NCBI GenBank assembly: GCA_964016885.1
Contig: OZ024742.1
Coordinates: 81,344,001-81,408,000, forward strand
Direction: 5' to 3'
Length of the DNA: 64,000 bases
Source of the DNA: Eledone cirrhosa
Taxonomy: Eukaryota
Part shown: positions 1-64,000 of the stretch, in pieces
Layout: each line of letters starts with the position of its first letter
Numbering within the stretch: the stretch's first letter is position 1
Notes under the pieces: model-generated
What the model was told of the DNA's origin: nothing
Database searches by the model: none
The model's input: the letters and a program-made list of their open reading frames with translations, nothing else
Program-made: the position numbers and the translations under genes

Positions 1-423
1 AGAACCACTCGAAGGGTGGTTCTTCTAGCAAGTGTAGTGTGCATATTGGTATTATACGCAAATATAAATGCATGTAGATATGATATGTCAAATGAAATCG
101 TAACTGACAACATGCAGAGATATTAAACGAAGTCTGTGTTACACTCTCTTCTATAATTAGTAAAGTAATCCATGATACATTAAAACAAGACGATATCATA
201 TATAAACTGCATATATAATAAACTAAAATGTTATGAACATGAAAAAGGACAAAATTAGCAACGGAAATATAAACCTTATACAACAATGCGATGCTAGTAT
301 CTAAACTTTTATGTAAGCGATGTGATAAGTGCTATGATATACGGACGCTAATCGGAAGTGTTGATATTTGATAATTTTAAAGAAGTGAATCTTTAAATAA
401 GCAATACTTATTATATAAGATTA

Positions 424-520
424 TTGACTTTGCCTTTCATCCTTACGGCGTCGATAAAATAAAGTACCAGTAATGCACAGGGTAATTGCTGGTCTTGTGC
501 CTAAAGTAGAAACAATTATT
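424..520 (+). mobile_element. SINE family A, 3' part
   Basis: gactttgcctttcatccttacggcgtcgataaaataaagtaccag...ggtcttgtgcctaaagtagaaac; same motif at 4083, 9092, 9285, 9421, 13426, 51743. Confidence 0.75.
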
Positions 521-789
521 ATTGTTTCATGAAAAGCTATGAAATTTAGTAGATAAATTACATAATATCAATTCATTATTTATTCAAAGAAATCCAACTT
601 ATTTTACTCACGGGATAAAAATATACAAAACGTACGCTGTCGCGCGCTCCTCACTTTGTTATATTAATGATGTACAGTATTAACAGCCACATGTAGATTG
701 AAAGTTATATCATGCCTGGCTGGTGTAAAACAGCCAACTGGAATGTGCAGATGACATTGTGTTAATTAACTCGACATAATGTCTACTTG

Positions 790-1230
790 CACTCAATAGG
801 TTTGTTGCCGAGTGCGGCATGGCTGGAATGAAAATAAGTGCTGCGCAATCTAATACTCTAGTTCTCTCAAGGAAGACTGCGCAGTGGATTTTCATGTAAA
901 TGAAATTCGACTGAAGCAGGTGGAGAGGTTCAAGTAACTCGAGGTCATTATCCCGAGTTATGGAAGGCAGGAGGATGCATTAAGTACAATAATTGCAAAA
1001 GGAGGTGCAGTAATGTGCCAGTTACAGCACACTTAATTAGAAGTGTTAGGTAGTCGTGAAATCCTAACTGCCTATCTTCAAATGGGTATTCGTGCCAACC
1101 CTTATGAATCACGGTTACTGACCGAAATAATATGATTGCGAATACAAGCGGTTCCTCCGAAGGGTCTTTGGAGTAACGTAACACGATAGAGTGTGTGTTG
1201 CACGAATAACACACACATGTGAATAATTAA
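790..1230 (+). pseudogene. Decayed RTE-clade LINE reverse transcriptase fragment
   Basis: Translates across stops and frameshifts to RFVAECGMAGMKIS...LKQVERFK*L...IAKGGAVM...VFVPTL, matching the RT domain 6-7/thumb of RTE LINEs; homologous to 45790-45970. Confidence 0.65.
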
Positions 1231-1601
1231 CACTTACGCGATCTTTGCACAAAACGGCCTAGATGACGTGTATAAATTGTTTTACTAGCAAAAGCCGTGA
1301 ATATGAAAATGTCTATAAACTCATCATTTCAGGAGTAGCAATTGGTAATATATATTTAACAATTAGTCAGTAATATACATTATATTTTAATGAATAACAT
1401 TAATTTGAATATAACTGATACAAGTATATAATCACAAACATGAAACCATCTGAAATAAAGCTCAGAATTGATTAAAGGAAAGATGGTAATAGACCAATTT
1501 AAACTAAAGAAACCGCATTAACATATCCCCAGATGAAACAAATATTGTTTAGCAATCTAAATCCGGATTGCTCAACGAATACACACACACAGACACACAC
1601 A

Positions 1602-1697
<96 letters not shown>

Positions 1698-1847
1698 CAT
1701 TGAGTGCTTTGTGATTACCTCAATCTCGATTAGTACTTGCTGTATGGAGCTACAACTTCGATTCATACCCAATATCATGTAAACATATATATATATACAT
1801 ATATACATACACACACCACACACACATACACACACACACACATACAT

Positions 1848-1882
<35 letters not shown>

Positions 1883-2734
1883 GTGTGCATATATATATAT
1901 ATATATACAATATATATATTGTATATATATATTGTGTATTGTGTATAATTGTATTGTTGTAAATGGCATGTAGTGTCTGGAATCCACATTTTTATACAAA
2001 AGGTTTCTTTTTATTCGCCCGACCCTTTTGGATATGGCGAAATATAAAACACCTAATTACTTAAGAATTAAACTCAATAAGAATTGTGTGTTGCTGTTAA
2101 TGATATAATATGTTTAAATTCTGTGTGTTTATCAAGATTTTTCCTGTTGAAATGTAGAGCGATACTTCCGGTACTCCCCAGTTGTTTTTGAATTTGTGTG
2201 GGAAATGTGTCTCCATGTAATGGTAGTCAATCACTATATTCTTGTCATGGAAACGAATCAGTTAAGAATCAGTATATGATTAATCAATTATGTTACGATC
2301 GTCTCTGTTGGCGAAAAAAGGAAATAAGAAATGTTTTAATGTGTTAATTATTCGATAGCAGTAATTCAACTCCATACAACTTGCCTAGAAGAAGCACACA
2401 TATTCTGCACTCTAGCCTCATAAACAATTTTTCTGAAGCTTTGTGGCAGAATGGAAGTGCTTTTTCAAGACTAATAATATGTAGCTGTTATCGTATAGAT
2501 AATTACTTTTTGCCCAAGGAATTTATTGGAAAATAATGAATTAATTAACTATTAAATATTGTTTTCTTTGTTTCCTTGTTCCTCATGTTATATCTGACTG
2601 GTAGGTTTTGAATACTAAACGATGTATAAGAGATTACCACATTTTCACCAACAAAACATACCGTTCATCTTTGATGGATATTCATATCAACTCTACCTCG
2701 AGTTTTAACATGGTTATGAGTCATATCTTAATTG

Positions 2735-2752
2735 TATATATATATATGTACA

Positions 2753-2805
<53 letters not shown>

Positions 2806-2810
2806 ATATA

Positions 2811-2856
<46 letters not shown>

Positions 2857-2943
2857 CGCCCACACACACACACTGACAGACATATATACACACGCACACA
2901 CACACACATATATATTATATATATATATATATATACATATACA

Positions 2944-3008
<65 letters not shown>

Positions 3009-3011
3009 CAG

Positions 3012-3042
<31 letters not shown>

Positions 3043-3122
3043 TATATATATACATATATATACATATACAGTATATATATGTATATATATACATATATAT
3101 ACAGTATATATATACATATACA

Positions 3123-3180
<58 letters not shown>
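2735..3180. repeat. Long compound (TA)n/(CA)n microsatellite
   Basis: Directly visible; source of the YIYI ORFs. Confidence 0.95.
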
Positions 3181-3183
<3 letters not shown>

Positions 3184-3818
3184 GGTGCATATTCTAATCA
3201 TTATTAGTGCTAATTTAATTTGGTAATATTGGAATTTTTGGAATTCGTTATACTATGGTCCGTGACGCAAACATATAGCCATTGAATGTTAATAATGGCT
3301 TGGTACTAATTATAGTAAATAATTGCATTACCACTCCAGAAAAATAACATATAAATGATATAATATGATTATTGTTGTGCAGAGTATTGAAGAAAAATTA
3401 AGTATACACACTAATCAAAACACTAGCAATGAAATATGTTTTTCTGAAACTAATTTAATAAAATATCTTTAAAAGGAAAAATTGAGTAAACGTTCCTTGA
3501 ATTTATTATCGTCTACCATTACATTCATGTCATTTATGAAAGAGGAAGATGCGTTGAACGATTAGGGTTAACACTAATAGCCTATTACAAAAGTGAGATT
3601 TGAATAGCAAAAATATAATTTTAAATTACGCAGTTATCTGATTGTAATGATGTAGGGGATATTCAATCTTTAACTTGAGCAAAATTGATATAAGTAAATT
3701 AAATTTGAATATTCCCGTCACTTGATTTTATTATGTGCTATGCAGATTTTTGGATTTTATTAAATAATTAAAACGTCGTACCCCACCGTGGATGAATTAC
3801 ACAGCAGAACTATGTATA

Positions 3819-4036
3819 TACGAGGAAGGTCTGTAAAGTTCATAGGCTGACAATGGTCGAGTGATGCTAAGATTTTGAAATGTTTCAGGCATTTATTTAA
3901 ACTATTCGTATTAACAACCCCATTGTTTCTTTCCAAGAATTGTGTTGAAAAATAAACCTCATATGTTCATTCAATGAGAGTATCGTGGTCACCCTCTGAA
4001 CGTTTCAGCCAATGAAACTTTCAGCCGACTCACGTA
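3819..4036. mobile_element. Mariner-type MITE, degenerate
   Basis: Imperfect TIRs tacgaggaaggtctgtaaagtt ... aacttttcagccgactcacgta, with TA at both ends. Confidence 0.5.
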
Positions 4037-4082
4037 TGATATTACTTGTAACTTCATATTTAGGTTATTTGTTATTTATGTT

Positions 4083-4270
4083 CGTTGGATTGGCAGTATC
4101 GGTAGAGGGTCGGACGGGACGCTTTGACGCAGAGAGTTACGGCCCTTTACATTCTGAGTTCAAATCCCGCTGAGGTTAACTTTGACTTTCATCCTTACGG
4201 TGTTGATAAAATAAAGTACGAGTAATGCACTGGGTAATTGCTGGCCTTGTGCCAAAAAGTAGAAACATTT
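4083..4270 (+). mobile_element. SINE family A, near full length (tRNA-derived head)
   Basis: A-box-like tggcagtatcggtag and B-box gagttcaaatcc, followed by the conserved ctttcatccttacgg...gataaaataaagtac core. Confidence 0.8.
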
Positions 4271-4803
4271 ATGTATGTTCGTTAATATTTTTATATATTT
4301 CGTTAATATTTTTATAGATTTCGACTATTTATATATTTCGACGGATTTGTGAAAATGTCCATCCCTATGAAATGTTTGATAAAAGGCAAATCATAACATG
4401 GTCAATCATATCCTTTTCACCATTGATGTGTACGCATAGTTTAAATCGTGGCCCTGAATATGTGGATATCATAAAATATACTATACGATGTGGTTAGGAT
4501 ATCAAAAAGTCCGAAGCAGTGTGTGTATATATTTATATATTGATTTATATACAACGCCTAACATTTGAAAGAAAGTTTCATGCGTATTACACCAATTAAA
4601 CACAGCACGAATAAGTATGCCTTTGATGCACTAGAAAAAGATATCCACTTTCAATTGCTGAAATCAAATCTTAAATGGCCGGAACTGACATGTGTAGGAC
4701 ATCTTCAGACACGCTAATTTTAGTGACAATTATGAGATATAAACAAATGGATATTGATTACTGAATATTTTCTGTATTTACTTAATATAACAAATATAGA
4801 ACA

Positions 4804-4915
<112 letters not shown>

Positions 4916-4929
4916 ATTTATATATATAT

Positions 4930-5636
4930 ATTCGGAACAGGGCCATCACTTATACAGAACATCGACAACCATTCAGAAACTATTCAGACACACACAAACA
5001 CTTGCACCACTTTCGCACACATGCAAACGTACATTTCACACGAACCCATATCATCCTCTCTTGACAATAAAAACACACACACACACGTGCGCATCCTCAC
5101 ATTCACCCACACTGCTTCCGGATTCAGCAGGATAATCCGACACATTTCCATCTACATACACAGAGTTACACTCAACCCCAACACGCACACTGGTTTTTTT
5201 AAAACCCACGACTCAGCCCTCCCCCAGACTATCACATTTACATCCACGCATACACATACACACACGTACACCTATTCAAACACAAACATCTCACCGCCGC
5301 CATCCAAGCTCGGACTACTTTTTTTCCATTCCGCCTTCTCTCTCCCCTTCCATCCACCCCTCACGCACCACCGCACCCATGCTCTTCCTGAACCCTACAG
5401 GCCTCTCATATTTTTAAAACTTTTATTTTAACTTTTATTTTGCACTTCATGTTTTATCATTTTCTCCTTTTTTCAACTAACTCCACTCTTCACTCTTTCT
5501 CGGAGTTCCTCCCACCACACTCCTGATGAAGGACTTATGCCCGAATCGACGCACCCACACCACCCTACCTCACTAAGAGTAAACCTATTACCATTTGTAA
5601 CTTGTACTCCTGCGTTGTTATTTTTGGTATTCCTAT
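4930..5636 (+). mobile_element. PLE 3' fragment (degenerate GIY-YIG tail plus pLTR)
   Basis: TEHRQPFRN...HLHHFRTH resembles a GIY-YIG C-terminus; hammerhead-like cctgatgaagg...ccgaatcg at 5522-5548; bounded by microsatellites. Confidence 0.45.
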
Positions 5637-5750
<114 letters not shown>

Positions 5751-5761
5751 GAAAAAACGAG

Positions 5762-5947
5762 GAAGTTTCGTTTACATACGAAAAGTATTTATTGCGTATC
5801 GACCTGTTACGCAAGTTGACCCATAGGAGTTAATAACCCGTCTCCAGTATCAATATGCTCATCAGACTGGTGATGAGCCAATCATCTGCGAAACGCACGT
5901 AACAGGTCGATACGCAATAAATCTTTGTTATATGTAAATGAAAATTT
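5762..5947. repeat. Fold-back element containing a hammerhead-like motif
   Basis: Perfect 25-bp inverted repeat 5787-5811/5898-5922 plus imperfect outer arms; tgatgagc...gcgaaacgcacgta at 5871-5901. Confidence 0.7.
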
Positions 5948-6042
5948 CGGGGTCATACATTTTCCTATTACCCACTCTACTACCCTAAGTATTGAGTACT
6001 CTGGTGCATTATGGACCGTCTGGTTCCTTACCACAACTACTT

Positions 6043-6077
<35 letters not shown>

Positions 6078-6081
<4 letters not shown>

Positions 6082-6612
6082 ATACTTTGGGAGGGTCATG
6101 TTGCCAATAATAGTAGTATAAGGGAACGAATAAATGAACACTGGCGAGACCTTCAAGATAATAAAGAATCATCTGTGCTCTACCAACATGCTAAGATAGA
6201 ACACAGGGGTAGATTAGAGAACATATAAATATAAATAGAATCCACACACAGAAAAGATGCAATGTTTAGGCAAATTACAGAGGCAGTAAGCATAAAAGAA
6301 TTACAACCAAAATTAAATAGAAAATATGAGTGGAACAGGAACATCACAACTTACAATTAAGGACAAAATGAAAACACACACACACATAGAACAAACAACC
6401 AACCAACAATAAATAAATACATAAATAAATAAACCAATAGATAAATGAACACAAACACACACAGACACCTGGATGTGGCGCATGCGCAAACTGAGCACAC
6501 AACACACACACAGAAACAAAATGGCGTAGGATAGAAGAAAGGAAAGGCACAGAAACAAAGAAAGGAATCCCCAGTCACTGAAGAGGTCACATAGTGTGTG
6601 ACGAAAGGACTA
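6078..6612 (+). mobile_element. PLE family 1 3' fragment with short inverted pLTR at the 5' end
   Basis: ERINEHWRDLQDNKESSVLYQHAKIEH is near-identical to 32970-33395; 6078-6110 is the reverse complement of the element end at 33519-33550. Confidence 0.85.
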
Positions 6613-6626
6613 AATTCAGAAACGAA

Positions 6627-6661
<35 letters not shown>

Positions 6662-6662
6662 C

Positions 6663-6721
<59 letters not shown>

Positions 6722-6726
<5 letters not shown>

Positions 6727-7270
6727 ATAATAATAAATTTGATGACTAAAATCCAAAGAGGGTTCGAATGAGGAAAAATATATATCAAGTATATAAGAAC
6801 CGTAGAGCAAATATTTATTAAAATAATCGCTTCTTTCACCCTTAACGGGATCTTCTGAAACTAAAAAAGTCAATCTGTAAACGCCGATGTGAATATTTCA
6901 AAACACGTTGCAACTGGAGGAAGATAGGAAGACGATACTTTGGTTCGTGGAAACGTTCCCTGTGCAAAGAACGGGAAAAAACGAATATAATACGTCATTA
7001 TTTGGAGCAGAGAAAAACAATTACACGCAAAGACAAAAGCACGTTTATGGTATAAAAGAAGTCGTATTATATTCGTTTTTTCCCGTTCTTTGCCAGGGTT
7101 CCCTGGTTTCCACGAACCAAAGTATCGTCTTCCTGTCTTCCTCCGGTTGCAACGTGTTTTGAAATATTCACTTCTGCGTTCACATATTGACTTTGTTAGT
7201 TTCAGAAGATCCCTTAAGTGTGAAAGCAGCGATTCTTTGCTTAAACTTTAATCTGTTATTTTAATAAATA
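6722..7270. repeat. Fold-back non-coding element (arms ~6826-6994 and 7063-7234)
   Basis: Arms are reverse complements; an unfolded copy of the same sequence lies at 25395-25757 in opposite orientation. Confidence 0.85.
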
Positions 7271-7289
7271 TATATACATATAGATATAT

Positions 7290-7363
<74 letters not shown>

Positions 7364-8381
7364 CCAAAGCATGTATTGAGTTAGAAACTCAAAATAGTCT
7401 CATTTCAGTAAACGTAGCTCAAGGAAAAAGGTTTTTCCGAGCCATATAGTATAACTGAACAAAATAGAAAAACGAACACAGACATATACATGTATGTGTT
7501 GAAATCGTAATGGACCAGAAACGCTAAGGTTAAACAAATACAAACTACAGACAATAGGGTTTGGCTAGACTCAATTTAAGAATAAATCAAGAAAATTAAA
7601 TGCAAACCAGTATTGTGGTAACTACACATCAACCGGACGGTGTTTGATAGAACCGTTTCGCAATAATATTTTTGAAGAGGTATATCAAATTCCTAGCTCA
7701 TCAGCGGGTGAAGAATTAGAATCCTGATCACTTTTAAATTAAATAAAGAACTGGATAGTGTCCTGTTGTGGGCAACGCTAGGTCAGGTGACCATATCTTT
7801 CTCATACAAAACTTATTTTCTCATACAAAACTGGTTTCTACAACCGGTTGCCCTTCCTAACGCTAACCTCATTTACAATGAGTAGTGGATGTTTTCTGTT
7901 GACACCTACAGGAATAATTTACTGTGTGGGCTGGGCGCAATTTACCGTGTCACCATCCCGACCAGTTTACAGTATGGGCTGTGGGCTTCACTGGATGCAT
8001 ACTTCAGCCTATTCTCATGGGAGATATATTCGATGATGGGTTGTGGAATACTGTATATTTGCTTCAGCTTAGGCATCTGCCTGTGGGAAGTCGGGTGATC
8101 TGTATTACTGTGTAACGCCAGAGACCTCGGTCCTGAGTCATCAATATCATCTTATTACAAATCGTTTGACGTCTGATGTTTGGGATGTTACTGGATAAAT
8201 AGATTTAAAGAAGCTTTAAGCAGATCATATATTTTTGATTCAAAAAGAATATTGTGTGCATATAGATGCAACTGTATTATTGAAAGTTGTTTAGGAAAGT
8301 CTATTCTAAGTCCCTGCCAAATAGATGTAGGTATATCGCAAAGTGCAAGCTAGCTGAGGATAAGTGTGGTTTCACAGAGAT

Positions 8382-8412
<31 letters not shown>

Positions 8413-9091
8413 TTTTCTCCTTCTTATACTTTTTCTTCGCCTGCTTATACATAGGAATGATGTAGAGGCAGACACTTCAAGGAAACTTTCCTGCGGTTTC
8501 GGTCAGAAGCAACCGTCTTGAACTGATGCACTGGATCATTTATCACTCTCTCGCATGACAGTAAATTTAATTTGAAAGGATAAGTTTTCTAAAAAATACC
8601 CCTATTGATTATGTAATAGTATTTTATTCATATTTTTCATCTAGAGTAGAATAAAATCTCGCTGTTAACCAAGAGGTGGATATCAGTGATATTAATGCAT
8701 TATTGTCTTAATTATTGATTGTCAATAACGTAATTGCAATTTCAGACCGATATTTTATTTATTAACTGTTATATCTGATTAATGTTCTCTGATATCCTTT
8801 CCACTTCAACATATTATTTACCATAATGATTTACCAAATTCTTCACGTAACGTCAAAAAATGTTATTCAAATGTATTTCATTTCGATAACAAATTACTAC
8901 AGTATTCTTCAATGTTCTAGAATCAACCGTGATTTAAATGATAAGAAAGGGAGATTTGAACGCAAAAGTATATAACTTAGAAAACTAAATAAAGAATTCT
9001 AATGGAAAATAAAACGCGTGACGCATTAAATCTGTAATATGATTGCAAATAGGAATGCACATTTTTCCTGTCTAACACATATTATTTCTTT

Positions 9092-9250
9092 TTGATTCTA
9101 CTTTTCGCACAAGGCCTGTAATTATACAAGTGTATTACTGGTACTTTATTTTATCGACCCCGTAAGAATGAAAGGCAAATTTAACCGTGGCGCGATTTGA
9201 ACTCAGACCATAAAGGGCCGTAACTCTTTGCTGTAAAGCATGGCGTCAGA
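9092..9250 (-). mobile_element. SINE family A
   Basis: ctggtactttattttatcgaccccgtaagaatgaaaggcaaa is the reverse complement of the core. Confidence 0.8.
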
Positions 9251-9284
9251 CCATGTCATGCTCTCTAGCATAGTTATGCCTATT

Positions 9285-9615
9285 TACGGTCTGAGTTCAA
9301 ATCATGCCGAGGTTAACTTTGCCTTTCATCCTTACGGGGTCGATAAAATAAAGTACCAGTTATGTACTGGGTAATTGTTGGCCTTGTGCAAAAAGTAGAA
9401 ACAATTATCTAAATTATTTACGGTGGTGGATTAGCAGTTTCGGTAGAGGGTCTAAACGCCATGCTTTGCAGCAAAGTGTTACAATCCTTTATAGTCTGAG
9501 TTCAAATCCCGCCAAGATTAACTTTGCCTTTCATTCTTACGGGTCGATAAAATAAAGTACTGGTGATACACTGGGATATTTGCTGGCCGGTGATACACTG
9601 GGATAATTGCTGGCA
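9285..9615 (+). mobile_element. Two tandem SINE family A copies (9285-9408, 9421-9615)
   Basis: ctgagttcaaatc...ctttgcctttcat...gtcgataaaataaagtac occurs twice. Confidence 0.8.
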
Positions 9616-10039
9616 ATTTTCGAAAGAGCACTCTATAAGCCAATACGTGGAATTTTGTATTCCGACAACGTGTCGTCCGTTAATCAAGGAAGATACAGGC
9701 AATTTCAAATAATTAAATTGCCAATAATTTAAGGTTTTCATATGTTAAACTGTCAAATCAATAACATATTAAACCCCGACAGATATTTTCACAGGGTCAA
9801 CATTTGCGGGTACATAACATTTAGTCTCTTAACCTAGATTTCCATGGAAGATGAACTATTTAATATTCCAGTGTGAAACCCGAAATGGCTGCATAGGAGG
9901 ATGTATATATACACGCATATATATGATTTGCTGAATGTTCGTGGAAAGGATAGCATTGGAAGGGAGAATTTGCTTTATGAAGATTAGGCTGATAGAGTGT
10001 GATGAATCATTGTGTGCCATGTAGATTATTATGTGTCAT

Positions 10040-10175
10040 GTAGGCGATATGTCTTAGTGGTTAGAGCATTAGGCTTGTGAGTTCAATTCTAGGACCGGAT
10101 GACGTGCTGCTTCCTTGAGCAAGACACTTTATTTCACGTTGCTCCGGTTTGCTTAGTTGTAGAAATGAGATGATA
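10040..10175 (+). mobile_element. SINE family B (tRNA-derived)
   Basis: tagtggttagagc...gtgagttcaattc...ccttgagcaagacactttatttcacgttgctcc; homologous to 35430 and 58715. Confidence 0.7.
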
Positions 10176-11992
10176 GGACAGGGGTCCCTATCATTAAATC
10201 ACCGAAGACACCTCCAACGAGCTATACCTTGGAGGAGGCCAGCTAAACCTGCATAGGTGTGAGCTGTCATACACACATGTAGATTGCATGATTATACAAT
10301 AGATGTAGATATAGTAATCTAAGTATTCCCTGCTATGATACTCGATTGCACACGTTGGCAACAAATATCTATCAAGGAAAGGAGTAACTGGTAAGAAACT
10401 TATCCCTGATCTAAACATAAACTGAGAGACGTTAATAGAGCCCTGTTGTATTAATGACCTGTTTATCATAAAAAAATATGTCTGCTCAATTATATATATG
10501 AATATACATGATATAAGTACAATATAGAATAGGTGAGTATTTGATTTTCTTAATCTCTTTAATCGTTTTTGCTTCTCTCTGGGTTACTTATGTTCACAGA
10601 CGTCTGTACTCTCAACTTATCACCATCATGTTATCTTCAAATTGAGGCACCTAATGTAAATTAAAACATAAAAATCCCAAAATTTTCTGGATCAGCTTGA
10701 ACAAGGGGAATAAGTGAGATACCCTGGCTGAAGTGTAATCCAAGTCCAAATTTAAGGAACACCCTGAAGAAACGTTATGATGCGGAAATGTTATAGCTGA
10801 AAGTGTGTAGGTGTTAGTTTTGTCGTAAGAGGAAACATTAGGATAGCCAGGATATTAAAGTTGTAAACAAAGTGAAGGAAACGTTAAAGACATTGGTGTG
10901 GAAATATGCTTTCATTCTTTCATTTGTGACACAGGAAGTAGGAGTAAATCACAACAGAATCAGGAATGATATCGAAGAGTACAGTTTCGTTAAAATCTCA
11001 CTTTGGACCAACAAAAAATGTGTTTTCTGACATCACTCGGCGACATCGAAACGAGAATTACCTTTCCAGGCCTGCTACAACGAATTCGTCCGGCTTTCTT
11101 ACCTCAGAAAAAAAAAAAGAAACGAAGCCTCCACGTTAGAAGGCGAAGATGCTTTGTGGATCTCCTGAAACCGTTAACAGGTACACCGGATACATTTAGA
11201 GTTGAAGGAAATATTCTTGACAGCTGAGCTCACCAGAGCAACTGAAATTCTATAATGTGGTATAGAAACTCATGGGTATGGAATTCGGTCCAATTTGTTA
11301 AAACCCGTATAAAGAGAAGTTATGCTCTTGCTGACACATGTACACCTTGTGGTCTGGTTCTCTGAAATGACAGTTGGGAGTGATATTTTGAAAAATTGTG
11401 GTAATAATATTAACTATGGAAGACATTTAAAAGACGAGAAATACGTGTGATGAAAGCATATAAACCATTATCTTTATACTTTTTCTTTTGTTGCTGCTAA
11501 AATGTGCATTTCTCTTAGACCCAACTTTTAATGGCACGATGCTGTACATAATCATGGTTTCAATAAACCAAGTTGAATAAAAAACATGCTTTATATGTAT
11601 TCCTCTCGCATTGTACTGTACATTTATATCAGTTGTAAATTTAATAGCATTATTAACATGTTATATATTTACCTCAAAGCACATTCGAATTTCCCAGCTG
11701 CATCAACGATAGACGAGTAGAGCAAAATATAAGAATGTTTGAAAAAAGCAGGAAGACGCCTTTATTTCTACTGATGTTATCCTCATATTAATATGGTTAC
11801 TGCTTGTCTTTCTACTAAGAGTTTTAGTTTAGTAACTTGGAAGAAACATGACAATGACCTCACCCATCCCAACCCACCGTCTCTTACCACAAGAAAAGAA
11901 AAGATATAAATATCACCACATGCTTGCAAAGCCAGCTTCGTGGTGATTTCTCACGAATGAAATAGTTCTAGTCCTGTAGAAGCTTTTCTATA

Positions 11993-12079
<87 letters not shown>

Positions 12080-13425
12080 GCATACATACTAATCTACATA
12101 CATATATACAAACAATTATGCTTATATGTTTGTCACTGATTTTATATTCGGTATTCATTTATTCATTGCTATCGTCAAGCTTCTATTTCCTATTGGGAAA
12201 TAACGTGACCCTAACGATTTTTATTTTAATTGATTCTGTTAATCTCAAGCGATTTGTGTAAAATTGAAGTATTGATTCAAAAGGTATCGATTCAAATATA
12301 TTCATTGCTTAGACTTGCTGGTTGTTTTCTTGTTATTTATTTTCATTCATTTTGTAATGTCTTTTTGTGTTCCATCTTTGCTAAAATACGAGATGTAGAG
12401 TGCCACGGACGATATATATAATGCATAAATTATCGATCGTGTATATTTTTCTAACAATATGACACAGACCCAGATCGATTCTAACTGGATCATCCTATGT
12501 GTGCATATATTGAATTTGAGAAGAGGAAAGTATCAAATAGAGTCGCTCACACATATACACACTTTAACATACTCCCTGCATATTAACCGTGTAATAGTTG
12601 CTATATGCAATATATTTTAAGATTAAAGATCAACAATTAACTGATAAAATTATTTTGCTTTTACTGACAACGTGCGTGAATTCTACATGAGAGATTCAGA
12701 TTCCCGAAACACGCATTAATAAAATAAATAATACTAATTTCTCGTATTAGAAAACTGATACCCAGCATGACATGTGTGAAAAACATGTAATCTTATTGAT
12801 TAAAAGTTTACGCCGTGTTTATGGAAATATTACTATGATTCTGGTAATGTTTTTATCGGTCCTAAATCATATAAACACAAGCCCTTACATGCAATACTGC
12901 TAAGCATATATTTTAATTACGGAGAACAAAACTACCGGTGAAAATGATTTCGAAAATATAGGATTGAACAATGTATTCCTCAGCTAGTATTATAGAAGTG
13001 TTACTAATCTGTCTTTTTCTTCAATATATTCTTTCATACATGTCACATGATAATTGCCAGTAGTTAAAGTATTTCCTGTTTCAGACCTTACTCATCTCAG
13101 TTATCTATTTCAGGTTTATTAGGGTTCGTAGCGTGTAATATGTCGAAATATTGTTGTAGAAATTACTTCCAATGAAAGATTAAGTTGCTGTCGGCTAGGT
13201 TAGCTTAGATTATCGTTAAAATTTCATCCAATCCCTAAATATATGATTTCTCTCTTTGATGTCGTGACTAATGTGATTTATTATTGTCAAACTAAATTAT
13301 TGCTAAAGGAACAAATCAAATTGTATGAGAATCATATATAAATAAATAAATATACCCCCTCTACTGATATACTAAATATCTGACATTTAATCTAGTTTCT
13401 TTCCGGCACACTTAATCCAATAATA

Positions 13426-13610
13426 TTGGATTGGCAGCATCAGTAGAGAGTCGGACACATGCTTTTCAGCAAAGTTACGGCCCATTTGGAGCAGTCTGAG
13501 TTCAGATCCGCCGAGGTTAAATGTGCCTTCCATCCTTACGGAGTCGATAGAGTAATGTACCCTTAATGTACTGGGTATTTGCTGGCCTTGTGACAAAAGT
13601 AGAAACAATG
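13426..13610 (+). mobile_element. SINE family A
   Basis: Diverged copy with both head and core. Confidence 0.75.
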
Positions 13611-14180
13611 ATTATTCAACCCCGCTGCCTATTAAAACTCATGGGCACAAACATTCAGAATGGTAATCAAATTGAAGATTGAAACCTCACCCGAGGATTC
13701 TAGTGTAATCGATATTCTAGTTTAATCCATATTTCGGTAGATCAGTATACACACTTTAGATTATATTTGTAGCAGTTGACTATTTAATTGTTGTTAGTTG
13801 CCCGTCCTAAAGGTATATAAAGATCTAATTGGTATGTTGGCAAGGACGATGAGAAAAACTTGCCTCAACACCTAAATTTAAATCTTTAATTTTAATTTAT
13901 AATTCGTATTAATTCTTTTTATTGTAATACTCAACATTTGATAAGTTTGATTTTACTAATAGACTGAAATCGGTAATAATTTATGTATTTTATATACATT
14001 ATGAAACTCTTTTTTGAAAGAATTCTCCCTATGATTTTGGTCAATAATGTCACTTTGATGAATCAAAGAAAGGTAAAAGATGAAAAACTGACCTTTAAAT
14101 ATATTTTCCGTTTTATTTCCAATTTCACACCATTAAGCAGAATGATATAAATAAATAATAATATAAATATGGAAAAGTAC

Positions 14181-14276
<96 letters not shown>

Positions 14277-14453
14277 GCTTATTTTTCAGTAAAAAAATGG
14301 TAGAAAACTTTAAGCGTTTTTCGGAAACAATTCGTGTCGCAAGAGAGGGTGTATATGTTATTGAAACAAGCACAAAGAAACCTCTGCAACATCTGCTTAT
14401 TTCAAAATCTTATGCTGCATTTGGCTGACATGCTTGAAATACATTTTTCGAAA

Positions 14454-14507
14454 ACTAGAATGAAGAGGTTTTTATCCCCGATTGAACCTGGGACTCACAT
14501 ACACAAA

Positions 14508-14580
<73 letters not shown>

Positions 14581-14689
14581 GGGGAGGGGCGTGCATGTGT
14601 GTGTGCCTGTAGGTGTGTGTGTGCCTGTAGGTGTGTGTGTGTGTGTGAGTCCCAGGTTCAATCGGGGATAAAAACCTCTTCATTCTAGT
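14454..14689. repeat. Palindrome with 46-bp perfect arms flanking (TA)n/(TG)n
   Basis: actagaatgaagagg...gggactcaca (14454-14499) and its exact reverse complement (14644-14689). Confidence 0.9.
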
Positions 14690-15028
14690 GTTGATTTAGA
14701 CATTTTTTTTACTGCTATTTCTAGCCTCATCATATACCCATTGCATTAACCTATTATATATAGGGTTATGTGGTCGTTTTATAATTCAACAAAGCAACGT
14801 GTTGGAGAGCAGGTCGTTTCGCCCTCAAAGTGGTATGTACACATTTTTCGCAAATTATTCCTCTGTCGAAAAAAAGAACGAATTCTTACATTGTTGCTTA
14901 GTTGAGTTGATAACAAACCCATATAGGGCAACGACTATTCCAAACTCAAATATAATTTTATAATCCAGAGAAAGATAGCATAAAATCAATTAAATAATTA
15001 AATGTAATCTAATCTTGGTCATTTTTAT

Positions 15029-15077
<49 letters not shown>

Positions 15078-16437
15078 CGGAGGAGGGGCATATTTGTGCA
15101 TTTATAAATTCATGCATGTTCGCATCAGAGTGAATTACAATTTGGGTTTCTTTATCATGAAACGTTCAAATCGGAAAGTATTTTTTAAGATCCACACCTT
15201 CAAGGATTTCGTGCACTTCAACATTAATATAATTATTCTCATTAGTAAATTTTCTTTAACTTCAATTACATCATTCTGTCATTAGTTTCCTTTAAATCTT
15301 TTTAAAACAATGTGTCAGAAATAAATTGAAAATAAATATTCAACGAAAAATTCAAATATAGAAATTTGTATTTCGTCTTTCTTAATTGTATTTCATTGTT
15401 TTGATTTTGAATTAAGCTTGATCAAATTATCATCGCATGTGGAAATATCTAATTAAACGTGGTTATAATTTCGATGAGAAACATTAAATACTGAAATGCA
15501 TTAAAAACAATATACTCAAAATGTATAAAATTAATCGGAAACTAAAAATCTTCGAATTAATTGATGACCACCCACGTGCATTCTAAGAAGTGCTGAAATA
15601 GTTGCAGCCAGTATATAGAATTTAAATTGATTAGGAAATGATAAAAATGTAAACCAAATAAAAATAATTAATAACGTTTATTTTATATTTTATTTAATCA
15701 TTCATATCCGCCTATTTTTTAAATAGAATTATTCATACTTTATACCGTAAATTATAATATTTATCGATGGTACAATACGGCATTTTAGAATTAATCGTTA
15801 CTGAAAAATATTATCGTACCATATACTCCCATGTTATATTGTATTTGTAGTACTACCTACATTTATAATACATAATATTGCATATATTATTTGTATACAT
15901 ATAAGGCTTTTAATGAAAAAAAAAGTAAAATCACTAGCACAGGTATTAAAAAAGGTTTGAAGAAAGTGAAACATATATGTATACGGGTACATATATTAAA
16001 TTACAGCTACTTGAGGAAATGTTTTGTTCATATACAGTTTGTATAGATTCTCAATTTAATTACTAATTTCCTAACCTAAACATATAAATATCTGATATTG
16101 TAAACAATTGAAAACATAAATAGAATGTCATAAGTATATATATACAATTATACATAATCGAAAATGATCACGAATGTACTTGACATCTCAAGGAAAAGAG
16201 ATCGCTAATAAGATCGTATTCAAAGAATGAAATATATGTACAAATCACTGAAGGGTGGATAAAACCTCATACCCTCGGGAGATACTCACATTCGAACAAC
16301 CTAAATAGAGGGAGCCTGGTCAGGATCCCTATATGTAGGTTGCTTCAATGTGTGTATAACGCTAGGGAATGATACTTGTAAAGTGGTCTTCTGAGTACTT
16401 TACTGCGAACTGACCCTTCAGTGATTTGTACAGGATA

Positions 16438-16584
<147 letters not shown>

Positions 16585-16595
16585 TACAATACATA

Positions 16596-16637
<42 letters not shown>

Positions 16638-16690
16638 GTGAAATAAAATAACAAGGACGATTGGTTACGCCTCCATCACGGTTATTGGTT

Positions 16691-16775
16691 GGTGACGCGC
16701 GTTTCGCCACTGATCAGCTCAAGGTTCGATCTGTATCGATCTGACCCGCCTCTGTAATCCGCGGCTTGTCAGACC
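16691..16775 (-). ncRNA. Type I hammerhead ribozyme motif (G8A variant, long stem II)
   Basis: Minus strand reads GGU CUGACAA GCCGC...GUGGC GAAAC GCGC GUC ACC. Confidence 0.6.
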
Positions 16776-16796
16776 CCTTGTAATAATCAATATGCA

Positions 16797-19700
16797 TTTG
16801 ACCGTTGGTCAGTCAATGATAAACATTAATATCAAATGAATTAACTATGGAGATATAAAATATGCAGAAGCGAAAAAAACAAAAACAGTGAGTGTGTTCA
16901 GTTATTATTTCTGGCATTATTATCACGATACGACGCTCCCCTACTCTAACAATATTTGTTTCGACACACGATTTCATATCAAAAACCTCGCAAATCAAAT
17001 TCATTGCCGTCATGGCATTAGCGTGTGCCAAGCTGACAGGTTATTGAAATACACTGTTTTCTGTTATATAAAAACTACGATAACAACAGAATAAGTTCGC
17101 TTCTTAAAACAGTTTCCTTCAAAATATACACGACAACATATTAAAACGAGTAAATAATTTAATATTAAACAAAACAAAAGCAGAACGCCTAAAACGCACG
17201 TAAACAGTCAATTTGAAAAGAATAACATATAGGAAAATTAACGAACTTTACAAACAGAAACGCTTTAACGTTAAGGAAATTCAAAATCTCATCTCACCAA
17301 ACGAGATAAATAAACTCACGAACATCATTCGTCATGAAACAAAATATGCTCAAACTAATGCAATAGACATTTCAATAAGAAATTAGGATGAAGGAGAAAA
17401 AAAAATGAAAAGAGAAAATAAGGCTTACAAAAATACCTGGATAAAATCGACAATATCCGTATGACAGATGTCACTTTACCAACAGAGTTTAGCCAAGACC
17501 ATACACTAAATATGTATGGTAACACTTTAGCCAGTGAACAGGAACAACAGATTCTACAACTCCAACCAAAATATGCAACATACAAAAATATAAATGCAGT
17601 TGAATGTATGACTGAGCTAGAAAGATGTTTCACGAAAATACGTTGGAATGCGAAAATAAACAACAACAATGCGGAAAACAACAATAATAACGAAAGTAGT
17701 AATATAAACAATAACTTTGAATATAGAAATAACAGCTATAATAGTAATAGTCATAACAATAATTATAGCAGGATAGAGGAAAATAGTAATAATAATGGTA
17801 ATAATGGAAATGTTAACGGTAGACAGAACAACAACAACAACAACAACCCTAATAACAATAATTATGACACACACAACTAAGACGATAGATATAATGACAA
17901 CCCCTTAGAGAAACTAGTCTTCAACCCAGCTGACAAAACATATAAGATGAGTAAAATTTATCCTACGAAGCTACCTTTTAATAAAAGAGTTTGTATACCA
18001 CAACATATAAATGAGCTAGAAATAAACTTAGACAAGTAGTAGACCGATATACTAAGAGTCAAAGCAGACAAGAGGTCCAACAACTTGGAGGGAAACCTGT
18101 AGAAGGCCTAGTTAGTCTCAAGCAGCGCACAAGGGATGGTGAGGTAGTGTGTCTACCCACATATAAATCTGGTAGGACGTCGATAGATAGCATGCCGGAC
18201 TATATCAAGGATATGCAACTCCATATCATCAACACGAGCGAAACTACACACAAAAACAATGAGGAGAGAGAGATCTTCAACGCTCACATAATGATGTGGA
18301 CCGACATCCTAACGCCAAGCAGACGCCAACAACTTCCAAGCGTCTAACAATGACATACCACACTTGTAAGGGCTCCCCAAAGCCCATAAGACAGGATCGC
18401 CAATAAGACCTCTATGCGGAGCCAATATGGCTGGCAACTACTGGATCTCCTACTTCCTTCCGAGTGTTATTCGCCCCATAATTAAGATGTCCCCAGATGC
18501 ATGTGACATTACAGAGGACCTCCTCAGCAGAATCAATGAGTGCAACAAAAGAAAAAACTTATCTAACTGCATAATAGGCAGTATGGATGTGGTATAACTG
18601 TACCCATCCATTAACATTGATTTTTCTGTCGAAAAATGTGTGGAAATAATATAATGAGAGTGAGGTGGAGACTGCGACGTCGACACAGATGAACTGCATC
18701 TCCTATATATACTTACATGTGACTCCGAGTACCTAGATAACCATGACCTTAGCCAACCTCAATGGCAAACATGACTCCGATGGGAAGATGGAATGGGTGG
18801 ACCAAAGCCTTATGGACACCCCAAAACAATGATCAGGTGAGAAAAAAGGTCGCGCATGCAATAGGGGCTAGTATTATAACTACCCTAGAGGGCCATATAT
18901 TCACATTCAATGAAAAGGTCTACACCCAAAATGAGGGAGAAGACATTGGTGTCAGCATGGCTGGTGATGTTGCCAATCTATTTATGGTATGGCCGGAATG
19001 ATCTCCTTAAAGAGAGCTCCATAGACCTCGTCATGTACTCTCGTTACATAGACGATATTAATATAGTAATAAGGACACCCCCACAATAGAGTACTAACGA
19101 ACATGATTTAGAATATAGCACAATGGAAAGCATCCAGCAGATAGTTAACTCCATACACCAAAGTATAACTGTAACTATTGCCTACCTTTCCTAACACCCT
19201 AACAATAGACTACCTGTATTAGACAGGGAACTCTGGATTAACACTACATACGAGAGGGCCCAAATTCTCCACTCACACTATGCTAAGCCCATCGCCTCCA
19301 AACACCTGATACTCAAAAACTCAGCAATGTCCAGTACTGCTAAGTTTAATATTCTGATCGCAGATTTTGTACGAGTGGTGACGAACGTGTCCCGCATGTC
19401 CGACCCAACTGAACATGAAAGACACATCCAACACTTCATCAACCACATGCAGTCCTTTGGCTACAACCAAAGAGACAGAATCAGAGTATACAAAGGAGCC
19501 ACGGAGAAGTATAAGACCCTTATAGAACTAGACATGAAAGGAATTTGCCCATTATACAGGAGCAAATCATGGAATAGCTTAGATAGGACTAAACATAAGA
19601 TAGCGAAAGCCACCTCATGGTACTACAACCAGAGATAACAGAGTGTCATGTTCGTGGATGCTACCTCCGGAGGGAAATTAGCTAACCAATGTAGAAAGGC

Positions 19701-20706
19701 CCTAAGAAAGACCCACTTAAAGATTAAATTGGTAGAAAAGCCAGGAACTACCATAAAATCCCTGATAAGCAAAACATACCCCTTTAAGAAAACCCACTGT
19801 ACTAATAAGAAATGTATTATATGTAAACTAAACCTCCAGATAAACTGTAAAACTAGAAATGTAGTCTATAGCATAAGATGTACAGAGGATACTTGCAGAA
19901 ACATGAGAACGACATACAAAGGTGACACAGCTCGTAGCATATGACAAATAATAGAACAACACTGGGGGGAATTAAAAGGACAGAAATAAAACGATTCAGT
20001 ATTATACGAACACGCCAGACAACAACATGACTGTAGCATAGACAACATAGGAATTAAAATAATATCTAAACATAGAAATGAGTCAACTGGTAGCCAAATA
20101 AGAGAAGTGAGCGAAATAGAGCTTAGAAACCCAAATTTAAACAGAAAAAATGAATGTGATAACAACAAGAACCATACCCAAACAAATAATACTGTCTTAA
20201 GAGACATATAAATAAATAAATAAATAAATAAATAAACAAATAAATAAATAAATATATACACAAGTACCATAACATCAAACACATGTAAACACACACTAAT
20301 AAACAGAAATAGAATACAAAAACCAAAACACATACACCCAAACGCGAACACACGCACAAAACATTATACACACACGGAAACGCATGCGCAGAGACGGAGA
20401 AAAAAATATATATATAAATAAAAAATGGCGTAGGCACTACAATACATTGCAATACAATAGGAGGAAACATTATAATAGTACCACTGATGATGTTGCAGAT
20501 GTGCAACGAAAGAACTTTGTTAGACTATGTATGTATATTTATATATCTATAGTTGACCGTTGGTCAGTCAATGATAAATATTGATGGCCAAATGAATTAA
20601 GTATGGAGATGTAAAAGATACAGAAGCGAAAACCAACCAGTGAGTGTGTTCAGTTATTATTTCTGGCAATATTATTACAACAATATGACCCTCCTCAAGT
20701 ATAACA
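16797..20706 (+). mobile_element. Near full-length decayed Penelope-like element (family 2) with direct partial pLTRs
   Basis: 16797-16951 is repeated at 20553-20706; interrupted ORF with IIGSMDVV.LYPSI, IGVSMAGDVANLFMVW, YSRYIDDI, CTNKKCIIC and NVVYSIRC (GIY-YIG); hammerhead at 20479-20522. Confidence 0.9.
20479..20522 (+). ncRNA. Minimal type I hammerhead in PLE pLTR
   Basis: UACCA CUGAUGA U GUUGCA GAUG UGCAAC GAAA GAAC UU UGUUA. Confidence 0.7.
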
Positions 20707-20723
20707 ATATATATATATATATA

Positions 20724-22246
20724 TGACAATAGGGAGAAAAAGACGATTATTTGGGAAACAAATATTCTTTTTTCCTTTTTTATCTTTTTCACTTTTTCTC
20801 TTTTTTCTGAGTTACAAAATGTTTAAAACAAAATATTGTAATTTGTGTGAAGTGTTAAGGTATTAGTTAATTTATTTATTAATTAACAATGGCATTTATT
20901 TATTTATTTATATATTTTATAATTGTCTATTACCGGCTTCACCATTTTTATGAATTATCAAAAGGGGGAATATGTATTGGTGTAGAATGGTGATGTTAAA
21001 CATGTTAACGAAATGGTGAAGAAAGAATAATGTTATTTACAAACAAGATTTTTGAAGTGAAAAGAAAAGAGAAAAAAACGGGGGATAATGTGGAACATAA
21101 GGCAATGGGAATGAAAAAAATAATAATATTATTTACAGGCATAGTTCTTGAAGATCAGCTGTTCAAAATGTGTTAATATTACAAGAGTGCTTAGTTGATC
21201 CATGATGGAGGCAAATTGGTAGTCTGGGGTTTGATATGATTTCTTTTTTTAGAGAGTTAATATGCAGGGGGAGGTAATTCAGGCTGGTCAGGTAGGTGAG
21301 AGAGGGTATATAATGTATATAAGAAAAACGGATTAGGTAGGGTGTGAGGGAGGTAACTCTTTAGAGAAACAGGTATTTGGATTTGGTTCCTTGTTCGTTC
21401 CAGTTTTAGTTTAGTCCGACGTTTAGTGCATTAAGTAGTGGTTGGAATTTGTTAATGAAGTACGTTTCCTTATTGGTACGTTGGATGAAATTAGCGTTGT
21501 CTATGAATTTATAAATGGGGAAAATGTTAAAGTTTGGATGTTGGTTGCGTGCCCAATTGGTGATATGATCACGAAACGCAATCTTTCTGTATTCTTGTAT
21601 TTTGATTTGTGATCTACGGACCTTCATCCGTTTTCGGAGGCGGTTTTTTGTCTGTCCTATGTAGTGCACTTGATAACCTGAGCAGGTCAAAACATAGATT
21701 AGGTTTTCAGATGCACATGTAAAGTTGTGTTTAACTGTGAAATGTTTTCCTTGTTTAAAATGGATTGTTGAACTTTCTATTAGATTTATGCATATGCCAC
21801 AGTTGGGCCTTCTGCATTTTGTTACTGTAGGGTTCATTGTAACGTTTGGTTGGATTTTGGCTTGTGTGAGGATGCTTTTCTATGGATTTATGTTGTCTTT
21901 TGCTTTTTATCATGTTGTAAGTTTGGAGGATTTTGTTCATTCTTGGGTCTCTTTTTAGCAAATGAATGTTCTGGAGGATGGTGTCGAATGCCTATTTTTT
22001 GAGGGGGTTGTGTGTGGAGATGTATGGTAGAGTTTTCTGTTGCGGTTCATTCATGGGTTAGGGGTGTTGAGTTCCTGGATGTTGAGTTTTAGGGCACGTT
22101 TGAATCCATTGTTGATTAGGGATGGTGGGTAGTTTCTGCTGATAAGTGTGTTCTTTAATTATTCTAGTCGTGTGTACCATGTGTATTTATCTGAAACTAT
22201 TGTGGAGATCCTTTTGGATAGTTTATAAGGAATTGCCATTTTAGTA
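20724..22246 (-). mobile_element. PLE family 3 (Cys-linker GIY-YIG type), left arm of inverted dimer
   Basis: ORF 21406-21837: KCRRPNCGIC...FTCASENLIYVLTC...HYIGQT...RKRM...ETYFINKFQPLLN. Confidence 0.85.
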
Positions 22247-22292
22247 AACTTAATAAGTATATCTATACTTTCATGCCATGAAAGTATAGATA

Positions 22293-23974
22293 GACACATT
22301 GAGTTTCAAACACTTCTAAATATACTGAAAACAAACTTACAATTTACAATGGATTACAGCCATGAACAACTCCCTTCCTCGATATCCTCATCAAGAAAAC
22401 AAACAACAAAATTGAAAGAGACATATACAACAAACCACTGACTCCAAACAATATCTTCCATTCAACTCGTGCGATCCTCGCCATACCAAAATGGCACTCC
22501 TAATAACCTAGCCAGAAGGATCTGCACAATAGTTTCAGATAAATACACATGCTACACACGACTAGAAGAATTAAAAAACACACTTATCAGCAGAAATTAC
22601 CCACCGTCCCTAGTGCCATAAAGCTCAACATCCTGGAACTCAGACACCCCAAACCCAGGAATGAACCGCAACAGAAAACTCTACCATACATCTCCACACA
22701 CAACCCCCTCAACAATGAGGCATTCGGCACCATCCTCCAGAACATGCCTTTACTAAAAAGAGTCCCAAGAATGAAACAAAATCCTCCAAACACACAACAT
22801 CATAGAGAGCAAACGACAACCTAAATCCATATAAAACATCCTCACACAAGCCAAAATCCAAACGACCTCACAATTAACCCTACAGTAAAGAAATGCGGAA
22901 GGGCCAACTGAGGCATATGCATAAATCTAATATAAGGTTCAACATACCATTTTAAACAAAGAAAACATTTCACAGTTAAACACAACTTTACATGTGCATC
23001 TGAAAACCTAATCTATATTTTGACCGGATGATGTTGTCAAGAGCACTACATAGGAGAGACAAAAAGCAGCCTGCGTCAACGTATGACCGCCCATAGATCA
23101 CAAATCAAAATACTGGAATACAGAAAGATTGCGTTTAGTGAACATATTGCCAACTGTGCACGCAACCAACATCCAAATTTTAAAATTTTCCACATTTACA
23201 AATTCATAGACAACGCTACTTTCATCCATCGTACGAATAAGGAAGCTTACTTCATTAACAAATTCCAACCTCTAATTAATGGACTAAAGATCGGACTAAA
23301 CTAAAACTGGAACGAACAATGAACGAAATCCAAATACCTATGTTTCTCTAAAGAGTTACATCCCTACACCCTACCTAATCCTTTTTCTTATATAAATTAT
23401 ATACACTCTCTCACCTACCTGACCACCCTGAATTACCTCCCCCTGCATATTAACTCTCTAAAAAGAGAAATCATATCAAACCCCACACTACCATTTGGAT
23501 CAAGCACTCTTGGATAAGCACTCTTGCTATATTTGGATAAGCACTCTTGCATTATTAACACATGTTGAACTTTTTATCTTCAAGAATTATGCCTGTAAAT
23601 AATATTATTATTTTTTTCATTCCCATTGCCTTACGTTTCACATTACACCACTTTTTTTCTTTTTTCTTTTCACTTGAAAAACCTTGTTTTTAAATAACAT
23701 TATTCTTTCCTCGCCATTTCGTTAACATGTCCAATACCACCATTCTACATGAATACATATTCCAACCTTTGATAATGCGTAACAATGCTGAAACCGGTAA
23801 TAGACAATTATTAAATATATAAATAAATATATAAATGCCATTGTTAATGAATAAATAAATTAACTAATACCTTAACACTTCAAACAAACTAAAATGTTTT
23901 GTTTTAATCATTTTCTAGACCAGAAAAAAGAAAAAAAATATTTTTCTTCATAATAATCGTCTTTTTTTCCCTAC

Positions 23975-23980
<6 letters not shown>
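22293..23980 (+). mobile_element. PLE family 3, right arm (RT thumb, GIY-YIG, 3' UTR)
   Basis: QFTMD...LPFLD-like, YNKPT, PYISTHNP and YIGET motifs; 22480-23980 is a diverged reverse complement of 20724-22246. Confidence 0.85.
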
Positions 23981-24031
<51 letters not shown>

Positions 24032-24165
24032 ATATAGTAAGGTGCATTATTGGTTGTGTAAAATGGTCCAATAACTTTATGTTAGCAATATTAAGTTCTC
24101 CACGCATTTGTATATCTCTAATTCCATTCGAGGGAACAGCTAGATGATGTAACACGGAGTATAAG

Positions 24166-24522
24166 TATCAAAATGAAAAGCCGAAAGCAAGGTAAAATTC
24201 CAATAATTTAATCTCGACGCATAATTCAATAAGAGATAGATCGATTGTGAAGCCATGATCGATTATCACTGATCTCATCAGGTGAAAATGAAATGTCTTC
24301 AATTTTTTGATATGAGGGAGAAAAAATAACGATGTCCTTTCACAGAATATGAGGGAATGAGATGAGGGAAAGAATTCTGTGAGAGAACATCGTCATTTCT
24401 TCTCCCTCATATCAATGATATCAGTGATAATCGATGATGGCTTCACAATCGATCTATCTCTTATTGAAACATACGTCGTGATCAAATGATTGGAATTTTA
24501 CCTTGCCTTCGGATTTTCATTT

Positions 24523-24526
<4 letters not shown>
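24166..24526. repeat. Fold-back element with hammerhead-like remnant
   Basis: Arms 24166-24348 and 24374-24526 (with an indel); atcgatgatgg...gaaacatacgtc in the right arm. Confidence 0.8.
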
Positions 24527-24591
<65 letters not shown>

Positions 24592-25394
24592 ACTAAGCCT
24601 GCACTTATATTATTTTCTCCTAGATGTAATAATTGACTAATTCATTTAATTAGACAATTCTGTTGATTGGTTAATTATTTGTGTTTGTTTAATAACATCT
24701 AGTTGAGGGCTTTATTCTGAATGTTAGCTGAAATTATAATATTTCCTTTGTCTAACACTTTGAATCTACCCGCCAAAAACCTGGGTTTGCTTCTCTTTTT
24801 GGAAATAACACGTGACAACTAAATGTACGATTCGCTTGCTCATAGCAGCACCATTTAGCGTCCGCTCCGACATTTAGCAGAACAAAATCCCTGTTGATGA
24901 AATGAGTCCTGTGTTCGATCATGGAATTCCACGAGCGTGCCTGTTACGTAAGTTTGATATTTGATTTCGGATACATAGAAACAATTTAAACGTATAACGT
25001 TTGATTTGTCCAAGTGTATCCTTTCAACCTGTTAGTTTTTACGTTACTTTGTTATTGCGTGTTAGATTTTTCCTACCACAATGTTCAATTTGTGAAGCTA
25101 TTTAAACGTATGATATTACTCTAACGACCTACCCTTATTGAGTGATTTGCTAACTCATTCATATGGTAGGTCGACCTTGATTGCCCACAGCCCAAGGTTC
25201 GATTTTACTAAGCCTTCACTTATATATATATATCCTAACTCGTGTGCTCATTCTCCACATTTTATTATTATTATTATTATATATATATTTATATAAGAAC
25301 AATCTCCACGCTCCACATATGACGTATTATCTTCCCTTTTTACGTTCATTGCCAAAGAACGTCTCTATGAACCACCTAAGAGAACATTAGTCTA

Positions 25395-25753
25395 AACTTC
25401 TTTTATACCATAAACGTGGTCCTGTCTTTGCGTGTAATTGTTTTTCTCCGCTCCTATTAATAACGTATTATATTCGTTTGTTCCCGTTCATTGCCAGGGA
25501 ACGTTTCCACGAACCAAAGTATCGTCTTCCTGTTTTCCTCGGGTTGCAACGTTTTTTGAAATATCCACTTCTGCGTTTACAGATTGACTTTGTTAGTTTC
25601 AGAAGATGCCGTTAAGGGTGAAAGCAGCGATTCTTTGCTTAAACTTTAATCTGTTATTTTAATAAATATTTGCTCTACGGTTCTTATATATTTGATATAT
25701 ATTTAATCCTTATCGAGCCCTCTTTGGATTTTAGTCTTCAAATTTATTATTAT

Positions 25754-25757
<4 letters not shown>
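25395..25757. repeat. Dispersed copy of the 6722-7060 element, opposite orientation
   Basis: Reverse complement of 6722-7060 with small indels; ends in (TA)n. Confidence 0.85.
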
Positions 25758-25834
<77 letters not shown>

Positions 25835-25941
25835 ACCATATGTGTGCATGTATGTATATATATACATACTACTGTACGTCTGTATAAATATATGTATGTA
25901 CGTATACATACTTATATATAAGTAATAGCCGTTATATATAA

Positions 25942-25993
<52 letters not shown>

Positions 25994-26141
25994 AAATACA
26001 GAGATACATGCGAACACGTACATATGCATGAATATATCCACTTATATCCCCGAATTTGTGGAGCCAACCTCAACCGTTGTTGCTCTATGATTGACTGGGA
26101 AACAATAATCCGAATGGATTAGATTGATTCAGTATCAGAGC

Positions 26142-26886
26142 TATATAATACATTATAAAGAAAGAAGAGACATTAGATATAATTAATAAAATATACCATA
26201 CCCAAATGTCTTTATTACTCCTCGACTACATAGTTTCGTGGCATATTATGCAAAAACACTACATCACAGAGATGAAGTATTTTTGTGAGATTTGCCGATT
26301 TCTCAAGAAGATACCTCATTGAGAGTTTCAAAACACATCCGTAGGACGCGAGATAGAATCCCAAAAGGCGGAGGGGGAGTCAATCACGTGTACAGTGGTC
26401 AAGAAACAGAGCTAAGCCTCTTACAACCAAGAAAGTAATACCACAAAGACGGAGGGCATATTTATATCAAAGCCCTAGAAGAGATGGCTAGGATGGCGAG
26501 AAGTTTGAGTAATGATAGCTATCCAGCAGTCACTGCACTTCAATGGTTACTCTACCATAGGGAGTTATAAACAATATAGAAAAATACACAGATACATGCG
26601 AACACATACATATACATGAATACATCTACATAATATGTAATGATATCATAAGTCTGTAACTAAATAGCGCTTCTATTGTTATTTTGCCCATCACTACCTT
26701 TAGATTATCAGGCCACATCCACGTGATAAGTCGGCAAACCTCATAAAAATAGTGCATCTCTGTGATGTGGTGTTTTTGCATAATATGCCACGAAACTACG
26801 TAGACGAGGAGTAATCAAGAAATTTGGGTATCGTATATCTTATTAAATATATCTAATGTTTCTTCTTTCTATATAATGTATTATAT
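26142..26886. repeat. Inverted-repeat element (arms 26142-26300 and 26730-26886) with hammerhead-like motif
   Basis: Both arms carry catctctgtgatg...atatgccacgaaacta(c/t)gtag. Confidence 0.8.
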
Positions 26887-26911
26887 ATATATATAAATAT
26901 ATATATATATA

Positions 26912-29900
26912 TTGTTATTCTTTTAGGAGGGTCATGTTGCCAATAAGAAACACACGCACCAGTTGCTTTCACTTTAATTTATTATTATAATAAATTTATA
27001 ATAAATTTATAAATTTATAAATTTATAAATTTCTGTTTGGTTGGTTGATTCCACAACCAGATAGTTGTTTATATATTGTCATAGTTTTTTCGTCACACAC
27101 TCTGTGACCTCTTCAGTGACTGGGGATTCCTTTCTTTGTTTCTGTGCCTCTCCGTTGTGCTGTCCTACGCCATTTTGTTTCTCTGTGTGTGTTGTGTACT
27201 CAGTCTGCGCATGCGCCACATCCGGGTGTCTGTGTGTGTTTATGTTCATTTATTTATTTGTTTATTTACATGTTACTGGTTGGTTGGTTGTTCTATGTGT
27301 GTGTGTGTTTTCATTTTGTCCTTAATTGTAAGTTGTGATGTTGCTGTTCCACTCATATTTTCTATTTAATTTTGGTTGTAATTCTTTTATGTTTATTGCC
27401 TCTGTAATTTGTGTAAACATTGCGCCTTTTCTGTGTGTAGATTCTATTTTTATTTCTATGTTCTCTAATTTACCCTTGTGTTCTATTTTAGCATGTTGGT
27501 AGAGTACAGATGATTCTTTACTATCTTGAAGGTCTCGCAAGTGTTCATTTATCCGTTCCACTACACTACGACCTGTCTCACCTATGTACACTATATTTTT
27601 GTCTCTACATTGTCCTTCAGTACATCTTATGCTATACACTACATTTCTAGTTTTATAGTTAATATGGGGGTCTATTTTACCGGTTATACATTTCTTATCT
27701 ATACATGAGGGTCTTAGAAAAGGGTATGTCTTGCTAATAAGTGTTTTTACGGAGATACCTGGTCTTTCTAATATCTTAATATTGAGTTTATGTTTATTTA
27801 GGGCCCTTCAAAATTTGTAAGCTAATTCACCTCTAGGGGTTGTATCGATGAACATTGCACTCTGGTATTTATTGCTATCATACCATGAGTTTATTATATT
27901 AGCCTTGTTCCTAGTTCTTTCTATTCTATTCCAAAATTTGCTCCTATACAAGGGGCGGGTCCCATTTATGTCATTATTTATTATTTTTTCCCATTAGGTT
28001 CTGGCTCCTCTATACACTCTGATTTTATCTCTCTGATTGTAGCCAGAGAACTGCATACGGTGGATGAAGTGTTGTATGTGTCTCTCTAGTTCTTCGGGGT
28101 TGCACATGCGGGACACGTTTCTGATCACCCGTAACAAATCCGCAATCAGTATGTTGATTTTGGTATGGTCCGAAACGGCCGAGTTTCGGTGGATCAGATG
28201 TTTGGAAGTCATGGGTTTGGCATAATGGGAATGGAGGATTTGTTTTTTGTTATTAATGGTATCTAACCAGAGATCTGTGTCTAGTACAGGTAATCGATGG
28301 TTGGGGTGTTTACTTGGGTAGTCTATAGTAACACTAATGCTCTGGTGGATGGAGTTAGCTATTTGCTGGATGCTTTCCATTGTCTTTTTCTCTAGTTCCT
28401 GACTGTTCTCTAGTGGGGGTGTCTTAACTACGATGTTTATATCAAGTAGCGGGAGTACATTATCAGGGTTAAGGGGTCTTCTAATTGTTCTTTAAGCTTA
28501 AGCTTACGTCTACTGTCCCACCATACCATGAATAAATTAGCTATGTCGCCTGCAATGCTAACACCAATGGCTGCTCCTTCCTCTTGGGCATATGTTTTTC
28601 CATTAAATTTGAAAATATGTTCCTTAAGGGTTAGTTTTATGCTGGCCCTACCGCATGTGCAATCATTTTCTTCAGTTCATCGTGGTTTTTGGGTGTCCGT
28701 ATGGCTCTGGTCCACCCGTTCCATCTATCTGTGTGTGTTTTCTTGGCCATTGAGGTAATGGTAGGTGGTCTGCCTCTTGCTGGTCTTGTAGGGCACATGT
28801 TGCTAAGGTCATATGTGTCTAGGTAATTATTACTATAGGTAAGTTTAAGTAGGAGTCCCAGCTCACTGGTATCAATCCCACGGAATTTAACATTGCTCTC
28901 ACTGATCATTTCTACGCATTTCTCCACAGCAAAATCCACGTCAATAGATGGACACAGGGACACAACATCCATACTACCTATTATGCAGTTTGTTAGGTCC
29001 CTAGATCGGTTACTCACGCCGATTCTGCTGAGGAGGTCCTCCGTGCTGTCACATACATCTGGGGACATTTCAATGATGGGACGTATGGTCAGGGAGAGGA
29101 AGTAGGACAGACTGTAGTTACTAGCAATGTTAGCTCCACAGACTGACCGTGTTGGTGGTCCCGCGACAGGGTCACAGCCCGTTTTATGGTCTTTTCGAAG
29201 CCCATACAACGCCCGCACGTCATAGTTCCAGGCCTGGAAGTTGTTGGCACTCCTTTTGTTGGGCTGCATTATATTCGTCCACATCCCCATATGGGCATTG
29301 AAGGCTTTTTCTCTATCCGCATGCTCCTGTGGTGTTACCTCTCTTGTGTTAGTGATGTGGGGTTGCATTGCCTGGATGTAGTTTGGCAGGCTGTCAACCG
29401 ACATTCTGCCAGACTTGTCTGTTGGAAAGCATGCTATCTCTCCATTACGCGAGCGCTGCATGAGCTTACGCAAGCCATTTGCAGATTTTTCTCCCAGTTG
29501 CTGGGCCTCCATTCTATTATGCTTCTTGCTATACTGTTCTATAATATTTCTAAGTTCGCATCTAGCTATACTAAATTGTGCTTCTGTTTGTTCATCGACC
29601 TGCGACGGCAATTGCATGCGTTTGTTAAATGGTAAAATCGTGGCGTGGACTCGTCGCAGGTCGAAGATTTATCGGAGGGATTATAAAAACTAGAGTTCCA
29701 GGCTGCTGCTTTATGTGTACTAGTGCTATTGTTATTGTTAGTTGTGTTGTTTCTATTTCTATTTCCACCAACAGCCTCATGGTTGTTTCAATGTCTCTCA
29801 TAATTACTCCTGTCTCTTTCCACTGGCTCATTGTTGTTATCTACCCTATTTTGAGTGTCTGTGTGTTCGTCTTGGTTATTTTCTTTGTCCTTAGTCGCCC

Positions 29901-30143
29901 TTCTCCTTTTAATCCTATTACTTTCCCTTATTTCTGTGATTTCTGTGCTACTGTCATTACTTATTCTCTGTGTCTGTGTGTTTGTTAAGATTGTGGTGGT
30001 GGTGACAGGCATTGAATGTGTGTGTGTTGTTGTTGCTGATGTGTGCTGTTGTTGATGTGTGTTGTTGTTGTCTCCGTGTGTGTTATTATTGTTGTGTGTG
30101 TTGTTATTGTTGTTTGTGTCTGCGTGTCTGTTGTTGTTGTTTC
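26912..30143 (-). mobile_element. PLE family 1, left arm of 6.6-kb inverted dimer
   Basis: ORFs 28637-29617 (PPTRSVCG, GSMDVVSLCPSI), 27994-28380 (LPVLD) and 27322-27639 (YIGETGRS); hammerhead at 27078-27120. Confidence 0.92.
27078..27120 (-). ncRNA. Minimal type I hammerhead in PLE pLTR
   Basis: GUCA CUGAAGA G GUCACA GAGUG UGUGAC GAAA AAAC UA UGAC. Confidence 0.7.
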
Positions 30144-31022
30144 TGACGAGTTCAACAACAACAACAACACAAATATATACGGCAACACAATAATAGATAA
30201 CGATGAATTATCTGTATTACAACTTCCACCTAAGTATGCGACGTTCAAGAAGGTAAATATGATTAGTTGATTATAGAAAAATCATTTACAAAACTACGCT
30301 GGAGCCTCAAAATCAAAAACAAAAACAAAAGCAACAATATACGCACACACATATACAACACACAGCCCAACAACAACAGACACACAGCCACAAACAACAA
30401 CAACAGACACGCAGACACAAACAACAATAACAACACACACAACAATAATAACACACACGGAAACAACAACAACACACATCAACAACAGCACACATCAACA
30501 ACAACAACACACACACATTCAATGCCTCTCACGACCACCACAATCTTAACAAACAAACAGACACAGAGAAGAAGTAATGACAGTAGCACAGAAATCACAG
30601 AAATAAGGGAAAGTAATAGGATTAAAAGGAGAAGGGAGACTAAGGACAAAGAAAATAACCAAGATGAACACACAGACACACAAAATAGGGTAGATAACAA
30701 CAATGAGCCAGTGGAAAGAGACAGGAGTAATTATGAGAGACATAGAAACAACCATGAAGCTGTTGGTGGAAATAGAAATAGAAACAACACAACTAACAAT
30801 AACAATAGCACTAGTACACATAAAGCAGCAGCCTGGAACTCTACTTTCTATAATCCCTCGGATAAATCGTTCGACCTGCGACGAGTCCACGCCACGACTT
30901 TACCATTTAACAAACGCACGCAATTGCCGTCGCAGGTCGATGAATAAACAGAAGCACAATTTAGTATAGCTAGATCCGAACTTAGAAATATTATAGAACA
31001 GTATAGCAAGAAGCATAATAGA

Positions 31023-32156
31023 ATGGAGGCCCAGCAACTGGGAGAAAAATCTGCAAATGGCTTGCGTAAGCTCATGCAGCGCTCACGTAATGGAGAGATA
31101 GCATGCTTTCCAACAGACACGTCTGGCAGAATGTCGGTTGACAGCCTGCCAAACTACACCCAGGCAATGCAACCCCACATCACTAACACAAGAGAGGTAA
31201 CACCACAGGAGCAAGAGGATAGAGAAAAAGCCGTCAATTCCCATATGGGGATGTGGACGAATATAATGCAGCCCAACAAAAGGACTGCCAACAACTTCCA
31301 GGCCTGGAACAATGACGTGCCGGCGTTGTATGGTCTTCGAAAAGACCATAAAACGGGCAGTGACCCTGTCACGGGACCACCAACACGGCCAGTCTGTGGA
31401 GCTAACAGTGCTAGTAACTACAGACTGTCCTACTTCCTCTCCCTGATCATACGCCCCATCATTGAAATGTCCCCAGATGTATGTGACAGCACGGAGGACC
31501 TCCTCAGCAGAATCGGCGTGAGTAACCGATCTAGGGACCTAACAAACTGCATAATAGGTAGTATGGGTGTTGTGTCCCTGTATCCATCTATTGACGTGGA
31601 TTTTGCTGTGGAGAAATGCGTAGAAATGATCAGTGAGAGCAATGTTGAGTTCCGTGGGATTGATACCAGTGAGCTGGGACTCCTACTTAAACTTACCTAT
31701 AGTAATAATTACCTAGACACATATGACCTTAGCAACCTGTGCCCTACAAGACCAGCAAGAGGCAGACCACCTACCATTACCTCAATGGCCAAGAAAACCC
31801 ACATGGATAGATGGAACGGGTGGACCAGAGCCATACGGACACCCGAAAACCACGATGAACTGAAGAAACTGATTTCACATGCGGTAGGGGCCAGCATAAA
31901 CCTAACCCTTAAGGAACATATGTTCAAATTTAATGGAAAAACATATGCCCAAGAGGAAGGAGCAGCCATTGGTGTTAGCATTGCAGGCGACATAGCTAAC
32001 TTATTCATGGTATGGTGGGACAGTAGACTTAAACTTAAACTTAAAGAACAATTAGTAGACCCCTTAACCCTGATAATGTACTCCCGCTACGTTGATGATA
32101 TAAACATCGCAGTTAAGACACTCCCCTCTAGAGAACAGTCAGGAACTAGAGAATAA
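31023..32156 (+). pseudogene. PLE reverse transcriptase core
   Basis: PTDTSGR, LYGLRKDHK, PPTRPVCG, GSM(G)VVSLYPSI (catalytic D changed to G in this arm), QEEGAAIG, YSRYVDDI. Confidence 0.9.
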
Positions 32157-32318
32157 CAATGGAAAGCATCCAGCAAATAGCAAACTCCATCCACCAGAGC
32201 ATTAGAGTTACTATAGACTACCCAAGTAAACACCCCAACCATCGATTACCTGTACTAGCTCTGGTTAGATACCATTAACAACAAAAAACAAATCCTCCAT
32301 TCACACTATGCCAAACCC

Positions 32319-33224
32319 ATGACTTCCAAACATCTGATCCACCGAAACTCGGCCGTTTCGGACCATACCAAAATCAACATACTGATTGCGGATTTGGTAC
32401 GGGTGATGAGAAACGTGTCCCGCATGTGCAACCCCGAAGAACTAGAGAGACACATACAACACTTCATCCACCGTATGCAGTTCTCTGGCTACAATCAGAG
32501 AGATAAAATCAGAGTGTATAGAGGAGCCAGAACCAAATGGGAAAAAATGGTAAATAATGACATAAATGGGACCTGCCCCTTGTATAGGAGGAAATTTTGG
32601 AATAGAATAGAAAGAACTAGGAACAAGGCGAATAGAATAAACTCATGGTATGATAGCAATAAATACCAGAGTGCAATGTTCATCGATACAACCCCTAGAG
32701 GTGAATTAGCTTACAAATTTAGAAGGGCCCTAAATAAACATAAACTCAATATTAAGATAGTAGAAAGACCAGGTACCTCCGTAAAAACACTTATTAGCAA
32801 GACATACCCTTTTCTAAGACCCTCATGTATAGATAAGAAATGTATAACCTGTAAAATAAACCCCCATATTAACTGTAAAACTAGAAATGTAGTCTATAGC
32901 ATAAGATGTACTGAAGGACAATGTAGAGACAAAAATTTAGTGTACATAGGTGAGACAGCTCGTAGTGTAGGGGAACGGATAAATGAACACTGGCGAGACC
33001 TTCAAGATAGTAAAGAATCATCTGTACTCTACCAACATGCTAAAATAGAACACAAGGGTAAATTAGAGAACATAGAAATAAAAATAGAATCTACACACAG
33101 AAAAGACGCAATGTTTAGACAAATTACAGAGGCAATAAACATAAAAGAATTACAACCAAAATTAAATAAAAACACACACACACAGAACAAACAACCAACC
33201 AGTAACATGTATATAAACAAATAA
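32319..33224 (+). pseudogene. PLE RT thumb plus GIY-YIG endonuclease
   Basis: RMQFSGY...CIDKKCITC...NVVYSIRC...VYIGETARSVGERINEH...RQITEAINI. Confidence 0.9.
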
Positions 33225-33356
33225 ATAAATGAACATAAACACACACAGACACCCGGATGTGGCGCATGAGCAGACTGAGCACACAACACATACTAGAAAG
33301 AAAATGGCGTAGGACAGAACAAAGGAGAGGCAAAGAAACAAAGAAAGGAATCCCCA

Positions 33357-33399
33357 GTCACTGAAGAGGTCACAGAGTGTGTGACGAAAGAACTATGAC
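33357..33399 (+). ncRNA. Minimal type I hammerhead in PLE pLTR
   Basis: GUCA CUGAAGA G GUCACA GAGUG UGUGAC GAAA GAAC UA UGAC; stems I and II pair perfectly. Confidence 0.75.
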
Positions 33400-33546
33400 A
33401 ATATATAAACAACTATCTGGTTGTGGAACCAACCAACCAACCAGAAATTTATAAGTTTATAAATTTATTATAAATTTATTATAATAAATTGAAGTGAAAC
33501 AACTGGTGCGTGTGTTTCTTATTGGCAACATGACCCTCCAAAGTAT

Positions 33547-33585
<39 letters not shown>

Positions 33586-33588
<3 letters not shown>

Positions 33589-34245
33589 CTCTGGTTCATG
33601 TGAATCATTGAGCACTTGCTGCACATCTCGGAGGTTGTTTTTCGTTATTTCGTTGGTCGAAATGCGAATCTCGATAATTTATGTTTGTATTATTCTCGAG
33701 ACTCTAGGTATTGGCCAGTTAATATTCTTGATTTTATTGTTGATTCTATGAATAGCTTATGTTAATTTTAACCCTTCTGTTGAGAACTCTGTTCGATTTG
33801 TAAGGTTTTTTCATTCTTGCAACAAATAAACATAACTGAATTTCATTCGCCTGATATAGGGGTTGCCTCCCTTGCCGATCCCCACGTGAGGTCAGCAATA
33901 GTCAGTCCTTGTATTAACATTGAACTAAAACCTGTTTAGAAATTAGCTTCCTTGTTGAATCATCTTTCCAGAAGCCTGACATTATTTATGTAAGCGGACG
34001 GTACTTGATTTAGGAGCCGCAGAAACACATATATAGGATTTTACCAACCTTCCAGGGTACGGGTAAATTTTCAATACCCGAATTACTTGATCGTTTTTTT
34101 GGGGTTATGCGAATGATTGTTTAACCATCGTCTCAGTGTGTTTGGCTTTTAACGTTTGTTTATAGCTTTGGTTCATTTGAATCATTGAGCACCTGCCGCA
34201 CATCACGGAGGTTGTTTTTCGTTATTTCGTGGGCCGAAATGCGAT
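33586..34245. repeat. ~80-bp direct repeats (33586-33667, 34162-34243) flanking ~500 bp
   Basis: atagct(c/t)tggttcat...gaaatgcga occurs twice. Confidence 0.75.
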
Positions 34246-35065
34246 CAAATTGGGCTACTCAGCAATTAATATGCTTAAGGGAAGTATATACGTTCAATCT
34301 GGCAGGAAGGTATACGTTGCTGACGATAGCTAATAAGCTTGAAACTAGTGCAGCGTTCCTTTGTCAGTGTTCAACAAAAGGGCAACGATGGTTGCTAAAC
34401 ACTGTACGGCTTAATACGGCATGTTTGTTTACAAACACACCGAGCGTTATAATAAATGTTCGGTGAATCCATACGTACATATATATATATATATATATGT
34501 GTGCATGTAAGTATATATATATACATAGTACTGTACGTCTGTATACATATATGTATGTACGTGTACATACTTATATTTAAGTAACAGCCGTACTAAGAGT
34601 GCGAAATTAAATTTCGTTTCATTTTTCCGTTTATCGTTTTCGGTGCACCCGGCCGATTAACCCACTCGATATGCAAATTGGGCTACTCAGTCGTTAATAT
34701 GTATAAGATAAGTATATACGTTCAACAATCTGGCAGGAAGGTATACGTTGCTGACGATAGCTAATACGCTTGAAACTAGTACAGCGTTCCTTTGTCAGTG
34801 TTGAACAAACGAGCAACGATGGTTGCTAGACACTACAGCTTAATACGGGATGTTTGTTTACAAACACACCGAGCGTTATAATAAATGTTCGGTGAATCCA
34901 TACGTACATATATATATATATATATATATATGTGCATGTATCTATATATATATATACAAACTACTGTACGTCTGTATACATATATGTATGTACGTGTACA
35001 TACTTATATTTAAGTAACAGCCGTACTAAGAGTGGGAAATGAAATTTCGGTTCATTTTTTCTGTT
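34246..35065 (+). mobile_element. Tandem dimer (period 431 bp) with one minimal hammerhead per unit; non-LTR retrozyme-like
   Basis: Units 34246-34633 and 34675-35066; CUGACGA at 34320 and 34751. Confidence 0.75.
34746..34786 (+). ncRNA. Minimal type I hammerhead (intact core)
   Basis: CGUUG CUGACGA UAGC UAAUAC GCUU GAAAC UA GUA CAGCG; the sister copy at 34315-34355 has a GUG triplet. Confidence 0.8.
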
Positions 35066-35082
35066 TATATATATATATATAT

Positions 35083-35200
<118 letters not shown>

Positions 35201-35244
35201 GTATATTTGTATGTATGAATATATGTATTATGTATATATGTATG

Positions 35245-35296
<52 letters not shown>

Positions 35297-35347
35297 CTAT
35301 AATATATATATATATATATATTATATATAAATGAGAGGTATAGAGAT

Positions 35348-35429
<82 letters not shown>

Positions 35430-35545
35430 GGATTCATATAGAGAATTGGATTCACAATCACCAGGCTGTGAGTTCGATTTACTGAACGGGCAATGCGCTA
35501 TGCCCTTGAGCAAGACACTTTATTTTACTTTACTCCTTCTACCTC
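35430..35545 (+). mobile_element. SINE family B
   Basis: gtgagttcgatt...gcccttgagcaagacacttt. Confidence 0.7.
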
Positions 35546-36246
35546 GAGTTTCGACTGATAGATAGTATTAGCAATTGGAAAGATCAATGGATTTGACGAA
35601 AGTCGATCGAACGTATATATATATATAATCTGTTTGCTAAAATAATCAAATTATATTAATTCAACATTTAAACACACATAAATAATAAGGTTGTTATCAC
35701 ACGGCCAGAAGATTGACAAGACAAAGCCAAATATTACTAATAGCTGTAGGAAAGCCATGAACGACAACACATCCGTTTAACTTTGATTTTGAAAGTAGGT
35801 TCATAATTATCAATTTTCATTATTCTTCTATATTGTCTCGCTGGCCTAGTTCGTAGGATCATAGACGGTTATGATCTTGGTCTGAAGTTTGATCCTGGTC
35901 GGGAGTAGGGCTCCCTGTGAAACTTTTCATTTTTTTCTGTGTTGTAAAATAAAACTGAAAATGGTTACATATACATCTTTACCAGGATTGAACCCATAGC
36001 CAGGATCTCCACCATTTCTAGGCCACGCAGAAAACAACCCAAACCTCAGGAAAATCCATACTTAAAAAAACTACTTTCAAAATTTTCATAAAGTGTGTTT
36101 CATGTCTTTCTTAATGTCATTGCTCCTACTTAAATTCGACTTCTAAATCAATTTGGTGTTCCATAAACTACCTCCTCGTTGTGTTTCTCATCTATCTAGA
36201 CTACATTTTAAGCTGCAATCCATATTTCATTGCGGTTCCACCTCAT

Positions 36247-36520
<274 letters not shown>

Positions 36521-37077
36521 TATCAGCCTGTAGGTTGAGGAAAAGGAGGAGGAGAGGAAAGGAGTACAAGCTCTTCGTACTCCTGGAGATGAGGGTTGCA
36601 CATTTTTTTCGGGGGTCTGTGTTACCCATATAAACTGTCTCCCTCTATTGGGGAAAATCGACTAACTTTTAAATTCCATCTGTGATAACATTTTACACGT
36701 TTTTATTGTATGTAAACTTCCCCCTTTGTATTTGTCCCCTTCTTTTGTGCCCCTGTGGCTAATAAAGAAATATATCTATCTATCTATCATTCTCTCTGTG
36801 ATATTTGAATCTACTATTATGTGGTCTCACCTTATTCCTATATATATATGTTTTTGCATGTCAGTTAGATTCAAACTTACAATGATTGGCACTATATATA
36901 TATATATATATACACACATATATACTGTCTAAATATAGGTCTAAAATATTGGTTAGCAGATGAAGGGGGCCCACCTACGTATAGAATACTAATATTTAAC
37001 TTGTATAATGAATAAATAACATCCTCAAGAAATACATAATTGGAAACAAAACAGTGGAATCAAATTATTTCGGAAAA

Positions 37078-37152
37078 ATATCTTACCTTCTCCAATAAAA
37101 CACATTATAAATAATGACCTTTCGTCTTTCACACTCACTCACTATGTATATG

Positions 37153-37249
<97 letters not shown>

Positions 37250-37307
37250 AGTGAGTGTGAAAGGCCAAAGGTCATTATATATAATGTGTTTTATTGGAGA
37301 AGGTAAG

Positions 37308-37311
<4 letters not shown>
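37078..37311. repeat. Palindrome with ~64-bp arms around (TA)n
   Basis: atatcttaccttctccaataaaacacattata... and ...tataatgtgttttattggagaaggtaagatat. Confidence 0.85.
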
Positions 37312-37365
<54 letters not shown>

Positions 37366-37777
37366 TTGTGTGGGTGGGTGTATGTGTGCGTGTGTGTATC
37401 TATATATCACTCTCTATATATAGATAGATATATGCTTGCGTGTCTATATATGTATGTTTGCATGCGTGAATACACTAAGCTTTAGATTTAGTAGAACGTA
37501 CAACCACTGGTTCCAGCTATTTTTAATATCTTATATTTTGGTTCCTATTAATTCTGTGTGGAAATCGTTGACCAAATGCTTTGCTTAATTGTTTTATTTT
37601 TTTTTATGTATACTTTCTCTCAGATTTCAGGTATTTTTTAAAATCAAATCATTGGCCTCTAAAATACTACCGTGGGACACCTGGCGCCCACTTGCCATTT
37701 ACGCAACTAAATATAAGAAAGCGATTTTGTACACACACACGCACCCCCCCCCCCACATACCCCCCCCCCCACACACA

Positions 37778-37811
<34 letters not shown>

Positions 37812-38350
37812 GTGTAGATAAGACGCGATTAATTCACCATAAATGTTCATTGCATGATGTATATTTCCGTTACATAGTTATTCATGAGAATCGATGAGCT
37901 GCTTCCACAATCATAGATGCAGTTGTGCAAAAATTGGCATATGCTTCTGCCATACTGACAGGATGGTTATAGATGACCACCGGCATATCCAATAATGTCA
38001 TAACTGCAGCTATTTTGTGCAATAATCTGATGAAGTCACGTGAATAACTATGTAACAGAAATGTATATCAAGCAATAAACAAGTATGGAGAATTAAACCC
38101 GTCTTAATTACTCTTAATTGATGAATGAATTTTCCGTCACTCATAATCACCGATTCTCACCCGGGATAAACTACTGACGTGAAGTACATTTGGATCACTA
38201 GGAAAGGCTTCTCCTTCAGAATTTACGACATAATAACTACTTATAAGCAGCATTCTCCTACAATATATATATATATATGTATCTGTGTGAGTGTATGTGT
38301 GTGTGTGCTTGTAAGTACGAAGCTATGAGGAAAAGTATGTTAATATGAGG

Positions 38351-38395
<45 letters not shown>

Positions 38396-39149
38396 CAGCT
38401 ATGAGGGGATTAGTGTAGTGTGCGTATTTTATTGCTCTGTATTAGCTGTAAGAGTACATGTTTCTGACCATAAGAGAGCCATAGAAATATGAATATGAAA
38501 TATTTATTCACTTATATATTTTATTCCGAGTTTAAGTTTCTCCTAACGTACAATATAATTCACAATTATATATAATTAAGATTGCCAGTAAGTGCAAAGT
38601 GTCAGATCTAAGTATAAGCTACGCTCTACTGAAGCGCTGAGAATATCTGAAAAGTCTGATGGGCATGTATTGAAATTATTGTTTGCAGAGCACAGAAGTT
38701 ACCTTGTCTGCCATTTGAAGATCTATCACTTTATTTTTGAAATTTCGATGATTATTTCCTCAAGGTTTTGGATTCAGCTTTGTGAAAATAAAAAATGTTT
38801 GAATTTTCAAATTTCTTTAGCCTTTGTAAATATATTAAACTATATTTAATCTTAACTCCTCTATAAATATTAAATTTGTAAATCAATGTTGAACAATATG
38901 TTTTAAGTTGAAAACATTTATTGGTTGATATATGTGTAATTATAACATTAATTACTCATTTATTTCATATAATACATATGCATGCGATTATATAAATATA
39001 TTATGTCAAAGGAAAGTAAATGTGCGCGTTGCTTCTTCGAGGCCTAATAATGGTATACAGATTATAGTTGATGTGTTTAAAAATTATGTTGTAATTATTT
39101 AATTATGTATAATTTTCTTGTTTTATTTAATTCATGTATTTTTTATAAA

Positions 39150-40790
39150 ATATATGACACACGGATAGTACATATGAAACAACTAAAAATGGTAATATGG
39201 GTTACATATCGACAACCCGACGCTCCTATTCCTGATGGTAAGTTTGAAAATACGCCCAGAAGGATGGAAGAAGTCCTTGACAAACAGAACCAGGGTCTCA
39301 ACATTCTGTTGCTGGGAGACATTAACCTAACAAGCATCAAATAGCCTGAGGGCCACATCCTCCCTGGATTGACATATTTCGAACAGAGACAGACGGAGCC
39401 CATGCTGGTCTTCACATACAAACTGTCCATGGCACAAGCAATACTCATCCCGAGAAGAGGCGAGAGTGTCCTGGATCTCTTCTTTACAAACAATGCAGTG
39501 CTCATCGACAATGTAAAGATGACACCAACGATTTTCTCGGAACATAACTTAGCAGAACTAATGATATATGTTCTGAGAGAGTCATCAAAGACGCAACCGT
39601 TAAGAAGACCCGGGAATTTATCCAATCTAAACTTCCACAAGGCTAACTGGAAAAAGATCAAGAAAGAGATCCGGAAGCAAAACTTGAGCGAATACATCCC
39701 CAGAAGAGATACCAACACACATTTTCAACATTTCATGCCAGCAAAACAAACTACATGCCATACGTTTGTCCTGGAGAAAAAGGCCAACGGACACAAACAT
39801 CTTATTCCCAGAGACGGGAAATCCTTATGAGAAGAAGAACTAAGCTCTCAAACCAGCTAAATGTACAAACGAAAAGCAAGAAGAAACCCTATCTGAAACA
39901 GGCACTGCAATATTGGGCCACTCTTCCATAAAATGGTTTATTAAACGAGGATCCTCCAGGGGTAAATGAAATACTGAATGAATAATACAAAAGTGTTTTC
40001 ACACCGTTATTGTGGCACATGCTCATAACATAGCCAGAGAATTTCTTTGATACCACAACACTCCATGTAGAAATGGCGAACATCAATCACACAGACATAA
40101 CGGAGGAAGATGCGATATCCGCAATAGACGAAATTAGAACAAACGCATCAGCTGGACGTGATTGAGCCCTAGTAGACCTCCTACAAACATGCAAGCTTGC
40201 CTTAGCAAGACAACTGAAGATACGCTTCAGAAGTTCATTGGCTAGCGGTAAACTACCCAAAGAGATACATTATGATACAATATGCCCTATCTATAAAAGA
40301 GGAATCAGAGCAGAGGACTAACTCTACATTCCTGTCTCCCTGACGTCACATATCAGTAAGATCATGGAACGAATCATTATAAAGAAACTGACCACGTCTC
40401 TCGAGGAAAATGACCGCCTAACTAGCATGGAGCATGGCTTCCACCAGGAATAATCTGCCTTATACATCTGTTACAGCACTATGACTGAGTGGCGATAATG
40501 TGCAGAAGCCTCGGTGGCTGGATCTTGAGGACTATCCGGACAGGAGACCAAGAGACAATGTTGATAATATGCAGGAAATTTGTCCTAAGCCACCTGGACT
40601 ACTGCTCCCAGCTGTGGTCACCACATAGTATCAAACTAACCACAGAATCCGAGGCAATCCAATGAAGCTACACCAAGAGGATTGCCATGTTGAAGGAGAT
40701 GAGCTACTGGAAGATGCTAATAGAACTGAAACTCTACTTCTCGGAATAACGGGAGGGATACGCAGTGGTATACATATCGAAAATCCTATA
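39150..40790 (+). pseudogene. Decayed, internally deleted CR1/L2-group LINE ORF2 (APE endonuclease plus RT)
   Basis: VTYRQPD, LLGDINL, RRGESVLDLFFTNN, SEHN, PVSLTSHISKIMERII, EHGF and LDYCSQLWSP motifs. Confidence 0.8.
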
Positions 40791-41570
40791 CATATAAAAA
40801 ATAAAAGAGTAAACTAATATAATTTCGAATTATAACAGATTGTTTAACGCTAACAAGTAATTACTAAAATAAATGCAATTTCTCGAAATTAAAAATTATA
40901 CTTATGATTAAAACATTGGATATAAATGATATGCTTCTAAATACAAGATATATTTGTATCAAGTAATTTATATAATCAAATTTATTGTATGACAATTCTA
41001 CCATCTTATTTCGATGTTAATCCAATATAAATTCTGAACGTTTATATTGTACATTTCCTTCATTATCGATATTCTAATTGAAAGGTTTACCTTAGCAAAA
41101 CACAGACTACATAGGATAAACTTTCGTGTACATATCGAGGAAGAACATATATTAGATATATATTAATAAGAAAACAGATGTCCTCATACAATTAATGTTT
41201 CATTCCTAATTTCTTATACGTTTTTAGGTTTCTTAAATATATAATTACAATGACAGTCGCCCCACTTAAATTCCAATTCGTCTATTATTATTGCATATCA
41301 TGGAAGGGTAACAAGTTATAATTGCTTATGCTCCCTATGTTGGATGCAAAATCGATGAATTCATATCTTTACAACTACTATTGTGACATCTGTTTTTAAT
41401 TTCATATTCATTACACGTTTTCTTTTAACTATGTATGAATTCTTAACGTTTCTATACATTAACTCTCCATTAAATTCAATTTTCTTAATCAAAATAATCA
41501 TATGAATCGATGGTTCAACTTACCATTTATTGACGTAGCATTTCTTTACCAGAAGGTTTACATGGCGATA

Positions 41571-41669
<99 letters not shown>

Positions 41670-41866
41670 ACATGTGTATGTGTGTGTGTATGTGTGTGTG
41701 TGTATATACAATTTAATTTAATAAATCTACAAAATGAAATTGCAAATCATATTATTATAAAACTAAATTAAATTGCTTAGAACTGCAAGTGAAGTCATTC
41801 TTTTCCTTTTTTTAAATATATACATACATGCTTAACTGTGCCACATGTTCAAATATATATAGAGGG

Positions 41867-41948
<82 letters not shown>

Positions 41949-42254
41949 GGTGATGTGCAACAAGCAATCCGATATAACAAAGCAAACGGCACACTGCAAT
42001 GAAGATATATATTATTTGTTCTACGCTTGTTATTGTAGGGAAAGAGCGTGCTAATATTTCGGACGCTAGTCCTTCATTAGAAATTAAAAAAGAAACCTTA
42101 AGATGGAGGGAACGGGCAGTGGCGGAAACGTAGCGAAAAAATATTTTAAGAAAAACAGGACGATTGATGTTACCATCTTTAGAAAAATTGTTGAAAATGT
42201 GTTTTGTGTGAGATAAACTTGTCTTAAAAGGTGGTGATACTTTTTGTGTCAAAA

Positions 42255-42470
42255 ACAAGATGGTGTAGGACAGAACAAAGGGGAGACACGCAAAATAAAA
42301 ACCTAGTCACTGAGGAGGTCACAGAATGTGTCACAAAATGGATTTGACAATATTATACAACATTCCGGTTATCGAACCAACCACCCAACCGGAAATCTAT
42401 AAGTTGTAGTGACACAGCCGTTGCGTGTGTTTTTATTGTCAACATGACCCTACCAAAGTAAAACAATATA
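42255..42470 (+). mobile_element. Solo, diverged PLE family 1 pLTR with degenerate hammerhead
   Basis: gtcactgaggaggtcacagaatgtgtcac...catgaccctaccaaagtaaaacaata then (TA)n; homologous to 33300-33551. Confidence 0.75.
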
Positions 42471-42678
42471 TATATACATATATCCAAAATCAATTTAATT
42501 AAATTAAATTAAGGGAGTCATGTCCGAGACATGCGCCATATCGACCGTAAAATAAGGTCAAAGATTCCAATGTGATTGTTTCATGTGTTTATTTAAAATA
42601 TATATATGTCAATCAATTTCTAGTTGATATATATACATATATATATACACCAAAGCCCAAGTCATTACACCTGATGGG

Positions 42679-43618
42679 ATGACAGAGTTCTTTGCGATAC
42701 TGGCTGGAGTGCCCCAGGGAGATACATTGGCTCCCTACCTTTTTATCATCGTAGTGGACTATTGTATGCGCCTTGCACTGGAGAAACACCAGGACACTGG
42801 CTTTACTGTAGCACCGGCTCAGAGCAGGAGAGTTGGGGCGAAAAAGGTATCGGATGCTGAATTTGCCGACGACATAGTTTTGGTGACAAATACAGTGAAG
42901 GAGGCAGAGGATTTGATGCGGGAGGTTGAGACTGTGTCGATGAGTGTGGGGCTGAGAATGAATGAGACTAAAACAAAATATCTGGTAGAGAATGTTGAGA
43001 AGCCAGAGGGGATCACTAATGTAGGCGGGAAGCCGCTGGAATTGGTTGAGGACTTCCTGTATTTGGGAGCAAAGATTGGGAATACGGAAGATGATGTGGT
43101 TGAGAGGAAGAGCAAGGCCTGGGCGGCGTGTCACAGCTTGAGATCGGTGTGGAAGTCGGACCTTCGTAGAGACCTGAAAATCCGCCTCTTCATTGCTGTA
43201 GTGGAGTCTGTGCTGCTGTATGGGTCTGAGACTTGGACACTGACCAAGAGACTCACTCAGATGGTGGATGGGTGCTACACGAGAATGCTGAGGATGGCTC
43301 TGAACATTAATCAGTATACACTGAGGATGAAAAACTCAGAGCTGTATGGGAGCATCCCAAAAGTCAGCTCAAAAGTGACACAGAGGAGACTGAGGTTGGC
43401 TGGACATGCTCACCGACATCCAGAGTTGACATTGCACTCAGTGGTCCTTTCGGAGCCCCTACATGGACACACTAGAAGAGGAAGACCAAGGTTAACATAT
43501 GTTGATGCCCTAAGGACAGACACTGGTCTGTTGGAGATGCAGGATATGGCAGCGATAATGGGGGACAGAGACCGCTGGAGAGAACTCGTCCATGGATCTC
43601 GGGAATTTTACCCGCCTT

Positions 43619-43620
<2 letters not shown>
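42679..43620 (+). CDS. 5'-truncated RTE-clade LINE, uninterrupted RT C-terminal ORF (313 aa)
   Basis: GVPQGDTLAPYLF, FADD, VEDFLYLG, VESVLLYGSETW, RRLRLAGH, RRGRP, DRDRWRELV. Confidence 0.9.
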
Positions 43621-43674
<54 letters not shown>

Positions 43675-43821
43675 ACGTCAAAACTCATCTTTTTTCATTT
43701 CTCCAAGGGTTCTTAACCCAACTATCAGGGTAAATAATTTATTTAATTTCATTAGTCAAAATACGGCGATAGCTTACATTTATAATAATTCCAAACCCGC
43801 TCGCATTATCGAACATATTCT

Positions 43822-43882
<61 letters not shown>

Positions 43883-45109
43883 CTATATATGTATATAATT
43901 GTGTATGTTTGTGTGTGTGTATGTATCTGTGTGTGGCGGGGGGGGGGGGGGGGGGGGGTGTGTGTGTGTGTGTGTGTGTGTGAAGTTCGTATATCTAATG
44001 ATATATGGTATGTTTAAGAATAAACATTTTGAAAGCCTTTAAACTATGAATATTGAAAATCATACTAGTCACAAGTTGCTGATAGCTAGATGATAATCAG
44101 TTGACAGCTCAGCTCCCCCCTTAACCAAATGTCAAGATCTGCTCCCATGTAGGCATACTTTCGGGCTTTGGAATACACAATATTCATGCGTCCATCCCAC
44201 ACTTCACATGATACTCGCAAGCCCATTACTAGTTTTTGTGGCATAAAATGTTGATTACGTTAGATTTTTCGAACATGCCCTTGTTTCTTGGGCCGGAAAG
44301 CATATATTGTTAACGTGTGCGAAGTAAAATGCGGTATACTTTATTTTTCCTCGCCTTATTGCAGCTGCAGTTTCGATGGTCTTATTCGCGCTAGTCACCA
44401 ATCCGGTACTTGTCAATTCCGTGAAGACTAGGCCTTTTGTTATAGGTAAACTTCATTTGTCTCGTCATGGGTACATCACTGGTTTGTGAGAGTTTTCTTC
44501 GGAGCTACATGTATCGCCTATTGGTGCATGTCACCTAGCATTTTACCGCTGTTGGGCCTAGGATGCTTATTCATATCTAATGGACCTATTGCTATCCGCC
44601 GCCTGTGACTCGTTCTCTAGCAGAACAGGCTGCAATTAGAATTAAAATGTTCCGTCCGACATAGATGTAAACATATAAGTATGTGAAGTTCGTATATCTA
44701 ATGATTTTATGGAATGTTATCGAATAAACATTTGGAAAGCTATGAATATTGAAAAGCTGATGCCTAGCACCATTTAACGGATTCCACAAAAATTTAGCGG
44801 CGGACAACTGCCAACGCGTTTCTGGCTTTGGCCGCCATCGAGACATTGCTTCCGCTGCTCTCTGCTGGAAATTGAAATATGCGAAAATATATACTGTTTT
44901 CGGTTACGTAGATGTGCTGACTCGCCTCAGAAGCATATGGAGCTGTCCAAGCTTTGATAAAAGTATAAATGCGGTAGGCTGTAAATTACTTAATTCATAA
45001 TCTTTATTTTCACATCAATTGTTACAGATTATATAAAACAATATGCAGGCGAATGAATGTAAAAAAAAAAAAAGAGACGCTTCCAGAGCAAAATATAGCA
45101 ATATAGCGA

Positions 45110-45440
45110 GGAGCGCTGGGAAATTTCTCTAATAATTTTTGAGGCAGGCCAAACGCTCGCGGCGTTACCTGGGGTGACTGCGAGGCTGAGGTGCTGGAAC
45201 AACCAAGTGTCTTCACGAATATCACCAGTTATCTCTGTTTGGCGAGCCGCCAGTAAAGAGGAGTACCTCGCTGTCAGTAGCCTGACTCCCCTAAACGTCT
45301 CGAATGCGACAGGCTGGATGAAGTAGTTAGCTGACTGAAAACGGTATTTTAGGATTTTGTTCCGTTCAGCTGCGGATGCTGTAGCTCTCGTCCTTAACGC
45401 TGCATCCTGAATGTGGGAAGATGCAAAAGAGTCACTAAAC
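45110..45440 (-). mobile_element. 3' end of an RLE-bearing (CRE-like) non-LTR element
   Basis: AAERNKILKY...FIQPVAFETF...TGDIREDTWLFQHLSLAVTPGNAASV resembles the FQRLSLAVQRGNAA restriction-like endonuclease tail. Confidence 0.7.
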
Positions 45441-45789
45441 TGTGACGTCCCAGGCAAGGCACCTGCCCTTTGACCAGGAGCATAGAGTAAGACCTTCACG
45501 TCTTTTCCCGTCAATTCTGGACAACCCAGTCTGTTCTGAAATTGAGGGGTCGTTTGCCCGGGCCAAACTTCATGAGTGGTAATAGGACAGTGTGTGTATG
45601 TACGCGCGCCGCGTGAGTTTGTCGGCGTTCTTAAATTAGAGAAACGTATGTGTGTTACTGTTTTTAAGTTTGACATATATATGTTTGTATCTCTTTCCTA
45701 CCTTTTACACACACATACATTCACACAAACACACAAACACATTGTTTGATGGATGGGTGGACAGAAATTCCTCAAAATTATATACGTGG

Positions 45790-45970
45790 GAATGGAGTTC
45801 TACTGAAGCAGTTAGAGAAGTACAAGTAACTTGGAGCTGTGTTCATGAGTGATGGAATTCAGGAGGCTGAATTATGTGCAATAATTGCAAAAGCTGGTGC
45901 AGTAATGAAGCATCATCAGCATTCACCAATCAGAAGAAGGGGTAGGTGTAAAAGCCAAACTCGCTGTCTT
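45790..45970 (+). pseudogene. RTE LINE fragment
   Basis: ctgaagcagttagagaagtacaagtaacttggag...gcaaaagctggtgcagtaatg, homologous to 910-1015. Confidence 0.55.
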
Positions 45971-46766
45971 CCTGGTATATGAACCTATGTCTTTGCACCA
46001 TATTTTAAAGCGGCAATCAAATAAAAATAAAAACAGTATTTCATTTAATCTAGTGAAGAAATACCATACTATACCCATGTCTCTTAAAATGTACTCTTAT
46101 ATAAGTCATGTCTGAACTTATTACGAACATGTTCGATTTCAATGTAAAGAGACATCAAATCATCTATTTAAGCAATCGTAGTATATGTTTATCTATATTT
46201 ACATTCCATTATAAAAGCTGACAGGGTGGAGGATAAAAATGGAAATTGACGATGTATCGAATACCATTGAAAATAAACTTTGACCGGATGGAATAGATGT
46301 GTCTCGCCTGTTATAGTACAATGCCAATGCTATAGAATTGAAATTAAAGCGAAGATATCAATATAAAGCCTGTCTTAGGGATGAAATCACTATACTCTTG
46401 TGATAGAAATTTCAAATACGTTAACCCATCTCACACTATACATTCGATTTACAAATGGTGAAGCAATAAATAGTTAATTATTCTACAAAGCATGAAAGCA
46501 AAATCCTGAAAGACATTGAAGTAGTTATCTAAACATGTACGTATTGTCTGATGGATTAATGATGCACACACACACACATACGCATTCACGCATAGGGTTG
46601 ATTATTTTTAAATACATACGAGACCACCCACGGTAGTATAGTCATGTTCAATTGGAAATAATTTCTAAATAATCAAAATATTCACAGACATGCATATAAT
46701 GTGGAATGAAACAGATAGGCCCATATATATAAGGGTGTATGTATATATATAAATGTATGTGTGTAT

Positions 46767-46881
<115 letters not shown>

Positions 46882-46887
46882 AAACGT

Positions 46888-47645
46888 GAAAAAGTATATA
46901 AAAGAGAACAAACCGCTAAAACATGTTTATTTAAAACACCACCTACGTACGATTCGCCCGAAAAGGGCTTCTCAAGAGCATAAAAAACTAAAGTGTGTTC
47001 GTTAGGTGACCCAGAAGGGGTTTCAAAGATACATTCACTAAAATAGTCAAACATCAGCTTTTCCACACACTGGGTAATTGTCGGCAGAGCAGCACCGTAC
47101 AATTTCAAGAGAAAGTGCGAGCTTTACCTCATGGAGCTTTACCATATCATAACGGCACCCCTGAGCTCATCAACAGTAGAGCAGAATCAGTGATAAACTG
47201 CAGGCACAGTATAAATGTCTTACTCCAGATGGAATAAGAATGAGGCATTAAAACCATACATCGAGCCCCCCTGCACGAAACTTCAACACCCAGTGGGTAG
47301 GCGTGCATATAAACATCTGGAAACCAACCATGCATCCCAGACCCGGCGTGAATCGACAAAGGTAAAGCAGTACACACAAAGTTGTAACGCGTAACAAATA
47401 GATTGGGAAACACTGCTCTATCACTGGCTAGAGTTATCTCCCCTAATCTACTGCAAAAACAATAAATGTGCTTTACGAAGACTGAACTGTGATGTAAATT
47501 TATCTTTAAAACCCCTTCTGGGTACCGTAAGGAATACTCTTTAGTTGTTTATACCCTTGAGAAGCCCTTTTCCGGGCGAAACGTACGTAGGTGGTGTTTT
47601 AAATAAACATGTTTTAACGGTTTGTTTTACTTTATATATTTGTTC
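46888..47645. mobile_element. Non-coding element with ~145-bp terminal inverted arms, each carrying a hammerhead
   Basis: Arms 46888-47035 and 47495-47645. Confidence 0.75.
47553..47592 (+). ncRNA. Minimal hammerhead, U3-A8 core variant
   Basis: CC UUGAGAA GCCC UUUUCC GGGC GAAAC GUAC GUA GG; mirror copy on the minus strand at 46941-46978. Confidence 0.65.
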
Positions 47646-49060
47646 AGCTATGTCTGCTCTGCTTATTTCTAGTCCGCTAGATATTAACACTTCCATTATT
47701 TAACACTGCAGGCACAAGTATTGAGTACATTTGCATATGTTAATGGCAAAATAACTATATGTATCGCCTATCTCTTCTTCCCTCTCTCGATACTTAAATA
47801 CTATATATATATATATAAAGATATATATATGTGTGTGTGGGTGTGTGTGTGCATATGTATATATGTGGGCGTTTGTGATCTATATACACTGGTCATAGAC
47901 ACACACATATTATATACACAAACACTCCCATATATATGTATGCACAACAGCACCACCAGCTCTCTTCACATCACCCTCTCTCTATGTCACTCTTTTAATT
48001 TATTCTGTCACAACCACTATCTGTTTCTCTCTATCCTTTTCTCTCTCTGTTTATTAAGGTAAACCCCATATCTCGGGAGCCCATGCTCCGATTTACGCGA
48101 AACTTGTTTTATTCGATTTGTATTCCCATTTCAGGGGCAACGTCCTTTCAAAGTATTTTCCCATTATGCACCCGTTTGGCTGTATTACATTACAGACAAG
48201 CAAACAAGCAATCAGTGAGTTTTAGTAATATATATATATATATATAATTGAGCGACGGATCTTGTCTAATAGAATGGACACTGCTTCGATCTGTCACTCA
48301 CTCACTCAATAACCTATTAAGTTCTTATTTTAAATATTCTAACCGAACTGGTTAGATTGCACATATACATTACTCACTAATGAAGACGACTTCGTGTGGG
48401 TATAAATGAGATACCATGACCGACGCATCTGTTTCTACAGTTCCTACCCAATGGCAATGCCCCGACTGTACACCCAAGTGCAGAATATTAGGTAATTTTA
48501 ATATACATTAAGTAATTTGACGTGGGACCGTGTCGTCAGAGTGTGTTACCCTCGCTGTAATGGGAAGAACAGTATGGCGTGCCAATATATTCAATTACTA
48601 GTTGCAAGTGAATGTAGTAGTTTTCAAATTCTAATGAGGCGCGACGTCCCATCAATGGTAAGATAAGCCAGGCCTGACCATTTACAGGAACCCACATTCA
48701 CAACTGACCCATCGAAAGAAGTGCTTTCCAATAGAAAACAGATACAGAAATAAATCGAAGTAAAAAAGCAGACGGAGAAAGTTCGACTCACAATTTAAAA
48801 ACAAAATAGGTCTATGGAAGTTAAAATAATTAATGTGTACATTATATATATATATGTATATATATATGTAGAAAAATCTACCAAAAGTTTACGGTAGTGT
48901 CCAATCCGTATGAAGAACTCAATGTAATCCGGATATCATGAAAAGAGAAGATGCATTCAAAAACTACTTTCGGTGAAAAATAAACGGAAAACAGAGTCAA
49001 GATAAATTATTAAAAAAATAATGAATAAACAAAGAAAGAGTTCCTTATATTAAAGAAATT

Positions 49061-49200
49061 CATTATTTTACGATCGTTTCTAGGATATATATGTGTTAGA
49101 GTTGGTATGCATATTCTATAGATCTATGTACAATATTTATACAAACTATCAGAGGGAATATACATACCTACACATATATATGCTGTCTTCAGAAATAATG
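49061..49200 (-). ncRNA. Type I hammerhead with 8-bp stem I and ~105-nt stem II domain
   Basis: CAUUAUUU CUGAAGA cagc AUAUAUAUGUGU...ACACAUAUAUAU ccua GAAAC GAUC GUA AAAUAAUG. Confidence 0.7.
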
Positions 49201-49837
49201 ATATTTGTTTATTGAAAAAAACAAAGATTCAATACAATAGGTCTGTTTGAGAACAGGTTGTGAATTGACCAATATAGAGATAGGGAGGGTCAGGAAGGTA
49301 ATATAGTAGTAGAAGAACCTTAAATTATGGGTAGAGGAAGGTAGATTTCAGTTTTGGATGAAAAAGAATATTATGAATGAAGGATTATTTTAAGGAAGAA
49401 ATAGGTCTTATGCTGACCTCAGAAATAATTGTATTTGTTCATTGAATAAAACCAACAAAGATCTAATATATTCTGTCTGTTTGGTAAGAGGTTTAGAATT
49501 AACCAATGGAGAGTTAATAATTGGCCAAATGGTAAAATAGTAGTAATTGAAGCTTATTTTAGGGGTGAAAATAGGTCAGGTGGTCAATAAAAGGTATACA
49601 AGCAGTTGCTGTTATAAAATAGTAATGCCAGTACAACTATCCAAGGTGACTAAAGTTTTAAGATAAGAATGTTAGTGAAAAAAATACATCTATGAAAAGA
49701 ATATAAATTAATTTAATTGATGGGTATATTTATATTGATAAAATTATACTAATACATATAGATATGATAAATAAGAGTTAGATGCAGTTGAAAAGTGCTG
49801 TTAAAGATGAGGGGAAATTAAAAGAATATAAAAATAA

Positions 49838-50084
49838 TATATATATATATATATATATACTTATACATGTATATATATATACACATACATATACACATAT
49901 ATATATACATACATATACACATATATATATATACATATACACATATATATACATATACACATATATATATACATATACACAGATATATATATATATACAT
50001 ATACATATACACATATATATACATATACACTTATACATATACACATATATATACATATACACATATATATATATACATATACAC

Positions 50085-50116
<32 letters not shown>

Positions 50117-50138
50117 ATATATATATACATATACACAC

Positions 50139-50193
<55 letters not shown>

Positions 50194-50530
50194 TATATAC
50201 ATATACACATATATATACACATATACACATATATATACACATATACACATACACATATACACATATACACATACACATATACACATACACATATACACAT
50301 ATATATATACACATATACACATATACACACATATATATATACATACACACATATATATATATACATATACACATATATATATATACATATACACATATAT
50401 ATATACATATACACATATATATATATATACACATATACACATATATATATACATAGATACATACATGCATACATACATACATACATACACATATATATAT
50501 ATAGACACACATATACCCCTATATATACAT
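49838..50530. repeat. Long compound (TA)n/(CATATA)n microsatellite
   Basis: Directly visible. Confidence 0.95.
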
Positions 50531-50560
50531 ATAATTATTGGGGGGGGGGGATCAAATGAA

Positions 50561-51423
50561 TTAGTGAGAAATAGCAAATATATACAGTTTTCAAGGAACA
50601 CAGAGTCACAACCCGAAGCCAAAGCACTATATATGTTCACGTAATGGCATCAGCTCTAGGAAATGATACTTGTAAGAAGGAAAGCAAAATTATGTAGTTC
50701 ATCAGCAGCAGAATACCAATTATAGGTCAACCAAACTAAAAATAGTATTATATCAACTTCCAAAGTGTATACCAATTAGGTTTATAATCTTTAAAGCAGA
50801 ACCATGCAGTTCATCAGTACAACACCAATTGTAGGTTAACTAAATCAAAAATAAATCACAAATCAACTTCTAAAGTGTATATTAACTAGGTCTACAATAT
50901 CTAAAGGCTCCTCTCAGTCTATGATTACACGATATTACCAATTCCTGTCGCTTATTTAATAGGACATCCTTAGATTTCATTATTTCAAAATATTGAAATA
51001 ATGAAATCTAAGGACATCCTATCAAATAAGCGACAGGAACCAACAATATCGTGCAATCACAAACCGAGAAAAACCTTCAAACACTACAAATCCAACCAAT
51101 ATACACCCCAGAAATCAACCTATAATTCACTCCCAATTTAGCCAACCCACAATTAACATTCTACCACAGATGAACAACATAATTCTGCTTCAAACATTAC
51201 AAACCCAATCAATATACACTCCAGAAACCAATACAATACCGCCTTCAATTTAGTCAACCTACAATCAACATTCCACCACTGATGAACTACACAACTCCGC
51301 TCCCCCTCCCACATATATCACTTCCCAAAACCGATACCATCAAGAAAACATATATAATGCTTCAACTTCAGGTTACGACTCCATGCTCCTTGAACACTAC
51401 ATATATTTACCACTTCTCACTAA
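50561..51423 (-). other. ~430-bp-arm palindrome with directional A>G (minus strand) hypermutation
   Basis: Centre at ~50990-50995; arm mismatches are A.C on the + strand and G.U on the - strand; each arm contains two ~115-bp tandem units. Confidence 0.85.
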
Positions 51424-51631
51424 TAAATCCAATCCCCCTGAAGACAGCATATATATGTGTAGGTATGTATATTCCCTCTGATAGTTTGTATAAATATTGT
51501 ACATAGATCTATAGAATATGCATACCAACTCTAACACATATATATCCTAGAAACGATGGTAAAATAATGAATTTTTTTAATATAAGGAACTATTTCTTTG
51601 TTTATTCATTATTTTTTAAATAATTTATTTG

Positions 51632-51662
<31 letters not shown>

Positions 51663-51742
51663 ATATATGTATATATATATATGTGTGTGTCTGTGTGTGT
51701 GTATGTGTGCGTGTGCGTGTGTGTGCGTGTGTGTATGTGTAA

Positions 51743-51912
51743 TATTTGTTTCTACATTAGGCACAAGGCCAGCAATAACCCAGTGCATTACTGGTACTTT
51801 ATTTTATCGACCCCGTAAGGATGAAAGTCAAAGTCAACCTCGGCGGGATTTGAACTCAGATCGTAAAGGGACGTAACTATGCTGGAAAGCATGGCGTCCG
51901 ACCCTCTACCGA
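51743..51912 (-). mobile_element. SINE family A, well preserved
   Basis: ctggtactttattttatcgaccccgtaaggatgaaagtcaaagtcaacctcggcgggatttgaactcaga. Confidence 0.85.
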
Positions 51913-52053
51913 TAATATTAATATGTACATCTACAAAGCACACTATCAAATACAATTTATTTCATATACACATATATATATATATAGACAGATACATACA
52001 GATTATTCTACGTATTCATATAAATACACATGCACACGAACATACATTCATGC

Positions 52054-52105
<52 letters not shown>

Positions 52106-53692
52106 GCATGTATCTATGTCAAAGTAGGGGCAACATTGCTTTAAAACATGGCATATTGAAAGCACGACACAACCTGTTGTAGTATTTTTATAATTGATAT
52201 TCATATTTTCTTATACTTTCTTTAGTCTTTGTTTGGAAAATTAGCTTTTGTAAATCAATGTGTGCTTTAACATTTCAATATCGCTAAATGGCAATGATGA
52301 CCAATGGATTTGAGTGTAAATATTGCATCTGTTCGCTTCATAACGACGATTATTACATCAGTCACGCAAACACGATAAATTCCCTTCGGTCATATTTTCC
52401 ATTTCATTTCATTCCTTCCTTCATATTCTCTATCCATTTCTCCCTTTTCTTATCGCTCGGATATATGAGCTCATTCTTCAAGCACTTCTGTCACACGTGT
52501 TCCAAGAATCCAAACCTGACTGTAGCCCCACCCATACACATAACTCAACTCAGCTCTAGACATATCTCAGGATTCTCTTTAGTACCTCACCCTACCAGGG
52601 AGTCAAGCAGTTTCATTCCAGTTACATACTCAATAGGCAGAAGAAAGAATAGAAGACTTCCAAGTGTAATGATTTGTTTAATACTTCTTGCGTCAAACGT
52701 ACACATATCACGTTGGTATGGGCCACGCTGCTTACACACGTTGACACCACAAAGTGACTCTGTGGCTGGTGTGGACATAGTGTCTGAACAGAATGAGGTC
52801 CTTGCACCCTTCATCGAACACTTCAAGAAATAGCTATGGTCCTGCGGCATATCCAGGAAGGTATTTGATAGGCGCAGAAATATTGTGTATCCGGACACAC
52901 AAAAGACGATCCAGAAAGAAATAACTCGAAACAAATTGAATTTTACAAGGTGGAGGAAATGCGTGAACGGGCCAGGTGTTAGCGTATAGAGATAGTCCTG
53001 GTTTCTTCAATGAATTTCCGTGAATGTAGTACATTATATTTTGATAGCGGATGGATACTCCATCATTAGTGTGTTGTGCCAGAAATGACTGCACGTATTT
53101 GGTGTCGTTAAGAAACGCTTTATTGACTTTTCTCTCTGTTTGACATGAAATGAGTTATTGAATCGATTCCATTTGGTGAGATGATTTGCACCGCGATGCA
53201 TAGCTGAGAGAAATGTCCCGGTAGGTCGTGCAAATTTATGCACCAGATAATCTGAATACAGATCCTTGCAGCATTAGATTTACTTAAGACTTATTCTCTC
53301 ACAGCATCGAGAGTTCTTTTAGACTTCTGTTTTATCAATTGGCTTTTTAGGGTGAATAACTTTATCCAGTACATGGTGAATAACTACATCCAATAATATA
53401 CATGGGATGACAATTGTCTGTGGTACAGTAGCATTGCAGGAAGCAATGTTATATGTCAGGCCCCAATGCTTAGCTTTCACCAAATATCCTAAGTCTAAGA
53501 CAAAGAATAAATTTAAAATAAAAAATAAATAAAACAATTACGCTAAGCATTTGTTCAACAAATTCCCCATGGAATTATTAAAGACCCAAATATATGATAG
53601 TGTAAATCACCGGAATCAGTGGTTGTACATTCTACTAAATTTAAGCTTAGTGTATTTATTCATGTATGCAAACATACATATATATATATACA

Positions 53693-54140
53693 TACAGGTT
53701 AATATAAATTAATATATTTGATAAACACAAATCCCAACATATTCATGTTTGTATTGTAAATGACCAAGTTAGCTAGATTGAAATATACTAAACAGTCTTT
53801 CTAAATATTTTGAAGTGGAACATACCAATTTTTATAGTGCTTGCTGAGGAGATCAAAATGCGCTCTCTCTTCCACTTTTTCATTATTCGAAACATATTTG
53901 GATTTTAAGGTTTAAACCTGCCTACGGAACAGGTTTGATTTTGAAATTTAAATTTGTCCAAGCACCACGGCCATTGCCAATACAATTTGTTTTTGTTGAT
54001 TTATTATCTTAAGTCAAGATAGGCAAACTGTGATATTATTATTAGTATATTTCAATCTAGCTAACTTGGTCATTTACAATAAAAACATGAATATGTTGGG
54101 ATTTGTGTTTATCAAATATATTAATTTATGTTAACCTGTA
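53693..54140. repeat. Inverted-repeat element with ~99-bp near-perfect arms
   Basis: 53693-53791 versus 54042-54140; degenerate ctgagga...gaaac at 53844-53893. Confidence 0.85.
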
Positions 54141-54381
54141 TTACACGGCTCAGAAATATTCTTCCTTTGAGCTATTTCATTGTAAAAGACTGCCTGAGAT
54201 TTGAACTCATTATTATTGATATATATATATATATATATATATATGCAAACGCACAAGCATATATATATATGCTTGTGCGTTTGCATATATATATATATAT
54301 ATATATCAATAGTAATGAGTTCAAATCTCAGGCAGTCTTTTACAATGAAATAGCTCAAAGGAAGAGTATTTCTGAGCCGTG

Positions 54382-54386
<5 letters not shown>
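54139..54386. repeat. Near-perfect palindrome centred on a short (TA)n
   Basis: tattacacggctcag...tgcaaacgcacaagc(at)n gcttgtgcgtttgca...ctgagccgtgtaata. Confidence 0.9.
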
Positions 54387-54443
<57 letters not shown>

Positions 54444-54582
54444 TTACATACACACAGGAACTGATGACCAAATAATGTTTGGTACCAATGGGTTAAAACC
54501 ATCTGTCAAATAAATTAGTGGTGCAAGTGGTATATACACACACGCACACACCCACACACCCACACAACCACACACACGCACA

Positions 54583-54690
<108 letters not shown>

Positions 54691-55940
54691 TATATAATGC
54701 CAAACATTGTAAGTTTGAATGTGACATACAATAACATATAGATATGATTAAAGTAAGCCCAAAACATAGGAGATTCAAATATCACAGAGACAAAGAGAGC
54801 GCGAAGGTGGGGTCGAGAAATTCGGTGCAGCAGAAATGAAACATTGAATACAATCTGAAATATACCCTAGATTGATGACAAACAAAACGAGGATGCAGTT
54901 TATGGAACACCCAAATGTTTAGAAGTTGACCTTCAGTAGGAGCAATAACGTTAAGAAAGACAGGATTAACACCACATCAATGTGTTTGGAAAATTTTGAA
55001 AGTATGTTTTTAAGTATCAATTTTCATAAGATTTCGTAGTTGTCAGTGTGGCCTAGCGTTTAGCATTAGAGACGGTGGAGATCCTAGCCTTGGGTTCAAT
55101 ATTGTTCAATGAGTACATATATACTTTCTCAATTTTAATTTTACATAGAAAAAAAATTGAAAATGCTTAGCGGGAACCCTACTCTAGACCAGAATCACCA
55201 CCGTATGGTGATTCCTCCAACTAGGCCACCGAGACAGCTACAAAAGTATAATGAAAATTAATAAATATAAACCTACTTTCAAAATCGAAGTTAAAAGATG
55301 TGGTATCGTTCATTGGTTTCCTAGAGGTATTAGTCACATTTAGAGTCGACTTGTCAAACGTCTAGCTCTTTGGAAACAACCTAACTATTCATATCTGTCG
55401 TTAACTATTGAATTAAGGACTATCAGTCATCAGTGATCTTCTGGCTAACATTGGTATTTCTTCGCATTAAAGACCAGATACCTCAAGCCAGTGCGAGCAA
55501 TAACTAAAATAAGTTATTGGATACAAAGAATGGGGTGGAGTAAGAGAGACATGTAAACAAACAAAATGGTATGGCAACGTAAAAAGAGGAGATAAGGAAA
55601 CTAGTCAGTGATACATTGTGAACTTAAGTTCTAGCAAATCAATGACGAGAAGAACAGACGCGTCCAAACCCAGCGAAATGTAATCGAGAAAAGGATTTTA
55701 CACTGCTCAGGCGGAAGGAAGTAGGTGAGGGGGAGTATCAGAGTGGGAGTGTGTGAAAGTGTGAGGAAGAGACCAGCCTAGCGAGGGTGACCAGCAGAGG
55801 GGGTTAATGAAAGTAAGAGATGCAAAGAGAGAAAAGAGGGAGAGAGAAAGAGGATATCAGTAAGGCGATAGAAACAGACAGGTCATAGCGGAGGGAAAAA
55901 TTATTTATGAATGAAAAATGGCGTGCTGCGTTGTTTTGAA

Positions 55941-56010
<70 letters not shown>

Positions 56011-56166
56011 ATGTATATATATATATAACGGAGGAGTTGTGGTAAGGAGCCAGATGAACCATAACGCACCAGAGTACTCAATACTTACTTTAGTCCAGAA
56101 ATATCCGTAGAAACGGCTGGAGCTCTGCCGACGAGGTCATACTTTGTCATATATATATATATATAA

Positions 56167-56280
<114 letters not shown>

Positions 56281-56310
56281 ACATGTGGAGTATATATATA
56301 TATATATATA

Positions 56311-57782
56311 TGGAGAGGGTAATATTTGTGTAATAATATTGCCAGAATTAATAATAGAACACACTTACTGTTTGGTTGGTTTTCGCTTGTGTATCTTTTA
56401 TATCAGTTAATTTAATTTACTCGGCCTCAATGTTACCATTGACTGGCCTACGGTCAAAAATGCATATATAATATAGACAAAAACACAAACACATCAACCG
56501 CATGCAGTTCTCTGGCTACAACCAAAGAGACAGAATCAGAGTATACGAAGGAGCCACGGAGAAGTATAAGACCCTCATAGAAGTGGACATGAAAGTAATT
56601 TTCCCATTATACAGGAGCAAATCATGGAATAGCTTAGATAGGAGTAGAGTTAAGATAGGGAATACCACCTCATGGTACGACAACCAGAGATACCAGAGTG
56701 TCATGTTCGTGGACGCTACTCAAGGAGGGAAATTAGCTAACCAGTGTAGAAAGGCCCTAAGAAAGACCCACTTAAAGATTATGGTGGTAGAAAAGCCAGG
56801 AACCACCATAAAATCCCTGATAAGCAAAACCTACCCTTTTAAGAAAACCCACTTTACTAATAGGAAATGTATTATATGTAAAGTAAACCCCCGGATAAAC
56901 TGTAAAACTAGAAACGTAGTCTGTAGCATAAGATGTACAGAGGGTACGTGCAGAAACATGACAACAACATACATAGGCGAAACAGCTCGTAGCATAGATG
57001 AAAGGACTGGCGGGAACTAAAAGGACGAAAAAACGGTTAGTGCTATACGAACACGCCAGACAACAACAACGACGGTAAAATAGACAACATAGAAATTAAG
57101 ATAATATCTAAACATAGAAATGACCCAGCAGATAGGCAAATCAGAGAGGCCTGCGAAATAGAACTTAGAAGGCAAAAGCTAAACCGAAAAATGAATGGAA
57201 TAACAACAACACCCAAACAAAGAATACTGACCTAAGAGAAGTATAAATAAATAAATAAATAAATAAATACATACAAAAGCACCATAACAACAAACACATA
57301 TACACACACACTAGTAAACTAAGATAGAATACCATAACCGAAACACAGTCACCCAAACACGAACACACCTCAAACACTATACACACACGCAAACGCATGC
57401 GCAGAGAAGAACACAACAATAAATAAATAAATAGATAAATAAAGGGATTAAATAAAGATGGCGTAGACATACAATACAACAGGGGAAACATAATAGAACC
57501 ACTGACGATGTTGCAGAAGTGCAACGAAAAAAACTTTGTTAGACTAAATATATGTGTTTGTGTCTATATTATATATGCATTTTGACAGTTGGTCAGTCCA
57601 TGGTAACATTGAGGACCAAGTAAATTAAATTAACTGATATAAAAATACAGATGCGAAAACCAACCAAATTGTGAGTGTGTTCTATTTTTAATTATGGCAA
57701 TATTATTACCAAAATATGACCCTCCCCAAGTATAACAATATTTGTTTCGACACATGATTTCATATAAAAATCCTCGCAAACT
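56311..57782 (+). mobile_element. PLE family 2, 5'-truncated, with inverted pLTR at the 5' end
   Basis: ORF 56502-57020 (MQFSGY...YIGETARS); 56311-56490 is the reverse complement of 57550-57726; hammerhead ctgacgatgttgcagaagtgcaacgaaa at 57502. Confidence 0.88.
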
Positions 57783-57799
57783 ATATATGTATACATATA

Positions 57800-57857
<58 letters not shown>

Positions 57858-57957
57858 TATATGTATACATATATAGTTTGCGAGGATTTTTATATGAAAT
57901 CATGTGTCGAAACAAATATTGTTATACTTGGGGAGGGTCATATTTTGGTAATAATAT
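57700..57957. repeat. Perfect fold-back of the PLE 3' end around (TA)n
   Basis: atattattacc...cctcgcaaactatatatgtatac and its exact reverse complement. Confidence 0.9.
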
Positions 57958-57959
57958 AT

Positions 57960-58115
57960 TATATATGTGCATGTATACATATATATATATATATATATGT
58001 ATACATGCACATATATAATGCCAATCACTGTTAGTTTGAATCTGACATGCAAAAACATATATATGAATAAAAAGCGCACAGAGAAAGAGAAATAGATATA
58101 TAGACAGATAGATAG

Positions 58116-58150
<35 letters not shown>

Positions 58151-58184
58151 GATAGAGAGAGAGAGAGAGAGAGATAGAGAGAGT

Positions 58185-58261
<77 letters not shown>

Positions 58262-58690
58262 AAGAGAAATGAAGGGCAACAAACCATGGATTACAGTGTA
58301 AAATATATTCTAGATAGATGAGAATAACAAAACGAGGATGTAGTGTATGGAACACCCAAATGATTTAGAAGTCGACCTGAAGTAGGAGCTATAACATTAA
58401 GAAAGATAGGAACAACACCACATCATTTTGTTTGGAACATTTTGTAAGTAGATTTATAAGTATCAATTTTCATAAGGTTTACGTAGTTGTGTCCGTGGCC
58501 TAGCGGTAGATACGAGAGACGGTTGACATCCTGGTGTTGGGCTCAATCCTTGTCAAGAGGTACATGTAGTTTTGTTCAGCTTTTATTTTACATAGGAAAA
58601 TACTGAAAAGGTTTACCAGGAAATGTAAATGATAGCATTGTATGGGTAGGTGGGTCCCCTTCATCTTCAACCAATATTTTTAGAACTAGT
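57960..58690 (-). repeat. Old local segmental duplicate (copy C)
   Basis: Homologous to 54695-55170 (direct) and 35920-36980 (inverted). Confidence 0.7.
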
Positions 58691-58714
58691 CCACCACTAT
58701 ATACACGGAGTAAA

Positions 58715-58850
58715 AGCGTGTGGCTGAGTGGTTAGAGAATTGGATTCGCAATCGTGAGGGTGTGAGTTCGATTCCTGGAACGGGCGATGCGTTATGTCCT
58801 TTGCACGACACTTTATTTCACGCTGCTCCTTCTACCTGGAGTTGCGACCA
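58715..58850 (+). mobile_element. SINE family B with tRNA-like head
   Basis: gcgtgtggctgagtggttag (A box)...gagttcgattcc (B box)...gacactttatttcacgctgctcc. Confidence 0.8.
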
Positions 58851-58947
58851 ATAGATAGTATTGGCAGTTGAAAAAAACAACGGAAATATTGATTCCTCTG
58901 TCCGATTTCAGGAAAGTCAATCGACTCTTAATATATATATATATATA

Positions 58948-59010
58948 CTGCCGCTCATTCCGAATTTTGTTTATCGTGAACTCGTGCGCCGATTTTTCGA
59001 TACTCGATCA

Positions 59011-59053
<43 letters not shown>

Positions 59054-59089
59054 TTACACACACACACACACACACACACATACACACAT

Positions 59090-59144
<55 letters not shown>

Positions 59145-59253
59145 CATATATATATTCATATATATATATATATATATATATATAGTAGAATAATAGAGTA
59201 TCGAAAAATCGGCGCACGAGTTGACGATAAACAAAATTCGACATGAGTGGCAG
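58948..59253. repeat. Palindrome with ~68-bp arms around (TA)n/(CA)n
   Basis: ctgccgctcattccgaattttg...cattcta and tagaat...caaaattcgacatgagtggcag. Confidence 0.85.
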
Positions 59254-60609
59254 AGGGCTCAATAATTCAGATAAATCAGAGCTATAACTGTCGTTAAAAT
59301 ACCAACACACATAGATTATGTCTAAAATCAACCATACGACAGAAAAATTACGATCAGGAAGATTCGGGTCACTCAGATAAAATATCAATAAATCAATAAA
59401 TCATATGAATGTATATATATATATATATTCATATATATATATATTCATGTATATATATATATATATATATGTACATATGCATATATATATATGTTTTAAA
59501 AGCGAAAATAAATCAAATTGTACTTGACATTAATCAAAGAATCTCTGGAGATCTTCTTCAAATATTAATTTGTTTTGAAATTACATCTACTAATTGTCTG
59601 CTATTCATATATTTAAATATCCGCCGAAATATGTGTTAATTATGTTGTGTTCATTCCCCAAATCCTTCATGGAATGTTTCAGCATTTTCTAAAAATGTTC
59701 AATAAAGTATTAAATGTAATCTCTAAATATATAAAACGGTAGATGTCTGTCTGTGTGTGTGTATGATTTTTATGCATTTCCACATTTCTCTACCTATTTT
59801 GATGAAATGTTTTCCAATGTGCTCCAACTTTACCAGGGCAGGTCAACACGGAATTATTCTGGCCAAAGAGTTCCTGCTTCTATGAAAAAAAATCGATAAA
59901 ACTAAATACATGCTGTAACCCTCTCTCTTACACGCTTCATTCCTCTCACTACTACCATCAAAAATACATGAAATACATACATGTTGCAACTCCCTTTAAA
60001 AGGTTCATGGTTTCCTCTACTCCACTCTCAATCTCCTCTGCAACTCTCTTTAAAAGGTTCATCACTCTCTCTACTCCCCACTCAATCTCCTCTGCAACTC
60101 TCTTTAAAAGATTACTGCCTCCGTATACTACCCTATCGCCATTAGAGTTTAGAACAACGACACAACTTCTTTTGAAGGAACATGACACAAACTTTGAAAC
60201 CTAAACAACAAACAGTCATAATGACACTCATACATCAAATATCAAAATTTAAAAAGCCGATAACACTAAATACATACTGCTCCCTCAACGTTACATTTTA
60301 CACACTTACATTTTACATCAAATTAATAAATATTCAAAAGCAACAGATGAATTTATAAAACAAGAAACGTAACAATAACGACGCTTAAGCATTATTTACA
60401 AGATTTTCAACAAAGACATATTTTATTGTTGTCCTTTTTGTAATGTGCATTCTGTGTTTTTCTCAATATGAGAAAAAAATTGGGAAAACTTTTTTCACGG
60501 GATTGTATTCAAAGTCCGGACAATTATTGCTTTTGGTCAGGAGAAGGTCATGAACCAAAAACATTTCAAATCAATCAACAATAAGGGCAAACATCGATCA
60601 TGATCATTC

Positions 60610-60918
60610 CCCCTCTCTATAATTTAACTGCTTTACACTCTTTGTCGCTTTTCACTCCCTATATGACAACACTGCAGAGAGATAAACAATGTATATGATC
60701 AAATGGAGCGCTCCGTATATCCCCCCTATCTATAATTTAACTGCTTTACTCTCTCTGTCGCTCTTCACTCTCTATATGACAACACTGCAGAGAAAGAAAC
60801 AATGTATATGATCAAATGGAGCGTTCCGTATATTCCCCCTCTCTATAATTTAACTGCTTTACTCTCTCTGTCGCTCTTCACTCCCTATATGATAACACTG
60901 CAGTGGAGCGTTCCGTAT
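60610..60918. repeat. ~113-bp minisatellite, about 3 units, within the Helitron
   Basis: tctataatttaactgcttta...aacactgcag occurs three times. Confidence 0.9.
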
Positions 60919-60949
60919 TGACATACGGCTTATCTGGGGCATTTTTTAT

Positions 60950-63845
60950 CGGCTTATTACAAATAGCAACTCGCAAAATAACACTTCATATAACAGATTA
61001 AGGCTATAGACATATGAATCGGAATGTAACCTGTGAACTTGTTCCTGGGCAAAATTTTTCGAACAGACATGACCTCATTGCCAGAGTTTTCACACTGAAC
61101 CTGGATAAACTCATGGCTTTCATAAAAAAGGTCAGGTATTTGGGCTGTAAAATGTGACATGTTCAACGTCGAACGGCAAAAATGAGGGGTGCAACATGCT
61201 CACATTTTGATTTGGTTAGCTGATAAAATCAATTCAAATGCCATAGACGGCTTCATTTCCGCTGAAATCCCTAACCCAGCAACTGACCAGGAATTACATG
61301 ACATCGTCAAAGCTAACATTGTCCGTGTGCGTCGAGTCCTAATGAGCATCACACTTATCTGAAGGGGGGGGGGGGGGGGGGGGTCGTGCAATAAATGTGT
61401 TGACCAGACTCAGACTGGTGGCGACCGGTACCCCCTGTACAGGCAGAGAAGGCCCGAGAACGGTGGCTTTACCACAACAGTAAGGGGGAAGTAAAATCCA
61501 CAATAGATGTTCAACGCCCACATCAACGTTGAGTTGTGTAACTCCGTCAAGTCGATAAAATACATATGCAAATATGTAAATAAGGGCTCTGATGCCGCAA
61601 TGTTCACATTTCAAGCTGAAAATAGTAGGGACGAGGTCACAGAATAACTGGCGAGGCGGTACATCAGTAGCAACGAAGCTTTTTGGCGCCTATTTGGTTT
61701 AGCCCTACACCAACGTCACCCTGCCATCGTACAGCCTGCGATACATTTGGAAAATGGGTAAAGGGTTTACTTTACGGACCAAACCGCCGCCAAGTTGACC
61801 GCCGATCCGAAAAAGACCACTCTGAGGGGTTTCTTCAAACTTTACCAGTTCGATACATTTGCGCAAACAATTGTGTACTCCCATGTTCCATACTACTTTA
61901 TATGGTCGAAAAACACTTGGGTGCGAAGTAAGTCAGGTCAGCTGTCTTGGAAGGGTTTACACTGTGCCCCCAAGTCAGCATGAGTGCTTTCATCTCCGCC
62001 TTCTTCTGCATGAAGGTGTAGACCCACAAAGTTTTCAGGACCTCAAAACTGTTGATAGAGAAATAGGTGATACGTACCGGGAAGCCTGCTTTAAGCGTGG
62101 TCTTTTGGAAGATGATTCGCAATGGCATTCCACTTTAGCAGAGGGTGCTTTGTTGAAATAACCTAAAGGGCTACGGGAACTCTTTGCCATTTTGCTTCAA
62201 AAGTGTGAATTGGGTGATCCCAAATCTTTATGGGTCAAGTACAGAGACTTCTTGATTGAGGACTTCCCGTGGAAGTTGGTTACAGCGATATTATCTACAA
62301 CAGGGCACTCATTGATATCGAGGACGCCCCCCTCGACATGGGTGGGAGTGAGTTGGCGACGTATGGCTTGCCGTCAACCGTCAGAGAGAAAGCTAACATG
62401 TTGGCCTCGGATTTGTTGCGGGAAACAGTATATGACATCGAATCTCTTTCCCAATGCTTAGAGGAAAATGAGCCCAAACCTCTGTCGGACCAAAGGTTGG
62501 CCTGTTTAACTATATCATTGACGCGGTTCAAAATCAGACTGTGGGTATTTACTTTCTTGATGTTCTTGGGGGTACCGGAAAAACTTATGTAACGAAATTG
62601 ATTCTCGCTAAGATTCGTCAGGAGAAAAAAATTGCGTTGGCCGTTGCATCGTCCGGGATCGCTGCTTCTTTGCTGCCGGGAGGCAGGACAGCACGTTCAA
62701 CCTTTAATAAACTCCCCTTGGATTTAGTAAAAACTGAGACACCAACATGCGACATCAGCAAGAGTTCACACGAAGCTTTGGTTCTCAAAAAATGTTGCCT
62801 CATTGTTTGGGATGAGTGCACAGTGGCACACAAGTGTGCCCTTGAGGCATTGGACAGAACCCTGGAAGACATTAGGGATTCTACAGCTCCTATGGGTGGC
62901 GTAACCGTTCTGCTATCGGAATTTTCGGCAAATGCTGCCTGTCATCCCCAAAGGGACAAGAGCTGATGAAGTGCGTGCCTGCCTTAAATCGTCCCTGTTG
63001 TGGCTCCAGGTGAAGAGTTTGTACCTGAGCACAAATATGCGTGCTCATTTGCATGGTGACAACATCTGCAGCATTTGCTCAGAATATTTTAACACTTGGT
63101 GAGGGCAAGGTCCCTGCTGATGACAGGGGCGGCATGGCAATCGACTCCCTGTGCAACATTGTGAACAGCCCTTCTGACCTGTGGGAAGCAGTTTTTCCTA
63201 ATGTCTCATCTAACTTTAAAAACCTCGATTTACTCAGCGAAAGAGCCATCATCGCTTCGAAAAATACCATGGTTAATTTTATTAACGAGCAGCTGATTGA
63301 GAAGATTCCCAGTAAAGAACACATCTTCAAATCTATCGAGCGGACATCAGACCCCGAGGATATCGTTAATTATCCGTTTGAATTATTAAATTCCCTTGAG
63401 ACCCCAGGGCTTCCACCTCACATTCTTAAGCTTAGGGTTGGCTGTCCCATTATGCTAATAAGGAACTTGTGTCAACCAAAGCAGTGCAACGCTACTCGCA
63501 TGGTCGTCAAGTCACTGACGCCCCACTTGATTGAGGCCACCATTGTAACGGAGTGCGGGAGAGAGGAAAATGTTTTCATTCCAAGGATGAACCTTTTCCG
63601 CTCAACTCAGATATCCCGTTCGATTTCCGGCGATCCCAATTCCCGGTGAGATCATGTTTTGCCATGTCCATTAACAAGTCACAAGGGCAAACATTGTCGG
63701 TGGCGCGCATCCATTTGGTGGAGCCATGCTTCTCCCATGGCCAACTTTATGTTGCCTGTTCCCGCGTAGGGAGCAGAAATGGACTGTTTGCTTACACTTC
63801 TGAAGGGATGACACGCAATATCGTCTACAAAGAGGTGCTAGAGAT
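60950..63845 (+). pseudogene. Helitron Rep plus PIF1-family helicase pseudogene
   Basis: FLDVLGGTGKT, AVASSGIAASLLPGGRTA, IVWDE, GLPPHILKLRVGCPIMLIRNL, RSQFPVRSCFAMSINKSQGQT, FSHGQLYVACSRV; multiple stops and frameshifts. Confidence 0.92.
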
Positions 63846-64000
63846 GTTGGTGCAGATGTTGGAGGTGTTGGAGCTCTGCCGTCTGGAAAACTGGTAGGAT
63901 CACCCATAGCGGACAGATCTGACACCCAGCGGCATCTGGATAACCATCTTGCAACTTTGGTCTACTAAATTCGCTATTGGAAGATTATTTACCCATCATT

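Follow-up and report, generated by a model that had tools for sequence, protein, structure and literature searches.

Within a 64,000-nucleotide stretch of Eledone cirrhosa DNA (contig OZ024742.1; the whole stretch is called the window below), one truncated insertion of a Penelope-like element (PLE) contains a long hairpin that carries dense A>G changes on a single strand. We consider it highly probable that ADAR hyper-edited a fold-back transcript of this PLE, which was afterwards copied by reverse transcription into the DNA of the germ line as a truncated insertion. With much the same confidence, we regard the locus as a genomic fossil of RNA hyper-editing that is real and well polarised, and apparently rare.

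Polarity, limits and frequency of the edited hairpin

The hairpin occupies 50552-51437 of the window, and 120 of the 137 mismatches between its halves are A.C on the plus strand and G.U on the minus strand. The minus strand, which is the RNA sense for the main copy of the PLE, folds with 120 G-U pairs, as against 0 for the plus strand. The majority of 27 other family copies, most of which differ from that majority by about 1%, served as the reference. In all 120 A.C columns the family majority was A or T; therefore the changes run from A to G when read on the minus strand, and C>T deamination or a RIP-like change is ruled out. The left arm departed from the majority by 49 T>C and 1 A>G changes and the right arm, after reverse complementation, by 73 A>G and 1 T>C, on a background of 8/4660 and 9/4858 (17/9518 in total) in the 27 copies. 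Counted on the minus strand, A>G affected 49 of 179 adenosines (27%) in arm 1 (50551-50990, minus; PLE sense strand in the RNA) and 73 of 172 (42%) in arm 2 (50993-51437, minus; PLE antisense strand in the RNA), giving 122 changes in all. About 17 differences other than A>G in the arms indicate that ordinary mutation acted as well.

The changed adenosines were most often preceded by U (71/158, 45%), followed by A (45/132, 34%) and C (5/27, 19%), and were hardly ever preceded by G (1/33, 3%; Fisher p=1e-5), with no preference for a 3' G (p=0.5). This fits the invertebrate pattern in PMC5625713, in whose account upstream-G depletion is a shared ADAR signature and the 3'-G preference is absent in invertebrates. 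The changes cover both hairpin arms from end to end and cease outside them. Compared with 8 family copies, the tail (1 difference in 132), the pLTR, the 3' UTR (1 T>C in 637 aligned positions) and the right 191-bp arm were unedited. The internal microsatellite showed no clear C excess, its C/(C+T) being 0.33 in the window versus 0.20-0.40 in other copies. Dense A>G on one strand, restriction to the duplex and 5'-G depletion are all features of an ADAR hyper-editing product, and this combination fits the proposal of a first-pass annotation that an ADAR-edited fold-back RNA was copied into DNA.

Three runs of one sample yielded contigs that span 50676-51022 and 51000-51467 and show 0-1 differences from the window; they leave out 50545-50675 and extend 29-30 letters past 51437. 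Their depth is 4-8, as for single-copy sequence, versus about 10^5 for family sequence. That these contigs match the edited sequence argues against an assembly error, and an assembly artefact is thus not supported, yet the match gives no independent support because the one sample, of unrecorded library type, may be the assembly's source. At position 50820 one run has C and two have G, the family state; the difference may represent two alleles of the insertion, but each state comes from single contigs of low depth.

The family is abundant, with 1019 matches to a 35-mer of the pLTR arm and 527 matches to the hairpin halves at the ORF end. Among 269 aligned pieces from 80 loci, the tract appeared in the window's two hairpin arms only, and none was found in the 178,561 aligned bases that these loci contribute outside the window. 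The genome was also searched with patterns that accepted G in place of any A but had a fixed G at one UA site. In four such single-site surveys, the fixed-G patterns returned no copy but the window at the ORF end (527 matches without the fixed G) and, at the pLTR (1019 matches), nothing in one survey and two single-change copies in the other. The sensitivity of each survey was about 35-55% for window-like copies spanning the site, and lower for those with other mutations. In these surveys of the ORF end and pLTR of this PLE family a handful of edited copies could escape, but a large hyper-edited population in this family is unlikely. The edited composite was single-copy in the searches made, with one complete hammerhead and no tandem hammerhead repeats, and is neither a non-autonomous family nor a retrozyme. 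The expectations that other copies would carry A>G-skewed cargo and that a PLE-ribozyme-ADAR cycle diversifies the genome were thus not borne out, as no second hyper-edited copy came from the 80 loci or the four surveys.

The rest of the window holds no other edited hairpin among its non-simple inverted pairs. A different PLE-like element at 27359-33172, with RT and C-terminal GIY-YIG-like pieces, has 2.8-kb inverted arms that are 96% alike and lack an A.C skew (22 vs 13 of 87 mismatches). Inverted arms of about 1.45 kb at 20793-23937, which are 86% alike and include part of a GIY-YIG-like ORF (21406-21879), show no mismatch skew either. A small inverted pair at 14451-14692 has an excess of G.T-type mismatches (46 vs 8 of 76) within TA/TG simple repeats, which is probably compositional. 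The window also contains what we take, from motifs, to be an RTE-like RT fragment (42628-43620) and, presumably, Helitron/PIF1-like helicase fragments (62472-63649).

The insertion and its parent PLE family

The hairpin is part of one 5'-truncated insertion of a young, ORF-bearing PLE at 48868-51628. The first-pass annotation had placed an element at 49002-51628; the observation was real, but the start lay too far to the right, the true left edge being near 48868. The insertion begins at a left (TA)n target site (48843-48867), and family ends abut (TA)n. On the minus strand there follow a "tail" of about 135 bp, which marks the long 3' end and is found at the left end of the insertion only (48868-49001), the unedited 3' pLTR core that forms the left inverted arm (49002-49200), and the unedited 3' UTR of the family body (49201-49836). 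A family-internal TA/CA microsatellite (49837-50536; 693 bp here vs mostly 150-360 bp in other copies) and a family G/C run at the hairpin base (50540-50550) lead to the two edited arms, which meet at a fold-back junction (50989-50996) containing two bases absent from the parent. On the plus strand, an unedited, inverted pLTR piece that is truncated at its 5' side and finishes with the short 3' end (51438-51628) is bordered by the right (TA)n target site (51627-51645).

Arm 1 contains the last ~36 ORF codons and the start of the 3' UTR. Because 48868-50990, microsatellite included, is collinear with family sequence at other loci and the hairpin halves code for the ORF end, the hairpin is not foreign cargo and both sides belong to one insertion. 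By its sequence, the hairpin consists of the end of the PLE's own ORF with the start of the 3' UTR, followed by a duplicate of these in inverted orientation. The earlier description of an edited "cargo" in a non-autonomous element therefore gave way to that of PLE body in one truncated copy of an ORF-bearing family, and a separate non-autonomous family is not supported, no daughter of the edited form having been found in the searches made. Two separate insertions, which had been considered on account of the microsatellite, are ruled out, as the microsatellite occupies a constant position within the family copies that were compared.

The parent ORF is represented by a 734-aa open stretch in L067 with YRDD and IVY..YIG...R..H..E..N motifs. 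It has 71 homologues, the only named one being from O. bimaculoides, and in other copies it is found upstream, in register; either hairpin half encodes its last ~36 residues. A Pfam search gave no match for the parent ORF itself and a weak GIY-YIG match for the homologue P0002 (E 0.012). On motifs, the parent is assigned to the EN+ PLEs, with a single ORF encoding RT and then a C-terminal GIY-YIG-like domain, and the C-terminal position of the endonuclease rules out a Naiad identity. The family also has the EN+ PLE layout, with pLTRs from partial tandems (L067, L073), an inverted 5'-truncated copy and a one-ended tail. The finding of this ORF-bearing parent supports the PLE origin proposed earlier.

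As judged by motifs and (TA)n targets, the family appears to match the Hydra clade as described by Craig et al. 2021 (PMC8557442). The parent ORF has Hydra-type RWR, SDKT, CNCRNKANC (CxCx5C), CRLC (CxxC) and CNH (CxH) motifs, no CCHH, and one Cys inside the GIY-YIG core; the family inserts into (TA)n and carries a canonical hammerhead, as that clade does. The Hydra-clade features given in PMC8557442 are a C-terminal GIY-YIG-like domain, RW[R], DKT, a CxCx5C linker, CxxC and CxH towards the C-terminal end, a pLTR hammerhead, (TA)n targets, an inverted 5'-truncated copy and a one-ended tail. An Octopus bimaculoides Hydra family is listed there; however, the hammerhead sequence tabulated for Hydra-1_oBim is not the same as the window's. 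The window element further differs from the clade in its tail (30-40 there vs about 135 bp here), its stem II of about 100 nt and its 3' UTR of about 1.5 kb with an internal microsatellite, and the passages of PMC8557442 on the clade do not mention edited copies.

The inverted arms at 49002-49192 and 51438-51628 are 191 nt each, 98% complementary and different at 4 sites, and neither shows an A>G or T>C excess over 8 family copies, in agreement with the near-identical, unedited ~190-bp arms first described. A type I hammerhead motif with a stem II of about 100 nt and a palindromic short stem III lies at 49061-49200 (minus), where all core parts were located: stem I 5' strand (49200-49193), CUGAAGA (49192-49186), stem II, GAAA (49080-49077), the C-GAUC-G stem III, GUA with its A at 49069, and stem I 3' strand (49068-49061). 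The motif thus has its CUGANGA and GAAA core, stems I-III and NUH site, the cut is predicted after 49069, and the hammerhead fold lies 1.7 kcal/mol above the MFE (-37.0 vs -38.7). An Rfam search gave no hammerhead match at the gathering score or at E<=10, and the models probably miss it because stem II is so long. The + arm, whose first letters are CTGAAGA, lacks the 5' strand of stem I and has GATG instead of GATC, so that its stem III is also broken. The first-pass annotation was therefore right about the complete type I motif on the minus-strand arm, the start of the + arm, and the pairing of a hammerhead-bearing 3' pLTR with a truncated inverted pLTR at the other end.

The layout agrees with the PLE hammerheads tabulated in file S2 of PMC8557442, in which PLE-X1_cBra also has the C.A pair after CUGAAGA. 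We regard the motif as the family's ordinary pLTR hammerhead, with predicted cleavage, and as a passenger of the pLTR; the history proposed below needs no cleavage by it. In Anolis, PMC11167929 reports that the PLE ribozyme cleaved only with protein and that hammerhead cleavage was dispensable in vitro for the PAc protein. The stem I 3' strand of the family pLTR (L067 8727) is A/G polymorphic at a UA site (44 vs 66 pieces), the G form retaining a wobble pair.

A probable path from edited transcript to chromosome

In this PLE family, insertions frequently consist of a direct copy fused to an inverted one. We propose that transcription of an earlier locus of this kind ran across the inverted piece and on into the direct copy, which would give an RNA with a hairpin of about 440 bp followed by the 3' UTR, hammerhead and tail. 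The pattern found in the DNA (27% and 42% of arm adenosines changed to G, 5'-G avoided, unpaired parts unchanged) would then have been produced by ADAR. The PLE protein would have nicked a (TA)n site and initiated at the long site, copying the pLTR, the UTR and both edited arms with inosine read as G, and stopping at the G/C run. A second cDNA, started at the short site with the other target strand as primer, would have copied the pLTR only, back to CUGAAGA, before being joined to the first. More speculatively, I-U pairs might loosen the duplex and help the RT through.

The ends of the insertion bear on these last steps. Of 24 long family loci (L063-L091), most of them picked as inverted pairs, the 20 two-sided loci with both ends resolved all had one long tailed 3' end and one short end; long/long or short/short pairs were not found among them, and nearly all ends abut (TA)n. 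The window insertion obeys the same rule. In Anolis, the PAc PLE protein acts on both target strands, cutting and extending each, and two internal initiation sites define the tail (PMC11167929). The simplest reading is therefore of two cDNAs, a long one from the left (TA)n through both edited arms and a short one from the right that stopped at the stem I boundary. The 51438-51628 piece is thus likely to be a second cDNA for which the other target strand served as primer, and a short cDNA holding the pLTR only accounts for the unedited right arm. Such strict long/short pairing is of use as in vivo evidence that PLEs prime on two strands. The stem I boundary is also the commonest 5' end of pieces (18 at one coordinate), many of them beside a SINE-like insert.

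This SINE-like repeat of about 160 bp, present in the window at 51742-51900 (minus), is joined to the PLE exactly at the hammerhead stem I 5' strand, and such joins were also seen at L002, L007, L008, L012, L014, L074, L077, L080, L083, L088, L089 and L090. It occurs sometimes in arrays and gave no ARAGORN match. Its 3' end supplies a near-identical stem I strand, so stem I could still form, and it is also joined at an ORF-end site of similar sequence (L054).

No intact, unedited donor was found in this assembly. With two mismatches or A/G degeneracy allowed, the identical fold-back junction was found at one other locus only, L032/L090 (G000:C28:100189419), an unedited palindrome with deletions in one arm, three private variants common to both arms and a different allele from the window at one polymorphic site. 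These deletions, variants and allele rule it out, in its present state, as the direct donor. Next to the fold-back junction lies the one 10-mer of the element that could pair with the stem I 5' strand by full complementarity, and the SINE-like element joins there too; the shared junction may instead mark a hot spot, and the chances that the two loci had the same lost donor or used the same hot spot are about even. Junctions of other pairs are mostly asymmetric, L072 and L079 being near-symmetric.

The lack of an intact donor would also suit an in-place retro-conversion, in which the hairpin arose at this site during integration, the transcript it gave was edited, and the cDNA overwrote the resident copy by recombination. 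Likewise, the right end of the window insertion has the usual family layout, and the arms of L074, L078, L079 and L090 share private variants as homogenisation could yield. However, the shared variants are equally explained if both arms were copied from one template, and a read-through transcript would pair the 191-bp arms as well, yet these are unedited. The recombination would moreover have to tolerate 14-19% mismatch. Mismatch rejection in recombination is established. We therefore hold this history to be improbable.

A slightly poorer prospect is that the tract arose with no double-stranded RNA stage, either through a biased RT or because DNA or an RNA:DNA hybrid was deaminated during integration, even though ADARs are able to act on the DNA of heteroduplex model substrates (PMC12925331). 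All changes lie on the RNA-like strand and the first-strand cDNA (+) has T>C rather than A>G; C>T of opposite polarity is excluded by the ancestral states. Also against this reading, the tract and the self-complementarity end at exactly the same point, and no such tract occurs in the 80 other loci (178,561 aligned bases). Finally, a self-propagating non-autonomous hammerhead element that carries edited cargo in a recurring cycle has very little to commend it: the hammerhead-bearing arm occurs in about 1000 copies, fold-back loci are common (11 inverted pairs among the 94 matches listed on C1) and the window's junction recurs at a second locus, but the "cargo" is PLE body, daughter copies were not found, and the fixed-G surveys returned the window only, nothing, or two single-change copies.

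Significance and comparison with known systems

A-to-I editing is usually regarded as non-heritable, and this locus records about 120 edits of one RNA molecule in chromosomal DNA, with a non-viral retroelement as the route into the chromosome. The edited-transcript history has two implications: a duplex that has been hyper-edited is able to persist in the germ line and serve as a template for reverse transcription there, and a PLE RT is capable of copying round a hairpin of about 880 nt. Because the process looks rare in this PLE family, the locus proves a route rather than a major mutagenic force. It also provides a search recipe, namely to collapse A and G and inspect fold-back copies. We are doubtful that PLEs in general form a working route from editome to germ line, in which two-ended insertion continually generates fold-back loci, ADAR opens their hairpins far enough to let the PLE RT through, and inosine-scarred retrocopies have accumulated genome-wide across PLE families. 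If they did, scarred retrocopies would be low in number, found in high-editing animals and missed as unalignable to a consensus, and this locus would be the first dated example, its donor having left another descendant that is unedited.

The PLE layout and hammerhead (PMC8557442), the inverted-repeat hypermutation of avian retroviruses by ADAR and the editing of Penelope RNA are already known. In the literature searched, subscription journals excepted, no report of a chromosomal ADAR-hyper-edited PLE copy was found; supplements of editing surveys could contain cases. Hyper-editing of Penelope RNA in a lizard and very high hyper-editing in octopus have been reported (PMC5625713). The lizard case resembles ours in that PLE-derived double-stranded RNA is a major ADAR substrate with upstream-G depletion; those observations concern RNA reads, whereas ours concerns genomic DNA. 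Non-LTR retrozymes (bioRxiv 10.64898/2026.07.22.740005) share hammerhead-bearing, pLTR-related sequence, but are tandem non-autonomous units, unlike the single truncated copy of an ORF-bearing family in the window. APOBEC "DNA editing" of endogenous retroelements (PMC2873906; PMC4866542) is similarly a deaminase burst in a retroelement life cycle fossilised in a genome. By contrast, it yields G>A through C deamination on the cDNA, independently of a duplex, and here A>G arose on the RNA strand and is confined to a hairpin. ADAR-hypermutated avian retroviruses (Hajjar and Linial 1995; Felder et al. 1994, via PMC12925331) are also comparable, in that A>G passes through reverse transcription and affects almost 50% of the adenosines of an LTR or an inverted-repeat region. 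Those genomes are infectious, whereas the copy described here belongs to an endogenous, non-viral retrotransposon residing in a host chromosome.
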